From Candidatus Cryptobacteroides faecipullorum (GTDB lineage: Bacteria > Bacteroidota > Bacteroidia > Bacteroidales > UBA932): a stretch of 64,000 nucleotides of DNA. Positions within the stretch are counted from its first letter, which is position 1; every line of letters starts with the position of its first letter. The stretch is from positions 244 through 64,243 of the forward strand of contig JADIMH010000007.1 of the NCBI GenBank assembly GCA_017694885.1. The letters are read 5' to 3'. Below the pieces are notes generated by a model. The model was not told the DNA's origin. It saw only the letters and a list, made by a program, of their open reading frames with translations, and ran no database searches. This document shows positions 1 through 64,000 of the stretch, piece by piece. Made by a program: the position numbers and the translations under genes.

Positions 1-2
1 AT

Positions 3-1748
3 ATGGGGGCGTTCCATTCGGTGAACGAAGCCTGTGTGGAGACATTCCGTTCGGGCATTGCGCGCAGCGTCGAAGTGATGCCTGTTGCGGCATGGTTCCC
101 CGAAGCGGTGAAAATGCTGAAAGAGAATCCGGGTCTGGATGTGGGCGTTCATCTGACCTTGACCAGCGAGTGGGAGAATGTGAAGTGGAGACCGCTGACG
201 CATTGCCCGAGCCTGACGGATGCGGACGGCTATTTCTACCCTATGATCCGCCCGAATCCCGATTATCCGGGCCAGGCCCTTACCGAACACGAGTGGGATA
301 TCAGGGAAATCGAGAATGAATTCCGGGCCCAGATAGAAACCGCGCTGAGAAATATTCCGCAGGTCAGCCATCTGACCGGACATATGGCTTCTACCGCCTT
401 CAGCAAGGAGGTCAATGAACTGACTCTCAGGCTTGCCCGTGAATACAACCTGGCATGCATCGACCGTATGGACTCGGATAAGGAATACGGTTTCCGGTAC
501 ATAGGCTACACCGGGACGAACAGGACGGCCCTGGACAAGAAGGCAAGTTTCATCGCATCGCTGGAAAAACTGGAACCCGGCAAGCGATATCTTTTCCTGG
601 ACCATCCTGCATATGACAACGATGAAATGAAAACCGTATTCCATATCGGGTACGAGAATGTAGCGGAAGACCGCCAAGGGGTGACGGAGATGCTGACCAG
701 CCCTGAGGTGAAACAGGCCGTCGAGGATCTCGGCATCAGGCTTATTGATGTCAACGTCCTGACCAGGAGCCTGCCGCGCGAGGAGGCTTCGCCCAAGCTG
801 GACAAGGCAGTGCATAAATATCTGGCTGCGGTACAGAAAGCCGGGCAGGACCTGCACAGCCTGATGGTCGTACAGCATGGCAGCGTACTCGCCGGGCACT
901 GGATGGGCAAAGGTAATGAAAACGAACCGCATGTGCTGAACTCCGTCAGCAAGACATTCACATCGACGGCAGTAGGCTTTGCCGTCTCGGAAGGCAGGCT
1001 GAGTCTGGATGACAAGGTGATATCATTTTTCCCCGACAAACTTCCGGATAAAATAAGCGACAACCTGAAAGCCATGACGGTAAAGCACCTGCTTACCATG
1101 ACATGCGGACATGATACCGACCCTACCGGAGCCATCAGGACAAGCAAGGATGCGGACTGGATAAAGGAATTCCTTGCCGTTCCCGTAGAACATGAACCGG
1201 GAACGTTCTTTACATACAACAGTTTGGGTACCTATATGCTCTCTGCCATCGTCCAGAAGACAACGGGGCAGAAAGTTGTGGACTACCTGTGGCCACGGCT
1301 CTTCAGGCCTCTGGGAATCATCAATGTGCATTGGGACGAAAGCCCTCAGGGAATAAACACCGGAGGCTGGGGACTGTATCTGAAGACTGAAGACCTTGCC
1401 AAGATGGGGCTTCTCCTGTTGCAGGACGGGATGTGGAACGGAAAGAGGATCCTTCCCGAAGGCTGGGTGGAAGAAGCATCCGCAGCCCAGGTTCCTTCAC
1501 TGCCGGCAGGAGTAAAGCCGGAGATGGTCAAGGAACTCAAACTCAATGCAAAGGACAGCGACTGGCTGCAGGGATACGGATACCAGATGTGGAGATGCCG
1601 GCACAATGCCTTCCGCGCAGACGGTGCCAACGGGCAATACATCCTGGTCCTGCCCGAAAAGGATGCCGTAATCGCCGTCACCGCACACATCCAGGATATG
1701 CAGGCCGAGCTGGACCTCATATGGAAATATCTGCTTCCTGCCCTGTAA
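3..1748 (+). CDS. Two-domain hydrolase (5' end cut by window): YdjC/ChbG-like carbohydrate deacetylase domain fused to a beta-lactamase-fold serine hydrolase
   Basis: The ORF is open from the window edge. The N-terminal half has a YdjC-like block 'GVHLTLTSEWENVKWRPL'. The C-terminal half has the Ser-x-x-Lys motif 'SVSKTF' in an AmpC/esterase-like context. Confidence 0.7.
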   Translation: MGAFHSVNEACVETFRSGIARSVEVMPVAAWFPEAVKMLKENPGLDVGVHLTLTSEWENVKWRPLTHCPSLTDADGYFYPMIRPNPDYPGQALTEHEWDIREIENEFRAQIETALRNIPQVSHLTGHMASTAFSKEVNELTLRLAREYNLACIDRMDSDKEYGFRYIGYTGTNRTALDKKASFIASLEKLEPGKRYLFLDHPAYDNDEMKTVFHIGYENVAEDRQGVTEMLTSPEVKQAVEDLGIRLIDVNVLTRSLPREEASPKLDKAVHKYLAAVQKAGQDLHSLMVVQHGSVLAGHWMGKGNENEPHVLNSVSKTFTSTAVGFAVSEGRLSLDDKVISFFPDKLPDKISDNLKAMTVKHLLTMTCGHDTDPTGAIRTSKDADWIKEFLAVPVEHEPGTFFTYNSLGTYMLSAIVQKTTGQKVVDYLWPRLFRPLGIINVHWDESPQGINTGGWGLYLKTEDLAKMGLLLLQDGMWNGKRILPEGWVEEASAAQVPSLPAGVKPEMVKELKLNAKDSDWLQGYGYQMWRCRHNAFRADGANGQYILVLPEKDAVIAVTAHIQDMQAELDLIWKYLLPAL

Positions 1749-1793
1749 CGGATTACGATGGAATAACAGACATAACTTAAAACAGTATTTGAA

Positions 1794-2171
1794 ATGAAAA
1801 TCATAGGAAACCTGCTGTGGTGGCTCTTCGGAGGACTCGAGGCCGCCATCGGTTACTTCACAGGAAGCCTGGCTCTGGCAATCACCATTATCGGCATTCC
1901 TTTCGCACTGCAGACATTCAAGATCGGGCTTCTGTGCCTCTGGCCATTCGGGGCCGAGATCAGAAGGACTGAAGGACCGGACGGCTGTATCCGCATTCCC
2001 ATGAATATCATATGGATCGTATTCGGAGGTCTGTGGGCATGGATCACACACATATTCTTCGGCATCCTTCTGGGTATAACGATTATCGGCATACCTTTCG
2101 CCAAACAGCATTTTAAAATGGCCGGACTGTCACTGACCCCGTTCGGAAGAGAAGTCCAGCTGAATCTGTAA
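1794..2171 (+). CDS. yccF: YccF-domain inner membrane protein
   Basis: The 125-aa product has a duplicated 'GGLxxAIGY...ITIIGIPFA(L/K)Q.FK' module typical of YccF. Confidence 0.8.
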   Translation: MKIIGNLLWWLFGGLEAAIGYFTGSLALAITIIGIPFALQTFKIGLLCLWPFGAEIRRTEGPDGCIRIPMNIIWIVFGGLWAWITHIFFGILLGITIIGIPFAKQHFKMAGLSLTPFGREVQLNL

Positions 2172-2179
2172 AAAAATGG

Positions 2180-2283
2180 CGGACCGGATGCCGAACTACA
2201 TGCCTCGTTCCGCAATCCGGTCCGTCAGACCAAGGATTTCATCCTTTTCCAGAGACGGACACTCCCCTGCCGACAGCTTTTTT
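2180..2283 (+). terminator. Structured region after yccF: two overlapping stem-loops followed by a T6 run
   Basis: Stem 1 is CGGACCGGAT (2180-2189) with ATCCGGTCCG (2215-2224). Stem 2 is GTCCGTC (2220-2226) with GACGGAC (2254-2260), and it encloses AAGGAT/ATCCTT (2232-2246). A T6 run lies at 2278-2283. Confidence 0.35.
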
Positions 2284-3150
2284 ATGACAAGACGTCCCGC
2301 CGCACAAGCGGAAGCCCTGTCAGGAAAGGCCGCATCCTACCTGGGTTCCTCCACGGAGATGACCGGACACAATGCCTTTGTTCGCATCAACGCCAATCGT
2401 CAGATGGCTGGAGAAGCGATGCTTCTGGAGGCTCCTTCGCACCTCGTCAACGTTCCCAACGTCTCTTATACCAACGTCGTGATGACACCGCAGATGATTC
2501 TCTTCGCGGGAATCAAGCACGAACCCTCCCCTTTCAAGCTGGTGGTCAAGATGTCCGGCAATCAGTCTGCCGGCGTCTCCAACGGATGGAGCAAAACGGT
2601 CATCATCTCCTCGGATACCGAAGACGATTGGGGTGAGGCTGACGTGACCAAACTGTATCTTAAGACCATCGGTGTGGAGCCCTCCCCTGGCCAGAAGGTC
2701 TTCATCGAGACCTATTGGATGGACACCGCCAGCGGCTTCGCCGGGCAGGTGTTCAGGGATATGGCCGTCGTTACCGGAGAATCCTCTTATCAGACTCGTA
2801 CGCGCGTGACAATGGATAACCTGGACCCTACCGAGGAGCAGCACGTCTCTGCGCTGGATATGGACTTCTCCACCAATGCGCCGGTCATCTACTTTGACAC
2901 CGTCTGCCTTGGCCACAGCAATGTCGCTTCCTCTGAGGCCATCCTTGACAAGGAACTCCCTGAGGAACTTATCGGCCTTTCCTATGCACTTGCCCGTGGT
3001 ATGGGTGAAGATGGTTCCCTGCATCCGCAGTCTTACCAGATCCAGTCAATGGTATGGCGCCAGAAAACCGAACTCCATTTCATGCACCGGGGCGGCAAGT
3101 ATATCAAGCCAACCGAGGTTTTCGGTCCCGGCATATTCTATCAACAGTAA
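2284..3150 (+). CDS. Hypothetical protein A, first gene of the orphan operon (the ORF is also open from an ATG at 2176)
   Basis: This is a long ORF with no recognisable motif and no signal peptide. I prefer the 2284 start because 2180-2283 is hairpin-rich and ends in T6, but 2176 cannot be excluded. Confidence 0.55.
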   Translation: MTRRPAAQAEALSGKAASYLGSSTEMTGHNAFVRINANRQMAGEAMLLEAPSHLVNVPNVSYTNVVMTPQMILFAGIKHEPSPFKLVVKMSGNQSAGVSNGWSKTVIISSDTEDDWGEADVTKLYLKTIGVEPSPGQKVFIETYWMDTASGFAGQVFRDMAVVTGESSYQTRTRVTMDNLDPTEEQHVSALDMDFSTNAPVIYFDTVCLGHSNVASSEAILDKELPEELIGLSYALARGMGEDGSLHPQSYQIQSMVWRQKTELHFMHRGGKYIKPTEVFGPGIFYQQ

Positions 3151-3162
3151 TCCCTTCGCACT

Positions 3163-3675
3163 ATGTTCAACTCAACAGGAAATAACTTTGGTGCAGGCGT
3201 CATCCAGTTCAAGGATGTCCAGGAGAGCAATTATATTGTCCTCAACGCCAAGTTCACCTGCAGCCCGCAGAGCGCGGAGTACCAGGCGGCCGAGGTGCTG
3301 GAGATTTATGTCCCGGCCCTCTCGATTGCCCGCAGTACCATTGCCGGTGTCGTGGCCAGGTACAAGGAACGCGGGACTTCCTACGGTTATCCTTATATCT
3401 ATGACGGCGGCACTGTCCTGAAGTCCTGGGTGAAAGATGCCAATACGCTGTGTATTGAGAAACTAAGCTGCTTCGATGACAAGCAGGAAATCATCATCTA
3501 CATCCAGACGCTCTACTGTATGCTGGGCCAGGGCGGGAACGCCACCAAGGGTAAGGAGAAACGCATCACGGCTACATCGGAAGACAATGCGCTCCGTTTC
3601 AGCACTTCCTACTCCTTCTGCGTCGTATTCGAGAAATGGATCTTCTACCACATGATGTTCGACGGTGCCTCGTAG
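3163..3675 (+). CDS. Hypothetical protein B, N-terminal part ending at an in-frame TAG (3673-3675)
   Basis: The 170-codon ORF is paralogous to protein C (4277-4999). The same frame stays open after the TAG. Confidence 0.6.
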   Translation: MFNSTGNNFGAGVIQFKDVQESNYIVLNAKFTCSPQSAEYQAAEVLEIYVPALSIARSTIAGVVARYKERGTSYGYPYIYDGGTVLKSWVKDANTLCIEKLSCFDDKQEIIIYIQTLYCMLGQGGNATKGKEKRITATSEDNALRFSTSYSFCVVFEKWIFYHMMFDGAS

Positions 3676-3819
3676 GCGCTCCGGAACCTGGACTGGGAAG
3701 CCTTCTTCGACACACTTCCGGATGATGTAAATGCCGACGTCCCCGTTATCGCCTCGTACAACTATGGCAATGACAAGCTGGGCGGCATCACGGAGTCCCG
3801 CCTTGAGGGTGGCTACTGG

Positions 3820-4284
3820 ATGCTTCCTAAGGATGAACGTGGGGACGGATTCGAGAATACCGGCAACTATGTGTTCTCCTTTGGTTATCTGGTGCGTGAC
3901 TATGTAGAGGAGCCCGTGATACCCGGAAGACTTCGGATTCAGGAGGAAGAACTGGACGGAGGCCGCTACAACAAGTTCCGGGATTTCGACCTGGAGCTTA
4001 TTCCGTATCCTGCCTTGGCGGCTTGTGAGGGCCATACCGGCATCTACAGTGCCAGCGAATGCACCTTTACGCCGCAGTCCAGGCCCTCGGAGATTCCTGA
4101 GTTTGATGCCAACTTCCTCGACACCTTCCAGGGTGGTCAGGGTCTCTCGGTCCAGCTGCTCAAGATGGAGTATCGGACGGCAACGGCTGCCGGCTCCATC
4201 AAGATTACCGATGAATCCGGGATGAAAAACCTCGCCTTCAAGATGTATGACACGGCCATAGCAATGGCTCTAAACAATGCCTGA
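3820..4284 (+). CDS. Hypothetical protein B, C-terminal part (same frame as 3163-3675, open from 3676)
   Basis: There is no stop between 3676 and 3820, and no ATG, GTG or TTG in that frame before 3820. Similarity to protein C runs across the TAG, so this is most likely one 372-aa gene, either read through or inactivated. Confidence 0.55.
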   Translation: MLPKDERGDGFENTGNYVFSFGYLVRDYVEEPVIPGRLRIQEEELDGGRYNKFRDFDLELIPYPALAACEGHTGIYSASECTFTPQSRPSEIPEFDANFLDTFQGGQGLSVQLLKMEYRTATAAGSIKITDESGMKNLAFKMYDTAIAMALNNA

Positions 4285-4999
4285 CGATATGCTGACGATC
4301 ACTGCTACCAATTTCGGAGTCAATCCGGCCTTTCTCAATATCAAGGAATATCACGAGCAGAACCTGCTTTTGCTGGATGGCGACATTTCGGTGGATACGA
4401 CAGCTGCTGAATACGCCGGAATCCGTCCTATGAAACTGACCGTCGCGGACCTTCCTTTTGCCAAGAGCCGGATTGCTACGGCGCTGGTGACTGCCGCTTC
4501 TGATGGCGTGAACTACTGCACGCTGGCCAAGGTCTGGATAGCTGACAAGAACACCATCTGCATCGGCAAGATTCTGCCATACAAGAGCTTGGGAAACTAT
4601 ACCATCCACCTGAATACCATCTTCATTCCGACGATGGTCACCGGCCCAGTCTCGCTGAATACCTCGAAGGCTTATACTCCGCAGTTCAACAAGGGAACCG
4701 GCGATGGCGTCGAAGTGCTCACGGTAGAGAATCCTCATTGGATGATGTTTATGCTGAAGGCATCCAACCTGGTGTTCGACTCTGATGACCAGGCGGTGGA
4801 GATTCAGCTGCCTGGTTTTCCCTCCGACATCTCCATCAACCCGCCCATCATCTACAACGAATCCCTCTGGAGCAACCTGGGGAGCAAGTATTATCCGGCT
4901 TATCTCCGGAATGGAGTGCTTACCATTTCGAAAGCAGAGGCGGCTGATGAACCGGAAGGGACCGGCACCAAGTTTACCCGCATAATCACAGTCCGTTAA
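4277..4999 (+). CDS. Hypothetical protein C, paralogue of B
   Basis: The start overlaps the stop of B by 8 nt. Shared blocks include 'AKVWIADKNTICIGKI' against B 'LKSWVKDANTLCIEKL', and 'HWMMFMLKAS' against B 'YHMMFDGAS'. Confidence 0.65.
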   Translation: MPDDMLTITATNFGVNPAFLNIKEYHEQNLLLLDGDISVDTTAAEYAGIRPMKLTVADLPFAKSRIATALVTAASDGVNYCTLAKVWIADKNTICIGKILPYKSLGNYTIHLNTIFIPTMVTGPVSLNTSKAYTPQFNKGTGDGVEVLTVENPHWMMFMLKASNLVFDSDDQAVEIQLPGFPSDISINPPIIYNESLWSNLGSKYYPAYLRNGVLTISKAEAADEPEGTGTKFTRIITVR

Positions 5000-5008
5000 T
5001 CCAGCCTT

Positions 5009-5293
5009 ATGTCCGAGAAGAAACGCATAGAACTCACGCGCCTGCAGGGCATCATTGCGGTGGCCAGCTTTGTCTCCGGCATCGTCATCGCAGCCGTGTG
5101 CCTGTTCTTCGTCCCGCCGCTGGGAGAGATTGCCAGCTCCGCCATCAGCATCGTGAGTGAGCTGCTGGTCCTCTGCGGTGCCATTCTCGGCGTCAAAGCC
5201 AGCTATGATGTCAAGTTCCGAAAATTTGAAGCAGAACTTCAGGACGTTATAGACAACGAAAAGAAACTGAATACCCAAACCGACAATGAATAA
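5009..5293 (+). CDS. Small 2-TM membrane protein with a charged C-terminal tail (holin-like architecture)
   Basis: The 94-aa product has two hydrophobic helices ('IIAVASFVSGIVIAAVCLFFV' and 'ISIVSELLVLCGAILGV'). They are followed by a K/E/D-rich tail. Confidence 0.6.
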   Translation: MSEKKRIELTRLQGIIAVASFVSGIVIAAVCLFFVPPLGEIASSAISIVSELLVLCGAILGVKASYDVKFRKFEAELQDVIDNEKKLNTQTDNE

Positions 5294-5765
5294 GTATCTG
5301 CCATTGCTTCTCCTGCTCGCCGCTTCCGCTTGCGGTACTGTCCGGACGCTTCCAGTCCAGGACAGTACCCGGGTGGAAGTCCGGACGGAGGTCAGGACGG
5401 TTCACGACACGGCCTTCGTTGAGCTGCTGGTCATCGTGGAGCGGGTGTCCACCCTCGACACCGCATCCGTCCTGGAGAACAAATACGCCAAATCGGCCGC
5501 TTCCGTGTCGGATGGTGTTCTGCATCATTCGCTGGAGACAAAGCCCGCCAGAGAGCCCGTTTCGGTCGAAAAGCAGATTGTTTATCGAGACTCCCTGGTC
5601 TATCGCGACCGCATCGTCACGCAGACCGTCGAGGTGGAGAAGAAACTCTCCTGGTGGGAATCGCTCAAACTGAAAGTCGGCGGCTTGGCGCTGCTTGCCA
5701 TCGCCCTGCTCGTTGCATATTTCCTTATTACCCATATTATCAACCTTAAATTCTTCAAGTTATGA
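5286..5765 (+). CDS. Lipoprotein with a C-terminal transmembrane anchor (unimolecular-spanin-like architecture)
   Basis: It has a signal/lipobox 'LLLLLAASAC' and a beta-rich middle. The C-terminal TM is 'VGGLALLAIALLVAYFLITHII'. It overlaps the upstream gene by 8 nt and the downstream gene by 4 nt. Confidence 0.6.
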   Translation: MNKYLPLLLLLAASACGTVRTLPVQDSTRVEVRTEVRTVHDTAFVELLVIVERVSTLDTASVLENKYAKSAASVSDGVLHHSLETKPAREPVSVEKQIVYRDSLVYRDRIVTQTVEVEKKLSWWESLKLKVGGLALLAIALLVAYFLITHIINLKFFKL

Positions 5766-6169
5766 AGTACAATCCTTCCATCGCCTTCGACGAAATGTCG
5801 GGCTCCGCAAAGGGTGTCACCGCCGCCAAGACGCGTGGTCGCAAGTACATCCGTAACCGTGGATACGGCGGCTCCACCAGGACCGCGTTCCAGTCTTCCG
5901 TAAAAGCTGTCTTCAAGCAGCTCTCTCAGGCCTGGCAGGGGCTGACCAACGAGCAGATCCTCGCCTGGAATGCAGCGGCCAACACCGCTCAGGGCAAGTC
6001 CGTTCTCGGCACCAAGTCCAAGATCTCCGGAGCGAACCTCTTTATGAGGCTCAACTACTGGGTCGTGTACTGCGGCGGCCAGATCATGACTGCCGTGCCC
6101 GCAGGCGCAAGATGGAAGCCGATCTCTTCTTCTCGTAAAAAGTTCGTACCTTTGCACCCGGAGGTCTGA
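5762..6169 (+). CDS. Small hypothetical protein F with a Lys/Arg/Gly-rich N-terminal arm
   Basis: The 135-aa product contains 'SGSAKGVTAAKTRGRKYIRNRGYGGSTRTAFQ...WQGLTNEQILAWN'. It is the last gene before the terminator, with an ATGA overlap onto the upstream gene. Confidence 0.55.
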   Translation: MKYNPSIAFDEMSGSAKGVTAAKTRGRKYIRNRGYGGSTRTAFQSSVKAVFKQLSQAWQGLTNEQILAWNAAANTAQGKSVLGTKSKISGANLFMRLNYWVVYCGGQIMTAVPAGARWKPISSSRKKFVPLHPEV

Positions 6170-6194
6170 TGCCAGACTTCTATTGTTAACACCC

Positions 6195-6231
6195 GGTGCG
6201 GTCCTGCAGCAATGCTCGGCCGCACCTTTTT
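6195..6231 (+). terminator. Rho-independent terminator of the orphan operon
   Basis: GGTGCGG (6195-6201) pairs with CCGCACC (6220-6226), followed by TTTTT (6227-6231). Confidence 0.6.
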
Positions 6232-6236
6232 CGGTA

Positions 6237-6323
6237 TGCATCTTATCGGATTTCAGAAGTCCATAACTTGCATTTTATCGGATTTCAAGAAGATGTTTTC
6301 TGCATTTTATCGGAATTCAGATA
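6237..6323 (+). repeat. Three direct repeats of about 22 bp spaced exactly 32 bp apart, upstream of the ATPase promoter
   Basis: The copies are TGCATCTTATCGGATTTCAGAAG (6237), TGCATTTTATCGGATTTCAAGAAG (6269) and TGCATTTTATCGGAATTCAGATA (6301). Confidence 0.8.
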
Positions 6324-6330
6324 TTTTTAC

Positions 6331-6338
6331 TACCTTTG
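6331..6338 (+). promoter_or_regulatory. Bacteroidetes -7 promoter box (TAnnTTTG) for the ATPase gene
   Basis: TACCTTTG lies 23 nt upstream of the ATG at 6361. Confidence 0.45.
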
Positions 6339-6360
6339 TATCAACCATTTAGAAAAATCT

Positions 6361-7638
6361 ATGATTGAGGAAAGAATAATCCTGCAAGTCCTTGCAGAAC
6401 AAAGAGATGAAGTCGCCGGTTATAATCCTGCCGGGTGGGTGTCCCGTCGGGAGGAATCTATGTTCGAGTTCGACAGCACGATGGCCCAGGTCGTCATTGG
6501 CGTCCGACGCAGCGGCAAATCAACCATCTGCCACAAAGTCCTGCTGGAGCACGGTATCCGGTATGGTTATGTCAACCTTGACGATGACCGCCTGCTGGGT
6601 ATGGAAGCGAAAGACCTGAATACCGTTCTCTCTTGTATATACCAGCTCTATGGAACTGATGTCCCCTACCTTTTCCTGGACGAGATTCAGGATGTGGACG
6701 GCTGGCATCTGTTCGTAAACAGGCTCCTTCGGAGCAAGATGCGAATCTTCGTGACGGGCAGCAATGCCAAACTGCTCAGCAGCGAACTGGCCACCCATCT
6801 GACCGGACGCTACAACGAGATCCGTCTCTATCCTTTCTCATTCTCCGAGTACTGCGCATATCATCAGGTTGACACTTCTGGCATCACCACCAAGGCCGAT
6901 GCCGCCCGCAAGAGCGCTTTCATGGACTACATCGTCACAGGAGGATTCCCCGAACTCCAGAGCCTGCGGAACAAACGTGGCTACATCGAGAGCCTTATCG
7001 GCGCCATTCTGGAGAAAGACATAAAACGTCGCTTCAAGATCCGCAATATGGACGCACTGCGGAAAATCGCAAATCACCTGATAAACAACACCTGCCAAGA
7101 GGTCAATTACGACGATATGTCTAAGATCCTCGGGATAAGCGACAAGACCTGCAAGAAATATACAGACTACCTCCGCCAGGCATTCCTCATACAAATACTG
7201 TCAAAGCATTCTTTCAAGAGCAAGAACAGGATTCGCAGTCCGAAGGCTTATATCGTCGACCCCGGATTCCAAAACAATCGGGAAAACTCGATGGCCGGAG
7301 AGAATATCGGCTGGCGGCTTGAGAACGTAGTGTACATCGAACTGCTGCGCCGCTGTGCATACGATTTCCGGGACGTCTATTACTACAAGGCCAATCCGCG
7401 AGCCAAAGAGGTCGACTTCGTTGTCTGCGACAAGGACCGGGCACTTGAGCTGATCCAGGTCGCCTACGAGATCGATACACCTAAGTCTTATAATCGCGAG
7501 ACCTCTGCACTTATTCAAGCGGCAGGTCCGCTTCACTGCGACAATCTGACGTTGATTGCCTTCTCCCCTACCCGGGATGTCGAAATCGATGGCAAGACCA
7601 TTCACATCGTATCGGCAATTGAGTGGCTCTTGGCTTAA
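6361..7638 (+). CDS. AAA-family ATPase of the AAA_14/DUF4143 type
   Basis: It has Walker A 'GVRRSGKST' and Walker B 'LFLDEIQD'. The C-terminal region 'EVDFVV...LIQVAYEI' resembles the nuclease-fold tail of this family. The start is set at 6361 because 6196-6231 is a terminator. Confidence 0.75.
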   Translation: MIEERIILQVLAEQRDEVAGYNPAGWVSRREESMFEFDSTMAQVVIGVRRSGKSTICHKVLLEHGIRYGYVNLDDDRLLGMEAKDLNTVLSCIYQLYGTDVPYLFLDEIQDVDGWHLFVNRLLRSKMRIFVTGSNAKLLSSELATHLTGRYNEIRLYPFSFSEYCAYHQVDTSGITTKADAARKSAFMDYIVTGGFPELQSLRNKRGYIESLIGAILEKDIKRRFKIRNMDALRKIANHLINNTCQEVNYDDMSKILGISDKTCKKYTDYLRQAFLIQILSKHSFKSKNRIRSPKAYIVDPGFQNNRENSMAGENIGWRLENVVYIELLRRCAYDFRDVYYYKANPRAKEVDFVVCDKDRALELIQVAYEIDTPKSYNRETSALIQAAGPLHCDNLTLIAFSPTRDVEIDGKTIHIVSAIEWLLA

Positions 7639-7664
7639 TGAATCTGCAAGATTGAATGATGAGA

Positions 7665-7760
7665 TTCGGGGACGGTCCTTCAACTTTTTTGTCCCCCATC
7701 CTCAAAATCCCTGCAAAAAAGTTGGTCCCTCCAAAATTTCGGGGACAGCAGGGGGACAAA
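7665..7760. repeat. Cluster of overlapping inverted and direct repeats (possible structured RNA or element end)
   Basis: CAACTTTTTTG (7681-7691) pairs with CAAAAAAGTTG (7714-7724). TTTGTCCCCC (7688-7697) pairs with GGGGGACAAA (7751-7760). TTCGGGGAC is repeated directly at 7665 and 7738. Confidence 0.7.
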
Positions 7761-7804
7761 GATGAAAAGGTTAAAATGATAAAGTATTTATTTACAATAA
7801 GTTA

Positions 7805-7984
7805 CTAAATTCCAATATTTCCTATATCGGAAAATATAAGGTCTACAGATTCCGACATGATGAAAGTGACCGCTTTGCCAAGATCATTGAACGAACCGGC
7901 AAGTTCGAGGAAAGGCACTTTCGCGATATAGCTGCAGACCAGATCTACTGCCGGCTTTTCGTCATCAATAAAAATACAACGCAT
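7805..7984 (-). pseudogene. Truncated LytTR-type response regulator (first about 54 residues of the receiver domain only)
   Basis: Hand translation gives 'MRCIFIDDEKPAVDLVCSYIAKVPFLELAGSFNDLGKAVTFIMSESVDLIFSDIGNIGI*'. This aligns to the N-terminus of the intact regulator at 8634-9365 and stops just after the acceptor-Asp region. Confidence 0.7.
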
Positions 7985-7996
7985 AACTGATTGAAT

Positions 7997-8589
7997 TTAC
8001 ATTGTTTCAATTTCCAGGTATGAATAGTATTTTTCATTGTCCGTCACACCATACTGATCCGTATCGTCCGGAAGCCGTTCTCCTGCGAGGTCGATATAGT
8101 TGCGGATAAAAGACACTTCTTCCCTAAAATATACCTCAGGCCTGTCACTGCGGTACAACGCATACCTGAGCAACTCGCACAAACTGTCGAGGGAGCGTCT
8201 TGCATGGTCGGAATCGGAACCGATAAAAGAATATATGTTATTCAGCGCATTGAACAGGAAATGAGGATTCAGCTGGTTCTTCAGATTCTGCAGTTCTATT
8301 CTGACATGGCTGTGCTCCTGTTCCTTTCTCCTCTTTTCATTTTCATACCATCTTCTGATTATCCTGAAAACTATTGCGGTCCCTATGGCACATACGTACA
8401 GCAAGGTGTTTACGAACAGGAAATGGAACGGTCTGAATCCGATGCCGCCGAATTCCGGCACGGGAGGCGCTATGGAATCAGGTACCGGCGGAGCAGCAGG
8501 ATATAATCAGTGAATTTCTCAATGCGTACGCCCGAGGTATAAGCCAGATATGGAAGACACAGTATGATTATCCATACGAGCACATTCAC
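7997..8589 (-). pseudogene. Decayed LytS/YehU-type sensor histidine kinase (frameshifted, lacks the HATPase domain)
   Basis: ORF 7997-8461 has the His-kinase block 'LQNLKNQLNPHFLFNALNNIYSF' but ends before any 'ENAFKHG' ATPase motif. An out-of-frame fragment (8470-8589, 'VLVWIIILCLPYL...') matches the N-terminal TM of the intact kinase. Confidence 0.65.
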
Positions 8590-8633
8590 TACGGCAGTAC
8601 TTTCCCTATGTTTTCTGTCGGTTCCGCCTTTCA

Positions 8634-9365
8634 TCACATCATGCATTTCCCTACCATTTTCTGCAGAGTTTCCTTGTATGTGTCCCCTATCGGGATATTC
8701 GCGTTTTCCAGCATTATCCGGCCCCGGTCGATGGATCTTATCTTGGAAATATTGACTATGAACGACCGATGGACCCTCAAGAACCTGTCCCGAGGCAGCA
8801 TACCTTCAAGATCCCTCATATTCATGAGTGAAAGTACGGGTGCCCCGGAAGATTCAATATAGAACTTGACATAATCCTTGAGACCTTCGACATAAAGCAG
8901 GCCGTCGAACGGAATACGGACCAGCCGGTATTCGCTTTTCACATATACTCCGGAGTTGTCCCGTACCGTACCTGCCGCATTATTGCTTCCGGCAGCCTTC
9001 CTGGCTATGCTGAACCATTCGATGGCCTTGCCGACACACCGCATGAATTCCTGATATGAAACCGGTTTGAGAAGGTAATCGAGTGCATTGACCTTATATC
9101 CTTCTATGGCATACTGGCCGAATGCCGTCGTAAATACTACACGTGTCGAAGCCGGTATCATTTTAGACAGTTCCATGCCGTCAAGTTCCGGCATCTGTAT
9201 ATCAAGGAAAAGCAGGTCCACAGGATTTTCCTTAAGGCCGGCGAGCGCTTCGACAGCATTGCGGTACCTGCCCTCCAGTTCAAGAGAAGGGGTCTTCTTC
9301 ACATAGCTTTCCAGAAGGTCCAGAGCCAAAGGCTCGTCATCCGTTATGGCGCATTTCAGTATCAT
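8634..9365 (-). CDS. LytTR-family two-component response regulator
   Basis: The receiver carries 'LLFLDIQMPELDG'. The C-terminal LytTR DNA-binding domain carries 'FLRVHRSFIVN'. Confidence 0.9.
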   Translation of the reverse strand: MILKCAITDDEPLALDLLESYVKKTPSLELEGRYRNAVEALAGLKENPVDLLFLDIQMPELDGMELSKMIPASTRVVFTTAFGQYAIEGYKVNALDYLLKPVSYQEFMRCVGKAIEWFSIARKAAGSNNAAGTVRDNSGVYVKSEYRLVRIPFDGLLYVEGLKDYVKFYIESSGAPVLSLMNMRDLEGMLPRDRFLRVHRSFIVNISKIRSIDRGRIMLENANIPIGDTYKETLQKMVGKCMM

Positions 9366-9389
9366 CTGTCTGCACGGTTTAAAAACATT

Positions 9390-10445
9390 TCACTTCTTTT
9401 TTATAATCAGCAAAGACCGGTATACCGTCCCTGAGCTGTCCGGGCCGAAGGTCCACTCGTATTTTCCGGGATAAAGCAGTTCCAGTCTTCTGGAAAGAGA
9501 ATCCAGACCTATGCCGGAGCCGCTTTTATCCGAGCTGGATTTCGGATGGCAGCTATTGATTATATCGCAACGTATTTCTTCTTCATTCTCGCCAAGCCTT
9601 ATCCTGACAAAACTCTTTCCGGAAGAGGATATCCCGTGTTTGAAGGCATTCTCTATCAAAGAAATGAACAGCATCGGAGCTATTTCAGTCCGGCTGTCTT
9701 CAGATATGCCGATACTTGTTTCAAGGCTGACATCCCGGGTCAGGCGGATTCTCATCAGTTCGATATAGTTCCGAATAAAAGCCACCTCTCTTCCCAAAAG
9801 AACCTTCTCATGCTGGTTGTCATACAGGACATATCGCAGAAGACGGCTCAGTTCCGACACCGCAGACTGCGCTTTATCCGGATCGAAAGCTATAAGTGCG
9901 TAAATATTGTTCAGGGTGTTGAGCAGGAAATGCGGATTCAGCTGGTTCCTCAGATTCTTGAGTTCCGCTTCCGTCTTCCCCCGTTCCGCCTCTTTTCTCG
10001 CATTTTCCGTCTTCAGCCACCTACGCCCGAACTGGACGGAAACAGCTACTCCAATCACAAGCGCCAGTGAAGACACATCCCTGAAGAAAAACAATATTCC
10101 GGGATTAAGCCTGAAACGGGGCAAATCACGCAGCGGTTCAGGCGGCGCAAGACACAAATGCAATGCCTGCATCAGAACGCCGGAAAAAACGATAAGCGCC
10201 AGATTCAGCAGCACCCAGGCCATAGTCTTTTCCCTGAAAAGCAGTTTAGGGATAAAAATACAATAGTTCAGATAAAAGACAATACAGAAAAACAGGGGTA
10301 CTATACTGTGATGCAGTATCCTCGGCCAGTCTATTCCGGAAGACTCGTTGGTCACCAGAAGAAGCGGGAAACCGAAAAACAAGACCCACACCAGTATGTG
10401 GATCATCGGTTCAATGAAGCGTATGCCGTTTTTCTGCTGTTCCAT
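9390..10445 (-). CDS. Sensor histidine kinase (LytS/YehU-type His_kinase plus HATPase_c)
   Basis: It has N-terminal TM helices, 'LKNLRNQLNPHFLLNTLNNIYALI', 'LIENAFKHG' and 'GSGIGL'. Confidence 0.88.
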   Translation of the reverse strand: MEQQKNGIRFIEPMIHILVWVLFFGFPLLLVTNESSGIDWPRILHHSIVPLFFCIVFYLNYCIFIPKLLFREKTMAWVLLNLALIVFSGVLMQALHLCLAPPEPLRDLPRFRLNPGILFFFRDVSSLALVIGVAVSVQFGRRWLKTENARKEAERGKTEAELKNLRNQLNPHFLLNTLNNIYALIAFDPDKAQSAVSELSRLLRYVLYDNQHEKVLLGREVAFIRNYIELMRIRLTRDVSLETSIGISEDSRTEIAPMLFISLIENAFKHGISSSGKSFVRIRLGENEEEIRCDIINSCHPKSSSDKSGSGIGLDSLSRRLELLYPGKYEWTFGPDSSGTVYRSLLIIKKK

Positions 10446-10513
10446 ATGACATTATCATTATTATCCTTTAAAGATACTGAATTTTGCAGAGACTTCCGCT
10501 TCCGCAATGCATC

Positions 10514-11734
10514 CTATTCGTACCGCAGCGCGTCTATAGGATCGAGGCCGGAAGCTTTTTTTGCAGGATACCATCCGAAAAAGACTCCTGTCAGCGTACA
10601 TACCGCAAATGACAGTATCACGCTCCATGTCTGGATATACACAGGCCAATGGGCTATCCATTTTACAGCGAAGCTGGCCCCGCATCCGACTATGACTCCT
10701 ATAAGGCCGCCCGTTATGCTGATCAGGACTGACTCTATCAGGAACTGGTTCAGAATATCCATTCCCCTTGCGCCTACAGACATACGAAGCCCGATCTCCT
10801 TGGTACGTTCCGTCACCGATACATACATTATATTCATTATCCCTATGCCGCCGACTACCAGAGAAATTCCGGCAATGCAGGCAAGAAGGGTCGTCATCAG
10901 ATCGGTTGTCGTATTGAGCATTTTGCTGAGTTCCTGCGTGCTTCGGATTTCAAAATCGTCCGGATCCGTATCTTTCAGCTTATGTTCCCGCCGGAGGATA
11001 CGGGCAATCTCATCAGAAGCACGGTCAGTCATGTCTTCGCTGAGGGCAGAAGCGAAAATCCCTTCAAGATATGTTACCGCAAGAAGACGTTTCATTACAG
11101 TCGTATATGGGGCAAGGACAATGTCGTCCTGGTCCATACCCATGGAATTGTATCCTTTGGACTCCAGAATGCCTATGATTTTGAACGGGACCTGATTGAA
11201 ACGTATCGTCCTTCCGAGAGGATTGCTTCCGTCCGGGAAAAGATTGTCCGCTATGGTCCTGCCTATCACGCAGACTTTCGCAGACGAATGTATGTCCGCT
11301 TCAGTGAACATTACACCGTCCTCCACTTTAAGCTGCCTTATATCCAGGTATCCGGTGCCTACTCCCGATATGGATGAGGGATAGTTGTTATTTCCGCTGA
11401 TAAGCTGTCCTGAAGATGAGACATTGGGACTTATTTCCGACAGACAGACACATTCATCCCGGAGAGTTTCGAAATTCTCAACCTTGAGAGTCTGCATCTC
11501 GGAAGGATCCATCCGCACGCCGCCCCGGCGTTCACCTCCGGGATAGACCATGATGATATTGGAACCCATCTCTGAAATCTGGTCGCTTATGCTTTTCTTC
11601 GATCCCTGGCCTATGGCTATCATTGTGATGACGGAAGCTACGCCTATGATTATGCCCAGCATGGTAAGGAATGCCCGCATCTTGTTGTTGGCCAGAGCCC
11701 TGAAAGCTATTTTAAAAAGGTTTGAGATATTCAT
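10514..11734 (-). CDS. ABC transporter permease, MacB/FtsX type
   Basis: The 406-aa product has an N-terminal TM, a large periplasmic domain and a C-terminal FtsX-like 3-TM bundle. It lies downstream of the matching ATPase. Confidence 0.85.
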   Translation of the reverse strand: MNISNLFKIAFRALANNKMRAFLTMLGIIIGVASVITMIAIGQGSKKSISDQISEMGSNIIMVYPGGERRGGVRMDPSEMQTLKVENFETLRDECVCLSEISPNVSSSGQLISGNNNYPSSISGVGTGYLDIRQLKVEDGVMFTEADIHSSAKVCVIGRTIADNLFPDGSNPLGRTIRFNQVPFKIIGILESKGYNSMGMDQDDIVLAPYTTVMKRLLAVTYLEGIFASALSEDMTDRASDEIARILRREHKLKDTDPDDFEIRSTQELSKMLNTTTDLMTTLLACIAGISLVVGGIGIMNIMYVSVTERTKEIGLRMSVGARGMDILNQFLIESVLISITGGLIGVIVGCGASFAVKWIAHWPVYIQTWSVILSFAVCTLTGVFFGWYPAKKASGLDPIDALRYE

Positions 11735-11777
11735 GTCTTTCCATTTATAACATTTGCTTCACTCCGAATGACCGGAA

Positions 11778-12533
11778 TCAGTCATCGTCATTTACCGGAA
11801 GGGAGGACAATGCCTCCGCGGCGGAAAGTATGCCGGAATTGACCTTATCCTCGATTATATGTCCGTCGCTCAGGCGGATGTTCCTGCTGCTGTACTGCGC
11901 TATTTCCGGATTGTGGGTAACAAAAATTATTGTCCGCCCTTCAGCATGAAGTCTCTGGAAGAGGACCAGAATCTCGAAAGATGTCCTCGTATCCAGATTT
12001 CCCGTAGCCTCGTCCGCCAGAATGACAGCAGGATCGTTGACCAAAGCCCGCGCAATGGCCACCCTCTGCATCTGTCCTCCGGACATCTGGTTGGAACGGT
12101 GCCCGAGCCTGTCGCCGAGACCGACCGCCAACAATGCGTCAGTCGCCCTTTTCCGGCGTTCCGCGGAGGAAACCTTGCTATTATACATAAGAGGCAGTTC
12201 AACGTTCTCTACCGCCGTAGTCTTCGGCAGAAGGTTATAGTTCTGGAATACAAAGCCAATCTTGCGGTTGCGCAGACGGGCCCGCTGGGACTTGCTCATA
12301 GTCCTGACAGGAATGCCGTCCAGAAGATATTCCCCGGAAGTAGGCGTATCCAGACAGCCGAGGATATTGAGCAAAGTGGATTTTCCGGATCCCGAAGTTC
12401 CCATGATGGTAACGAACTCTCCTTCTTCTATAGTGAATGATACTCCCCTAAGAGCATGGACAGTCTCATCCCCTACATGAAAATTCCTCCTGATATCCTG
12501 CAGTTCTATTACTTTCTTTTTTTCCATATCCAT
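11778..12533 (-). CDS. ABC transporter ATP-binding protein (MacB/LolD-like)
   Basis: It has Walker A 'GTSGSGKST', signature 'LSGGQMQR' and Walker B 'ILADE'. The start is set at 'MDMEKKK' to avoid overlap with the adaptor gene. Confidence 0.88.
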   Translation of the reverse strand: MDMEKKKVIELQDIRRNFHVGDETVHALRGVSFTIEEGEFVTIMGTSGSGKSTLLNILGCLDTPTSGEYLLDGIPVRTMSKSQRARLRNRKIGFVFQNYNLLPKTTAVENVELPLMYNSKVSSAERRKRATDALLAVGLGDRLGHRSNQMSGGQMQRVAIARALVNDPAVILADEATGNLDTRTSFEILVLFQRLHAEGRTIIFVTHNPEIAQYSSRNIRLSDGHIIEDKVNSGILSAAEALSSLPVNDDD

Positions 12534-12540
12534 GCTACGG

Positions 12541-13770
12541 TCATTTTTTCCCTTTCTGGTCTTTACCGTCCCGTCCCGGAGGCCCGGGCATAAACGGACT
12601 GCGTTCATCCGGTGAAGTTTTCTTGCCTTTTGCCGGCATTATGAACTCTACGCCCGTAACTATTTCCTCGCCTTCTTCTATTCCGCCGAGAATCTCGGTC
12701 AATACACCGTTGGTAATTCCTGTGGTCACGGCATGGGCAGTAAACGTATCGCCGGAGCGGGTCCACGCCTTGCTTTTCGCATCACAGTCCACTATGACTG
12801 CATTTTCATTTGAAAGCAATGCTTCGGGAGTGAACCTCAATGCTTTGGCCGGGACACTCAGGACATCCGGACGGTCTACCGTATAGATTGAGATATTGGC
12901 GGTCAGCCGTGGCTTTAGCTTGAGCTCCGGATTATCGGCAGATATCACCACTTCGTAGGTAACCACGCTCTCGCTGGAAGAAGTGCCCGAAGACGAACTC
13001 TCCGAACTTCCTAAGCGTATCTATGTCACCTTACCTTCAAAGATATCGTCAGGATAGGCATCAACCGTAAAAGAGACCCTCTGTCCGTCAGCGACTCCTC
13101 CGATATCGGCTTCATCTACATCGGCCACCACCTGCATCTGCGTAAGGTCCGCCGCAATAGTAAAAAGCGTAGGGGTCTCAAAGCCTGCAGCTACTGTCTG
13201 GCCTTCTTCTACGGCACGGTCTATGACCACTCCGTCAATCGGTGAAGCGATAGTGGCATATGAAAGGTTCCGCTCCGCTTTCGCAAGAGAAGCTTCGCTT
13301 CCGTGAAAAGAACTCCTGGCCATTTCATAGTTATAAACCGACTGTTCGTAATCAGTATCGCTTATGAGATTCCTTTCATAAAGTTTCCTGTTCCTCTCAT
13401 AGTTCTTCGTCTGGTACTCGTACTCGGCCTTGCTCCCGTCATATGCAGCCCGGGCAGAAGCAAGTTCGCTCTCAAGGGTGACCTTATCCATCTCTGCAAT
13501 GATCTGGCCTTCCCTTACTATTGAATTATAATCGACATATATCCTGTCTATTATACCTGACACCTGTGTACCTACTTCTACTTCGGTCACTGGCTCGATC
13601 GTACCTGTAGCCGTTACAGTGCTGGAAATATCGCTTCTGGTGACTGTAACCGTTTCGTATGAAAGCCGCGGGGCCCCGGCCGCCTTGCCTTTCAGATAGA
13701 TCGCCAGCACGGCTGCCGCCACTATCAAGGCCATTATAGACCAGATGATGGATTTCGTTTTCTTTTTCAT
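12541..13770 (-). pseudogene. MacA/HlyD-type periplasmic adaptor subunit interrupted by an in-frame TAG (13021-13023)
   Basis: ORFs 13021-13770 and 12541-12966 are in the same frame. The reading is '...DAYPDDIFEGKVT*IRLGSSESS...VVTYEVVISADNPELKLKPRLTANISIY' with no other stop. It has an N-terminal signal anchor and a coiled-coil hairpin. Confidence 0.75.
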
Positions 13771-13813
13771 ATCCGCTCTTTAGTTTTTGTTTTCCATATT
13801 GTAGATGCGCCAG

Positions 13814-14848
13814 TTAAAGCCACAGTTTTTCTCCGGCATAAAAACGGAGCAGCGTCTTGCTGAGAACAGCCATGTATTTGGACTGCAGAAGCTGCTGCTG
13901 TGCATTCAGAAGATTGTTCTTTTCCGTAAGGAGCTCGACCGTATTTTTCATTCCCAGGCCAAACTGCTCGCTCACCAGTTCAAAACTTGTCGTGGCACTC
14001 TCGAGCTGCTCTTTTGCCGCCAGATACTGCGCCATAGAATTGCCGGCATCAAGATAATAGTTCTCAATCGTCTTGTAAAGGTCTTTATATGCCTGTTTAA
14101 GATCCAGTTCGCTTGTCCGGTACTGGAGTCTGGCTTTTTCTATGGAACTTCTGTTCTGTCTATTACTGAATATCGGTACGCTGAGCGTGAGTCCGATGGA
14201 ATTGTTCCATCCGTTCCTGATCTGTTGTGTGAAAGTAAAATCAGTACCTGTAGTGTGATTCGTCCCGATCCCGGCACTGAGGTTAAGGCTTGGAAGTGCA
14301 CCTGCCTTCGCAATACCGATATTCAGTTCAGACATTTCCATATTGAGTCTGCCGCTTTCGATTTCAGGTCTTGTCTCAATGGCAGCATTGAAGACCGTAT
14401 TCTTGTCAGGGACAAGGGACAGGACATTTTCATCCGTTATCTCGGGAAGCTCCAGTTCCATTTCTGTATCCTGATCAAGTTCAAGAAGCTGTTTCAGCTG
14501 CAGCTTATAGTCCTGCAGCGTGGCTTCGGATGTCACCAGCTGGTATTTGTCGCTGCTTACCTGAGCCTGCAGCTGGGCATAATCGGCCTTGGACAGACTG
14601 CCTGCTTCCAGCAGCTGTTTGCCTCTCTCGCTCTGTGCGATGCTCACCTCGAGGGTATTCCTGTTCACTTTTACCGATTCGGCGGCAATCCTGCTCTGTT
14701 GCAGGGTAATGTTGTTTTCCAGAGCATAATCCAGACAATCCTGAAGAGACCACTTCTCCGGACGGATCTCCTGAGCTTCGACGGGAGGCGCTGCCACCAG
14801 GACGGCCACGGCTGCAAGTGTATGGAAAAGATATTGTAACCTATTCAT
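13814..14848 (-). CDS. TolC-family outer membrane efflux protein, unusually short (344 aa)
   Basis: It has signal peptide 'AAVAVLVAAPPVEAQE' and a TolC N-terminal block 'SLQDCLDYALENNITL'. The second repeat carries 'ALPSLNLSAGIG...SIGLTLSVPIFS', but the first repeat lacks the equivalent beta segment. Confidence 0.75.
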   Translation of the reverse strand: MNRLQYLFHTLAAVAVLVAAPPVEAQEIRPEKWSLQDCLDYALENNITLQQSRIAAESVKVNRNTLEVSIAQSERGKQLLEAGSLSKADYAQLQAQVSSDKYQLVTSEATLQDYKLQLKQLLELDQDTEMELELPEITDENVLSLVPDKNTVFNAAIETRPEIESGRLNMEMSELNIGIAKAGALPSLNLSAGIGTNHTTGTDFTFTQQIRNGWNNSIGLTLSVPIFSNRQNRSSIEKARLQYRTSELDLKQAYKDLYKTIENYYLDAGNSMAQYLAAKEQLESATTSFELVSEQFGLGMKNTVELLTEKNNLLNAQQQLLQSKYMAVLSKTLLRFYAGEKLWL

Positions 14849-14971
14849 TATAATACTGTTTCTGACATGACGAAATTACAGATGCGCTTCTGCATTCAAA
14901 AACTTATTAGACGGACAGGCCGATTATGACGACCAAATTCAAAATTTCTTATTATCTTTATATGTTTTGTC

Positions 14972-16027
14972 ATGACAATGGATACACAGACATTCATCAC
15001 CAGATACAGGGCCGCTTTCGGTGAGGCGGCACCTCTGCCGCTCGTATTCTTCTACAGCGATGCGCAGACTGCCGGGACAGAGAAGATTCCCGGATGCTTT
15101 CTCAGATATCTGCACCAGGCAATGGACGGGAAACCGGTGTGCCTCGGCACGGAAAACATCACATGCGGAGGAGGGAAATTCTATGCCGGTTTCACTCCGA
15201 TGCCCGACCATGTACCGATTTTCGTATCCCAAAAGGAAAAGTACAAGGAAACTCCGGAACTCATAAAGGAATATCTCGGCACTATGGGCCCAGTCCCGGC
15301 CAATAAAAAATACCTCAACTTCGTCAGAGCGGACCAGGCCGGAAGTTTCGAAGGAATGGAAGGGTTGCTTTTCCTTGCTTCTCCCGATGTCATATCCGGA
15401 CTGTGTGCTTGGGCCTTCTTCGACAGGAACGACCCCGAGACCGTATCTCTCGTTTTCGGTTCAGGATGTTCATCGATAGTAGCAAATGCCGTCAGGGAAA
15501 ACAGGGCAGAAGGGTTCAGGACTTTCATAGGCCTGACCGATCCGTCCGCAAGACAATGGTTCGACAAGGACATTTTCAGTTTCGTGATACCCGCCTGCAG
15601 GTTCAGGACCATGGAACAGACCATGGACCGGTGCTGCTTCAACGACACTGCCGGCTGGAAAAAGATACGGGACAGGATAAACATTGTCCGCAGGACTGTC
15701 CCGGACTGGGCGGAAGAAATGAACTGCGCCATAACGGTATGCGACCGGAACGGGGTGATACTTTATATGAATGCAAAATCAAGGGAAACATACATAAAGC
15801 ACGGAAACCTCATAGGAAAGAACCTGATGGACTGCCACAGCGACAGGTCCAAATCGATCATAAGGGACCTGCTGGAGACCGGCGGCCAGAACGTCTATAC
15901 CATAGAAAAGGACGGCATCCGCAAGATGATATACCAGAGTGCCTGGAAAGAAAACGGTAAAGTCATGGGACTGTGCGAAATATCCGTCATCCTCCCGGAA
16001 GAGATACCTCACTGCAGAAGAGATTAG
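14972..16027 (+). CDS. DUF169-like domain fused to a C-terminal PAS domain
   Basis: The N-terminal roughly 230 aa resemble DUF169 ('PLVFFYSD...PGCFLRYL...CGGGKFYAGF'). The C-terminal roughly 110 aa are PAS-like ('AITVCDRNGVILYMNAKSRE...GKNLMDCH'). Confidence 0.6.
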   Translation: MTMDTQTFITRYRAAFGEAAPLPLVFFYSDAQTAGTEKIPGCFLRYLHQAMDGKPVCLGTENITCGGGKFYAGFTPMPDHVPIFVSQKEKYKETPELIKEYLGTMGPVPANKKYLNFVRADQAGSFEGMEGLLFLASPDVISGLCAWAFFDRNDPETVSLVFGSGCSSIVANAVRENRAEGFRTFIGLTDPSARQWFDKDIFSFVIPACRFRTMEQTMDRCCFNDTAGWKKIRDRINIVRRTVPDWAEEMNCAITVCDRNGVILYMNAKSRETYIKHGNLIGKNLMDCHSDRSKSIIRDLLETGGQNVYTIEKDGIRKMIYQSAWKENGKVMGLCEISVILPEEIPHCRRD

Positions 16028-16095
16028 GAATCTTCCCATATTCTTGGAACGGTATCCGTCCTGCACGATCCGGAACTGTCCTTCCGAAAATACCG

Positions 16096-16126
16096 GCGGA
16101 GCAAAAAATTTGCTCCGCTTTATGCT
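16096..16126 (+). terminator. Rho-independent terminator
   Basis: GCGGAGCAAA (16096-16105) pairs with TTTGCTCCGC (16109-16118), followed by TTTATGCTTTT. Confidence 0.7.
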
Positions 16127-16192
16127 TTTCACTATATTTGGAAGTTACATGGCTTTTCCTGAAAACTATTGAACATAAACCATATAATTTCT

Positions 16193-18805
16193 ATGAAACA
16201 TTTCTTGCCGGCAGCGGTCTGTGCTGCCATCATGTTATCGTCCTGCGGTTCAGGCGACAGTTTCATTTCTGACAAATCCTACAGGAAGACTGTTCTGGAA
16301 GACTACAGCCACAGGGTCGAACTGCTTAACGGCTATGAAGCCACGGCAATAGTCAATGACCCGTCCCTTTCGGCCCGTGAAAAGGAAATACTCCAGTTCC
16401 TGTACGCTTACATGCCATACGGGGACATGATCAATTACAGCGGAGAATATTTCCTGCAGAATGTCAGGCTGAGCGAACAGACACGGGAAACCTTCTCTTG
16501 GGGGAAACAGATTCCTGAAATGCTGTACCGCCATTTCGTCGTGCCTGTCCGTGTCAACAACGAAGATCTGGACGGCGCCCGCGCCGTATTCTTCAAGGAA
16601 CTGGCCCCGAGGGTCAAGGATCTCGGCATGAAAGACGCTATCCTTGAGGTCAACCACTGGTGCCACGAAAAAGTAATCTACACACCTACCGACTCCAGGA
16701 CAAGAGGACCTCTTTCCCTTGTAAGCAGCGGAGCGGGAAGGTGCGGGGAAGAATCCACCTTCCTGGTGACTGCTCTCAGATCGGTCGGCATCCCTGCACG
16801 CCAGGTCTACACTCCGAGATGGGCCCATACCGATGACAACCATGCATGGGTAGAGGCCTGGGCAGACGGCAAGTGGTATTTCCTGGGAGCATGCGAGCCT
16901 GAACCGGTACTGAATCTCGGATGGTTCAACAGCTCGGCCAGCCGCGGAATGCTGATGCATACAAATGTTTTCGGCCGCTACAATGGCCCTGAACAGGTAA
17001 TGAGCAAGTCGGAATTGCTGACGGAAATCAACGTCACGGAAAATTATGCCCCTACAGCTTCTCTCGAAATCACGGTAACCGACCCTGAGGGCAATCCGGT
17101 TCCCGACGCTTTGGTAGAATTCAAGATCTACAACTATTCAGAATTCTATACCGCAGCGAAAAAGACCACGGGAAAGGATGGCAAGACATCGATCATCGCA
17201 GGTTTGGGAGATGCAATGCTCTGGGCAAGCGACGGACAGAGATACGGATTCAGCGTAGCCGACTTCAGAAAAGACAAAAGCGTAACCATAGTCCTCGGGC
17301 ACAAGGCCGGCGACAATTTCCGTGCGGAAGCATTCATCGTCCCTCCTAAGGAAAATGAGCAGCTTCCTCCTGTTACAGAAGAGCAGAGAGCTGAAAATAC
17401 CAGGCGCATGGCTCAGGAAGATTCCATCAGGAACGCATATGTTTCAACTTTCCTGACGGCTGAAGAAGGAAAGGCATTTGCCAAAAAGAACGGACTGGAT
17501 CCGGACAGGACTTCCGTATTTCTGGTCGACTCGAAAGGAAACCACGCCGTGATCGAGGCATTCCTGACTGAAGCAAAAGGAAAAGGAATGGCGGACAAGG
17601 CGCTCGACCTGCTGGACGACATACTGCCTAAAGACTTGAGCGATACTCCGAAGTCTGTCCTCGATGACCATCTTTACAACAGTAAAAGCTCCGCCGGCAA
17701 TATCCTTAACCCGAGAGTACGCATGGAGCTCCTCAGCGAATACAGGGCATACCTGCAGGAAAACATACCTGCAGACCTGGCTGAAAAATTCAGCCAGGAT
17801 CCGCAGAATCTCGTGTCATGGTGCCGTGAAAATCTGTCGATGGCGGACGACTACAGTCTGAGACTGGTTCCTACAAGACCTGTAGGGACATGGAAATCGA
17901 AGGTTTCAGACAAATATTCGCGTGATCTGTTCTTCGTAGCCGCATGCAGGAGCCTGGAAATCCCTGCATGGGTAGATGAAGTAAGCGGCAAAGTGCGCTA
18001 CAGTGCCGGAGGCAAGGAATACGATGTGGATTTCGAGGCTCCTCAACCGCAGCCTGATGACTATGGGACAGTCATTCTGGAATACAAGCCGAACAAGGAT
18101 GTCAAGGAACCGCGCTATTATGTCCATTACAGTATCTCCAGGATAGAAGACGGCAGACTCGTCCTGATGAACTTCGATGATGAAAAAGCGGCAGACAGAC
18201 TGTTCACTTCCGGAGCAAGGCTTGAAGCAGGAGACTACGCCCTGGTAAGCGGCACACGTCTGGACGGAGGGGAAGTGCTTTCCGAAATCAATGTCTTCAC
18301 GGTATCCAAAGACGGGACTGTAAAGGTAGAACTCGTCCTTCCTGAAAAAGTGAACTCTACCGAAATCCTCGGAACCGCAGATCTCCAGGCCTGTTATACA
18401 GCCGCTGACGGGGAAACCCGGACTCTGAAAGACTTCATCGGCACCGACAAATGCGTAGTCGCTGTACTCGGGGCCGGAGAAGAGCCTACCAACCATATCC
18501 TCAACGATATCTCGGTATTCAAACAGGATATTGAAAATACGGGAGCGAAGATGCTGATGCTGTTTGCCGACGAGGACAACGCAAAGCGTTTCAAGGCTAC
18601 CGACTTCCCTAATCTGCCGGAAAACATCGTGCTCGGCACGGACAAGGACGGAGCCGTGAAGGACGCATTGGTAAAAGGTGCGAATTCTGCGAAAGAGGCT
18701 CTTCCTATAGTGGCTGTCGTCGACGGATTCGGAAATATTTCATTCCTTTCCAGCGGTTATATTATAGGTATCGGGGAAAGGCTTCTGAGAGATTTCCAGA
18801 AATAA
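16193..18805 (+). CDS. Transglutaminase-like cysteine protease domain lipoprotein (large, multi-domain)
   Basis: It has lipoprotein signal 'AAIMLSSCGS'. The transglutaminase core is 'GAGRCGEESTFLVTALRSVGIPARQVY...DDNHAWVEAW' (Cys-His-Asp). Confidence 0.8.
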   Translation: MKHFLPAAVCAAIMLSSCGSGDSFISDKSYRKTVLEDYSHRVELLNGYEATAIVNDPSLSAREKEILQFLYAYMPYGDMINYSGEYFLQNVRLSEQTRETFSWGKQIPEMLYRHFVVPVRVNNEDLDGARAVFFKELAPRVKDLGMKDAILEVNHWCHEKVIYTPTDSRTRGPLSLVSSGAGRCGEESTFLVTALRSVGIPARQVYTPRWAHTDDNHAWVEAWADGKWYFLGACEPEPVLNLGWFNSSASRGMLMHTNVFGRYNGPEQVMSKSELLTEINVTENYAPTASLEITVTDPEGNPVPDALVEFKIYNYSEFYTAAKKTTGKDGKTSIIAGLGDAMLWASDGQRYGFSVADFRKDKSVTIVLGHKAGDNFRAEAFIVPPKENEQLPPVTEEQRAENTRRMAQEDSIRNAYVSTFLTAEEGKAFAKKNGLDPDRTSVFLVDSKGNHAVIEAFLTEAKGKGMADKALDLLDDILPKDLSDTPKSVLDDHLYNSKSSAGNILNPRVRMELLSEYRAYLQENIPADLAEKFSQDPQNLVSWCRENLSMADDYSLRLVPTRPVGTWKSKVSDKYSRDLFFVAACRSLEIPAWVDEVSGKVRYSAGGKEYDVDFEAPQPQPDDYGTVILEYKPNKDVKEPRYYVHYSISRIEDGRLVLMNFDDEKAADRLFTSGARLEAGDYALVSGTRLDGGEVLSEINVFTVSKDGTVKVELVLPEKVNSTEILGTADLQACYTAADGETRTLKDFIGTDKCVVAVLGAGEEPTNHILNDISVFKQDIENTGAKMLMLFADEDNAKRFKATDFPNLPENIVLGTDKDGAVKDALVKGANSAKEALPIVAVVDGFGNISFLSSGYIIGIGERLLRDFQK

Positions 18806-18819
18806 CAGGGTTTTATGCA

Positions 18820-18863
18820 AAGACATTTGAGGGCGTCCGGATCCGGATGCCCTCAAATGTCTT
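18820..18863 (+). terminator. Long perfect hairpin after the transglutaminase gene
   Basis: AAGACATTTGAGGGC (18820-18834) pairs with GCCCTCAAATGTCTT (18849-18863) as a 15-bp stem. The following T run is weak. Confidence 0.55.
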
Positions 18864-18961
18864 TCCGCGAAAGAGCTGCCTCCGGCCATGCCGGTCATCT
18901 TTTCAGATTAAACCATAAAACGCGACATGTGTCTTATATAGCGGTTTTTAAATTTATCATT

Positions 18962-19513
18962 ATGAACATATTGTCAAAAATCATCCTTTCTACGGCCGTT
19001 ATATCGGCTGGATCTTTCAGTTCTTTTGCACAGCCCGGACCTGAAGGCACTAAAAAATCACCGGAAGAATTCATCTCAGAACATGCAGGACACATAGCGG
19101 ACGAGCTTGCCCTGGATGACAGTACCAGAGAAAAGTTCATAGGGACTTTCTGCAGATTCCACGAAGAAATGCACAGGCTCCTGAATGTACCGGATAAAAA
19201 CAACCGTCCGGGTGACGTGCGGGCTCAGGAAAAAAGTTCCTTGAGCGATAAAGAAATAGATCGGAAAATCCGCGACAGATTCGAACGCCGGCAAAAAATC
19301 CTTGACCTGCAGGTAAGATATTATGACGAATACAGAAAATTCCTGAACCCGAGACAGGTCCAGAAAGTTTACGAAATGCAGCATATGCACAGGGATTTCA
19401 ATCCAGGATTCCGCGGGTGTTGCGATCCGTCCATGCACAAAGGACCGCGCCATGACATCCGGCACCATACCGGACATGGCCCGGTACTCAGACACTCCGG
19501 ACCGGCCCTATAG
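18962..19513 (+). CDS. Secreted hypothetical protein (helical, charged)
   Basis: It has signal peptide 'MNILSKIILSTAVISAGSFSSFAQ'. No enzyme motif is recognisable. The start is set at the first ATG after the hairpin. Confidence 0.55.
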   Translation: MNILSKIILSTAVISAGSFSSFAQPGPEGTKKSPEEFISEHAGHIADELALDDSTREKFIGTFCRFHEEMHRLLNVPDKNNRPGDVRAQEKSSLSDKEIDRKIRDRFERRQKILDLQVRYYDEYRKFLNPRQVQKVYEMQHMHRDFNPGFRGCCDPSMHKGPRHDIRHHTGHGPVLRHSGPAL

Positions 19514-19514
19514 G

Positions 19515-20516
19515 CTATCCGTCATGACGCAGCGTAAATACGGTGATTTCCGCTTTCACGCCTATGCGCGCAGGAAACAGGGTCGTGCCTAATCCGTCAT
19601 TTACATAAAGCTGCTGCTTTCCATAAGCGGTCTCTTCGGTATAGAGGCCGCTGTTTTCTTTAAATACCAGACGGCTTGGTTCAAGGCCGAACAGCCTGAA
19701 CTGTGCATTGTGCGTATGTCCGGATAGAGTCAGGCAGATATCTTCCTTTCCGAGCACTTCCGCGCGCCAGTGCGTAGGATCGTGCGAGACAAGTATCCTG
19801 AATGTACCTTTCACCCCTTTCAAGGCTTTTTCCAGATCTCCATGCGTTTCGAACTGTTTCATGGAGGAAATGTTCTCGACACCGATCACCGACACGGTAT
19901 CCCGGGACTGTCCGGCAATGCTGCGGCGGACTATATCGACATGCGCGTTATCCAGCAGTACCCATCCCAGAGCCCTCTCTTTTGCCCGGACAGAATCTAT
20001 GGCCGCGACACGTTCCTTTTCGGATTCCCATTTATTATAAGGGCAGTAGTCATGATTCCCCATAACGGAAACGATACCGTCTTTGGCCTTCAGGCCTTTC
20101 AGAATATCCGCAAACGGAGTTATCTCATCCGGATGCACCGTTACGAGATCTCCGCTGAAGACTATAAGATCCGGATTTTCAGCATTTACCCTGTCGATTA
20201 TCCCCGACAGCACTTCCGGCCTGTCCCTGAACGAACGCAGGTGCATGTCGGATATCTGGACGATCCTATACCCGTCGAACGAGGCCGGTATCCTGTCGGA
20301 TACTATCTCCGGATAATTCACTTCCAGGGAATTGCGCCAGAAAAGATAACCCGGCAGGACAAGTGCCGGAGGAAGGAGGAGAGCCCACAGTCCGTTTACG
20401 AATACCGCATGGAAACTTGCTCCGAACGCAGCTGAAATACCGGCTGCGGCAAGAAGGACCAGCAGGATAAGCACGCTTGCGAAGGCCAATGCCGTCACTA
20501 CGAAAATGATTTCCAT
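19515..20516 (-). CDS. Membrane-anchored metallophosphoesterase
   Basis: It carries the calcineurin-like motifs 'ISDMHL', 'FSGDLV', 'GNHD' and 'SGHTH', plus N-terminal TM helices. Confidence 0.85.
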   Translation of the reverse strand: MEIIFVVTALAFASVLILLVLLAAAGISAAFGASFHAVFVNGLWALLLPPALVLPGYLFWRNSLEVNYPEIVSDRIPASFDGYRIVQISDMHLRSFRDRPEVLSGIIDRVNAENPDLIVFSGDLVTVHPDEITPFADILKGLKAKDGIVSVMGNHDYCPYNKWESEKERVAAIDSVRAKERALGWVLLDNAHVDIVRRSIAGQSRDTVSVIGVENISSMKQFETHGDLEKALKGVKGTFRILVSHDPTHWRAEVLGKEDICLTLSGHTHNAQFRLFGLEPSRLVFKENSGLYTEETAYGKQQLYVNDGLGTTLFPARIGVKAEITVFTLRHDG

Positions 20517-20550
20517 TTCAGATTCTTTGCATATATTACATTAACGGGTG

Positions 20551-20558
20551 CAAATTTA
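20551..20558 (-). promoter_or_regulatory. -7 promoter box (TAAATTTG on the minus strand) for the metallophosphoesterase gene
   Basis: CAAATTTA on the plus strand lies 35 nt upstream of the start at 20516. Confidence 0.4.
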
Positions 20559-20603
20559 ATCAACTTCTGATTTTCCGGAATTTCAATTATATCCGAATAT
20601 TGC

Positions 20604-20611
20604 TATTTTTG
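20604..20611 (+). promoter_or_regulatory. -7 promoter box (TATTTTTG) for the rhodanese gene
   Basis: It matches TAnnTTTG and lies 22 nt upstream of the ATG at 20633. Confidence 0.4.
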
Positions 20612-20632
20612 CTGCCGGAAAATTATCATCAT

Positions 20633-21028
20633 ATGGGAAAAATTTTCGGAACGCTGCTGATATCCATAATAGCCGTCCTGTACGGGTGCGGCCCTGGAAA
20701 GGATATCATATCCGTGGACAATGAAGAATTTGCCGGTACTGTCTCCGATACGGCGACCGTGATACTCATAGACGTAAGGACTCCGGAGGAGTACGCTGCA
20801 GGACATATACCGGGTGCCGTGAATATCGATGTAAAATCACCGGATTTCAAGGACAGGATATCGTCTCTCGATAAAAGCAAGACAGCAGCCGTCTACTGCA
20901 GAAGCGGTGTCAGGAGCATGAATGCTGCAAAGATACTTGCAGGCAACGGATTCAAGGTCTGCAATCTGCAAAACGGCATTTTGGGCTGGGACGGTCCTGT
21001 TACGGGAGCATGCCCTGACGAAAAATAG
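20633..21028 (+). CDS. Rhodanese-like sulfurtransferase domain lipoprotein
   Basis: It has the active-site loop 'YCRSGVRS' and an N-terminal 'AVLYGCG' lipobox-like signal. Confidence 0.8.
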   Translation: MGKIFGTLLISIIAVLYGCGPGKDIISVDNEEFAGTVSDTATVILIDVRTPEEYAAGHIPGAVNIDVKSPDFKDRISSLDKSKTAAVYCRSGVRSMNAAKILAGNGFKVCNLQNGILGWDGPVTGACPDEK

Positions 21029-21059
21029 ACGCGATAGGGCCGGGAAGCCGATCTTTCAT

Positions 21060-21683
21060 ATGGCAAAACAACTGATGAATTCTGATAACATTATGGAAAC
21101 AAAAGACATAGAATATCTCGACCGTTACGAGGCATCTTTGGTGGATGAGCTCGTCGGGCTTTGCACTTCATTCGGTCTTCTGGACGGCGAGCTGCTGGCT
21201 TCGGATGACATAGACGGGAAATGGAAAGAATTCGCCCCCGAGTACATGGCGGAAGCCGTTCCGAACCTCAACCCGTTCCCTGAAGCGGCCATCGGCTGGG
21301 CCGGCTATATCGGAATGGCAGTAGCCAAATGGTGGGATCTGGACTGGGGAAGGCACCACAGTGAAAAGTACGAAGCCCTGCACGGACCGCGCGGTTTCGA
21401 TGACATGGACGACCATATAATGCAGGATATACTCGGATACGGACCAGGCTCCACGGAAGCAGGAGTAATAACACGGCTGCTGCTGGCCTGCACCCGGCAG
21501 GCTATTTCCAGAATCAGGCACGAGCACATCGAAAGCCAGAGTGTCATGGCTTTCCACATATTCGCCAGATCTGCCAGGGCAATGTTCCGTACCGGTGCGG
21601 CCATACAGCTCAGGAAAGACGGGTACAAGTTCCGGAAAGTCACTTTGAACACTGTGGACAGGAACGGCCGTCCGGTATCATAA
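21060..21683 (+). CDS. Hypothetical protein
   Basis: This 207-aa ORF has coding-like composition and no recognisable motif. The start is set after the rhodanese stop. Confidence 0.5.
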   Translation: MAKQLMNSDNIMETKDIEYLDRYEASLVDELVGLCTSFGLLDGELLASDDIDGKWKEFAPEYMAEAVPNLNPFPEAAIGWAGYIGMAVAKWWDLDWGRHHSEKYEALHGPRGFDDMDDHIMQDILGYGPGSTEAGVITRLLLACTRQAISRIRHEHIESQSVMAFHIFARSARAMFRTGAAIQLRKDGYKFRKVTLNTVDRNGRPVS

Positions 21684-21704
21684 TCCCATTTTCAGGACTT
21701 TGAG

Positions 21705-22739
21705 ATGAAAGTGTTTCCAAGTGCCGTATTCGCGTTAATGTATATTTTGTCTTTCCAATATGTTTCTGCCGCGCAGCTCCAGGCTAACCGGAATGAAGAA
21801 AGGACCGGGCGGACAAAAGCGGAAATACGAAGGATAATCAGAAATACAAAGGCAGAAGCAGGAGTGGCCGTTGTGGCTTGCACTCCGGCCTGCAATTCCG
21901 GTCATCCCATGTTGGTTCGGATCAACGACAGGAAAAGATACCCTCTTATGAGCGTTATGAAGATGCACCAGGCATTATGGGTTACGGATTCGCTCAGCAG
22001 GGCAGGACTGCCGTTGGAAACCTGTATCGACATAACCGGAGATGACCTGAAAAGCGGCACCTACAGTCCTTTGAGGGACAGCCTGACGGCAGCGTGGAAC
22101 GATACAGGATGCGGAACTCGAGGGAACGGCTTTTCTTGCAGGATTCCTGTCAGGACCCTGCTCCGCTATACTCTCCAGCTGAGCGACAACAATGCCTGTG
22201 ACATTCTCTTCCGTCATTTCTCGGGCCCGTCCGCTACAGATACATACATCAGGGGACTCGGCATCAAAGGTTTTTCCGTCAAGGTGACTGAAGACCAGAT
22301 GCATCAGGATCCCGGGCTGTGCCGGAAAAACTGGAGCAGACCTTCTTCCGCCGCAAGGCTGCTGTGGATGATGGTATCGGCAGACAAGGATAGCCCGGGA
22401 TGCCGGTCCGATACAGCGTTGCCATCCCGCCTTGCAGGAAACCGCTATTTGGACTTTATCCTCCGAACCATGATGGAGTGTACTACGGGGCAGGACCGCC
22501 TTGCGGCACCGCTCTCCGGAACTGATGCCTTGATAGGACATAAGACCGGTACGGGAGATACCGATGGCAGGGGCAGGATAATCGGCCTGAACGATATTGG
22601 GTTTATCGTGCTCCCGGACGGAAGAGTGTATGCGATTGCCGTTTTCGTCAGAAACTCGGAAGAAACGCCTGCCAGGACAGCCAGGATCATTGCTGACATT
22701 TCGGAAACTGTCTACCGGCAGATGATCCGGAACCGCTGA
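21705..22739 (+). CDS. Class A beta-lactamase
   Basis: It has a signal peptide and the class A triad of motifs: S-x-x-K ('SVMK'), 'SDN' ('QLSDNNACD') and 'KTG' ('GHKTGTGD'). Confidence 0.8.
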   Translation: MKVFPSAVFALMYILSFQYVSAAQLQANRNEERTGRTKAEIRRIIRNTKAEAGVAVVACTPACNSGHPMLVRINDRKRYPLMSVMKMHQALWVTDSLSRAGLPLETCIDITGDDLKSGTYSPLRDSLTAAWNDTGCGTRGNGFSCRIPVRTLLRYTLQLSDNNACDILFRHFSGPSATDTYIRGLGIKGFSVKVTEDQMHQDPGLCRKNWSRPSSAARLLWMMVSADKDSPGCRSDTALPSRLAGNRYLDFILRTMMECTTGQDRLAAPLSGTDALIGHKTGTGDTDGRGRIIGLNDIGFIVLPDGRVYAIAVFVRNSEETPARTARIIADISETVYRQMIRNR

Positions 22740-23765
22740 TTACAGTAAGGCTATCAGTTCCCTGACATCTTCCTCCCGTGTAGCCCAGCTCGTTACAAAA
22801 CGGGCGACGACATGGGACTGATCCAGCCTCTGCCATATGCTGAAGGTGGCATTCTGTCTCAGACGGACAAGGGCACCGCTATCGAGAACCGGAAAAACCT
22901 GATTGGTCTGCGGTGGAGTAAAGAAAACGTAACCCTTTGATTTCAGAGCATCTGTCAGAAGTCCAGCCATACGGATCGCATGTCTTGAAATTTCCAGATA
23001 CAGTCCATCGGAAAAGAGCGCTCCGAACTGCACTCCGAGCAGGCGTCCCTTTGCCAGCAGTGCACCCTGACGTTTTATGTGCGTTATCATCTGCCTGAGC
23101 GCTACCGGTGCGGTTATCACCAATGCTTCTCCGAAAAGAGCGCCTGCCTTGGTACCCCCGATATAGAACATGTCGCAAAGCGAGGCTATATCTTCGAGAT
23201 TCACATCCGAATCCGGGGCGGCGAGCCCGTACCCGAGTCTGGCACCGTCCATATAAAGGGGCAGACCGTACCTGCGGCATACGTCTGAAAGAGCCCTGAG
23301 CTCTGACAATGAATACAATGTCCCGTATTCCGTAGGATGCGAAATATACACCATCCCAGGACAGACCATATGTCCGGCACTTTCATCTGCAAGGAATCCA
23401 GACATGTACCGGTCGAGGACATCTGCCTGCAGTCTGCCGTCAGTATGCGGAAGTCCGAGGACCTTATGCCCTGTAGCCTCTATGGCTCCCGCCTCATGCT
23501 GGTTGATGTGTCCTGTGTCGGCTGCGACTACTCCTTCATACGGTTTCAGTACGGCTGAAACCGCAATGGCATTGGTCTGGGTGCCTCCTACCAGGAAATA
23601 GACTTCAGCCTCCGGACAGGTGCATGCCTTCCTTATCAGGTCTCTTGCCTGGCTGCAATAGGAGTCTTCTGTATATCCCGGAGTGCTTTCCAGGTTGGTC
23701 TTCACCAGACGCTCCATCACAGCAGGATGTGCGCCTTCCATGTAATCCGAATCAAAATGAAGCAT
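22740..23765 (-). CDS. PLP-dependent low-specificity threonine aldolase family protein
   Basis: It has 'FDSDY..GAHP' at the N-terminus and a 'GGTKAGALFGEA' lysine region. Its length is typical of the beta-eliminating lyase/threonine aldolase family. Confidence 0.7.
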   Translation of the reverse strand: MLHFDSDYMEGAHPAVMERLVKTNLESTPGYTEDSYCSQARDLIRKACTCPEAEVYFLVGGTQTNAIAVSAVLKPYEGVVAADTGHINQHEAGAIEATGHKVLGLPHTDGRLQADVLDRYMSGFLADESAGHMVCPGMVYISHPTEYGTLYSLSELRALSDVCRRYGLPLYMDGARLGYGLAAPDSDVNLEDIASLCDMFYIGGTKAGALFGEALVITAPVALRQMITHIKRQGALLAKGRLLGVQFGALFSDGLYLEISRHAIRMAGLLTDALKSKGYVFFTPPQTNQVFPVLDSGALVRLRQNATFSIWQRLDQSHVVARFVTSWATREEDVRELIALL

Positions 23766-23794
23766 ATGACAATTCTTATCTGAAATCGCTGTTT

Positions 23795-24436
23795 CTATTT
23801 AATAGTCACTGACGTTATTCCTGCAGGACCGGAAGTCCAGGTGCAGCGCAAGGCAAACATATCATCGAGATCCTGCCGGAGTGCATTTTTCAGAATGCCG
23901 TCCCCTACCCCGTGGATGAATGTTATCCTCATTCCGGGATGCCTGAGACTCTCGCGCATCACCTTGCGGAAGTACTCCAGCTGAAAGCCGAGCCTGTTCC
24001 CTGCGGGAACGCTTCTGCCCCCGGGAATGGACTCAATGTGAAGATCGACCGTAAGGCGGGCCGAGTAGCCGGGTCTGACCCGTCCCTGGAATCTGCCGGA
24101 GGAAGTTCCTGAAACCGGTCCCCTTTCCAACGACCTGACCATGAGTTCCTCTTCCCCGGCATCTGCGATTGCCACTTCACAGTAATCTGCATCTATCACC
24201 AGGCCTTCTTCGATTTCGACTTTCAGGGTCTTACCGGCAGATACGATTTTCCCGTGAATATCAAAGTCCATCAGAATGACCCGCAGGCCCGGACGGAACT
24301 GCGAGCAATCCGATACTGAGGACCGGCCGGAAGATACATCTGGCGCTTCCGTGCCGGAAAGCAGTTTCCCCAACTTGCTGAAATCGCTTATGCTTTTGCC
24401 TTTCCCCATCGAATGCCGGTTGTTTCCGTTCCTCAA
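23795..24436 (-). CDS. Smr-domain protein
   Basis: The C-terminal Smr block is 'ITFIHGVGDGILKNALRQDL'. Confidence 0.65.
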   Translation of the reverse strand: MRNGNNRHSMGKGKSISDFSKLGKLLSGTEAPDVSSGRSSVSDCSQFRPGLRVILMDFDIHGKIVSAGKTLKVEIEEGLVIDADYCEVAIADAGEEELMVRSLERGPVSGTSSGRFQGRVRPGYSARLTVDLHIESIPGGRSVPAGNRLGFQLEYFRKVMRESLRHPGMRITFIHGVGDGILKNALRQDLDDMFALRCTWTSGPAGITSVTIK

Positions 24437-24439
24437 CTT

Positions 24440-24862
24440 CTAATCAAGCTTCCTGATGACCTTCACAAAGGTCTCTGGCAAGACCACATTCGGCATTTTC
24501 AGAGCATCGGCAAACAGAGGGGCGATTTCCTCGTCCCTGAATCCTGCTATTCCGCATCCTATCCTTGTCACGAGAAATGTCAGTTCCTGATGTCTCCGGG
24601 CGAAATCCACGAACTCTTCCACATAAGGCCGGACCGTTTCCACTCCGCCCTGCATCGTAGGAATCGCATAGGACCGCCCCTGCAGTCCGACTCCCTGTCC
24701 CGGGACAGCACCGAATTTTTCAAGAGCTATACGTGCGGCTCCTCCGCCATGTACCCCGGCCAGATTACTGCCGAATACGAAAATCTCACCAGGCTCAAGT
24801 TCAGTTATCCACTCTGGCGTAAACCTCTGTTCCATAATTATTTTCCTTAAAGTAAAGGCCAC
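24440..24862 (-). CDS. Conserved hypothetical protein (the true start may be the ATG at 24835)
   Basis: The block 'EIFVFGSNLAGVHGGGAA...GRSYAIPT' recalls a small family seen in bacterial and phage genomes. No function is assigned. Confidence 0.5.
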   Translation of the reverse strand: MAFTLRKIIMEQRFTPEWITELEPGEIFVFGSNLAGVHGGGAARIALEKFGAVPGQGVGLQGRSYAIPTMQGGVETVRPYVEEFVDFARRHQELTFLVTRIGCGIAGFRDEEIAPLFADALKMPNVVLPETFVKVIRKLD

Positions 24863-24903
24863 TATGCAAATACTTGGCGCCTCTTATCCGGTTATCCGGT
24901 CGA

Positions 24904-24911
24904 CAAAGATA
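24904..24911 (-). promoter_or_regulatory. -7 promoter box (TATCTTTG on the minus strand)
   Basis: CAAAGATA on the plus strand lies about 42 nt upstream of 24862. Confidence 0.4.
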
Positions 24912-25098
24912 CTAAAAGACAACTATTTCTGCGCCCCTTCCTGACATGACAGCACTTTTCCGGTCCGTTTCTGCTCACTGCCGCTGCACTGCCTGCTCCC
25001 CGCCCTGCTGCAGCCTGCCGGCATCCGGCATCCGGCCTGAATGAAGGAGCCCCGCCGTTCAGGTTACTGCCTGCCGCCAAAAAATCAGCAGGGACGCT

Positions 25099-25325
25099 GT
25101 GCCAGGTGGACGGCAGGAAAAGCTACCTGGAACGCTTTCGCGGGAATTCCGTGCCAGGTGGGAGGCAGAGAAAGACACCTGCCACGCTTTTGCGGGGATT
25201 CCGTGCCAGGTGGACGGCGGAGAAGAGGCACCTGGAACGCTTTTGCGGGGAAACCGTGCCAGGTGGACGGCAGGAAGTGACACCTGAAACGCTTTTGCAG
25301 GAATACCGTGGCAGGTGGGAGGCAA
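25099..25325 (+). repeat. Tandem array of 4.5 copies of a 52-53 bp unit, each containing a hairpin
   Basis: Units start at 25099, 25151, 25203, 25256 and 25308. The consensus is GTGCCAGGTGGACGGCAGGAA..(C)ACCTGGAACGCTTTTGCGGGGAAWYCC, and CCAGGTG...CACCTGG forms a stem in each unit. Confidence 0.9.
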
Positions 25326-25688
25326 ATTTATCCGATACGGGACGGGACAGCGCAATGAAAATGAAAATCATGGAAAATCTTTTACTTTTCGTGGTTAATT
25401 CATATTTTCGCCGCGCAAAAAAATGGAAGCATGCAAACCATGGATGAGACAGGCACGGAAGGGATAACTTTCCTGGACTCGACAAGGGATTTTCATTGAG
25501 CAGGACAGCAAGGTCCTGTAAGGCAAGACAGATCTTGTAAGACAGATCTTGTGTCTTGATGTTTTTCGTCCGTATCCTATTCCGGCAAGTATGTGAAGAA
25601 GCATCCGGGAATCCCGCCGTCGGAATACAGGAGAAAGATAAAACGGCATTCAGACAAGGCCAGTCAAATCCATAAAACCCCAAAGGCT

Positions 25689-26915
25689 ATGATGCACAAC
25701 AACATATTAGACAAAATCAAAGGCCATCCGCACATCGTTGAAGGGACAGCGTATCCAATCCTTTTCGCTATAGGCATGTGCCACCTGCTAAATGACATGG
25801 TACAGTCGGTGGTTCCTGCCGTTTACCCTCTTCTGAAAGACAAGTTCGGGTTCACGTTCGCCCAGATCGGAATAATCACGTTCGTCTACCAGATGACCTC
25901 ATCGATATTCCAGCCTTTCGTAGGCCAATATGCGGACAGACATCCGCAGCCGTATTTCATGACTTTGGGAATGGGATTCATGATACTCGGGATCATGATG
26001 CTGGCATATGCCTCGGACTTCGCCATAATCCTGCTTGCCGTTGCGATCATCGGCTGCGGATCATCGGTTTTCCACCCGGAAGCCTCCAGAGTGGCGCAGC
26101 TTGCTTCCGGAGGTAAAAAGAGCCTCGCACAGTCCATTTTCCAGGTGGGAGGCAACGGAGGAAGTTCCGTAGGGCCTTTACTCGCGGCAATGATAGTAAT
26201 CCCCTACGGACAGCATGCGATAGGCTGGTTCGTTGTGGCGGCACTGATTGCAACCGTACTGCTTACAAGGATAGGAGCATGGTACAGCCTGTTGCTCTCG
26301 GAAGTCAGGATATCGCACCGCAAGATAACCAACGGCGTATGCAACCTGCCCGAAAAGACCGTCAACATGGCGATGGGGATACTTATATTGATGATATTCT
26401 CCAAATACTTCTTCAACGCATGCATGACCAGCTACTTCACTTTTTACCTGATAGAAAAGTTCGGTGTGTCCATACAGGCATCGCAGGTATGCCTTTTCGC
26501 ATATCTGGCGGCATTCGCCATAGGGACTCTCGCCGGAGGCTTCCTTGGGGACAGATACGGACGCAAATACGTGATACTGTTCTCCATACTCGGAGCCGCT
26601 CCGTTTACTCTCGTCATGCCCTACCTGAACCTTGCATGGACGATAGTCGCGTCTGTCATCACAGGACTTGTCATAGCATCGGCGTTTTCGGCCATCGTGG
26701 TCTATGCCACTGACCTCAAGCCGGACAAAGTGGGGCTGGTTTCCGGCATATTCTTCGGGCTGATGTTCGGACTCGGCGGGATAGGTTCCGCATTTTTCGG
26801 ATGGCTTGCCGACCTGACAAGCATCGAATTCATTTTCAAGGTCAGCACATGGCTGCCGCTTATGGGCATCATAGCATTGTTTCTCCCGAATGTAAAACCG
26901 GCCGGAGCCGCCTGA
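25689..26915 (+). CDS. MFS transporter (Fsr/fosmidomycin-resistance-like subfamily)
   Basis: It has 12 predicted TM helices and 'CHLLNDMVQSVVPAVYPLLKDKFGFT...FQPFVGQYADR'. Confidence 0.75.
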   Translation: MMHNNILDKIKGHPHIVEGTAYPILFAIGMCHLLNDMVQSVVPAVYPLLKDKFGFTFAQIGIITFVYQMTSSIFQPFVGQYADRHPQPYFMTLGMGFMILGIMMLAYASDFAIILLAVAIIGCGSSVFHPEASRVAQLASGGKKSLAQSIFQVGGNGGSSVGPLLAAMIVIPYGQHAIGWFVVAALIATVLLTRIGAWYSLLLSEVRISHRKITNGVCNLPEKTVNMAMGILILMIFSKYFFNACMTSYFTFYLIEKFGVSIQASQVCLFAYLAAFAIGTLAGGFLGDRYGRKYVILFSILGAAPFTLVMPYLNLAWTIVASVITGLVIASAFSAIVVYATDLKPDKVGLVSGIFFGLMFGLGGIGSAFFGWLADLTSIEFIFKVSTWLPLMGIIALFLPNVKPAGAA

Positions 26916-27032
26916 TACGCATTCCTGCAGCAATTTGCCGGTCCTTAACGGAAGGCATTCCGGTTTTCCTGTCGAATACGCAAAAAAGCAGGCTGAAACC
27001 GTTGGAAACAGGGATTTTCCACAGAATTTTAT

Positions 27033-27040
27033 TAACTTTG
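27033..27040 (+). promoter_or_regulatory. -7 promoter box (TAACTTTG)
   Basis: It lies 31 nt upstream of the ATG at 27071. Confidence 0.4.
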
Positions 27041-27070
27041 ATGCGGATGGACCATTATCCCTGATAAAAC

Positions 27071-28138
27071 ATGAGAAATTCCAAAATATTCCTGGTCATA
27101 ACGGCATTGCTGCTATGCTTATCCTGTGAAAAAATCACCAAGACCACAGAAAGAGACGAATTGCCTGCACCGGATTACAATGGTATAATTCCAATATACC
27201 GCTTTTATATCGGAGAGCCGATGGCGGCAGGTTTCATTCTTCTGAATGCAATCGAACAATATTATGCAGATGACAATAAAGCAGATCCTGCAAAAGTGCT
27301 GAGCCCGGATTCAGACATGATTTCCGAATGCCAGAAAAAACTATTCGAGAATGCATGTATCAACAACATAAGATTCCGGGAAAATTACAATGACCTGCTC
27401 GACAATAGCATGATGGCCTGCTGCGATGTTTTCAATGCCCTGCTGTACTATAACATAATCGTTGCGTGGGGGGATTTCCCGTACGCTGAAAATTCATCTG
27501 CGGCGCTGGACAGGGAAAACGCAGTCCGGAACAATTCAAGAAATATCCTGACTGCACTTGCAGATGACCTTGAAAAGGCAATGGCATGCCTGGAAGACAA
27601 AAGGTACCCATACGATGATCCTAATGAATCAATGTCCGTGTCAAAGGATATAGCACGCATACTTCTCGCGGACATACATATGTATCTGGGCGAATATTCC
27701 AAGGCCGGAACGCTGCTGAAACAGGTCATCGACAGCGGATATTACAGTCTGGAAGGGAACGGTTCCGTAATCCTGGGCCTGTATGCCGGCATTCCGGAAT
27801 CAGATTCATATCCCGATATCCTGCTGCAGACCTATGCCGGAGTCATGCTCTCGTATGCAGAATGCCTTTACGTCCAGAATGATCTGCAGGATGCAGAAGA
27901 TTGTCTGAAACAGGTGCTCGAATCCTCGGGCCTGGCTTCAGACTATGATGACATACTGTCAGGAATCGCATCAGCCAGAATGAAGCTGCTCGATGACTGC
28001 GTAGGAAATTTCGCATTCATGAAAAGGAGCGGATTGTTTTCATCATGGTATGGCATGGACGAGACCTATATGCTGCTGCCCTTGCCTAACGATATGCTTG
28101 TGACATATTCGGGCTTCATGCAGAATCCGGGATATTGA
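27071..28138 (+). CDS. Helical lipoprotein, possibly a short SusD/RagB-like protein
   Basis: It has lipoprotein signal 'LLCLSCEK' and TPR-like segments 'ADIHMYLGEYSKAGTLLKQVIDSG' and 'LSYAECLYVQNDLQDAE'. There is no adjacent SusC, and it is short for the family. Confidence 0.4.
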   Translation: MRNSKIFLVITALLLCLSCEKITKTTERDELPAPDYNGIIPIYRFYIGEPMAAGFILLNAIEQYYADDNKADPAKVLSPDSDMISECQKKLFENACINNIRFRENYNDLLDNSMMACCDVFNALLYYNIIVAWGDFPYAENSSAALDRENAVRNNSRNILTALADDLEKAMACLEDKRYPYDDPNESMSVSKDIARILLADIHMYLGEYSKAGTLLKQVIDSGYYSLEGNGSVILGLYAGIPESDSYPDILLQTYAGVMLSYAECLYVQNDLQDAEDCLKQVLESSGLASDYDDILSGIASARMKLLDDCVGNFAFMKRSGLFSSWYGMDETYMLLPLPNDMLVTYSGFMQNPGY

Positions 28139-28178
28139 AAGAAAAGAAGGGAAAGAATACGTAGTGCATAAATCAGAA

Positions 28179-29147
28179 ATGGAAACCTGTAAACAGGACA
28201 ATATACACAAACAGATACTCAGAGCCTCTTACGGGAGCATTATCGGAAACGGTGTGCTTTCAGTGGCAAAGTTAGTGACCGGTGCCGTCAGCGGAAGTTT
28301 TGCGGTAGTGAGCGACGGAATAGACTCGGCTTCTGACGTCGCCATATCTGCCGTCATTGCCGTAACGGCCAAGATAATGGAGAAAAGGCCCAATACCAAA
28401 TACGCCTACGGCTACGCAAAAGCAGAATCCATCGCCACCAAGATACTTTCCATGGCCATATTCTTTGCCGGAGGCCAGATGCTTTTCTCCGCTGTAGGAC
28501 ACCTCTTTTCCGGCGAGCCGCGCGAAATGCCTGGAATGATAGCGGTATATGTTACCATAGCATCGATCGTCTGCAAGCTGCTGCTTTCGCTTTACCAGAC
28601 CGGAGTAGGACGAAAGACCGGTTCTTCCATGCTGATAGCCAATGGAATAAACATGCGCAACGACGTGATCATCTCATTGAGTGTCCTCATAGGCCTGTTC
28701 TTTTCATTCGTTCTGGACATGCCGGTATTCGACTCCATTACGGCTCTTCTGGTCAGCTGTTTCATAATCCGCTCTGCCATCAAGATATTCATGGACTCGA
28801 ATGTCGAGCTTATGGACGGGGTGAAGGACACATCGGTCTATCAGAAAATTTTCGATGCCATAAACTCCGTGGAAGGCGTCGGCAACCCGCACAGGGTCCG
28901 CTCGCGCAGCATCGGTGGCAAATACATGATTACGCTCGATATGGAGGCAGACGGCAACATGACCCTATCGCAGGCCCACGCCCTGGCAAACAAGGTAGAA
29001 CAGAACATACGCAACAGTATTCCTGAAGTCTACGACATAGTAGTACATCTGGAACCATACGGGACCTGTCCCGAAAATGTTTTCGGATTGAATGGAAATC
29101 CATCGGATCCGGAAACCGGGCCGAAAACACGCGGCAAAAGGAAATAG
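28179..29147 (+). CDS. Cation diffusion facilitator (CDF) family transporter (the ORF is also open from a GTG at 28164)
   Basis: It has six TM helices, 'DGIDSASDV' in TM2 and a C-terminal cytoplasmic domain ending 'VVHLEP'. Confidence 0.82.
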   Translation: METCKQDNIHKQILRASYGSIIGNGVLSVAKLVTGAVSGSFAVVSDGIDSASDVAISAVIAVTAKIMEKRPNTKYAYGYAKAESIATKILSMAIFFAGGQMLFSAVGHLFSGEPREMPGMIAVYVTIASIVCKLLLSLYQTGVGRKTGSSMLIANGINMRNDVIISLSVLIGLFFSFVLDMPVFDSITALLVSCFIIRSAIKIFMDSNVELMDGVKDTSVYQKIFDAINSVEGVGNPHRVRSRSIGGKYMITLDMEADGNMTLSQAHALANKVEQNIRNSIPEVYDIVVHLEPYGTCPENVFGLNGNPSDPETGPKTRGKRK

Positions 29148-29149
29148 CG

Positions 29150-29866
29150 ATGCTTGAAGATATCATACTGATAGCGGCCGGTCTCTTCTCAGGCCTCATT
29201 TCCGGGACTGTAGGTTTCGGAGGCAGCCTTATACTGTTGCCCCTGATCACATCTTTTTCCGGGATTGAGGTCGCTGTCCCCATGGCTACCGTCTCGCAGC
29301 TTCTGAGCAATATCTTCAGGATGGGAGCCGGGTTCAAGTCCATCCGCTGGCGTCAGGTCGGGCTTTTCCTGATCCCGGCCGTTCCGCTTACCGTTATAGG
29401 CGCATATGGATTCATAGTAGTCCCCAAAGAGACGATGACCAGGATATTGAGCCTGATGCTCATCATATTCGCATTGCTGGAAATATATGAAAAGATCCAG
29501 CTTCCCCGTTCAAGGTGGACAATGCTCGTCGGAGGCGGGATATCCGGAGTCATCAACGGACTTCTTTGCCTCTCGGGCCCTGTCAGCAGTGCGGTTTTCC
29601 TCACTCTCGGACTCGCTCCGGTAGCCTATATTGCCACCGAAGCCGCATCTGCGACCCTGATGCATGTAGTACAGATGGTCATGTACGGAGAATTCGACCT
29701 GCTGAACATCCATGTCCTCAGGGACGGCATCTATATCGGAGTTGCCATGTCGGCCGGGAACTTCATCGCAATGAAAAACATAAGGAAAATCAAGCGTAAA
29801 AGTTTCAGGAAAATAGTCGCCGCAGTAATGATAGCCGCTTCCGCATGGCTTTTCTTCTCTGTCTGA
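29150..29866 (+). CDS. TauE/SafE-family anion exporter
   Basis: This 238-aa polytopic membrane protein has the duplicated 'G(F)GGSLILLPL'-type motif. Confidence 0.75.
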   Translation: MLEDIILIAAGLFSGLISGTVGFGGSLILLPLITSFSGIEVAVPMATVSQLLSNIFRMGAGFKSIRWRQVGLFLIPAVPLTVIGAYGFIVVPKETMTRILSLMLIIFALLEIYEKIQLPRSRWTMLVGGGISGVINGLLCLSGPVSSAVFLTLGLAPVAYIATEAASATLMHVVQMVMYGEFDLLNIHVLRDGIYIGVAMSAGNFIAMKNIRKIKRKSFRKIVAAVMIAASAWLFFSV

Positions 29867-29933
29867 CCGCCGTCCGGGACAGTGGAGGTTGCCGGCAGAC
29901 ATGTAGCTTTGTAAAGACTGTATTGTCAGAAAA

Positions 29934-31013
29934 ATGAAAGACCTGGTCAGAAAATTACATAAAGAAAGAAGACTCGAGGCCTGTGAATACAGGTCTCTGC
30001 TTTTATGCGAGGACCGGGAAACCATTGAGAGTCTGCACGAAGCAGCCAGGGAAACGGCTGTGGAGAGATTCGGCAAGAACATATACATCAGAGGACTGAT
30101 AGAAATCACCAACATCTGCCGCAACGACTGCCTTTACTGCGGCATACGGAAAAGCAACGGTAACATATCCAGGTACATGCTGTCAGATGAAGAAATCCTG
30201 GAATGCTGCCGTTACGGATACGGACTCGGGTTCCGGACATTCGTCCTCCAGGGAGGGGAACTCCCGGAAAGCGCTGACAGTAAGACAGTAACCCTGTGCA
30301 GGGCAATACACGGAGAGTTCCCGGACTGTGCCATAACACTTTCCATCGGAGAACGTTTCCCGGACAGTTACCGAAGGTTCCGTGAAGCCGGAGCGACACG
30401 GTATCTCCTCCGCCATGAAACGCATAATCCGGAACATTATTCCAGGCTCCACCCGGAGGGAATGACGATAGGAAACAGGCTGCATTGCCTGGATATTCTG
30501 AAAGAATACGGCTACCAGACAGGTACAGGCATCATGGTCGGAAGTCCGTTCCAGAGCGCAGACAATATTGTCGAAGACATCATTTACATAGAAAAGTTCA
30601 GACCTGAAATGATCGGCCTCGGTCCGTTCATCCCCCATAAGGATACGGTATTTGCAGATTATTGGAAAACAACTACTTCCATACTTCCGGAGAAAAGCCA
30701 TAAAGAGGAAGGGCTGGACCTGACGCTGAAGCTAATATCCGTTTTCCGGCTGATGCTTCCTGACAGCCTCATCCCTGCAACTACGGCACTTGCGACTCTC
30801 GTTCCCGACGGACATGAAAAAGGAATCCTTGCCGGGGCAAACGTAATAATGCCGAACCTCTCTCCGCCACGGGTGCGGGGCAACTATTCTCTGTATGATA
30901 ATAAAGCCTCGAGCGGAGCCGAAGCTGCCGAAGGGCTTGGAAACCTGAAAGTACAGTTGGAAAGAATCGGCTACAATATAGTAACGGACCGCGGAGACTT
31001 CCGCACCACATGA
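29934..31013 (+). CDS. hydE: [FeFe] hydrogenase H-cluster radical SAM maturase HydE
   Basis: It has the radical SAM motif 'CRNDCLYCGIR'. It sits in a BioB-like context next to hydG and hydF. Confidence 0.88.
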   Translation: MKDLVRKLHKERRLEACEYRSLLLCEDRETIESLHEAARETAVERFGKNIYIRGLIEITNICRNDCLYCGIRKSNGNISRYMLSDEEILECCRYGYGLGFRTFVLQGGELPESADSKTVTLCRAIHGEFPDCAITLSIGERFPDSYRRFREAGATRYLLRHETHNPEHYSRLHPEGMTIGNRLHCLDILKEYGYQTGTGIMVGSPFQSADNIVEDIIYIEKFRPEMIGLGPFIPHKDTVFADYWKTTTSILPEKSHKEEGLDLTLKLISVFRLMLPDSLIPATTALATLVPDGHEKGILAGANVIMPNLSPPRVRGNYSLYDNKASSGAEAAEGLGNLKVQLERIGYNIVTDRGDFRTT

Positions 31014-31041
31014 CCAAGTGACAGTATAGAAACAATTAAAA

Positions 31042-32496
31042 ATGAACCACATACCATATAACCCGGCTTCAGGGAAGGCCGAAGAATTCATCAATCACGA
31101 GGAAATCCTCGATACCATAGACTATGCCGCAGCCCACAGGAATGACAGGGCGCTTGTAGAGAGTATCCTGAAAAAAGCCGCTGAATGCCGTGGACTCTCG
31201 CACAGGGAGGCGGCCGTAATGATGGAGTGCAACGAACCAGAGCTGGTCGGCAGGATGTTCAGGCTCGCAAAGGAAATCAAAAGGAAATTCTACGGGAACA
31301 GGATAGTGATGTTCGCACCGCTGTACCTTTCCGACTGGTGTGTAAACGGCTGTGTATATTGTCCTTACCACGCAAAAAACAGACATATCCTCAGAAAGAA
31401 GCTCTCGCAGGATGAAATCCGCAGGGAAGTCGTCGCCCTGCAGGACATGGGACACAAGAGACTGGCGATCGAGTCCGGTGAAGACCCGGTGCACAACCCC
31501 ATTGAATACATTCTCGAATCCATATCGACCATTTACGGGACACATCACCGCAACGGGGCAATCCGCAGGGCGAATGTGAATATAGCTGCCACTACCATAG
31601 AGAACTATAGGAAACTGAAGGACGCCGGTATCGGCACTTACATACTTTTCCAGGAGACTTACCACAAGACGGACTATGAAGCCCTCCACCCGACAGGTCC
31701 GAAAAGCGACTACGCCTGGCATACTGAAGCTATGGACAGGGCAATGCAGGGCGGGATAGACGATGTGGGGATAGGGGTGCTTTTCGGCCTGGACACCTAC
31801 AGATATGACCTCACAGGACTTTTCATGCACGCAGAACATCTCGAGGCCCGTTTCGGAGTAGGTCCGCACACGATAAGCGTGCCGAGGATATGCCCCGCAG
31901 ATGATATCGATACAAAGGATTTCCCGAATGCCGTGCCGGATGATGTGTTCTGCCGTATAGTGGCTGTCATCAGGCTTGCCGTGCCGTATACAGGAATGAT
32001 CATTTCCACCAGAGAGTCGCAGCGTGTAAGGGAAAGGGTCCTGGAGCTGGGAATTTCCCAGATCAGCGGAGGCTCGAAGACCAGCGTGGGAGGCTATGCT
32101 GACGAGCTGGACAGGAAGGCAGGCAAGAGCGTAGCCGATGAGGAAAACAGCGCCCAGTTCGACATCAGCGACAGCAGGACCCTGGACGAAGTGGTCGGCT
32201 GGCTTTTGGACATGGGACACATACCGAGCTTCTGCACCGCCTGCTACAGGGAAGGCCGCACCGGAGACAGGTTCATGTCACTGGTAAAGCGGGGCAAGAT
32301 CGCTGACTGCTGTCAGCCGAACGCCCTGATGACTCTCATGGAATATCTTCAGGACTACGCTTCACCGCAGACCAAGGCCAAAGGACTGGAAGCCATCCGC
32401 CGGGAACTTGCCCATATCGGCAGCGACAAGGTGCGTGACCTCACCGTCCGCCATCTGAAAGATATCGAAGAAGGCCTGCGGGACTTCAGGTTTTAA
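31042..32496 (+). CDS. hydG: [FeFe] hydrogenase H-cluster radical SAM maturase HydG
   Basis: It has 'CVNGCVYCPY' and the C-terminal Cys motif 'FCTACYREG...DCC'. Confidence 0.9.
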   Translation: MNHIPYNPASGKAEEFINHEEILDTIDYAAAHRNDRALVESILKKAAECRGLSHREAAVMMECNEPELVGRMFRLAKEIKRKFYGNRIVMFAPLYLSDWCVNGCVYCPYHAKNRHILRKKLSQDEIRREVVALQDMGHKRLAIESGEDPVHNPIEYILESISTIYGTHHRNGAIRRANVNIAATTIENYRKLKDAGIGTYILFQETYHKTDYEALHPTGPKSDYAWHTEAMDRAMQGGIDDVGIGVLFGLDTYRYDLTGLFMHAEHLEARFGVGPHTISVPRICPADDIDTKDFPNAVPDDVFCRIVAVIRLAVPYTGMIISTRESQRVRERVLELGISQISGGSKTSVGGYADELDRKAGKSVADEENSAQFDISDSRTLDEVVGWLLDMGHIPSFCTACYREGRTGDRFMSLVKRGKIADCCQPNALMTLMEYLQDYASPQTKAKGLEAIRRELAHIGSDKVRDLTVRHLKDIEEGLRDFRF

Positions 32497-32508
32497 ACAA
32501 AATCGGCA

Positions 32509-33780
32509 ATGAACAACACACCATCATCCGAAAGGCTTCACATAACGGTTTTCGGGAAACGGAATGCCGGGAAATCTTCACTGGTCAATGCGATAACGGG
32601 CCAGAAGGTTGCGCTTGTGTCCGATACTCCGGGAACTACGACAGATCCCGTGCACAAGGCGATGGAAATCCCGGGCATAGGACCATGCCTTTTCACGGAT
32701 ACCGCCGGGTTTGACGACGATGCAGCCGAGCTTGGAGACAAGAGGATCGGACTTACGGCCAAGGCTTTGGAAAAGACAGATATCGCACTGATGATTTTCC
32801 GGGATTGCGACGCAGTCGAAAAAGAATGGTACGGGAAACTGGTCCGTAAAGGCATACCTGTCATTCCTATAGTAAACATACCGTATCTTCCAGCTGACAG
32901 AAGACAGGCAATGACAGCAGACGAGAACCTGGCAGCTACGGCGGACACCGCCGGAAATACCGGATTCACCGAAAACAAGAATATCGGATCCCTAATAAAG
33001 GAAATCACCGGCCTCAGCAGAGAAAAAACCCTGATGGTCAATGCCTTGACAGGAGAAGGGACAGACTGCGTCATCCGGGCCATCCTGCGGAACATTCCCG
33101 AAGACTTCGGACATCATACGATTACTGGAAATCTGGCAAAAAGAGGCGATACCGTACTGCTGGTGATGCCCCAGGATATCCAGGCGCCTAAAGGCCGACT
33201 GATACTTCCTCAAGTCCAGACTTTGCGCGAGCTGCTTGACAAGGGATGCACCGTGGTCAGCTGTACCACCGGCCGAATCAAGGAATCTCTGGCAGGACTG
33301 GCTGCCCCTCCTGACCTCATAATAACCGATTCCCAGGCATTCCGGGAAGTCTGGGAAGCCAAACCTGCAGAAAGCGCTCTGACATCCTTTTCAATACTGT
33401 TCGCTGCCTACAAGGGCGATATACAGGCTTTCATGGAAGGCGCCCGCAGTCTGGAACGGCTTAACGGGAATTCAAGGATCCTCATCGCCGAAGCATGTAC
33501 GCACGCCCCGGCCTCAGAAGATATCGGAAGAGTGAAAATCCCAAAGATGCTGCGACAGAGATTCGGAGAAAGCATCGGTATAGATATGGTCAGCGGTACG
33601 GACTTCCCGGATGACCTTTCGCCATACAGTCTCATTATCCACTGCGGGGCATGCATGTTCAACCGCAGATATGTGCTCAGCAGAATTGAAGCCGCCGCAA
33701 AACAGAGAATCCCCATCACCAACTACGGCATCGCCATAGCCTGGCTGAAAGGGATTCTCGATAAGGTCGTCCGTCCTTAA
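32509..33780 (+). CDS. hydF: [FeFe] hydrogenase H-cluster maturation GTPase HydF
   Basis: It has P-loop 'GKRNAGKSS' and 'DTAG'. The C-terminal cluster ligands are 'EACTH' and 'HCGAC'. Confidence 0.9.
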   Translation: MNNTPSSERLHITVFGKRNAGKSSLVNAITGQKVALVSDTPGTTTDPVHKAMEIPGIGPCLFTDTAGFDDDAAELGDKRIGLTAKALEKTDIALMIFRDCDAVEKEWYGKLVRKGIPVIPIVNIPYLPADRRQAMTADENLAATADTAGNTGFTENKNIGSLIKEITGLSREKTLMVNALTGEGTDCVIRAILRNIPEDFGHHTITGNLAKRGDTVLLVMPQDIQAPKGRLILPQVQTLRELLDKGCTVVSCTTGRIKESLAGLAAPPDLIITDSQAFREVWEAKPAESALTSFSILFAAYKGDIQAFMEGARSLERLNGNSRILIAEACTHAPASEDIGRVKIPKMLRQRFGESIGIDMVSGTDFPDDLSPYSLIIHCGACMFNRRYVLSRIEAAAKQRIPITNYGIAIAWLKGILDKVVRP

Positions 33781-33801
33781 CACAATTATGGTGACTGAAT
33801 A

Positions 33802-34278
33802 TTATTCTAATTCATCTAAAATGCGCTTCACATCCACCGGCTGCAGCCTCCCGTAGACCTTGTCCCCGATCATGACCACTGGAGCAAGCCCGCAGGCCCC
33901 GACGCAGCGCAGGCAGTCAAGGGAAAACTTCCCGTCAGGGGTAGTCTGTCCGACATCGATTCCCAACACGCGCTTGAACTCGTCAAGAAGTTTTTCCGAA
34001 CCGCGGACATAACATGCCGTTCCCATACATACTGAAATAGGGTATTTGCCTTTGGCCGTCATGGTGAAAAAGGCATAGAAAGTCACTACGCCGTAAACCC
34101 TCGAGACAGGAATGTTGAGGCGTCTTGCTATCATACGTTGCATCTCCTCAGGAAGGTATCCCATAAGATGCTGGGCTTCATGAAGTATGTTGATGAGTTC
34201 GCCCGGATTGTCACCATGCTTTTCACAGATGGAATTCACCTTTTCGGCAACATCGCAAGGCAGTTTTATGTCTGACAT
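33802..34278 (-). CDS. hydC: NuoE-like [2Fe-2S] subunit of the multimeric [FeFe] hydrogenase (HydC)
   Basis: It has the thioredoxin-like 2Fe-2S pattern 'CMGTACYVRG...CLRCVGACGLAP'. Confidence 0.85.
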   Translation of the reverse strand: MSDIKLPCDVAEKVNSICEKHGDNPGELINILHEAQHLMGYLPEEMQRMIARRLNIPVSRVYGVVTFYAFFTMTAKGKYPISVCMGTACYVRGSEKLLDEFKRVLGIDVGQTTPDGKFSLDCLRCVGACGLAPVVMIGDKVYGRLQPVDVKRILDELE

Positions 34279-34313
34279 GATATTGTTTCCTGATTTATAG
34301 ATTAGTACTGTTT

Positions 34314-36098
34314 TTACATGGATCTGTTGAAATAATGTGTATGAAGCAGATGTTCCGACTTCTCACTCAAAGGTTTACCGAGAAATTCTTCATAAAGCGT
34401 CTTGATATAAGGATTCTCGTGGGATTTACGGACAGTCTTGCCGGCATCTTCACGGTAAAGGGCATTGGCCCTGGCGTAAAGTATCTCGGAATGGCCATGG
34501 TGAAGCGGCTGCCCGCCTCCTCCGATACATCCTCCCGGACATGCCATAATCTCTATTGCATGATACTCGTTGCGCCCGTGCCTGATGTCTTCGAGCAGAT
34601 GACGAGCATTGCCCAGTCCGTGAGCTATACCTACTTTCAGCTCGAATCCGTCCAGATCGACTGTCGCCCTTCTGACGCCGTTCATTCCTCTGACTGCCTG
34701 GAAATTGACACTCTTGAGAGTCTTGCCCGTATACAGTTCATAGACCGTTCTGAGGGCTGCCTCCATTACTCCTCCTGTCGCACCGAAAATCACTCCGGCA
34801 CCGGTAGATGCGCCCAAAGGAAGATCGAAATCCATGTCGGGAAGCAGAGAAAAACTGATGTTTGCCCTCTTTATCAGACGTGCAAGTTCACGGGTCGTGA
34901 CAGAATAGTCCACATCAGGGTTTCCGTCAGTCTTGAATTCATTCCTGTCGCACTCGTATTTCTTGGCAAGACATGGCATTATGGATACGACCACCAGTTT
35001 TTCGCGAGGGATTCCCATCTTCTGGGCCCACCATGTCTTGGCAATAGAGCCGAACATCTGTTGCGGAGACCTTGCAGTAGAAGGGATATCGAGCAGATCA
35101 GGGAACTGGTGCTCGAAGAAATTCACCCATGCCGGACAGCATGATGTCAGGATAGGAAGCCGCACGCTCTTGTCTCCTTCCAGATATCCGGTAAGCCTCT
35201 CCAGCATCTCGGTGCCTTCTTCCATAATGGTAAGGTCCGCCGCAAAATCGGTATCGAACACATAGTCGAATCCCAGTTCGCGGAGTGCAGCCACCATCTT
35301 GCCTGTCACAAGCGTCCCGGCCGGGAGTCCGAATTCCTCCCCTATCGCAGCCCTTACAGCAGGCGCCGTCTGGACTATCACTACCTTGTCCGGATCGGCA
35401 AGGTCCTCGACCAGCCGGTTGGTATGGTCCCTCTCTGTCAGAGCTCCGACCGGACATACGGCCACACACTGGCCGCAATATGTGCATTCGCTATCTACCA
35501 TCATCTTGTCGAAAGCAGGTGCAATGGTAGTGTTGAATCCTCTGCGTATTGCGCCGAGCGCACCGACAGTCTGCACCTCGTTGCAGACGCTCTCGCACCT
35601 TCGGCAGAAAATGCATTTGTCCATGTTCCGGACAATCGATGCAGTGACTTCCCTCTTTCGCTGGGAAAGTTCACCGCCGTTGAACGGCATTTCCCTGATA
35701 TTGAAGCGGAGCGCCAGATTCTGCAGTTCGCAGTCCCCTGCCTTCGGGCAGGTCAGACACTCGTTGGGATGGTCGGACAATATGAGTTCGGCCACTATCT
35801 TGCGTGCGTTCATTACCCTCAACGTGCTGGTCCTGACCACCATGTCCTGAGTACATTTCGTTGCGCAGGCAGGAGCCAGATTGCGCCGTCCCTCTATTTC
35901 CACAACACATATGCGGCAGGATGCCGGATTGTTCTTTATGCATGTCCCTTTCAGGTCGATATGACACAATGTCGGGATGTCTATTCCGATTTTCTGGGCC
36001 GCCTCCAGGATGGTCGTACCTTCCGGTACCGTCACGAAATGATGGTCGATCTGGAGTGTTATCTGTTTTTCTTCCATTGTTCCGTTGTTTTTGGTCAA
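34314..36098 (-). CDS. hydA: [FeFe] hydrogenase catalytic subunit, group A (HydA)
   Basis: It has H-cluster motifs 'TSCCPAW', 'MPCLAKKYE' and 'ACPGGCIGGGGQP'. The N-terminus carries 2Fe-2S and 4Fe-4S Cys clusters. Confidence 0.92.
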   Translation of the reverse strand: MTKNNGTMEEKQITLQIDHHFVTVPEGTTILEAAQKIGIDIPTLCHIDLKGTCIKNNPASCRICVVEIEGRRNLAPACATKCTQDMVVRTSTLRVMNARKIVAELILSDHPNECLTCPKAGDCELQNLALRFNIREMPFNGGELSQRKREVTASIVRNMDKCIFCRRCESVCNEVQTVGALGAIRRGFNTTIAPAFDKMMVDSECTYCGQCVAVCPVGALTERDHTNRLVEDLADPDKVVIVQTAPAVRAAIGEEFGLPAGTLVTGKMVAALRELGFDYVFDTDFAADLTIMEEGTEMLERLTGYLEGDKSVRLPILTSCCPAWVNFFEHQFPDLLDIPSTARSPQQMFGSIAKTWWAQKMGIPREKLVVVSIMPCLAKKYECDRNEFKTDGNPDVDYSVTTRELARLIKRANISFSLLPDMDFDLPLGASTGAGVIFGATGGVMEAALRTVYELYTGKTLKSVNFQAVRGMNGVRRATVDLDGFELKVGIAHGLGNARHLLEDIRHGRNEYHAIEIMACPGGCIGGGGQPLHHGHSEILYARANALYREDAGKTVRKSHENPYIKTLYEEFLGKPLSEKSEHLLHTHYFNRSM

Positions 36099-36107
36099 TA
36101 ATCGATA

Positions 36108-38015
36108 CTAATGAACTGAGATAGCCTTGAATTTGCACCTTGCCATGCACATTCCGCATTTGATGCATTTTGACGGATTGATGATGTGAGGCTTGCGTAC
36201 ATCGCCCATTATGGCGTCCGCCGGACAGTTCTTGGCGCACAGGTGGCAGCCGATGCACAGCTTAGGGTCGATACTGTAGGTAAGAAGAGCCTTGCACTGT
36301 TTCGCCCGGCACTTGCGGTCGCGGACATGCTCCAGATATTCGTCATAGAAATTGTTCAATGTGGAGAGCACAGGGTTCGGCGATGTCTGCCCCAGGCCGC
36401 AGAGTGCAGTGTCCTTTATCACCTTGCCGAGGGTGGACAACGTCTTCAGATCATCTTCCGTACCGCGGCCTTCGGTTATTTTATTGAGAATCTCGAGAAG
36501 TCTCTTGTTCCCGATGCGGCATGGGGTGCATTTCCCGCAGGATTCTTCGACTGTAAAATCCAGATAGAATCTCGCTACCGAAACCATACAGTCATCCTCG
36601 TCCATCACGATCATTCCGCCGGAACCCATCATGGAGCCTTCGGCCAGGAGACTGTCGAAGTCTATCGGAATATCCAGATGCTTCTCCGTCAGACATCCGC
36701 CGGAAGGACCTCCGGTCTGCACGGCCTTGAATTTCTTTCCGCCTTTGATCCCGCCTCCGATTTCATATATGACCTCCCTGAGGGTTGTACCCATAGGGAC
36801 TTCGATAAGGCCGACATTGTTGATCTTGCCGGCAAGGGCGAACACTTTTGTCCCTTTGGATTTTTCAGTACCGATGGAAGCGAACCAGTCGGCCCCGCGG
36901 GTAAGGATTACAGGGATATTGGCGAATGTCTCGACATTGTTTACGTTGGTCGGCTTCCCGAGATAACCTGACTCGGCAGGAAAAGGAGGCTTCATGGTCG
37001 GTTCTCCCCTCTTGCCTTCCATCGAATGGATGAGGGCCGTCTCTTCTCCGCATACGAAAGCACCTGCCCCGTAACGGATTTCTATATCGAAACCGAATCC
37101 TGTCCCGAGGATGTTTTCTCCCAAAAGGCCATATTCACGGGCCTGCGCGATAGCGGTCTGAAGCCTGTGTATGGCCAGAGGATATTCGGCTCTGATATAC
37201 ACCAGACCTTTGGATGAACCTATGGAATATCCGCATATGGCCATAGCCTCTACTATCGAGTGCGGGTCGCCTTCCATGATGGAACGGTCCATGAATGCTC
37301 CCGGATCGCCTTCATCTGCGTTGCAGACCACATATTTTACATCGGAAACGCTTTTTCTGGAGAAGCCCCACTTGACTCCTGTAGGAAACCCTCCGCCTCC
37401 GCGGCCACGCAGTCCTGAACGCTTCACTTCGTCTATGACTTCTTCTGGAGTCTTGTTAAGAAGACTGTCAGCCAATGCTTTATAGCCGTCCCGTGCGATG
37501 TATTCCTCTATGTTTTCAGGATCGATAAATCCGCAGTTGCGCAAAGCGACTCGCTTCTGCTTGCGGTAAAAGTCCATGTGCTTGGAGTCGCTGACATGCT
37601 GTCCTGACTTCGGGTCCAGATACAGGAGCCGCTCGACTTTGCGCCCGGCTATGATATGCTCATTGACAATCTCCTGCGCATCTTCAGGCTTTACCTGCGT
37701 ATAGAAGGTGTTGTCGGGTATTATCTTGACTATCGGACCTTTTTCACAGAAACCGAAACAGCCCGTCGTGACTACGTCTACACGGTCCGAGAGTCCTTTT
37801 TCCTGAATCAGTTCCGAAATTTTTTCGCTGATCATATGGCTGGAGGAAGCCTTGCAGCCGGTTCCTCCACATATCAGTACCTGCATGTGCTCTGTTCCTA
37901 TATCCAGGCCACAGCACCGGCCGTCGGTAGCCCTGTCGCTCTGTTCCCTGAGCCGCAGCTTTTTCTCTGCCCTCTCCCTGACGGTCTTGAGATCCCCGAT
38001 GGTGAGTATTTTCAT
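36108..38015 (-). CDS. hydB: NuoF-like NAD(P)H/FMN-binding subunit of the [FeFe] hydrogenase (HydB)
   Basis: It has 'GRGGGGFPTGVKW' and the SLBB/4Fe-4S region 'ESCGKCTPCR'. The C-terminal ferredoxin motifs are 'CIGCHLCAKNCP' and 'CIKCGMCMARC'. Confidence 0.9.
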   Translation of the reverse strand: MKILTIGDLKTVRERAEKKLRLREQSDRATDGRCCGLDIGTEHMQVLICGGTGCKASSSHMISEKISELIQEKGLSDRVDVVTTGCFGFCEKGPIVKIIPDNTFYTQVKPEDAQEIVNEHIIAGRKVERLLYLDPKSGQHVSDSKHMDFYRKQKRVALRNCGFIDPENIEEYIARDGYKALADSLLNKTPEEVIDEVKRSGLRGRGGGGFPTGVKWGFSRKSVSDVKYVVCNADEGDPGAFMDRSIMEGDPHSIVEAMAICGYSIGSSKGLVYIRAEYPLAIHRLQTAIAQAREYGLLGENILGTGFGFDIEIRYGAGAFVCGEETALIHSMEGKRGEPTMKPPFPAESGYLGKPTNVNNVETFANIPVILTRGADWFASIGTEKSKGTKVFALAGKINNVGLIEVPMGTTLREVIYEIGGGIKGGKKFKAVQTGGPSGGCLTEKHLDIPIDFDSLLAEGSMMGSGGMIVMDEDDCMVSVARFYLDFTVEESCGKCTPCRIGNKRLLEILNKITEGRGTEDDLKTLSTLGKVIKDTALCGLGQTSPNPVLSTLNNFYDEYLEHVRDRKCRAKQCKALLTYSIDPKLCIGCHLCAKNCPADAIMGDVRKPHIINPSKCIKCGMCMARCKFKAISVH

Positions 38016-38086
38016 GTTATAAAGATTGAGGATTTATGGATGTGGTTAGTATATCTTTGCGATTTATAATCTTTTCAGGCCGGAAA

Positions 38087-38094
38087 CAAAGATA
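38087..38094 (-). promoter_or_regulatory. -7 promoter box (TATCTTTG on the minus strand) for hydB-hydA-hydC
   Basis: CAAAGATA on the plus strand lies about 72 nt upstream of the hydB start. Confidence 0.4.
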
Positions 38095-38255
38095 TGAAAA
38101 GGATATTGAAAATACAATGTTACAATCTTTTAATTTATCAGCGCAGGCCCCTCCCGTTCGCAAGGACCGCGGGAGATGACAACCAGCTTGCCATTCTATA
38201 AGTCATCCGTATTCCCGACTGCCTGGTAAACTTTATTCAGGACGGGACAATGTTT

Positions 38256-38293
38256 CCGTGGCAGGTGGGCGGCAGGGAGATGCCACCTGACAC
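38256..38293 (+). repeat. Solo copy of the hairpin unit found in the 25.1-kb tandem array
   Basis: CCGTGGCAGGTGGGCGGCAGGGAGATGCCACCTGACAC has the same GTGSCAGGTGG...CACCTG core as units at 25099-25325. Confidence 0.7.
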
Positions 38294-38520
38294 CGTCAGA
38301 ATAAGAATACGAGTAAGATTCAGAGTAAGAGTAAATGTCAGAGCGAGGGCAGGGCAGGTCTGAAGCGAAAGAAGGAGCGTGATTCCCTGATTGCACACCG
38401 GCAATGAAAAGCCGGCATGAAGATACTTAGTCGCGATAATTGATTAATTTTGTCCGGACAAACACAACTGGCCGGACTTGACGCCAATCAAGGCCCCTGA
38501 ATGAAAATGCATATAAACAA

Positions 38521-39225
38521 ATGGAAAACATAATCATCGCCTCTGGAAGCAAGGAAGAGAAATACCGCACTCTGATTCCGCAGATCAAGGCTTTACTGGA
38601 AGGAGAAACAGATCCGGTTGCCCGAATGTCGAATGCGGCAGCCGCCATACAGGAAACTTTCGGGTTTCTGTGGACAGGGTTTTACCGCGTGGTAAAGAAG
38701 CCGGGCAGTAACGTAGAAGCATCGGAACGAACGGATGTAGAAGCAGGAGAAAAAGATTGCGGCAGCCACGAAGAATCTTGTGAACTGGCCGTAGGGCCGT
38801 TCCAGGGACCTGTGGCATGCTCGAGGATAGCATTCGGGAAAGGAGTATGCGGAAGTGCGTGGAAAGAGGCCCGGACACTTGTCGTGCCTGATGTCGAGCT
38901 GTTTCCTGGTCACATAAGGTGCAGTTCCGCTGCCCGGTCTGAAATTGTCGTACCGATGTTCCGGAACATTGGTACGATGGAAAACAGCATCAGTTCGGAC
39001 ACCGGCAACTCACCGGATACCGGTGCCGCCTGCACCCGCCGGTCGGACAAAGGAAACACATATCCAAAGCATACCGGAACCGGAAGCTCGATGGAAACGA
39101 AAAGTGGCCGTTCCTGGCAGGACGTCACGGCTGTTCTGGATATAGACAGCGCAGTCTCCGGGACTTTCGACGGGACTGACGCCAGATATCTTGAAGAAAT
39201 ATGCGGAATTGTCGGCAACTGCTGA
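38521..39225 (+). CDS. GAF-domain protein of the free methionine-(R)-sulfoxide reductase type, with two extra low-complexity insertions
   Basis: It carries 'GPFQGPVACSRIAFGKGVCGSAW', 'SEIVVPMF' and 'VLDIDS'. Its 234 aa compare with roughly 160 aa expected for the family. Confidence 0.75.
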   Translation: MENIIIASGSKEEKYRTLIPQIKALLEGETDPVARMSNAAAAIQETFGFLWTGFYRVVKKPGSNVEASERTDVEAGEKDCGSHEESCELAVGPFQGPVACSRIAFGKGVCGSAWKEARTLVVPDVELFPGHIRCSSAARSEIVVPMFRNIGTMENSISSDTGNSPDTGAACTRRSDKGNTYPKHTGTGSSMETKSGRSWQDVTAVLDIDSAVSGTFDGTDARYLEEICGIVGNC

Positions 39226-39262
39226 CGGCATGCCGGGAAAAAGACTGGACCACACAAGGGGC

Positions 39263-39305
39263 ATTTCAAGGCATGCTCGGATAAGAAAACCGCAGTGTAC
39301 TGCCG
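39263..39305 (+). repeat. 43-bp dispersed element, copy 1 (the partner is at 52853-52895)
   Basis: ATTTCAAGGCATGCTCGGATAAGAAAACCGCAGTGTACTGCCG matches copy 2 at 38 of 43 positions in the same orientation. Confidence 0.8.
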
Positions 39306-39308
39306 CTT

Positions 39309-39701
39309 TCAGTCTCTGACCAGTCTCTTTTCCGTCCTGTACCTGACCCCGCAACCGTTGATGAATCCAAGTATATCGTAATAGACAGACTCTACATGCG
39401 GACTGGTGGATTCAGGATCATCGTAATCTTCTCCGAAGCGATCATATATGGCTTCCGGAAGTTCCGTCAGACGGACACCCAACCGTCTGGCTATTTTAAA
39501 AGCGTCGTCGAAAGACACTATGGCCAGCAGGTCGTAATCCGATGCATGATCGTCAGCCCCGGCATACAGTTCGGTCGGATCATATCCCCTGTATTCCAGT
39601 TCAATGACAAAATTCCTGTCGTCCGTAAAACCTACCGACACGGCAGACCACGGTGAAAAGTCGGAATGGGTATCGACTATCAGTTTTTCAAGTGTAAGCA
39701 T
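39309..39701 (-). CDS. Small acidic hypothetical protein
   Basis: This 130-aa D/E-rich ORF starts 'MLTLEKLIVD'. No motif is recognised. Confidence 0.5.
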   Translation of the reverse strand: MLTLEKLIVDTHSDFSPWSAVSVGFTDDRNFVIELEYRGYDPTELYAGADDHASDYDLLAIVSFDDAFKIARRLGVRLTELPEAIYDRFGEDYDDPESTSPHVESVYYDILGFINGCGVRYRTEKRLVRD

Positions 39702-39720
39702 AGCATAAAATTTAAGTCGC

Positions 39721-40713
39721 CTACATGCTCCCGTCAGCATGAGAAGTCGTCTTCTTCCGCGCAGCCTTGACTATGAAGAACACGGCAAGGGCTATGAAAC
39801 ACACCAGGATGGAAATCATCTCCACCTTATGGTTCATCGGATCCACCCAGAACTCCTTCAGCAGTTCGTTCCTTGAGAACACCTCGATGAAAGTCCAGAA
39901 AATGACCACAGTGGAAATCGCCATACGGATGTTGGCTCCCCATGCCCCGAGTTTCAGCTGATACCTGAACATGAAGACTGACCCCACAAGGCAGATGATT
40001 GCAAGGGCCAGTGTCACAGGATGGCTGTCCCCAAGAAATACAGGGTCATATACGAACATCAGAGCCAGATACAGTGTCCACATCATCACGTTCAGTTCAA
40101 GGAAAGTGGTGATAGAAGCATGGTGCGACATGGAATGGGGCACAATCTCCTCCCTCCTTCCACGGAACAGCACTTTCTGCAGCCAGTTGAAAGCATGACA
40201 GCCCGAACGGGTATTGAAAAGATACAGGACCATGAACATCATCCAGATGCCGAAAGTCGCGGGCATTATCAGATATTCCGGACGCGAACCCGTCAGACTT
40301 TTCAGTTGCTCTACCGTCATATCCTTGATATTCACGCCATTGATAAAAATCTCATTGGTCACGCCTATGCCATTCAGATATTCGGTAACGGTGGAGACTG
40401 TCCCCGACCCTACCAGGTCATAATGCACTCCGTAACGTGCTGCATAATAAGCGAAAAGGAATTCCACCCAGCCAGTCCAGAACAGCAGGCCACCGAAAAG
40501 TCCCCACAGGGTCTGTTTCGTATCCCCTTTGACAAACACACCGAAAATCACCATCGCAAGTCCGACCGCCCCCATGGCAAACGCCGAATAGTGAAGTACC
40601 GTCGCGGACATGGTTGACTCCATTATTTTCATCAGGGCGTGTCCCAAAGGCATTGTGAACAACACCAGGAAAAATGAAGCAACGGTTTTCCCCCAATACT
40701 TTTTCTGTTCCAT
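39721..40713 (-). CDS. Polytopic membrane protein of unknown function
   Basis: The roughly 330-aa product has at least 8 hydrophobic helices. The start is taken at 'MEQKKYWGK'. Confidence 0.6.
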   Translation of the reverse strand: MEQKKYWGKTVASFFLVLFTMPLGHALMKIMESTMSATVLHYSAFAMGAVGLAMVIFGVFVKGDTKQTLWGLFGGLLFWTGWVEFLFAYYAARYGVHYDLVGSGTVSTVTEYLNGIGVTNEIFINGVNIKDMTVEQLKSLTGSRPEYLIMPATFGIWMMFMVLYLFNTRSGCHAFNWLQKVLFRGRREEIVPHSMSHHASITTFLELNVMMWTLYLALMFVYDPVFLGDSHPVTLALAIICLVGSVFMFRYQLKLGAWGANIRMAISTVVIFWTFIEVFSRNELLKEFWVDPMNHKVEMISILVCFIALAVFFIVKAARKKTTSHADGSM

Positions 40714-40774
40714 ATCGACAAATTTTTCAAAATCCGGAACAAACTTACACAAAATAAAGGGATCCGGTGTTATT

Positions 40775-41242
40775 TCATTTTACTATCACTATCGGAAAAT
40801 CCGTCTTTTTCCCGTTCAGCCTCCACACATTCCTGGCATTAATAGTGATTTCATTCAACCTTCTTGTCAGAGATATGACATCTTCAGTCCCGTCCGGCCA
40901 GCGAATTATGAATTCTTCATTTTTATAAGACATGCCGCCATCGACTTCTCCATATACCATGCAATATCTGTCCCCGTCTTTCTCTATTCGGAAGCCATAA
41001 AAAACAGGCATATAATCTTTTGTCAAAGGACTGCCTTCCAAATCAATGGGACATTCTTCACCCCGAAAAGTCAGCGTAGTTCCCTCAACCCAGGAATTTC
41101 CGTTTTCCGGGTCCAGCAAGTCTTTTCCAGCACTGTCCTGAACATATACCTGCAGATTTACAGGTGCCCAGTCTACCATCTTCCCGCATGACAAGCAGAA
41201 CATCAACGAGACAATCAGTGCGAAATATACCACCCTTTTCAT
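40775..41242 (-). CDS. Small lipoprotein of unknown function
   Basis: It has signal/lipobox 'ALIVSLMFCLSCGK' and a 155-aa beta-rich body. Confidence 0.6.
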   Translation of the reverse strand: MKRVVYFALIVSLMFCLSCGKMVDWAPVNLQVYVQDSAGKDLLDPENGNSWVEGTTLTFRGEECPIDLEGSPLTKDYMPVFYGFRIEKDGDRYCMVYGEVDGGMSYKNEEFIIRWPDGTEDVISLTRRLNEITINARNVWRLNGKKTDFPIVIVK

Positions 41243-41380
41243 ATCAATATTGTTTAAAATCCGATGCAAAGATGCATGAAGCAAGGCATATGTTGCAGAA
41301 AAATGTTCCGGATCCGGGGAAATCACTATATTCGCAGACTAAAACGTTTAGGAAGATCAATTTTGTTTATTGCTATATAA

Positions 41381-43546
41381 ATGGGAAAGGTAAGAGGATG
41401 GTTCGCGGTCCTGCTCGTATTCTTCATTTCAGTCCATACTGCGGCAGGCTCTCCGGACTCGCTCAAAGTGGCGGAAAGAAGGGACAGCATCATCGAAGCA
41501 AAAATCACGGCCGACAAATATCCGGAGGAAGTATCCGGAAGCCAGACAGGACACAAACGTCTTGAAAGCTTGGATTTCATATATGGAAACGTGGTTTTCA
41601 GTTCTCCCGACCTTGTCAAGGCCATACAGAACCTGCCGGGAGTGAACTCCGGAACGGAACTTATGTCCGGTCTGTACGTGCATGGCGGAGAAGGGTCCGA
41701 CAACCTGTTCCTCCTCGACGGAGTGCCGATGTACCAGATAAGCCATCTGGGCGGTCTCTTTTCATCATTCAACACTGACATAGTAGAACGTCTGGATTTC
41801 TACAAGAGCGGTTTCCCAGCCCGATACGGCGGCAGGATGAGTTCGGTAGTGGACATTTCCACACGCAGCGGTGACTTCAACGGATACCACGGGACTTTCA
41901 TGCTCGGGCTGATCGACGGACGTATCCAGTTCGAAGGTCCTATCGTCAAAGACAGGACATCTTTCAACATAGCTTTCAGAAGGAGCTGGATGGATGCGGT
42001 CCTCGGCCCGGCCATCTCATTTGCCAACAAAAGGAACAAGAACGGTGAAACCATCGGGGGCACATACGCATTCTATGACATGAACGCCTCGGTCACACAC
42101 AAGTTCAGTGATGACAACATCCTGTCCCTGAAGTTCTACCACGGACGGGACCATCTGAAACTGAAACTGGACACGCAGCCGTCCGCGACCGGTTATACAG
42201 ACGGAGAATACCAGACCTTATCCGGTACGGACAATCTTCATACTGACATAGCCTGGGGCAATACCCTCGCCTCTCTGAACTGGGCTTACAGGCTGCAGGA
42301 CAACCTCAAGATGAAATCCATCCTTTACTACACCGGCAGCAACGCCGATGTCTGGTACTACTGGCACGCATGTCCTTCTCCTGAAAATGAGGACGACACT
42401 TCGATGGAAGAGACCAACTATTCAAGAATCAACGATATAGCTCTCAATACCGATTTCAGTTGGATGCCACGAGAATCTCACCGTGTGAAGTTCGGAGCAT
42501 CCTGCCAGTTCCATATTTACAGCCCCGCAAGGCATAGCATATCGTCTGTCGGCGATATCGGGGACGAAAACAGTGCATCCGTACATTATACCGGCAGCGA
42601 ATTCGCACTTTACGCAGAAGATGAAATGATTTTCCGGGACCGGTTTTCATTGAATCTAGGTCTGAGATATGCCATGTCCGGCGTTCCGGGAAAGATATGG
42701 AACCGGCTGGAGCCGAGGATTGCCCTGAATGTGGAGTGCACCGAAAATATCAAATTCAAGGCATCCTATACTGAAATGAACCAGTTCGCCCACCTGGTTT
42801 CGACCACATACCTCGACATCCCGACGAACTGCTGGCTCCCGTCGACAAAGGATATCGCTCCCATGCATTCCAGACAGGTGGCAGGAGGAATATACTTCAG
42901 TCTCCCGCACAATATCAGACTGAACGTGGAAGGATGGTACAAGACCATGGACAACCTTCTGGAATACTCCGGAGCAAATGCCCTTTTTCCGCCTCTCGAC
43001 ACATGGGAAACATCTTTCAACAAAGGCCGAGGACGTTCATACGGAATAGAGACAGAATTCGGATGGAATTCGGAAAGGCTCTCTCTGACAGCATATTATA
43101 CGCTTTCCTGGAGCCAACGGAAATTCGATGACATCTGGCCGGACTGGTACTCCCACAGATACGACAACCGGCACAAGCTCACCCTGATGGGAAGATGGAA
43201 AATCAGCAGGACAGTGGATATATACGCTTCCTGGAACTACAACAGCGGAAACTGGATGACTGTCGCCACGCATATCTATAATCCCGGCGAAGTCTTTGAC
43301 CGGATATACACCAGACCCAACAATGTAAACCTTCCCGATTACCACCGCCTCGACCTTGGGGCCAATTTCAGGAAAACCTCGAAAAAAGGTCTGGAACATA
43401 TATGGAACATAGGTATCTACAATGCATATAACAGGAAGAATGTCGTCTTTGTAGCCGTCGATGAAAGGGAAGACAAGAGCCTTTACGGTACAGGACGCGC
43501 CATATTCCCTATTATACCTTCATTCAGCTATACATTAAAATTCTGA
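41381..43546 (+). CDS. TonB-dependent outer membrane receptor
   Basis: It has a signal peptide and plug block 'NLPGVNSGTELMSGLYVHGGEGSDNLFLLDGVPMY'. A long beta-barrel region ends in 'FSYTLKF'. Confidence 0.88.
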   Translation: MGKVRGWFAVLLVFFISVHTAAGSPDSLKVAERRDSIIEAKITADKYPEEVSGSQTGHKRLESLDFIYGNVVFSSPDLVKAIQNLPGVNSGTELMSGLYVHGGEGSDNLFLLDGVPMYQISHLGGLFSSFNTDIVERLDFYKSGFPARYGGRMSSVVDISTRSGDFNGYHGTFMLGLIDGRIQFEGPIVKDRTSFNIAFRRSWMDAVLGPAISFANKRNKNGETIGGTYAFYDMNASVTHKFSDDNILSLKFYHGRDHLKLKLDTQPSATGYTDGEYQTLSGTDNLHTDIAWGNTLASLNWAYRLQDNLKMKSILYYTGSNADVWYYWHACPSPENEDDTSMEETNYSRINDIALNTDFSWMPRESHRVKFGASCQFHIYSPARHSISSVGDIGDENSASVHYTGSEFALYAEDEMIFRDRFSLNLGLRYAMSGVPGKIWNRLEPRIALNVECTENIKFKASYTEMNQFAHLVSTTYLDIPTNCWLPSTKDIAPMHSRQVAGGIYFSLPHNIRLNVEGWYKTMDNLLEYSGANALFPPLDTWETSFNKGRGRSYGIETEFGWNSERLSLTAYYTLSWSQRKFDDIWPDWYSHRYDNRHKLTLMGRWKISRTVDIYASWNYNSGNWMTVATHIYNPGEVFDRIYTRPNNVNLPDYHRLDLGANFRKTSKKGLEHIWNIGIYNAYNRKNVVFVAVDEREDKSLYGTGRAIFPIIPSFSYTLKF

Positions 43547-43548
43547 CA

Positions 43549-44475
43549 ATGAAAATACCATACGCCATAACCGCCGGCATCTGCTGCCTTGCTCTCGCTT
43601 CCTGCGAGGTCGAATTCGATTTCAGCGGCCTTGATGACAAGCCTCTTTTCCTGATAGACGGCCATCTGCAGGCAGACCCGTTCAATCCGGAATACGGCGA
43701 TTTCCAGATGTACCTGTATGCGGTACCGTCCGCCGCCGGAGAGCGTGAATTCAGCGAAGAAGCACGATGCACACTTAAAGTGTATAAGAATTCCGAACTC
43801 ATCGACACCAAAGACTACATTACCATAGAATCTTTTTACGGTCTCATTGCAGATAACTACAATATCGTGGCTGGAGATGAAATCACTGTTACCGCAGAAT
43901 CCGACGGATTCACTGTTGCTTCGGCAAAGACAGTCGTGCCCCGGAATCCGCCCGAAATAGAAGCATCATGCACTCAAGAGGGCGACAACCTGAAAATCCG
44001 TTTCTCCTTCGAGGACAATGCCGATACGGAGGATGCCTACGCACTGTGTTTCAGAGCGGTCACCACCTCCTCCAGGCCTGATGACATGGATACAGGCGGT
44101 CAGTCTCTCGAACTTCCGTCCGGAAATTCGTCCGGATCTTATTTTCATAATGCAGGACCGTTTGACGTAACATGGGAAGACGGATACCGGTATTACGGCA
44201 TTTTCGATGATTCCTTCAATGGACAACGGAAGGAATATGAAGTGACCGTACCATTCTTCCCGACAGGCAACGGTAACTCTTACCTTCGTATCGAGATACA
44301 GCATATTTCACCGGAAAGGCTGCGGTATGAGATTGCCTGCATCGACAAGGGCAGCAACGTCCTCGGCTTCATCGGCCTCTCTCCTGTCACTTTCGCCTAT
44401 ACCAATGTTTCAGGAGGCGCGGGCTGTCTCTCGAGCGGAAATACCGGCTATACGGAATGGATCGAAATTCCTTGA
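43549..44475 (+). CDS. DUF4249-like lipoprotein partner of the TonB-dependent receptor
   Basis: It has lipobox 'CCLALASCE'. Its size and its position immediately downstream of a TonB-dependent receptor match the common Bacteroidetes pairing. Confidence 0.6.
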   Translation: MKIPYAITAGICCLALASCEVEFDFSGLDDKPLFLIDGHLQADPFNPEYGDFQMYLYAVPSAAGEREFSEEARCTLKVYKNSELIDTKDYITIESFYGLIADNYNIVAGDEITVTAESDGFTVASAKTVVPRNPPEIEASCTQEGDNLKIRFSFEDNADTEDAYALCFRAVTTSSRPDDMDTGGQSLELPSGNSSGSYFHNAGPFDVTWEDGYRYYGIFDDSFNGQRKEYEVTVPFFPTGNGNSYLRIEIQHISPERLRYEIACIDKGSNVLGFIGLSPVTFAYTNVSGGAGCLSSGNTGYTEWIEIP

Positions 44476-44566
44476 AGAAACCACATCCAGACCACCGGGA
44501 ACATACAGTTTGAAATTTGACGACATAAATTTCAAAAACAGTTTCTTATTATACCGGGAAGATTCC

Positions 44567-44574
44567 TAATTTTG
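44567..44574 (+). promoter_or_regulatory. -7 promoter box (TAATTTTG) for the Fic gene
   Basis: It lies 32 nt upstream of the ATG at 44606. Confidence 0.4.
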
Positions 44575-44605
44575 TAGATTATTATAAAAATGAAGGTCAC
44601 TTTAT

Positions 44606-45760
44606 ATGGCTTCAGATTTCGATGAATACATACGGCAAGGAGATCCCGGCAAAAAAGGGAAAGCATATGCATGGAGCACGGCAATCGGACTGCAGGCAGT
44701 AGACGGGCTGACTACTTCTGATTATCTGAAAGATACTGCACGCCGTAATATTGAAGGCGAAATTTCAATCGATGAAGCAAGAAGTCTGATTCAGTCATAT
44801 TACCAGTCAAAAAGCAGCCGTAATCCGGATGAAGACGGCAGACAGGAGGCGGACAAAGTCTCGGCCAATATAGCAAAGATATTATCAACCCATACACTTG
44901 ATTTCAGCACGGACGGCTATATTGCCATCCACCGGAGAATCTTTTCCGGCATATTCAAGCATGCAGGGCAGATACGCAAATACGACATATCCAAAAAGGA
45001 GTGGGTACTTGACGGCGATTCCATAAGTTATCTGAATTGGGAAGATTTGCGGAGGGCAATGGATTACGACTTGGAACAGGAGCATGGTTTCAGTTATCAA
45101 GGACTGTCTGACGACATTATCGTCTCCCATATTACAAAGTTCGTTTCGGATCTCTGGCAGATTCATCCTTTTTGCGAGGGCAATACACGTACTACGGCCG
45201 TATTCCTTATCCAGTACTTGAGGTCTATCGGATTCAATGTTGACAATAACATGTTTGCAGACCATTCCTGGTATTTCCGAAATGCCCTGGTACGTGCAAA
45301 TTACAAGAACGCCCTGAAAGGAATAGACTATACCCCTGTCTATCTTGAACGGTTTCTCCGCAATCTCCTGCTGGGAGAACAGTGGGACCTGAAAAACAGG
45401 TATCTTCATATAAATCCTTCTGCAGAATGGACAAGTCAGCCGAATCTTGCCGACAGGACAAGTACAGGACAAGTACAGGACAAGTACAAAACAAGTACAA
45501 GACAAGCACGATATCTTGAGGATATAGGTCCGGACATTTTACGGATGCTGGAGATTATCGGGAAAGAACGGCTGTCGGCTAAAGAAATAATGGAACGGCT
45601 GAAGCTGAAAGGCAGGGATAATTTCCTGAATCTGTATCTTTCTCCTGCAATAAAAGCTGGACTTGTCACTGCCCTCCATCCTGACAAGCCCCGTCACCCC
45701 CGCCAGAAGTACATGCTGACTGAAAAAGGGCTGGAAATCATTCTCCGTCATCGTCAATGA
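44606..45760 (+). CDS. Fic/DOC-family protein with a C-terminal winged-helix-like extension
   Basis: It has Fic motif 'HPFCEGNTRTT' (HxFx[D/E]GNxR). The C-terminal roughly 90 aa are helix-rich ('ILRMLEIIGKERLSAKEIMERL'). Confidence 0.85.
   Translation: MASDFDEYIRQGDPGKKGKAYAWSTAIGLQAVDGLTTSDYLKDTARRNIEGEISIDEARSLIQSYYQSKSSRNPDEDGRQEADKVSANIAKILSTHTLDFSTDGYIAIHRRIFSGIFKHAGQIRKYDISKKEWVLDGDSISYLNWEDLRRAMDYDLEQEHGFSYQGLSDDIIVSHITKFVSDLWQIHPFCEGNTRTTAVFLIQYLRSIGFNVDNNMFADHSWYFRNALVRANYKNALKGIDYTPVYLERFLRNLLLGEQWDLKNRYLHINPSAEWTSQPNLADRTSTGQVQDKYKTSTRQARYLEDIGPDILRMLEIIGKERLSAKEIMERLKLKGRDNFLNLYLSPAIKAGLVTALHPDKPRHPRQKYMLTEKGLEIILRHRQ
45457..45511 (+). repeat. Five tandem copies of an 11-bp unit inside the Fic coding sequence
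   Basis: The units are GACAAGTACAG, GACAAGTACAG, GACAAGTACAA, AACAAGTACAA and GACAAGCACGA. Confidence 0.9.
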
Positions 45761-45900
45761 TATCGGAATAGAGAAATCCGAGTCCCCGAACAAAGAATTT
45801 TTCATAAGCCAATTACCGAAGTAATTGAATTTCAGCAATATGACAGTTCCATTACAGTTCAACTAAAAACAATTATCTGACAGTCAAGTATTTAAGCACG

Positions 45901-45937
45901 AAGTGCGATGTTCTGCAACATCGCACTTTATTTTTAA
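45901..45937 (+). terminator. Rho-independent terminator downstream of the Fic gene
   Basis: AAGTGCGATGTT (45901-45912) pairs with AACATCGCACTT (45917-45928), followed by TATTTTTAA. Confidence 0.75.
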
Positions 45938-46031
45938 TATATTAATCCATAATAATTTATGTAATATTATTTCTCCGTCTTTTGAGAGACGATTTCCGTT
46001 CCGGAATTTGGATTCCCGTCTGCCGCGACCA

Positions 46032-46039
46032 TAACTTTG
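46032..46039 (+). promoter_or_regulatory. -7 promoter box (TAACTTTG) upstream of the SDR gene
   Basis: It lies about 97 nt upstream of the ATG at 46136. Confidence 0.3.
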
Positions 46040-46135
46040 CAAAGGAAATCATACGGTTTTTATTTGGAATTACCCCTCCCGATTTTTTATTTTTGGTGCC
46101 GGAATTTTATTCATACAATTTAAATTATTGACATA

Positions 46136-46933
46136 ATGGAACTTGCAAAGACAGAAAGATTCGCTGTAGTAACCGGGGCCGGCTCGGGTCTGGGCAGGTG
46201 TTTCGCCCTTGAGCTTGCCGGACGGGGACTCAACACTATATTAGTGGACCTGAACAGGAGTTCAGCGGTAAAAGTGGCAGAAGAAGCACGCAGACTGGGA
46301 ACAGAAAGCATTTCCATAGAGGCGGATCTGACAGACAGGGAATCTGTCGGCAGGGTCTGCGACATAATATGCGGCAACTACAGGATTTTCGCTCTTGTCA
46401 ACAATGCCGGAGCAGGAGGTTCAGCCCGCTTCACGGAATGCCCGGACGGCTATATCGAACGTATTATCAGCCTTAATGTCACAGCCGTGGCTCTGCTTAC
46501 ACACAGGCTTCTTCCCAGTCTGATGAAAACGGACCGTGCATTTATCCTGAATGTATCCAGCATGGCGGCATTCACCCCTATCGGCTACAAGACAGTCTAT
46601 CCGGCCAGCAAACGGTTCATATATGACTTCACCCGTGGGCTGCGTGAGGAACTGAGGAATACCGGCATTTCACTGAGTGTCATCCATCCGGGACCTATGA
46701 AGACCAATCCTGATGTAACGGACAGGATAGAAAGGCAGGGAAGATTCGGCAGGATAGGATTGCTTTCCCCTGAGGAAGTGGCCCGCAAGGGAATCGAAGG
46801 CATGTTCAGAAGGGAGGCAGTCATCATTCCCGGACTTATGAACAAGTTCAACAAGATGCTGACCGATATCGTCCCGGCTCGAATAAGGCTCCCGCTGGTT
46901 TCAAGGATTGTCGCCCGTGAACTTCAACAATAA
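46136..46933 (+). CDS. Short-chain dehydrogenase/reductase (classical SDR)
   Basis: It has 'VTGAGSGLGR' (TGxxxGxG), 'NNAG' and the catalytic 'YPASK'. Confidence 0.85.
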   Translation: MELAKTERFAVVTGAGSGLGRCFALELAGRGLNTILVDLNRSSAVKVAEEARRLGTESISIEADLTDRESVGRVCDIICGNYRIFALVNNAGAGGSARFTECPDGYIERIISLNVTAVALLTHRLLPSLMKTDRAFILNVSSMAAFTPIGYKTVYPASKRFIYDFTRGLREELRNTGISLSVIHPGPMKTNPDVTDRIERQGRFGRIGLLSPEEVARKGIEGMFRREAVIIPGLMNKFNKMLTDIVPARIRLPLVSRIVARELQQ

Positions 46934-46937
46934 CGAA

Positions 46938-47930
46938 ATGCAGAATATGAAGAACATACTTGTCACCGGAGCAAACGGACTGCTCGGGACAAATGTCATC
47001 CACGCCCTTGTCGCCGCCGGCTATAATGCGACCGGTCTGCTTCGCCGCAAAGACTCTTTCAGAGGAGCATTGTCCTGCTCGCTGAAACTGGTGGAAGGAG
47101 ACATAACATCCCAAGCCGATGTCATGAGGGCCGCGGCCGGATGCGATGCCATAATCCACTGCGCCGCCTGCACTTCGCAAAAGGCCGGCATGAAGACATA
47201 CTATGATGTCAATCCGGGAGGCACCAGGAATATCCTTGAAGCCGCAAAGGAGCTCGGTATCAGACGGACAGTCAATATATCCACCGCCAACATATTCGCT
47301 TACGGAAGCCTTGAACATCCCGGAGACGAATCCGGGGAATCCGTTCCGCCGTTTTCGGAATCAGGATATGTATTGAGCAAGCTTGCGGCACAGGAGTGCT
47401 TGAAAGAATACAGCAAATACGTAGAGACCATAACATTATGTCCCACCTTCATGCTCGGCCCCTATGACTCGAAGCCAAGCTCGGGAAGGATAATACTGAT
47501 GGGATACAGAAAGAGGCTCATGTTCTATCCGCCGGGAGGGAAGAATTTCGTGGCTGTCCAGGATGTCGCCAGATGCGCGGTCTCGGCCTTGACAAAAGGA
47601 GTCCCCGGAACGGCCTATATCATCGGCGGGGAAAATATGTCCTATAAAGACTTTTTCAGGCTGATGTCAGAGCGTACAGACAATAAATGCCTTATGTTCA
47701 AAATACCGGAATGCATGCTTAAGGCCATAGGAAGACTTGGTTCATTGATTGAAAACAAATTAAATATCCCGAACGAATTCAATGCTGCCAACATGGAAAT
47801 GCTCTGCATCGGAAATTATTACGGCAGTGACAGAGCAGCCAAAGAACTCGGATTCTCATGCCGCCCTGTGTCCGAAGCTGTCGACGAAGCCATCGGATGG
47901 TTCCGGAAAGAAAAGTACATAAAAGAATAG
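46938..47930 (+). CDS. NAD-dependent epimerase/dehydratase-family (extended SDR) protein
   Basis: It has Rossmann 'VTGANGLLG' and 'YVLSK' (YxxxK). Confidence 0.8.
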   Translation: MQNMKNILVTGANGLLGTNVIHALVAAGYNATGLLRRKDSFRGALSCSLKLVEGDITSQADVMRAAAGCDAIIHCAACTSQKAGMKTYYDVNPGGTRNILEAAKELGIRRTVNISTANIFAYGSLEHPGDESGESVPPFSESGYVLSKLAAQECLKEYSKYVETITLCPTFMLGPYDSKPSSGRIILMGYRKRLMFYPPGGKNFVAVQDVARCAVSALTKGVPGTAYIIGGENMSYKDFFRLMSERTDNKCLMFKIPECMLKAIGRLGSLIENKLNIPNEFNAANMEMLCIGNYYGSDRAAKELGFSCRPVSEAVDEAIGWFRKEKYIKE

Positions 47931-48023
47931 GCACACCGTAAATGCCAAATTGGCAGTACCCGTGCTGTTATTCCGTAATTGTACATTTTTTGTATCGGCA
48001 TCAGGCATCAAAAATATTCCGTT

Positions 48024-48584
48024 ATGAGAAAGAATTTCGGGGCAAAACCCCTTTCATACCCGCAGCCGGTGTTCATCATCGCCACATACGGTGAGGACGG
48101 TACTCCGGACGCGATGAATGCCGCATGGGGCGGAATCAGCGAACAGAATGAGGTGAGTATGTGCCTCAGCGCGGGACACAAGACAGTGAAGAACATCCTG
48201 AAAAGAGGTGCATTTACCATAAGCATGGCAGATGCCGCGCATGTAGTGGAGTGCGACTATGTCGGGATAGTCTCAGGAAACAACACACCTGACAAATTCG
48301 CGAAAGCGGGATTTCATGCTGTAAAATCAGATTTCGTGGATGCTCCTCTTATCGAAGAACTGCCTGTAGCGATGGAATGCAGGCTGAAAGACTACAACCC
48401 TGACACATGCATACTGCGCGGTGAAATCGTAAATGTCAGCGCCGACGAGCGTGTCCTCGATGAAAACGGAAAAGTGGATGCAGCCAAGGCCGCTCCGATA
48501 ATTTTCGACCCATTCAACAACGAATATCTTAAAATCGGAGAAAAGGTCGGAAAGGCATTTTCCGATGGCAAACAGTTGAAATAG
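48024..48584 (+). CDS. Flavin reductase-like FMN-binding domain protein
   Basis: It has 'PQPVFIIATYGEDGTPDAMNAAWGG' and the size of the split-barrel flavin reductase family. Confidence 0.7.
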   Translation: MRKNFGAKPLSYPQPVFIIATYGEDGTPDAMNAAWGGISEQNEVSMCLSAGHKTVKNILKRGAFTISMADAAHVVECDYVGIVSGNNTPDKFAKAGFHAVKSDFVDAPLIEELPVAMECRLKDYNPDTCILRGEIVNVSADERVLDENGKVDAAKAAPIIFDPFNNEYLKIGEKVGKAFSDGKQLK

Positions 48585-48617
48585 ACCGGAAGGCATAATA
48601 TAAAATTTTTTCAGGCA

Positions 48618-49904
48618 ATGATCAAAAAAGAAGTACCGGTCCTGCTGCTGACAGGTTATCTCGGCAGCGGAAAGACCACCTTGGTAAACCATATACTTGC
48701 AAACAGGAAAGGAATTAAATTCGCCGTCATCGTCAATGATATCGGAGAAGTGAATATCGATGCGGACCTCATCCAGAAAGGAGGGGTCGTCGGCAAAAAG
48801 GACGACAGTCTGGTGGCTCTGCAGAACGGATGCATCTGCTGCACACTGAAGGCCGATCTCGTTGAACAGATCTACGAACTGATGTGCATGGAAAGGTTCG
48901 ACTACATCGTCATCGAGGCCAGCGGAATCTGCGAGCCGGATCCTATAGCCCAGACCATCAGTATGATACCGACTCTCGGAGAGGCTTACACAAAACATGG
49001 CATATGCCGCCTGGACTGCATAGTCACGGTAGTTGACGCATTGAGGATGCAGAGCGAATTTGCCAGCGGAGACAGCCTGACACGCAAGAACATAGATGAG
49101 GAAGATATCGAGAACCTGATAATCCAGCAGATAGAATTCTGCAATATCATCCTGCTTAACAAAGCCTCGGAAGTGAAGCCGGAAGAACTTGCCCGCATCA
49201 GACAGATTATCAGGACCCTGCAGCCTGGTGCCGAAATCATAGAGTGCGACTACGCGAATGTAGACCTGGACAGGATAATAAACACGAAAATGTTCAACTT
49301 CGACCGCGTGGCCACTTCCGCAGGCTGGGTCCGCGGAATCGACAGCCAGGCTACCGCAGAGGAAGAAATCGAAGCCCGCAACCCGGGCTGTCACATAGAA
49401 GCACATCACGATGACGCATCAGACAGTCACAACGGACATCACCACGAAGAGCATCATCATGACCATGAACATGATGAAGAAGGACATGACGGAGGTCACC
49501 ATCATCACCACCATCATCATGAAGGAGGTGAAGTCGAGGAATACGGTATAGGCACTTTCGTCTACTACCGACGCCCTGCATTCGACATCAACAAATTCGA
49601 CCATTTCGTAGCCAGAAAGTGGCCTTCAAGCATCATCAGGGCCAAAGGTATCTGCTACTTCACCGACAATACCGACATGTCCTACATGTTCGAGCAGGCA
49701 GGCAAGCAGAAAATGCTCAGGGAAGCGGGACAGTGGTATGCCACGGCGCCGGAAGAAGACAGGCTTCAGCTGATGAAACAGGACCCGAACTTCTTCAAGG
49801 ACTGGGACGGGAAATACGGTGACAGGATGCAGAAAATCGTCTTCATCGGCCAGCACATGGACAAGGAACAGATAATCCGCGACCTGGACGCCTGTCTGGA
49901 ATAG
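48618..49904 (+). CDS. COG0523/CobW-family metallochaperone GTPase with a His-rich insert
   Basis: It has P-loop 'GYLGSGKTT' and CxCC motif 'GCICCT'. The insert is 'HHDDASDSHNGHHHEEHHHDHEHDEEGHDGGHHHHHHHHEGG'. Confidence 0.88.
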   Translation: MIKKEVPVLLLTGYLGSGKTTLVNHILANRKGIKFAVIVNDIGEVNIDADLIQKGGVVGKKDDSLVALQNGCICCTLKADLVEQIYELMCMERFDYIVIEASGICEPDPIAQTISMIPTLGEAYTKHGICRLDCIVTVVDALRMQSEFASGDSLTRKNIDEEDIENLIIQQIEFCNIILLNKASEVKPEELARIRQIIRTLQPGAEIIECDYANVDLDRIINTKMFNFDRVATSAGWVRGIDSQATAEEEIEARNPGCHIEAHHDDASDSHNGHHHEEHHHDHEHDEEGHDGGHHHHHHHHEGGEVEEYGIGTFVYYRRPAFDINKFDHFVARKWPSSIIRAKGICYFTDNTDMSYMFEQAGKQKMLREAGQWYATAPEEDRLQLMKQDPNFFKDWDGKYGDRMQKIVFIGQHMDKEQIIRDLDACLE

Positions 49905-49907
49905 CCG

Positions 49908-50573
49908 TCAGGCCATCTTGTCCAACAGAAAACCGACTGTAATCTGTGTAAAATCATCTATTACCAGATTACAGTACGGTGCTATGGCCTCCCTGCTGTT
50001 GGTCGTAGCAAGGCCTACAACATAACCGCCGGAACCTTTAGCAGACTGCAATCCTGTAAATGAGTCTTCAAAAATAAAGGTGGACTCCGGCGCTGAACCG
50101 AAAGTCTTCATTCCGAGCAGATAGCAGTCAGGAGCCGGTTTCGATCTGGAGAAGTCTTCCCCGGTGAAAATCCTGTCGAACATCCCTTTGAATTCAGGAT
50201 GACGGGCATAGACATTCTCCATTTTCTTTCTGTTGGAACTTGTGACAACGGCACGCGGTATCCCCCTGCGCTGCAAGTCCGCAATAAATTCCAGCACTCC
50301 CGGGACATATTCATACGGCATGTCATGCTCGAATTGATCCAGAGCCGCTGTTATCTCTTTCTGCAGGGCCGTTTGCCCGGGAAAGAATACAGCATAGATA
50401 TTGTCAAGGGTCCTGCCCTTTATCCTGTCGCCGAAACCGGAATCCGAGAAGCATTTCTCCCCTATTCCCTGCCAGAACCCGCTGTAAAGTCCTTCAGTAT
50501 CGACTATCACACCGTCCAGATCGAAAAGGGCGGAGAAACGGCTTCCCATACCGGATAAATTGTTCGAATCCAT
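49908..50573 (-). CDS. HAD-superfamily hydrolase (beta-phosphoglucomutase-like subfamily IA)
   Basis: It has 'FDLDGVIVDTE' (DxDxT) and 'VTSS', with 'EDS' late in the sequence. Confidence 0.8.
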   Translation of the reverse strand: MDSNNLSGMGSRFSALFDLDGVIVDTEGLYSGFWQGIGEKCFSDSGFGDRIKGRTLDNIYAVFFPGQTALQKEITAALDQFEHDMPYEYVPGVLEFIADLQRRGIPRAVVTSSNRKKMENVYARHPEFKGMFDRIFTGEDFSRSKPAPDCYLLGMKTFGSAPESTFIFEDSFTGLQSAKGSGGYVVGLATTNSREAIAPYCNLVIDDFTQITVGFLLDKMA

Positions 50574-50584
50574 ATATGCAACCG

Positions 50585-50914
50585 CTAATTTGAAGAAACC
50601 ATCTTCAGTCCTATGATAGAAATGATAAGCGTGGAAATGAAGAAAAGACGCCAGAACCCGGCCGGTTCATTGAAGAAAAATATCCCGAGAAGAACAGTCC
50701 CTACCGCACCGATACCGGTCCAGACAGGATATGCCGTACCGATAGGGATGGTCTGTACCGCCTTGGCCAGCAAGAACATACTAAGCCCGAGACTGAGCAG
50801 GAAACCTGCTCCCCACAGATAATATTCAACTCCGGTCACCTCTTTCATTTTCCCGAGACAGAATGCAAAACCGGCTTCAAAGCATCCCGCGACGATAAGG
50901 ATCAGCCAATTCAT
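50585..50914 (-). CDS. sugE: SMR-family transporter of the SugE/Gdx type
   Basis: The 109-aa product has 4 TM helices and starts 'MNWLILIVAGCFEAGFAFCLG' with the conserved membrane Glu. The block 'GTAYPVWTGIGAVG' closely matches E. coli SugE. Confidence 0.85.
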   Translation of the reverse strand: MNWLILIVAGCFEAGFAFCLGKMKEVTGVEYYLWGAGFLLSLGLSMFLLAKAVQTIPIGTAYPVWTGIGAVGTVLLGIFFFNEPAGFWRLFFISTLIISIIGLKMVSSN

Positions 50915-50970
50915 TTTATACGATCGATTATTGTTCCATGCGGACAGCCGCCCATGCGTTGTCCGGGGTG

Positions 50971-50978
50971 CAAAGATA
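50971..50978 (-). promoter_or_regulatory. -7 promoter box (TATCTTTG on the minus strand) for sugE
   Basis: CAAAGATA on the plus strand lies 57 nt upstream of the start at 50914. Confidence 0.4.
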
Positions 50979-51021
50979 AGACTGTTGTCCGAGATTATGA
51001 GCGGTATTGTCAATAATTCAG

Positions 51022-51029
51022 TAAATTTG
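51022..51029 (+). promoter_or_regulatory. -7 promoter box (TAAATTTG) for the cupin/MATE genes
   Basis: It lies 21 nt upstream of the ATG at 51050. Confidence 0.4.
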
Positions 51030-51049
51030 CACGCGAAAAAAGTATTGCC

Positions 51050-51379
51050 ATGAATATAGATTTCGAAAAGATAGAACTTTCCGTCATCCCTAATTTCAAG
51101 GGAGGGGAAAAGGAACTCGCGGCCAGAATGTTCTTCGACGGGACAAACCGTATCATGAAGGCACGTCTCGTTCCTGGAGCATCCATCGGAATGCATACCC
51201 ATACGGGCAGCTGCGAAGTCATCTTCATCACCTCCGGACACGGTTCGGTCATCTTCGACGGAGAAAAGACCCCCGTAAGCGAAGGCATGTGCCACTACTG
51301 CCCAGAAGGACATACCCATAGCCTGATCAACGACTCGGACTCCGATCTGGAATTCCTTGCCGTAGTACCGAAGCAATAA
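51050..51379 (+). CDS. Cupin-domain protein
   Basis: It has the two cupin His motifs 'GMHTHTGSCEVIFITSGHG' and 'CPEGHTHSLIN'. Confidence 0.8.
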   Translation: MNIDFEKIELSVIPNFKGGEKELAARMFFDGTNRIMKARLVPGASIGMHTHTGSCEVIFITSGHGSVIFDGEKTPVSEGMCHYCPEGHTHSLINDSDSDLEFLAVVPKQ

Positions 51380-51406
51380 CACGGACAACGGATTCTCTCG
51401 TCGTTT

Positions 51407-52822
51407 ATGTCCGGTCAAGGAAAAAATAACCTGCTCAGGCTCATCCGTAACTGTGAACCTATGACTATGCGTCAGCAGCTGGAACTTACCGTCCAGCTGA
51501 GTATTCCTGCCATCATGGCCCAGCTGTCATCCATCCTGATGCAGTTCATAGACGCCTCGATGGTCGGCAGCCTCGGAGCGGAAGCGTCTGCATCAATCGG
51601 TCTGGTATCAACGACCACATGGCTGTTCATGGGACTCAGTTCCGCCGCCGCGACAGGATTCTCCGTACAGGTAGCGCATCTTCTGGGTGCAAAGGACCCT
51701 GAGAACGCCCGGTCAGTCCTGAGGCAGGGGCTATCTTCCGTATTGATCTTCAGCATCATACTTACTTCCATAGGATTAGCCGTCAGCGGTCCTCTGCCGC
51801 GTTGGCTCGGAGGAGGAGAAAGCATACTTGCAGATGCAAGCGGATACTTCAGGATATTCATCCTGTTCCTGCCGGCTTTCCAGATCAATGTGTTTGCCAG
51901 CGGCATGCTCCGCAGCAGCGGGAATATGAAAATCCCGAGTATGCTGAACATCCTGATGTGCATACTGGACATAATCTTCAATTTCTTCTTCATATTCCCG
52001 ACACGGGATACCGATATCCTTGGCCTTGCAGTCAGGATACCCGGGGCCGGGCTCGGAGTGGAAGGAGCCGCCCTGGGGACAGCAGCCGCCATGCTCGTGA
52101 CCGCCGCCCTTATGCTGTACTATCTCTGCTTCAGGTCCAATGAACTGGATATCGCCCGCCATAAAGGAAGATTCATGCCTACTTTCAAATGCCTCAAGAA
52201 TGCCGCAGGAATCGGAATTCCCATGGGCCTTGAAAGGATGATCATGTGCGGGGCTCAGATAATGTCAACGGTAATAGTAGCTCCGTTAGGTACCATAGCC
52301 ATCGCGGCCAACTCCTTCGCCATCACTGCGGAAAGCCTCTGCTATATGCCGGGGTACGGTATTGCCGATGCCGCGACGACACTCATCGGGCAGAGTATCG
52401 GGGCAAGAAGGAAGGAACTGACATGGAGTTTCGCGAAAATCACAGTCTTCATGGGTATGGCGGTAATGGCCGTGATGGGTGTCATCATGTACATTGCCGC
52501 ACCGGCAATAATAGGAATCATGACACCTGTGCAGGAAGTGACGGATCTCGGGGCTTCCGTACTAAGGATCGAGGCTTTCGCCGAACCGATGTATGCTGCC
52601 TCGATAGTAGCATACGGAATTTTCGTAGGAGCAGGCTCGACACTCGTCCCATGTATCATGAACCTGGGCAGCATGTGGGCCGTCCGGCTCAGCATAGCAG
52701 CTATCCTGGCTCCTTCACTCGGGCTGAAAGGAGTCTGGATAGCAATGTGCATAGAACTGTGCTTCAGGGGGATTATCTTCCTGATACGTCTGTTCCGCAA
52801 AAAGTGGCTTGAAAAAATATAG
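51407..52822 (+). CDS. MATE-family efflux transporter
   Basis: It has 12 TM helices and a MatE N-terminal block 'QLELTVQLSIPAIMAQLSSILMQFIDASMVGSLG'. Confidence 0.88.
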   Translation: MSGQGKNNLLRLIRNCEPMTMRQQLELTVQLSIPAIMAQLSSILMQFIDASMVGSLGAEASASIGLVSTTTWLFMGLSSAAATGFSVQVAHLLGAKDPENARSVLRQGLSSVLIFSIILTSIGLAVSGPLPRWLGGGESILADASGYFRIFILFLPAFQINVFASGMLRSSGNMKIPSMLNILMCILDIIFNFFFIFPTRDTDILGLAVRIPGAGLGVEGAALGTAAAMLVTAALMLYYLCFRSNELDIARHKGRFMPTFKCLKNAAGIGIPMGLERMIMCGAQIMSTVIVAPLGTIAIAANSFAITAESLCYMPGYGIADAATTLIGQSIGARRKELTWSFAKITVFMGMAVMAVMGVIMYIAAPAIIGIMTPVQEVTDLGASVLRIEAFAEPMYAASIVAYGIFVGAGSTLVPCIMNLGSMWAVRLSIAAILAPSLGLKGVWIAMCIELCFRGIIFLIRLFRKKWLEKI

Positions 52823-52852
52823 ACAAAACGGAAGGATGTCCCAAATGGTGTA

Positions 52853-52895
52853 ATTTCAAGGCTTGCGCAGATGAGAAAACCGCAGTGTACTGTCG
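52853..52895 (+). repeat. 43-bp dispersed element, copy 2
   Basis: ATTTCAAGGCTTGCGCAGATGAGAAAACCGCAGTGTACTGTCG lies between convergent genes, as copy 1 does. Confidence 0.8.
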
Positions 52896-52950
52896 TACAT
52901 GAGGATTTTCGAATCAAGCGTAACGAAGAAAGTACCCATTTGGGGCATCC

Positions 52951-54306
52951 TTACACCAGGCCTTGGGCCATCATAGCATCCGCAATCTTAATGAACGAAG
53001 CTATGTTGGCACCTTTGACATAGTTTACATATCCGTCAGGCTCGGTACCGTATTTCACGCATGACTCATGAATATCCGTCATGATCCTGTGAAGCTGCGC
53101 ATCCACCTCTTCTTCAGTCCATTTGAGTCTGATGGAATTCTGGGTCATCTCAAGACCGGAAGTGGCTACACCGCCGGCATTGGATGCCTTGCCAGGAGAA
53201 TAAAGAAGCTTTGCCTGCTGGAAAATTTCTATTGCTTCCGGTTCTGAAGGCATATTCGCACCTTCCGCTACGCAGATACAGCCGTTGTCCACGAGCTGCC
53301 TTGCCTCGGCCGCATTGATTTCATTCTGGGTCGCACACGGCATGGCGATATCGCATTTGATGCCCCATGGTCTCTGGTTTTCAAAATATTGCGCTGACGG
53401 ATATTTCTGCACATATTCCCTGATGCGGCCACGGTAGACATTCTTGAGTTCGAATACGTATGCAAGTTTTTCCTCATCTATCCCGTCAGGGTCATAGATG
53501 AATCCGTTGGAATCGGACAGTGTCACGACCTTGGCCCCGAGCTGAAGAGCTTTCTGTGCCGCATACTGTGCTACATTTCCGGCACCTGAAATAACTACCG
53601 TCTTTCCTTCAAAACTTTCTCCGCGCGTGGCCAGCATAGCCGAAGCGAAATAACATGTACCGTATCCCGTAGCCTCCGGACGCAGAGGGCTGCCGCCCCA
53701 GTTGATACCCTTTCCTGTAAGGACTCCGCAGAATTCGTTACGGAGACGTTTGTATTGTCCGAACATGTATCCGATTTCACGGCTTCCCACTCCGATATCC
53801 CCTGCAGGGACATCCGTATCCTGACCGACATGCCTCTGAAGCTCGGTCATGAAACTCTGGCAGAAACGCATCACTTCATTGTCTGATTTTCCTTTAGGGT
53901 TGAAATCCGAGCCGCCTTTCGCCGCACCCATGGGAAGGGTAGTAAGACTGTTCTTGAAAGTCTGTTCGAAAGCCAGGAACTTCATTATACTCAGGTTCAC
54001 GCTCGGATGGAAACGCAGACCGCCTTTGTAAGGACCTATCGCGCTGTTCATCTGCACCCTGTACCCTCTGTTTATATGGATTTCCCCTTCATCATCGAGC
54101 CAAGGGACCCTGAACATTATCACCCTCTCCGGTTCTACTATCCTTTCAAGGATTTTCTGGTCCATAAGATAAGGATGCTCTACAATATAGGGAGCGACAC
54201 TCTCAAGTACCTCTCTTACGGCCTGATGAAACTCTTTCTCACCCGGATTCTTTGCGACGAGATCCGCCATGAATCCGTCAACGTAATTCTGGACAAACTG
54301 ATTCAT
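52951..54306 (-). CDS. gdhA: NADP-specific glutamate dehydrogenase
   Basis: It has 'YKGGLRFHPSVNLSIMKFLAFEQ' and 'PMGAAKGGSDF'. The dinucleotide fold is 'ISGAGNVAQYAA'. Confidence 0.92.
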   Translation of the reverse strand: MNQFVQNYVDGFMADLVAKNPGEKEFHQAVREVLESVAPYIVEHPYLMDQKILERIVEPERVIMFRVPWLDDEGEIHINRGYRVQMNSAIGPYKGGLRFHPSVNLSIMKFLAFEQTFKNSLTTLPMGAAKGGSDFNPKGKSDNEVMRFCQSFMTELQRHVGQDTDVPAGDIGVGSREIGYMFGQYKRLRNEFCGVLTGKGINWGGSPLRPEATGYGTCYFASAMLATRGESFEGKTVVISGAGNVAQYAAQKALQLGAKVVTLSDSNGFIYDPDGIDEEKLAYVFELKNVYRGRIREYVQKYPSAQYFENQRPWGIKCDIAMPCATQNEINAAEARQLVDNGCICVAEGANMPSEPEAIEIFQQAKLLYSPGKASNAGGVATSGLEMTQNSIRLKWTEEEVDAQLHRIMTDIHESCVKYGTEPDGYVNYVKGANIASFIKIADAMMAQGLV

Positions 54307-54387
54307 AATATCTATCTGTTAAGTATGTTTCAAATGCATTTTCCTGTCGTCCCGAGCGGGAATATCGGCCCGGAGACCACGGATTCC

Positions 54388-55296
54388 CTAAAAAATTTCT
54401 ATTGTATATGACTTCTCCGAAGTCTCGCCTGCTTCAAGACTCTGTATCCAATCCCTTTCGCTGATTTCACCGGTGAAGTCAGCCCTGTCGCATCTTCCGT
54501 ACCACGGTTCGATGCACACGAACGGGGCATTCCTGAAAGGAGGAGACCACAGTCCGACTTCAGGAGCATCGAAAGTCAGTGACAGCCAAGGTTTTCCGGA
54601 CGGAGCATGGAGTGTTACCCTGTTTACCGTCCCGTTTTCAAGGATCAGTGCATCCTTGTCGAATATATGCGTATCTATCGGAAGCTTTCCTTCTTCAAGG
54701 CGCCTGCGGTAAACGGCAGCAGGGTCTGCACATCCTTTTTCCTTTATGAGTATGTACTCCAGATCATTGCAGACAGAAGCCCCGGCTTTCCCGAATGAAA
54801 AATACCCCTTGAGTTCTGCAGAAGGGGAAAAATCAGGATAATAGAATGCCGGATGGGCTCCTATCTGGTAATACATCGTCTTGCTGTCTGCATTGTGCAC
54901 CCGCCACAGGACATGTATTTTATTGTCTTCCAGACGATAACCTATCTCGAGGACAAATCTGAACGGAAATTTCTTCAAGGTAGCTTCATCAGCCTCCAGC
55001 CTGTACCATACATCATTCGCGGACTTGCCAGTCAGGCTGAAATCCATATCGCGTGCAAATCCGTGCTGGCTCATGGCATATTCTTCTCCGCCATACCTGT
55101 AGACTCCGTTCCACAGGCTTCCCACAATCGGGAACAGCACTGGAGAATGCCTTTTCCAGTACTCCGGATCCGCCTGCCAGAGATATTCGATACCGTTTTT
55201 CCTTATACTGCAGAGCTCTGCTCCATGCCCGGACACTTCGACAGACAGTGTCCCATTCGACAGATTTTCCATAATTCCAAATTCAAAACCCGCCAA
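54388..55296 (-). CDS. Aldose 1-epimerase (galactose mutarotase-like) family protein
   Basis: It has 'GAHPAFYYP' and 'FVCIEPW', motifs typical of the mutarotase-like fold. Confidence 0.75.
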   Translation of the reverse strand: MAGFEFGIMENLSNGTLSVEVSGHGAELCSIRKNGIEYLWQADPEYWKRHSPVLFPIVGSLWNGVYRYGGEEYAMSQHGFARDMDFSLTGKSANDVWYRLEADEATLKKFPFRFVLEIGYRLEDNKIHVLWRVHNADSKTMYYQIGAHPAFYYPDFSPSAELKGYFSFGKAGASVCNDLEYILIKEKGCADPAAVYRRRLEEGKLPIDTHIFDKDALILENGTVNRVTLHAPSGKPWLSLTFDAPEVGLWSPPFRNAPFVCIEPWYGRCDRADFTGEISERDWIQSLEAGETSEKSYTIEIF

Positions 55297-55350
55297 AGTT
55301 AATAAATCGGGAGAAAAAGCGCAAGAAACTGTCTATGCGCAGCAATGAAT

Positions 55351-56151
55351 CTACGATGCCCTGCGATGAAGCGATGATGCTCCGGATGTGGAAATATCCG
55401 CTTCTGCGTCTCCATATAGATATAAAGATGATGCTCCGGAGACATTGCCTGACGCGGAGCCGTTGCATTTCACATGGGCACTGCCGGCTCCTGAAACCGT
55501 ACATGAAAGTGTCCCGGTTTCCACATATGCTTTTTTCGATGATACCGTAGATGCGCCGGATACATAAATACTATATGAATCCGCTTTCCCGCTGACATTT
55601 ACGTCAGACGCACCGGAAGCATCCACTGTCAGGTCCTTTGCTGAAACGGCCGATCCGATATTGGAAGCCCCGCTGGCTTCCATACATAACTTTCCGGCTA
55701 TGACAAGGTCGGCATTAAAAGACGACGCGCCATGGATATCGACCGTAAAACTGTCGGCTTCGATAGCAAAGCCGCTCTCAAAGCAGGAAGCGCCTCCGAG
55801 CCCCACACGTTCAAGTCCGTCGCTTGCGGGAACTGTAACGGTCACCGGTCCGATATCTCCTTTATTGAAACCGCCACGCATATATATTTTCAGGACTTTA
55901 CCCTTTTCTTCTACGCACACCATGCCGAGCACGGCCGAATCGGCCTGTACTGTCACTTTGTCCGTATTCAAAGAATAAAGCACTTTTATTGAACTCGAAA
56001 CATCGATCGAAGAATAATCGCAGGAGACCTCATAACTTTTTTCCGTCAAGGCACCGGAAAGACGCACGCTGTTGACAGAAGCGCATGATGTAAGGGACAG
56101 AATAGCCAGAGACGCAACGAGAAAAAACATTTTTTTCATACAATCAGTCAT
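55351..56151 (-). CDS. DUF2807/'head GIN' beta-helix-like lipoprotein
   Basis: It has lipobox 'LSLTSCAS' and multiple 'xSGAS(x)V' repeats. Confidence 0.65.
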   Translation of the reverse strand: MTDCMKKMFFLVASLAILSLTSCASVNSVRLSGALTEKSYEVSCDYSSIDVSSSIKVLYSLNTDKVTVQADSAVLGMVCVEEKGKVLKIYMRGGFNKGDIGPVTVTVPASDGLERVGLGGASCFESGFAIEADSFTVDIHGASSFNADLVIAGKLCMEASGASNIGSAVSAKDLTVDASGASDVNVSGKADSYSIYVSGASTVSSKKAYVETGTLSCTVSGAGSAHVKCNGSASGNVSGASSLYLYGDAEADISTSGASSLHRRAS

Positions 56152-56240
56152 TTAAAATAAAATTCCACTTCAATCAGAACCGTTTTTTACATTAGACTGC
56201 AAATCTCCCGAATAGGTTGCAGGAACCGGCAGATGCATTG

Positions 56241-56741
56241 CTACATTGAATATTTCTGATATGCAATACGGGGTGAGCCGTTATCGGTATGGATGATTCC
56301 GCAGCGGATAAAGCCGTTGCGGGAAAGGATGTTCTGCATCACCATGTTGTCGGCATGAGTGTCTGCCCGAAGATTGCGGATCCGGCTCCAGCACCAGGAT
56401 ATACATGCGTCTGCGATACCGTTCATAATACCGGAAGAAGCGAGCCTGTGGATTGTCCCGTATGTGGACGGAGAGCACCACTGTCCGTCCTCGATAACCT
56501 CATACGTAGGATCTTCTCCTATAATGAAGCAGAAAGTGCCGGCGATCCTGCCGTCCGATGTTTCGCAGACATGGCAGTGACCGGCCTCTATCTCACTTCT
56601 GATCAGATCTTCCGACGGATAGCCGTCGATCCACTGGCTGGCATTGCCATGATTGGCCATGAAAGCCTTTGCACGGTCATATACCGGCATAAGAGCCTTA
56701 ATGTCCTCAATGTGCGCCTGACGTATTCTGATATCAGGCAT
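56241..56741 (-). CDS. GNAT-family N-acetyltransferase
   Basis: The 166-aa product has an acetyltransferase-like beta4-alpha3 region 'IHRLASSG..NGIADACISW'. Confidence 0.65.
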   Translation of the reverse strand: MPDIRIRQAHIEDIKALMPVYDRAKAFMANHGNASQWIDGYPSEDLIRSEIEAGHCHVCETSDGRIAGTFCFIIGEDPTYEVIEDGQWCSPSTYGTIHRLASSGIMNGIADACISWCWSRIRNLRADTHADNMVMQNILSRNGFIRCGIIHTDNGSPRIAYQKYSM

Positions 56742-57651
56742 GTCTCGGTCGGATTTTCCTGAACACCTTGCTGACGGTTCCCTGAATGACTCCTGTCAGA
56801 ATGATTACCGTCACCGCAGTCAGTACCAGCAGTATGCCGAAACCTTCGCGTAGAGTGAAATCCTCACCGAAAACCAGAGCCCCGATACATACTGCCGTCA
56901 GAGGCTCGAGAGCGCCAAGGACCGAAGTAGGGGTACCTCCGATATTCTGTACGGCCAGTACAAGCGTAATGTTGGAGACCACAGTAGGCAGGACAGCCAG
57001 AAGAATCATATTGCCTACGGAAGGAAGGTCCGGAGGGAGCTGGAAATCACCCGAGACAAGAGTCTTGCCTCCGAATATCAGAGTAGTGAATATAAAGACG
57101 TAGAAAGCCAGTTTGCGGCTGTTCATGCTGTGCACTCGGGATTTGTTCACCCCCACTATATAGCTTCCGTATGCCACGGCCGAAAGAAGCACTATGACAA
57201 TTCCCTTGACATCGGCCGACATACCGGTAGAAGGGAGCGACAGCATGGCCACTCCGCATACCGCCAGGGCAATGGCTACCCAAGTCAGCCACGAAGCCTT
57301 CTCCCTGAACAGGCAGAGCATGAGCAGCGTCACGAAGACGGGATAGGTGAAATGCAGCGTCGTCGCTACTCCGGCACCCATATAGCCATAACCGCACAGA
57401 AGGAAAAGTGAAGAGAATGTGTAGAATACCGCAAGCAGGATGAATACGGGCAGATCCTTCATGTCTATCCGGAACGACTCCTTCTTTATAAGCATCACCA
57501 GACCCAACGCTATGGACGCGAAAAGGAACCTGTAGAAAAGAATCGAATCATAGACCATCCCCTTGCCCATAAGCGGGAGAGTAAACAGCGGTATCAGCCC
57601 GAATGTGACCGATGTAGCCATACCATACAGTATTCCTTTGAACCTTCCCAT
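56734..57651 (-). CDS. EamA/DMT-family transporter
   Basis: It has 10 TM helices in two EamA-like halves. Confidence 0.8.
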   Translation of the reverse strand: MGRFKGILYGMATSVTFGLIPLFTLPLMGKGMVYDSILFYRFLFASIALGLVMLIKKESFRIDMKDLPVFILLAVFYTFSSLFLLCGYGYMGAGVATTLHFTYPVFVTLLMLCLFREKASWLTWVAIALAVCGVAMLSLPSTGMSADVKGIVIVLLSAVAYGSYIVGVNKSRVHSMNSRKLAFYVFIFTTLIFGGKTLVSGDFQLPPDLPSVGNMILLAVLPTVVSNITLVLAVQNIGGTPTSVLGALEPLTAVCIGALVFGEDFTLREGFGILLVLTAVTVIILTGVIQGTVSKVFRKIRPRHA

Positions 57652-57741
57652 ATTTTCGCTTTTTAAAACCGGGGCGCAAAGATATATAAATTTTACCTAT
57701 TTTCGTATCCGGAAAACAACGGATAACAAACAGACGACATT

Positions 57742-58362
57742 ATGCATATAGGTATAGCAGGCAACATCGGAAGCGGAAAGACCACCCTGACCAGACTGCT
57801 TTCGGAATACTACGGATGGACACCGAAATACGAAGCCATAACCCACAACCCTTATATCGAAGACTATTACAGAGACATCCACCGCTGGTCCTTTAACCTG
57901 GAAGTCTATTTCCTGACCCGGCGTTTCAAGGACATAATCGAAATATCCAAGACGGAAGGGACCGTAATCCAGGACAGGACGATCCTCGAAGGAGTATACA
58001 TCTTCGCCGCCAACAACAAGGACATGGGAAACATCTCGGAGCGGGATTTCAACACCTACATGGACCTTTTCGATGTCATGATGTCGATGGTGAAGCTGCC
58101 TGACCTGCTCATCTATCTGAAATCATCCATCCCGCATTTAGTGGCACAGATACAGAAACGCGGCCGCGACTACGAAAAAAGCATAAGCCTCGAATACCTG
58201 GCCGGACTTAACGACCGTTATGAAAAATGGACAGAATCATATCCAGGCAGGATTCTCACCATCGATGCGGACAGTCTCGATTTCGAAAACAGGGCTGAAG
58301 ACTTTTCATTGATTACGGACAGGATAGATGCCGAATTGTTCGGACTTTTCAGTGAGAAATAA
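57742..58362 (+). CDS. Deoxynucleoside kinase
   Basis: It has P-loop 'GNIGSGKTTL' and the dNK-type blocks 'NPYIEDYY' and 'QDRTILE'. Confidence 0.82.
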   Translation: MHIGIAGNIGSGKTTLTRLLSEYYGWTPKYEAITHNPYIEDYYRDIHRWSFNLEVYFLTRRFKDIIEISKTEGTVIQDRTILEGVYIFAANNKDMGNISERDFNTYMDLFDVMMSMVKLPDLLIYLKSSIPHLVAQIQKRGRDYEKSISLEYLAGLNDRYEKWTESYPGRILTIDADSLDFENRAEDFSLITDRIDAELFGLFSEK

Positions 58363-58444
58363 TTTTTTCCTATATTTACGCATCTAAACCAAGGAACTTT
58401 GTTCAAACAAACAGAATATTCACGAATAACCGCATTCAAGCAAA

Positions 58445-59869
58445 ATGGTAACCAGAAGAAATTTCATCAAGACCGTGTCCATGGCGACAGCCGGACTGGC
58501 TCTTGGAGCTAACGGCAGCCTTTTCCCTGCTGCCGCAGCTTCTGAAAAGAACAAAACAAGAGGTAAAGTCAAAATCGCCTACATCGGAATCGGAAACCGA
58601 GGGGAACAGATCATCAGTGAATTCGCAAAGACAGGAATGGTAGAAGTAACCGCCCTGTGCGATGTAGACCTCGACGGGAAGCAGGCGCAGAAAGTACAGT
58701 CCATGTACCCGAATGCCAAGAAATTCCGCGACTTCAGAGAACTTTTCGACAAGGCGGCGAACGACTTCGAGGCCGTAGCCATTGCAACGCCAGACCATTC
58801 TCACTTCCCTATCTCGATGCTTGCCATAGCCAACGGCAAGCATGTCTATGTCGAAAAACCGATGGCCCGCACTTTCTTCGAAGCGGAACTTATGATGGAA
58901 GCGGCAAGAAAGCACCCCGGCCTGGTGACACAAGTCGGAAACCAGGGACACTCTGAGGCAAATTACTTCCAGTTCAAGGCATGGATGGACGCAGGAATCA
59001 TCAAGGACGTAACTGCCATCACAGCCCATATGAACAACGAGCGCAGATGGCACAAATGGGATGCCGCCAAAATCTACAGGATGCCTGAAGAAGAGCCGCT
59101 CCCGGCAGGAATGGACTGGGACACATGGTTATGTGCAAGGCCTTATCATGAATATAATTCCAAATACCACCAGGGCGACTGGCGCTGCTGGTACGATTTC
59201 GGCATGGGGGCTCTCGGGGACTGGGGAGCACACATCCTGGATACGGCCCATGAATTCCTCGAACTCGGTCTTCCATATGAAATCAGCATGCTCCGGGCAG
59301 ACGGCCATAACGATTATTTTTATCCTTATTCGTCAACTATCCTTTTCCGATTCCCTCAGAGAAAGGGCATGCCGCCGGTGGATGTGACCTGGTATGACGG
59401 AATCGACAACCTGCCTCCTCTCCCTGCCGGATACGGCGCCTCAACAGTAACGGAAGGCGTACCTTCTACAAACCAGGGCGAAGCAGTACCGTCGAATCTC
59501 AACCCTGGGAAGATTATCTATTCAAGGGATCTCACCTTCAAGGGAGGCAGCCACGGAAGCACCCTGTCTATCATCCCGGATGAAAAAGCCTCGGAAATGG
59601 CAGACAGGCTCCCTGAAGTGCCGAAGAGTCCTTCGAACCATTTCGAAAACTTCCTTCTCGCCTGCCAAGGCATGGAAAAGACCCGCTCTCCTTTCGAAAT
59701 CCACGGACCGCTCAGCCAGGTGTTCTCTCTCGGGGTCATAGCCCAAAGGCTCAACACCCAGCTGTTCTTCGACAGCAGGACCAAGACCATCACAAACAAT
59801 GCATTCGCGAATGCAATGCTCGTCGGAGAACCTCCACGCAAGGGCTGGGAAGAATTCTACAGAATCTGA
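58445..59869 (+). CDS. Gfo/Idh/MocA-family oxidoreductase with a Tat signal
   Basis: It has twin-arginine signal 'TRRNFIKTVSMATAGLALGA', Rossmann 'KIAYIGIGNRGEQ' and 'EKP'. Confidence 0.85.
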   Translation: MVTRRNFIKTVSMATAGLALGANGSLFPAAAASEKNKTRGKVKIAYIGIGNRGEQIISEFAKTGMVEVTALCDVDLDGKQAQKVQSMYPNAKKFRDFRELFDKAANDFEAVAIATPDHSHFPISMLAIANGKHVYVEKPMARTFFEAELMMEAARKHPGLVTQVGNQGHSEANYFQFKAWMDAGIIKDVTAITAHMNNERRWHKWDAAKIYRMPEEEPLPAGMDWDTWLCARPYHEYNSKYHQGDWRCWYDFGMGALGDWGAHILDTAHEFLELGLPYEISMLRADGHNDYFYPYSSTILFRFPQRKGMPPVDVTWYDGIDNLPPLPAGYGASTVTEGVPSTNQGEAVPSNLNPGKIIYSRDLTFKGGSHGSTLSIIPDEKASEMADRLPEVPKSPSNHFENFLLACQGMEKTRSPFEIHGPLSQVFSLGVIAQRLNTQLFFDSRTKTITNNAFANAMLVGEPPRKGWEEFYRI

Positions 59870-59887
59870 TACAAAACATAAAAATAC

Positions 59888-61240
59888 ATGAAAAGGATAT
59901 TTGCAATCTTAGGCTTAGCCACGGCCTTATCGGCCGCGGCATCCGCACAGGACTGGGAACCGCTGTTCAACGGAAAGAACCTGAAAGGCTGGACCAGACT
60001 GAACGGCAAGGCGACTTACAGGGTCGCTGACGGAGCGATAACCGGTATTTCAAGGATGGGTACCCCGAACACGTTTCTTGTGACTGACAGGAATTTCAGC
60101 GACTTCATTCTTGAGTTCGAATTCAAAGTGGACGACGGCCTGAACTCTGGAGTACAGTTCCGCAGCCACAGTACCAAAGACTACCAGAACGGGCGTGTGC
60201 ACGGCTACCAGTTCGAAATCGACCCTTCAGACAGGGCATGGTCCGGCGGAGTCTATGATGAAGCTGCCAGAGGCTGGCTTTATCCTCTTACCGAAAATCC
60301 GGCAGCAAAGACCGCCTTCAAAAACGGGGAATGGAACAAGGCCCGTATCGAAGCATACGGGAATTCAATAAGGACATGGGTGAACGGCGTGCCTTGCACC
60401 GACCTGTGGGATGACGGAGCTGCGGAAGGATTCATCGCCCTGCAGGTACATGCAGTATATGAGCCGGCACTCGAAGGGAAGACCGTAAGCTGGAAAGATA
60501 TCCGCATCTGTACCGAGGACGTGGAAAAATACCTCACCCCTGAATCTTCGGAAACGCCTCAGATAAACCTTATCGACAACACGGTTTCCCCACGCGAAGC
60601 TGCAGAAGGATGGACCCTGCTCTGGGACGGCAAGACTACGGAAGGCTGGAGAGGGGCCAAACTCGACAAATTCCCTGCAAACGGATGGAAAATCGATAGC
60701 GGAATCCTCAAAGTGGAGAAAGGCAACGGAGGAGAGTCTGAAAACGGCGGTGACATCATTACAACACGCACCTATGGTGACTTCATCCTCAGTGTCGACT
60801 TCAAGATCACTCCCGGCGCGAACAGCGGAATAAAATATTTCGTGGACCCGGAACTGAACAAAGGTACAGGGTCAGCTATAGGCTGCGAATTCCAGGTTCT
60901 GGATGATGACCTGCACCCGGATGCCAAACTCGGGGTTAAAGGCAACCGCAAATGCGGATCCCTCTATGACCTGATACCGGCCCCTGCCGACAAACCTTTC
61001 GACAAGAACGCATTCAACACCGCAGTTGTCGTTGTAAAGGGGAATCATGTGGAGCACTGGCTCAACGGAGTGAAACTTCTTGAATACGAGCGCAACAACC
61101 AGATGTGGGACGCCCTTGTCGACTACAGCAAATACCGTGACTGGCCGAATTTCGGCAACCTATCCGAAGGATACATCCTGCTTCAGGACCATGGAGATGA
61201 AGTCTGGTTCAGGAATATAAAGATCAAGGAACTGGACTGA
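59888..61240 (+). CDS. Tandem DUF1080 (3-keto-disaccharide hydrolase-like) domain protein
   Basis: It has a signal peptide and two copies of the DUF1080 pattern ('WxxLFNGKxLxGW...ALQVH', then '[21 protein letters not shown]'). Confidence 0.8.
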
Positions 61241-61265
61241 TGGAGACGCTTCAAAAAAAAAAATT

Positions 61266-61289
61266 GAGGTCAGCCGTTTGGCTGACCTC
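61266..61289. terminator. Bidirectional terminator between convergent genes
   Basis: GAGGTCAGCC pairs with GGCTGACCTC across a GTTT loop. It is flanked by an A11 run upstream and TTTATTT downstream. Confidence 0.8.
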
Positions 61290-61317
61290 TTTATTTGCAA
61301 TCTGAATTGAATTCAAA

Positions 61318-62328
<1,011 letters not shown>

Positions 62329-62387
62329 TTAAAGTAATACAAATTTCAGATTTCGTTTCCGAAGGCATGTTTCCTACAAAAACGGTG

Positions 62388-62395
62388 CAAAAATA
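62388..62395 (-). promoter_or_regulatory. -7 promoter box (TATTTTTG on the minus strand) for gap
   Basis: CAAAAATA on the plus strand lies about 72 nt upstream of the gap start. Confidence 0.35.
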
Positions 62396-62417
62396 AGAAA
62401 AATAATGTTTATTCTAC

Positions 62418-62425
62418 TATATTTG
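62418..62425 (+). promoter_or_regulatory. -7 promoter box (TATATTTG) for surE
   Basis: It lies 18 nt upstream of the ATG at 62443. Confidence 0.4.
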
Positions 62426-62442
62426 TCACAAAATTCTATTCG

Positions 62443-63339
62443 ATGGATATACTTATCACCAATGATGACGGTTATCAGGCGAAAGGCATCAGGATACTGA
62501 CAGAAATAATGTGCCAATTTGGCAGTCTGACTGTCATTGCTCCCAAGAAACACCAGTCCGGAATGTCTATGGCAGTATCTCTGGGACTGAAGCAGATAGC
62601 GCATAAAGACCTGGACTTCAAGGAAGTCGAAGAAAAGACATGGAATACAGGCAGACTTCCCGATCAATACAGGGACAATGTTAAATGGTCATATCTGGAT
62701 GCAACCCCGGCGAGTTGCGTGAAATTCGGGCTGAATACCGTATTCGAAAAGAAATTCCCGGATGTAGTCGTTTCCGGTATCAACCACGGCTCCAATGCAT
62801 CTACGGCTTCCTGCTATTCCGGCACGCTCGGTGCGGCACAGGAAGCCGCCCTCAACGGGATTCCGGCTATCGGGGTGTCACTCTCGACATTGAATCCCGA
62901 CGCTGATTTTTCCGCTATCGGAAAATACTTTCCGGACATATTCAGGATGATCATGTCAAACCTGCCGGAAAAGCGTGGAATATATTATAATGTGAATTTC
63001 CCCGACATACCGGCAGAACGTATCAAAGGTATCCGGACAGGATTCCAGGGAATGGGAAGATGGGTACGGGAGTTCAAGCATTGGGACCCCGACGTATACA
63101 GACACCTGGGAATCACCCCGGAGTTGCTCGGCCAGAGCAGCCATCCCGCTACCGAACCGGGCGAAGACCTGTATATGATGGTCGGAGAATACGTCGATGA
63201 TCCGGAAAACACACACAGGTCCGACCACTGGATAATGAAAGACGGATACATTTCCATCGTCGCCCACAATATCGACACCACCGATTACGGGGAAGTCGAA
63301 CGCCTTGCAAGTCTCGGATTCGACAAGGATTTCAAATAG
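62443..63339 (+). CDS. surE: 5'/3'-nucleotidase SurE
   Basis: It has 'ILITNDDGYQAKGI', 'GINHGSN' and 'SGTLGAA'. Confidence 0.9.
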   Translation: MDILITNDDGYQAKGIRILTEIMCQFGSLTVIAPKKHQSGMSMAVSLGLKQIAHKDLDFKEVEEKTWNTGRLPDQYRDNVKWSYLDATPASCVKFGLNTVFEKKFPDVVVSGINHGSNASTASCYSGTLGAAQEAALNGIPAIGVSLSTLNPDADFSAIGKYFPDIFRMIMSNLPEKRGIYYNVNFPDIPAERIKGIRTGFQGMGRWVREFKHWDPDVYRHLGITPELLGQSSHPATEPGEDLYMMVGEYVDDPENTHRSDHWIMKDGYISIVAHNIDTTDYGEVERLASLGFDKDFK

Positions 63340-63351
63340 GCAGAGAAAAGA

Positions 63352-64000
63352 ATGAAATACTATATCATAGCAGGTGAAGCATCCGGAGACCTCCACGGTT
63401 CCAACCTAATGAAAGGGCTTTATGCAGAAGATCCTGACGCTGACATCCGTTTCTGGGGAGGGGACCTGATGAACAGAGTGTACTCCGAAAACAGAAAAGC
63501 CGGAATGTCGGACGGCGGTCTTGTCCGCCACTATAAGGATGGCGCGATAATGGGATTCTGGGAAGTGTTCAGGAAAGCCGGACAGCTTCTGGGCAACGTT
63601 CGTTTCTGCGAAAAGGATATCCTTGCCTGGAGACCTGACGTCGTGATACTGATCGACTACCCGGGATTCAATTTCAAGATAGCGGAATACGCCCACAAAC
63701 ACGGCCTGAAAGTGTTTTACTATATTGCCCCAAAAGTCTGGGCGTCAAGGGAAGGCAGGATAAAGAAACTTAAGAAATTCGTGGACAAGCTTTTCATCGT
63801 CTTCCCGTTTGAAATACCGTATTTCAGGAAAAAAGGGGTGGATTTCATATATGAAGGGAATCCACTTGTAGATGCAATAGACGACTCCCCTGCTTCCAAT
63901 GAAAGCAGGAAAGATTTTCTGGAGCGGAACGGTCTGCCGGACAAGCCTGTAATAGCCATGCTCGCAGGTTCGCGCAAAGGCGAAATAAGCACAATGATGC
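63352..64000 (+). CDS. lpxB: Lipid-A-disaccharide synthase LpxB (3' end beyond the window)
   Basis: This gene is hand-translated and is not in the ORF track because no stop falls in the window. The product reads 'MKYYIIAGEASGDLHGSNLM...VVILIDYPGFNFKIA...YYIAPKVWASREGR'. Confidence 0.88.
   Translation, partial: MKYYIIAGEASGDLHGSNLMKGLYAEDPDADIRFWGGDLMNRVYSENRKAGMSDGGLVRHYKDGAIMGFWEVFRKAGQLLGNVRFCEKDILAWRPDVVILIDYPGFNFKIAEYAHKHGLKVFYYIAPKVWASREGRIKKLKKFVDKLFIVFPFEIPYFRKKGVDFIYEGNPLVDAIDDSPASNESRKDFLERNGLPDKPVIAMLAGSRKGEISTMM

Follow-up and report, generated by a model that had tools for sequence, protein, structure and literature searches.

The six-gene cluster near the left end of the window (the whole 64-kb stretch of DNA that was analysed) raises the question of whether it is a working operon of viral flavour without relatives, as the initial annotation proposed, or part of something larger. 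We find that it is very probably a truncated and mutated remnant of an integrated, cell-lysing mobile element of about 10 kb, its late block having been cut at both ends. The parent element is one of a large, previously undescribed family of elements that inhabit Bacteroidales of the gut and rumen, and the main proteins of this family match nothing known.

Gene organization in the window

Six ORFs lie on the forward strand: A at 2284-3150 (the longest ORF beginning at 2176), B at 3163-4284, C at 4277-4999, D at 5009-5293, E at 5286-5765 and F at 5762-6169. They are separated by 12 nt (A/B) and 9 nt (C/D), or overlap by 8 nt (B/C and D/E) and 4 nt (E/F). These coordinates, the tight spacing, the in-frame TAG within B, the membrane topologies of D and E and the basic N-terminal arm of F all stand as initially annotated. 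The TAG is the only in-frame stop in A to F, and other element genes are absent from the remainder of the 64-kb window. None of the six products has a match in Pfam, PHROGs, NCBIfam, PADLOC or PDB sequences, in keeping with the earlier view that their motifs place them in no known family, and the suggested paralogy of B and C is borne out by BLASTP (E = 5e-15). The cluster is not an orphan, however. A is paralogous to F, and the superfamily that the two form together has 6237 clusters at 50% identity; at 90% identity A-type and F-type proteins form 1136 and 1135 clusters, respectively.

Disruption of A, B and F

ORF A is a 5'-truncated copy of a gene for an A/F-family protein of about 350 amino acids. 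Residues 73-352 of the 352-aa intact form align by tblastn to window positions 2308-3141, and homology to the intact relatives begins at about 2308, corresponding to their residues 70-73 or so; approximately 70 N-terminal codons, including the conserved N-terminal arm of the family, are missing in the alignment. The upstream extension of the ORF, with its start codons at 2176 and 2284, is junction sequence.

ORF B is a long (about 373 aa) B/C-family gene that runs from 3163 to a TAG at 3673-3675, after which the frame continues to 4284. The full-length relatives P0003, P0004 and P0063 have tryptophan at this site, and among ten loci of the same species seven have TAG and three TGG, so that the codon is a TGG-to-TAG nonsense polymorphism and not the read-through site envisaged previously. 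We considered and rejected recoding of TAG as in some phage genes, since the only TAG present aligns with Trp/TGG and varies among members of the species; tRNA scans, which covered the relatives' loci, showed no suppressor tRNA near the elements there.

ORF F retains codons 1-113 (5762-6100) of an A/F paralogue gene of about 228 codons, the intact products being 227-229 aa. Homology is lost at codon 113 (6099/6100) in every comparison with relatives, and every blastn match to 40 loci ends within 6079-6100. The remaining 69 nt of the ORF (6101-6169), with its last 22 codons, form a non-homologous tail of junction DNA read in frame; a deletion has taken away the gene's 3' half together with whatever lysis genes followed it. 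Across species F shows very strong conservation, and when the retained fragment is compared with that of an intact relative, eight synonymous and no non-synonymous changes are seen.

C, D and E are thus the only intact genes. Given these intact genes and the lack of non-synonymous changes in the F fragment, the window copy is likely to have begun decaying recently, and single genes may retain residual activity. The cluster cannot work as the ancestral unit, since A is truncated, B carries a nonsense codon, F is cut and the other element genes have gone; the proposal of an intact, translationally coupled operon is therefore not sustained. The same cluster is found at the same locus in all of the conspecific contigs read, in which separate further lesions have arisen: A has given way to Kelch/DUF4907 DNA, B has suffered a frameshift, D and E have become fused, and E has been shortened. 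In its foreign late genes at one site, truncation of both ends, nonsense and frameshift mutations, strain-specific deletions and loss of integrase and replication genes, the locus resembles cryptic (defective) prophages, although its parent element differs from any described phage, with no match in PHROGs or in 50,697 phage genomes.

The right-hand junction

The initial annotation ended the unit at a hairpin followed by T5. This structure is real (6195-6226 plus U5, folding at -22.6 kcal/mol, z = -3.05), although it lies beyond the F breakpoint and is no part of the ancestral F gene. It is overlapped by a short conserved forward-strand segment (6143-6231) with blastn matches to two relatives (86% identity over 58 nt to L073 6495-6552; 81% to L086 11238-11294), in both of which the counterpart sits just downstream of the lysis cassette. 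A second segment in common with L073 follows at 7687-7830 on the forward strand (74% identity over 148 nt to L073 6609-6752).

These two segments are neighbours in L073 and are separated in the window by an AAA_14/DUF4143 ATPase gene (Pfam; 6361-7638, forward strand) that matches the PADLOC candidate defence family PDC-S01 (E = 2e-98). In L073 and L086, too, the module contains a member of this family, and the gene is probably element cargo. Element-derived DNA thus probably extends, as far as these matches indicate, to a point near 7830, next to a response-regulator gene that has been truncated, in agreement with the acquired segment of about 2.2-7.8 kb suggested earlier. The host response-regulator/histidine-kinase pair is disrupted at this junction, leaving reverse-strand fragments at 7805-7984 (response regulator, from the ORF call) and 7997-8461 (histidine kinase, with His_kinase Pfam matches), the lengths of which differ across strains.

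Intact relatives

Intact relatives are about 10-11 kb in length and are found in gut and rumen, nearly all in Bacteroidales; GTDB species genomes contain them at 299 places, and at least 491 metagenome contigs carry them; there are several copies per genome, with varying neighbours and insertion sites. Contexts and synteny were derived from 100-170 loci, with domains identified in L097, L060 and L011. The elements encode a tyrosine integrase and an HTH_17 excisionase-like protein, together with either a primase and an AAA_25 helicase or a BT4734/PriCT_2/DUF3987 primase-helicase. An integrase, AlpA-type regulator and primase/helicase are grouped within an island of about 10 kb, for example at 6354-12761 in L097; with the limited family models used, a replication module was recognized in 23 and an integrase in 15 of 52 well-flanked loci. 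In the late block, a phage-type lysis cassette and one or two B/C proteins accompany three A/F paralogues, which are about 235, 350 and 228 aa long, and the variable cargo includes restriction-modification, defence and AlbA_2-type genes. The intact elements also contain a strongly covarying, 174-nt structured non-coding motif that has no Rfam match and is absent from the window, as are the integrase, replication genes, endolysin and first A/F gene.

The A/F proteins combine a conserved N-terminal arm or anchor with variable FN3-like or InlB-repeat domains, the long members carrying InlB B-repeats. Of all proteins in the module B/C evolves fastest, as is usual for receptor-binding proteins.

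Lysis genes

The adjacency of phage endolysins and of integrase, excisionase and primase-helicase genes in the intact relatives supports the late- or lysis-module flavour noted initially. The endolysin beside F is of the Phage_lysozyme, Peptidase_M15_3 or Amidase_3 type. The cassette consists either of D and E with Amidase_3, or of an Rz-like protein with Peptidase_M15_3 and DUF6808; the latter takes the place of D/E, and its coiled-coil protein matches an Rz-like spanin PHROG.

By hydropathy D (94 aa) spans the membrane twice and ends in a charged tail; it is located between B/C and F in 80 of 170 loci, being absent where the alternative cassette occurs. Its size, two membrane spans and charged C-terminus recall class II holins; its best holin PHROG match is insignificant (E = 0.55), and D may be called holin-like by topology only. 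Sequence and hydropathy give E (159 aa) an N-terminus ending ..LAASAC with a lipoprotein-type signal at Cys16 (the lipobox ASAC being non-canonical), a Cys-free periplasmic part and a C-terminal membrane segment. Together with its lysis-cassette setting, these features correspond to the definition of a u-spanin (PMC6139136) and liken E to the unimolecular spanin gp11 of phage T1. E adjoins D, in relatives it lies beside or near Amidase_3 or lysozyme genes, and the tailed-phage fragment MT836016 has an E-family homologue among its late genes. We therefore describe E as a putative unimolecular-spanin-like protein; D and E would fit a holin and unimolecular-spanin pair, albeit one that resembles none of the known spanin or holin families in sequence.

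Structural prediction for C

C is an intact short B/C-family protein of 240 aa, predicted to be all-beta, with a confident AF2 model (pLDDT 92.8, pTM 0.89). No significant structural neighbour was found by Foldseek for the whole two-domain fold; the PDB matches, none with E below 0.009 (best 9e-3), are partial and limited to reovirus sigmaC and adenovirus fibre heads, and those in BFVD, likewise partial, are to tail-fibre and collagen-repeat knobs (best E 1.9e-4). About 140 residues superpose on these heads and knobs with Foldseek probabilities of 0.75-1.0 and a query-normalised TM of about 0.3. In part, therefore, the model resembles the heads of viral fibres or receptor-binding proteins such as avian reovirus sigmaC, the adenovirus fibre knob and the C-terminal knobs of phage tail-fibre/collagen-repeat proteins, from which C differs in having no shaft or collagen repeat and in its weak E-values. 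No capsid protein was matched in the PDB or BFVD. Because the A/F model is poor (pLDDT 57.6), any role for those proteins is a guess.

Nature of the parent element

The intact relatives that we examined (neighbours in L014, L018, L019, L097, L060 and L011, and a part of the ORFs across the loci) yielded no gene for a capsid, portal, terminase or packaging ATPase, the scanned neighbours in those six loci being replication, integration, lysis or cargo genes only. Matches to A/F and B/C are absent from the 50,697 deposited phage genomes (tblastn), and matches to F from 72,556 plasmids. The family is represented in IMG/VR by three contigs only, and none of 180 contigs fetched was circular. Matches to ordinary cellular families and conservation of the cluster as core genome across the family, either of which the initial annotation had held to be contrary to a viral origin, were looked for and are also absent.

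A tailed prophage of the Caudoviricetes was rejected, there being no HK97-fold capsid, portal or large terminase among the neighbours scanned in those six loci, and no Pfam or PHROG match for A to F or their full-length relatives. A Microviridae provirus was rejected likewise, with neither a VP1/F capsid nor a VP4 Rep in Pfam or PHROGs and a negative tblastn against phages. With respect to double-jelly-roll viruses (PM2-, PRD1- and FLiP-like), the C model has no capsid match and the A/F model is too poor to judge; the only P-loop proteins found are AAA_25/DnaB-like helicases, DUF3987 primase-helicases and AAA_14 cargo, with no FtsK/HerA-type packaging ATPase among them. The family shares small size, integration in Bacteroidales, few structural genes and the lack of tail genes with the 'Alpavirinae' (Microviridae-related) and PM2-like/double-jelly-roll proviruses, and differs from them in having no Phage_F/VP1, VP4 Rep, double-jelly-roll capsid or FtsK/HerA ATPase, in replicating with a primase-helicase, and in the fold of C, which Foldseek does not match to a double jelly roll.

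We propose that an intact element would excise and replicate, and that A/F and B/C would then be expressed as particle or surface components, A/F perhaps contributing a conserved N-terminal arm and helical anchor with variable FN3-like or InlB-repeat domains and B/C a fast-evolving, fibre-head-like binding protein; the host would be lysed by holin-like D, the endolysin and unimolecular-spanin-like E. Given such a cycle of excision, replication and lysis, the element would most likely be a small temperate virus with unrecognisable capsid and packaging genes, or failing that a phage satellite.

A satellite is the main alternative, albeit a rather unlikely one on our estimate. The window would still be a dead remnant, the capsid and packaging functions being borrowed from a helper and A/F and B/C serving as decoration, adaptor or receptor-binding proteins. 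The backbone of integrase, AlpA-like HTH_17 protein and primase-helicase, the size of about 10 kb and the lack of recognisable capsid or packaging genes are features that we take to match P4- and PICI-type satellites, and the partly fibre-head-like B/C and the anchored, variable display domains of A/F are compatible with such roles. Known satellites generally leave lysis to the helper, however, whereas these elements have complete lysis cassettes of their own, made up of an endolysin gene and genes for holin-like and spanin-like proteins; we recognized neither terS, sid or cpm-like genes nor other known hijacking genes, no A/F or B/C homologue in deposited phages offers a docking partner, and we know of no helper phage for the family. 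It is improbable that the parent is a non-viral integrative element from which adhesin- or toxin-like A/F and B/C cargo is freed by programmed lysis in the manner of colicins or tailocins, with no DNA packaging. Lysis genes without capsid genes, FN3-like and InlB B-repeat domains, and the lack of circular contigs and minimal IMG/VR presence would all suit such a system, but the module regularly travels with genes for excision and replication, occurs in several copies per genome at variable insertion sites and has no detected toxin, immunity or secretion domain, and the cross-species conservation of F would be unusual for a bacteriocin.

That the window cluster itself is a functional operon, for example the domesticated particle-release or bacteriocin-like module suggested initially, with B translated by read-through or as two useful halves, is very improbable. 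Its tight spacing, strong downstream hairpin and T5, intact C, D and E, and constant locus among conspecific contigs speak for it; the alignment of the TAG with tryptophan in all full-length relatives and its polymorphism within the species, the loss of conserved family parts from A and F, the differing extra disruptions among strains, the position of the hairpin and the absence of an endolysin from the window speak against it. An anti-phage defence system, acting by abortive infection with D and E as membrane effectors, is hardly credible: the adjacent PDC-S01 match and the restriction-modification and AlbA_2-type cargo speak for it, but the 350-aa A protein, F, B, C, D and E have no PADLOC matches, the module co-occurs with endolysin and spanin-like genes in a phage-like order, and three of its six genes are broken in the window.

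Most likely, then, the window preserves in defective form a small temperate element of a new, virus-like kind. Since the family has no recognized capsid or packaging genes, no A/F or B/C matches in phage genomes, few IMG/VR contigs and no circular forms among the contigs fetched, virion formation is presumed. In its full form the proposal is a possible but tentative one: a new temperate virus lineage of Bacteroidales of about 10-11 kb, its particles built from A/F and B/C without a homologue of known capsid, portal or packaging proteins, and its late module headed by a structured RNA or ssDNA element. If this is true, current virus-detection pipelines miss the family almost wholly, as would be indicated by the mere three contigs that IMG/VR contains when metagenomes yield at least 491.

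State of the cluster in the window

The cluster lies in a chicken-gut MAG of Candidatus Cryptobacteroides faecipullorum, and each of the window proteins concerned (MBO8466348-54) is annotated 'hypothetical'. The layout described in the initial annotation is accurate. Six same-strand (+) ORFs, A (2284-3150), B (3163-4284), C (4277-4999), D (5009-5293), E (5286-5765) and F (5762-6169), follow one another with gaps of 12 and 9 nt and overlaps of 8, 8 and 4 nt; B has an in-frame TAG at 3673-3675, and the hairpin followed by T5 at 6195-6231 is present, with a fold of -22.6 kcal/mol (z = -3.05). The proposed paralogy of B and C is borne out (E = 5e-15, 22% identity), and the expected topologies were found, with two hydrophobic spans and a charged tail in D, and in E a lipoprotein-type N-terminal signal to Cys16 and a C-terminal TM segment. 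None of A-F matched Pfam, PHROGs or NCBIfam; their full-length relatives had no match in Pfam or PHROGs, PADLOC returned nothing for either set, and profile searches of PDB sequences with the B/C and A/F alignments gave no match. The region has no Rfam match, and its G+C content does not set the acquired segment apart. The upstream gene (3-1748) encodes a fusion of YdjC-family and beta-lactamase-family domains, a protein of 628 aa in full-length conspecific loci.

Comparison with relatives shows that the window copy is broken in three of its six genes and truncated at both ends, and it is thus not the operon originally proposed. Homology of A to its 350-aa relatives starts at about 2308, corresponding to their residue ~70-73, so that the conserved N-terminal arm is missing; the ORF itself starts within unrelated junction sequence directly after yccF. 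Read-through or recoding of the TAG in B, part of the earlier interpretation, is rejected, since full-length B relatives (370-373 aa) have Trp at this position and conspecific strains have TGG: among ten same-species loci the site is TAG in seven and TGG in three, two of the latter three having a frameshift elsewhere in the gene. The F ORF has 135 aa compared with 227-229 aa in relatives, and its DNA homology to every relative stops at 6099/6100, in codon 113; the ancestral gene thus includes neither the final 22 codons of the ORF nor the 'terminator'. Between the retained part of F and an intact relative there are eight synonymous and no non-synonymous changes, and the truncation is thus probably recent. 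Other strains have further independent lesions: Kelch/DUF4907 DNA in place of A, D fused to E, and E shortened. In three same-species loci (L003, L006 and L007, ~6720-7590) most of A has been exchanged for minus-strand DUF4907 and Kelch-repeat fragments, which leaves 17 codons at its beginning and 30 at its end.

The first 339 nt of F (5762-6100) share 84-99% DNA identity across elements in which the neighbouring genes barely align. The conserved DNA typically begins at the start codon and stops within codons 106-113, which is also the deletion breakpoint of the window copy, and this looks like the boundary of a mosaic or cassette, or like a site acting in cis.

The acquired segment had been proposed to extend to about 7.8 kb, and this agrees with our findings. 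Two window segments, 6143-6200 and 7687-7830, match DNA directly after the lysis cassette of one intact relative (L073), where their counterparts are 57 nt apart; in the window they are separated by an AAA_14/DUF4143 ATPase gene (6361-7638) that matches the PADLOC candidate defence family PDC-S01 (E = 2e-98). This gene is probably mobile cargo, because its family also occurs within the late module of L073 and of a further relative, L086. A truncated response-regulator/histidine-kinase pair on the minus strand (7805-8461) marks the end of the second segment, and together these features place element-derived DNA at ~2.3-7.8 kb. The truncated pair, a LytTR response regulator of 59 aa and a His_kinase fragment, adjoins an intact kinase/regulator pair at 8634-10445; the kinase fragment varies from 100 to 245 aa across conspecific strains, so the right junction is also decaying. 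A second variable region adjoins the remnant: in L001, L004 and L010 a tyrosine integrase gene followed by NusG, FHA and Ser/Thr kinase genes (2791-4042) lies upstream of the YdjC/beta-lactamase gene, and in other strains DUF3276/NusB/YajC genes take its place.

The 64 kb of the window yielded no further fragment of A/F or B/C and no gene for an integrase, primase, helicase or endolysin, and the locus is biologically dead, ordinary genome debris. The view that it is an acquired fragment of a virus-like late or lysis region stands; the suggestion of domestication does not.

The A/F and B/C families

The cluster had also been described as an orphan, which the size of its families refutes. Searching with a full-length relative of F (229 aa) gave 1135 clusters at 90% identity, with identities of at least 77% throughout the best 120, and an intact relative of A (352 aa) gave 1136. 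A-type and F-type proteins have in common one N-terminal region of ~215 residues (tblastn, alignment A4) with the motifs PSIAF..SGSAKGVTA, Q..AW and SV.G....SG.N.F.R.N, and A and F are paralogues. An exhaustive profile search extends this superfamily to 6237 clusters at 50% identity with E <= 1e-3, 1547 of them with E <= 1e-10. Some members of 480-600 aa have InlB-type B-repeats as a C-terminal addition; two to five such domains (Flg_new_2) were seen in the long proteins P0481, P0484, P0500, P0502 and P0511 (515-600 aa). Locus L181 has three A/F genes in a row (8424-11803), no detected B/C gene, and a PriCT_2/DUF3987 primase-helicase gene and a type IIG restriction-modification gene ~3-7 kb upstream. 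Divergence is greater in the B/C family: most of the aligned members are 17-27% identical to C, and a C-like subgroup is at 55-98%. A distant relationship between A/F and B/C was considered and rejected on profile-profile comparison (hhalign probability 0.2).

Intact elements in the Bacteroidales

Relatives were found at 299 places when 185,579 GTDB species genomes were searched, almost all in Bacteroidales MAGs from rumen, gut and digesters, with a few evidently mis-binned, and the family is present on at least 491 metagenome contigs. The element is mobile, as its variable sites and the presence of several copies per genome show; more than one copy was found in several of the GTDB genomes.

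The gene content and order of the late block were established by ORF clustering in 100 loci and HMM scans of 170. The canonical order, with approximate lengths in residues, is A/F (~235), A/F (~350), B/C (~244, or a pair of ~370 and ~243), optionally D (~88) and E (~159), and A/F (~228). B/C genes are present in 129 of the 170 loci, E in 95 and D in 80, and 74 loci have three A/F genes. In well-assembled loci the block is followed by either Zn_ribbon_16/DUF6371 and an AAA_25 (DnaB-like) helicase or a BT4734_N/PriCT_2/DUF3987 primase-helicase, an HTH_17 gene matching excisionase PHROGs, a 256-aa protein of unassigned family, cargo (AlbA_2, restriction-modification genes or DUF4209) and a tyrosine integrase, as in the ~10.7 kb element at L097 2037-12761. 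The replication module was found in at least 23 and the integrase in at least 15 of 52 well-flanked loci, both figures being lower bounds from purpose-built family models only. No convincing att pair came from scans for tRNAs or for direct repeats, and the large neighbours in L020 gave nothing diagnostic of a tailed-phage context. One intact-element contig (L056) ends with a fragment of group II intron D1-D4 (10358-10414; RF02001, 50.9 bits).

Lysis genes

F is directly before, or closely linked to, a phage endolysin gene of one of three types: Amidase_3 (23/170 loci; endolysin PHROG match 1.7e-43), Peptidase_M15_3 (L018, L073, L077, L082, L086 and L092) or Phage_lysozyme (L019). Elements with the M15_3 cassette are without D and E and have instead DUF6808 and a TM and coiled-coil protein that matches an Rz-like spanin PHROG (1.9e-5); in L019 the partners of the lysozyme are a TM-coiled-coil protein and a lipoprotein that resembles E and has a TM segment at its C-terminal end. 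A unimolecular spanin is defined by a lipoylation signal, a C-terminal TMD and the absence of periplasmic Cys (PMC6139136), and the sequence of E fits this definition. The E query gave one weak partial match in deposited phage genomes, then confirmed by HMM (E = 1.5e-21), in MT836016, a tailed-phage fragment whose holin and endolysin genes are 1.6 kb away. The most fitting reading of D and E is therefore a pair of holin-like and spanin-like proteins, D being holin-like by topology only. The homologue (L182, MT836016.1 1221-1706, minus strand) is likewise a lipoprotein with a C-terminal TM segment, and the fragment is an unannotated 13.9-kb human-gut 'Bacteriophage sp.' sequence with a tail-fibre gene and a holin/endolysin pair.

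A structured motif upstream of the late genes

Intact elements have a conserved ORF-less block upstream of the first A/F gene, whose 174-nt core folds into six helices. Covariation is very strong: among 31 sequences, 24 of the 36 pairs have compensatory double changes, 93% of cells are paired compared with 29-40% when the partners are slid, and the covariation score was reached by none of 500 shuffles. With a covariance model the motif is detected in ~40 of the searched loci (L033 1186-1360, L014 6980-7153, L097 1718-1890, L085 6267-6441, L044 1783-1946 and ~35 others), on the late-gene strand in all but one. It is absent from the window, has no Rfam match and is a candidate new structured RNA or ssDNA element. 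G-U pairs are almost lacking, and the motif may thus be a GC-rich RNA; alternatively, it may be a structure that is read as ssDNA or on both strands, for example an origin or packaging signal. On the 5' side of the motif is another conserved block without ORFs (L033 805-1010, with homologues in L046, L058, L066, L086 and L156); it folds into long helices with weak covariation among only six sequences, and the two blocks may be parts of one larger structured RNA of ~550 nt or more.

Predicted structures

The AF2 model of C, from a 98-sequence alignment, is confident and all-beta (pLDDT 92.8, pTM 0.89). Foldseek found nothing significant in the PDB (best E 9e-3), where the partial matches of highest probability are avian reovirus sigmaC and adenovirus fibre heads over ~140-150 columns; in BFVD the best E was 1.9e-4, and the partial matches are to many C-terminal knobs of tail-fibre, collagen-repeat, baseplate or receptor-binding proteins. 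The query-normalised TM is ~0.3, so the predicted likeness of C to viral fibre heads is a lead and not a family assignment. A double-jelly-roll capsid fold for B/C was also considered and is rejected by the same model and searches. The model of F, from a shallow alignment of 20 sequences, is poor (pLDDT 57.6): its basic arm is disordered, and its helices at 37-103 are of low confidence. The C-terminal sandwich, modelled with moderate confidence, matches only FN3/Ig-like domains; it is the sole usable part, and usable as a lead only.

Nature and significance of the element

The A/F proteins combine a near-invariant, putative N-terminal anchor with a variable, putative display domain, and the B/C proteins are fast-evolving and predicted to be fibre-head-like. 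Probably, on induction, the element is excised by its integrase with the HTH_17 protein, replicates by means of its primase/helicase, produces A/F and B/C, which would be components of a particle or surface, and lyses the cell. We give about even odds to the element being an autonomous small temperate virus whose capsid and packaging genes go unrecognised. Against this count the failure to find a capsid, portal, terminase or packaging ATPase gene, the lack of circular contigs among 180 loci, and the absence or rarity of the family in phage, plasmid and virus collections: tblastn found no match for the F, A or B/C proteins in 50,697 phage genomes or for F in 72,556 plasmids, and only three IMG/VR contigs, the same three from three different queries, carry the family. 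Cluster DNA likewise had no blastn match in deposited phage genomes. That the element is instead a satellite is perhaps half as probable, and a non-viral system whose product is released by lysis is improbable.

The value of the window locus is as a pointer to this family, which is the interesting part, and for which the 174-nt motif would be a practical marker of intact copies. Following it up revealed a protein superfamily of very great size that is without annotation in any library. It also revealed a recurrent element, integrative and lysis-competent, which is common among the Bacteroidales of gut and rumen; phage and plasmid collections lack it, and IMG/VR has almost none of it. The family appears to be undescribed in the libraries and literature searched, literature searches having returned no account of it. 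If particles are made, it would represent a type of virus whose structural genes have gone unrecognised, in a microbiome that is among the best studied; should the elements be satellites, the Bacteroidales would have their first described examples.

Follow-up and report, generated by a model that had tools for sequence, protein, structure and literature searches.

Gene B and the surrounding island

The stretch of DNA analysed here (the window) comprises 64,000 nucleotides of contig JADIMH010000007.1 from Candidatus Cryptobacteroides faecipullorum, which was described from chicken gut (PMC8035907). It carries a gene, here called B, that normally encodes a 373-residue protein, all-beta in an AlphaFold2 model, and whose reading frame is split by an in-frame amber codon (Table 1). 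The first segment, ORF 3163-3675, consists of 170 codons and the terminator TAG. Past the TAG the frame stays open for another 202 codons, with 48 sense codons (3676-3819) leading up to an ATG at 3820, from which the frame continues to a TGA at 4282-4284. No ATG, GTG or TTG occurs in this frame between the TAG and 3820. The coordinates, the open frame downstream and the lack of any start codon before 3820 are thus as the earlier note had described them. Its length of 372 aa for the undivided product counts the sense codons only, and the read-through product is 373 residues with the stop position included. The protein around the stop reads FDGAS-X-ALRNLDWE, X being the TAG position, and the sequence spanning the TAG is GCCTCGTAGGCGCTC; the junction peptide of a read-through product would run FDGAS-X-ALRNLDWEAFFDTLPDDVNADVPVIASYNYGNDK. 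The two proteins annotated here, MBO8466349.1 and MBO8466350.1, are two halves of one broken gene.

Table 1. Features of gene B and the neighbouring island genes, in window coordinates
Feature	Position	Strand	Remarks
Gene A, 5′-truncated	2176-3150	+	Residues 45-324 match the 350-aa A family; p135-like N-terminal domain missing
Gene B, 5′ part (codons 1-170 and the amber codon)	3163-3675	+	In GenBank a separate hypothetical protein, MBO8466349.1
Premature TAG, codon 171 of B	3673-3675	+	A at 3674, where the intact allele and close orthologues have G (TGG, Trp)
Gene B, remainder (codons 172-373 and TGA)	3676-4284	+	Frame still open; long-term dN/dS of 0.06-0.12, the same as between intact orthologues
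154-aa ORF, gene-caller annotation MBO8466350.1	3820-4284	+	Starts at the first in-frame start codon past the TAG, codon 220 of B
Paralogue C, 240 aa	4277-4999	+	Homology to B covers its N-terminal domain (about residues 1-246)
p94, small hydrophobic, conserved in the module	5009-5293	+	
p159, conserved in the module	5286-5765	+	By eye, hydrophobic at both termini, with a Cys after the N-terminal stretch (lipoprotein-like)
p135, first ~113 residues of the A-like gene A′, 3′-truncated	5762-6169	+	A′ is about 230 aa in relatives
AAA_14/DUF4143 ATPase	6196-7638	+	Right edge of the low-diversity island

In relatives, B belongs to a module with the gene order 238-aa gene, A (about 350 aa), B, C, p94, p159 and A′ (about 230 aa). 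The module is widespread in gut and rumen Bacteroidales, with 1,145 protein clusters in the A family and 189 in the B family. A p135-like N-terminal domain is common to three of the module genes. In the window, A has lost its N-terminal domain, residues 1-44 being unrelated sequence, and p135 is cut short, so the module is truncated at both ends. Other strains of the species show A split, shortened or replaced by other sequence, and p94 and p159 either fused by a 262-bp deletion or present with a 39-bp deletion in p159. To the right of the island, at 7997-8461 on the reverse strand, the window retains 154 aa of a fragmented His_kinase (PF06580) gene beside an intact pair of LytTR response regulator and kinase (8634-10445). 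This His_kinase gene is full-length (350-362 aa) at two loci (L072 and L073) and fragmented or variously deleted at most, the window included.

Nucleotide diversity among 15 strains is 0.1-0.5% from A to the AAA_14 gene (2176-7638), compared with 1.0-1.7% in the flanking core genes (3-2171 and 8634-9365). This diversity, about 10 times lower than in the flanks, suggests a recent acquisition or sweep of the island, which may then have been recombined onto different backgrounds. Elsewhere, the module sometimes adjoins HTH_17, AAA_25 or primase genes or an integrase (of 62 related loci, 10 have an AAA_25 gene and 8 a primase gene within about 8-10 kb of it); in other genomes it also lies beside core genes, e.g. 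priA and parAB. Its tie to mobile-element genes (AAA_25, primase) is suggestive, not defining. Past the start of the window, upstream of a YdjC/beta-lactamase gene, two alternative contexts are found within the species (loci L062-L077), one with tyrosine integrase, NusG, FHA, Ser/Thr kinase and PP2C genes and the other with NusB, YajC and CoaE, and either of the B alleles described below occurs with both.

Continuity of gene B in its relatives

With the read-through B sequence as query, 189 relatives were retrieved from a collection of 5.8 billion proteins, about 75 of which are full-length, uninterrupted proteins of 370-374 aa with up to 96% identity to B. A scan of GTDB representative genomes gave 59 loci, and all 20 of the full-length B copies are free of an in-frame stop. 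A stop at codon 171 is conserved in none of these relatives (about 75 orthologues and 20 genomic copies), and the earlier note was right that the ancestral gene was continuous. When 27 B orthologues were aligned, the stop position was occupied by Trp in 15, including every one at least 75% identical to the window, and by Tyr, Phe, Thr, Ser, Asp or Gly in the other 12. Locus L002 has TCGTGGGCG where the window has TCGTAGGCG, the 33 surrounding bases being identical. At the DNA level L002 reads TTCGACGGTGCCTCGTGGGCGCTCCGGAACCTG, from which the window departs there solely by TAG in place of TGG. As the two differ only in this codon, the event is a single G-to-A transition at 3674.

The earlier note had argued for continuity from paralogue C, which it aligned on both sides of the stop. 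C is indeed a true paralogue and the alignment does cross the stop, since BLASTP matches residues 1-234 of B with 5-230 of C (E = 9e-14, 22% identity). However, the register that BLAST gives just 5′ of the stop is not the one proposed there, and the 81 residues past the stop, when compared alone with C, reach no more than marginal significance (E = 0.012), even if the match, at C 182-231, is collinear. By itself, the paralogue argument is therefore weak for the part downstream of the stop, and the orthologues make it unnecessary.

Both paralogue C and a short-form B family (245-266 aa) match residues 1-246 of B only, and the short forms stop directly after a conserved FAFLVRD motif. This places natural termination near residue 246, so a 170-residue product is a truncated domain. 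Residue 171 in the AlphaFold2 model of an intact orthologue lies just past the strand formed by residues 159-169, in a well-ordered region of pLDDT 90-95. In tblastn, alignments seemed to run through the stops of short-form B genes, but only because the following gene, p94, lies by chance in the same frame and the alignments extended into it. Many genomes (loci L021-L058) have one short B-like gene of about 246 aa without a separate C. From this distribution, the arrangement of a long B together with C seems to have come about by duplication and by the addition of a C-terminal domain of ~125 residues to B.

Amber and intact alleles within the species

The exact 170-aa fragment was found on 190 independent contigs and the exact 154-aa fragment on 188, coming from several independent studies and assemblers (NCBI MAG, ENA ERZ16268xxx, ERZ286xxxxx and ERZ247735xx, and Logan). 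The contigs with the TAG allele include one NCBI MAG, of Candidatus Cryptobacteroides faecipullorum, in which the fragments are annotated as two hypothetical proteins. An assembly error at 3673-3675 is excluded by these exact recurrences, and nothing was found to support an artefact of sequencing or assembly, an idea that can be given practically no weight. The intact allele, i.e. the window sequence with Trp171 (P0164), is present on 59 contigs and in 124 collection blocks of the same species. It occupies the same locus as in the window, with the YdjC/beta-lactamase and YccF genes on one side and the AAA_14/DUF4143 gene on the other. The protein collection contains no version of the window sequence in which residue 171 is Gln, Tyr, Leu or Ser. 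With 358 blocks for its 170-aa fragment, against 124 for the exactly matching intact allele, the TAG allele is in the majority, with the qualification that block counts are not unbiased allele frequencies.

Comparison of 10 TAG loci with 6 TGG loci showed that position 3674 is the only consistent difference in the 1122-bp gene; five further sites vary among the 16 loci, each in single loci only. The TAG and TGG alleles are interspersed when the flanks are compared, and the TAG allele is found on several flanking haplotypes. The closest locus to the window carries TGG, with 24 differences in about 9.4 kb. This interspersion indicates that either the TAG allele may have moved across backgrounds by recombination or both alleles may be older than the strain splits. 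The recent nonsense mutation that the earlier note listed as one of three readings is thus borne out as a change from TGG to TAG at 3674, with an otherwise identical intact allele segregating in the same species. We found no paper in the literature on pseudogenes in Cryptobacteroides.

The nearest diverged B orthologues (87-90% DNA identity) were used to calculate dN/dS. Values for the window against these orthologues are 0.08-0.09 on the 5′ side of the stop and 0.06-0.12 on the 3′ side, compared with 0.10-0.12 between intact orthologues. Past the stop, 31 base changes are unique to the window lineage and only 5 amino-acid changes result. The low dN/dS and the few amino-acid changes show that the downstream part was under purifying selection over nearly its whole history, and hence that the stop is very recent. 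The downstream ORF is identical in nearly all TAG contigs (188 of 190), which is expected if the allele is young and would also be seen under continuing constraint.

Gene B is knocked out in two further ways in the same species (loci L078-L083), in both cases with TGG kept at codon 171. In one allele a 1-bp deletion, at 3465 (codon 101), gives rise to a 254-aa downstream gene call (P0125, 30 blocks), while the other carries a TGG-to-TGA change of W89 at 3429 and gives 88-aa and 284-aa gene calls (P0141, 5 contigs). Three independent knock-outs of one gene suggest either relaxed constraint or an advantage of loss, and argue against a designed stop.

Interpretation of the amber codon and of the module

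The reading that we favour, with a probability of roughly 0.88, is that the TAG is a real and young W171amber loss-of-function allele (TGG to TAG at 3674) in a decaying accessory island. The G-to-A transition turned Trp171 into an amber codon, and as TAG is an ordinary terminator in this host, translation is expected to end after residue 170, inside the N-terminal domain. The product would probably be a non-functional fragment, and the 202 codons downstream look gene-like only because the mutation is very young. W171amber is common and segregates with the intact allele in natural populations of this chicken-gut species; the island, recently acquired and already decaying, has been disrupted independently several times, and W171amber is one of these events. 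The analysis shows the mutation, the polymorphism, the normal use of TAG and the other knock-out alleles, and from these we infer efficient termination at the TAG and a lack of function of the fragments. The majority status of the TAG and its presence on several haplotypes count against a purely deleterious mutation. This majority fits neutrality or an advantage of loss, and taken by itself it would leave room for some remaining function of B, whether by leaky read-through or because the split protein still works. In its features the locus resembles a nonsense pseudogene, or a segregating loss-of-function allele in a bacterial island: the stop is one base away from sense, relatives are intact, both alleles coexist, neighbouring island genes are decaying too, and the downstream frame is open since the event is recent. 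There is no mechanistic difference from an ordinary nonsense pseudogene, and what is unusual is that the broken form is the majority allele and that two more independent knock-outs exist in one population.

The earlier note had also considered programmed or leaky read-through of the TAG. This would yield a short 170-aa product together with a low level of the full 373-aa protein, like the A1 coat extension of Q-beta. Near-cognate stop-codon read-through does happen in bacteria at a low basal frequency, and the intact downstream frame, identical in 188 of 190 TAG contigs, speaks for such a mechanism; B also shares with the levivirus case an in-frame stop, a long same-frame extension after it and a beta-rich protein. 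However, the stop of B is unconserved, being present in none of the ~75 orthologues and none of the 20 genomic copies, and the TAG allele is a single base from the intact one. Whereas the stop in Q-beta A1-type read-through separates two modules, that of B interrupts an N-terminal domain which ends near residue 246 in C and the short forms, so that the short product is a broken domain. No sign of a stimulatory RNA element was seen in B: the RNA of 3660-3780 folds no better than shuffles (z = +0.52) and no Rfam match was found in 2000-8000; no consensus read-through element is defined for Bacteroidales. Together with the alleles of B that are broken by a frameshift or by TGA, these results leave read-through unsupported, and we regard it as very improbable.

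Still harder to sustain is the proposal that the island is what remains of a phage that read TAG as Gln (genetic code 15), so that the codon was once sense. Gut phages of Bacteroidales, crAss-like ones among them, do show such recoding, with many in-frame TAGs read as Gln and usually a suppressor tRNA (bioRxiv 10.1101/2021.08.26.457843; PMC9523058). The locus has in common with the code-15 gut phages (crAss-like, Lak) a Bacteroidales host and an in-frame TAG, but there is one TAG in one gene here, that at 3673 being the only stop in the island (2176-7638) with long open segments of a single gene on either side. TGG is the ancestral codon, and the orthologous residue is Trp, or further out Tyr or Phe, rather than Gln. 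No tRNA gene was detected by ARAGORN in the 64-kb window, and no suppressor tRNA is therefore seen there. TAG ends 20 of the 56 long non-overlapping ORFs in the window and is the commonest terminator of the host. Phage matches are equally lacking: B and A had none in tblastn against 50,697 phage genomes, and IMG/VR (2.9 million contigs) contained 1 locus only, where the module sits beside an integrase, an MmeI restriction-modification gene and a SusD-family gene. Neither phage hallmark genes nor PHROG matches of note were found. A phage origin of the TAG is accordingly unsupported, and its chances are minimal.

A further possibility accepts the same molecular event as the favoured reading and differs from it in the evolutionary force alone. 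In this case, inactivation of B would be favoured, e.g. because the protein is costly or a target, and knock-outs would recur and rise in frequency. The three independent loss-of-function alleles in one gene of one species speak for such an advantage, as do the number of blocks with the TAG (358, against 124 intact) and its occurrence on several recombinant flanking backgrounds. Against this, block counts do not give unbiased allele frequencies, and A, p94/p159, A′ and the adjoining histidine kinase are also broken in various strains, which a general relaxation of constraint fits equally well. We therefore consider adaptive loss of B unlikely, and are similarly doubtful that positive selection carried the amber allele to its majority as recombination spread it over strain backgrounds. 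A variant in which low-level amber read-through tunes the dose of B is much less likely. If the loss were adaptive, B would represent adaptive gene loss in a newly acquired island, among proteins with a confidently predicted but unmatched all-beta fold.

On the favoured reading of a young loss-of-function allele, the result is mostly negative, in that the amber codon of this Bacteroidales chromosome points neither to an altered genetic code nor to programmed read-through. It does provide a clean natural case of a young nonsense allele, in which two versions one base apart are both common in public chicken-gut metagenomes. More interesting as a target than the stop codon is the wider module, which is widespread and entirely uncharacterised and has >1,100 protein clusters in its A family alone. 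Pfam, PHROGs, NCBIfam and PADLOC had no meaningful matches for A, B, C, p94, p159 and p135, and no PDB sequence was matched by a profile of the B family. For an intact B orthologue, the AlphaFold2 model is all-beta and confident (pLDDT 91), and a Foldseek search of the B model against PDB and BFVD returned weak, generic beta-sandwich/jelly-roll matches, with E values of about 1e-3 or worse and TM of 0.2 or less. We go no further than to call B a beta-rich protein from an accessory module of Bacteroidales that is itself uncharacterised. The structure model of the A family is poor (pLDDT 49). The AAA_14/DUF4143 ATPase next to the module (6196-7638) matches the PADLOC candidate defence family PDC-S01 with E = 2e-98.
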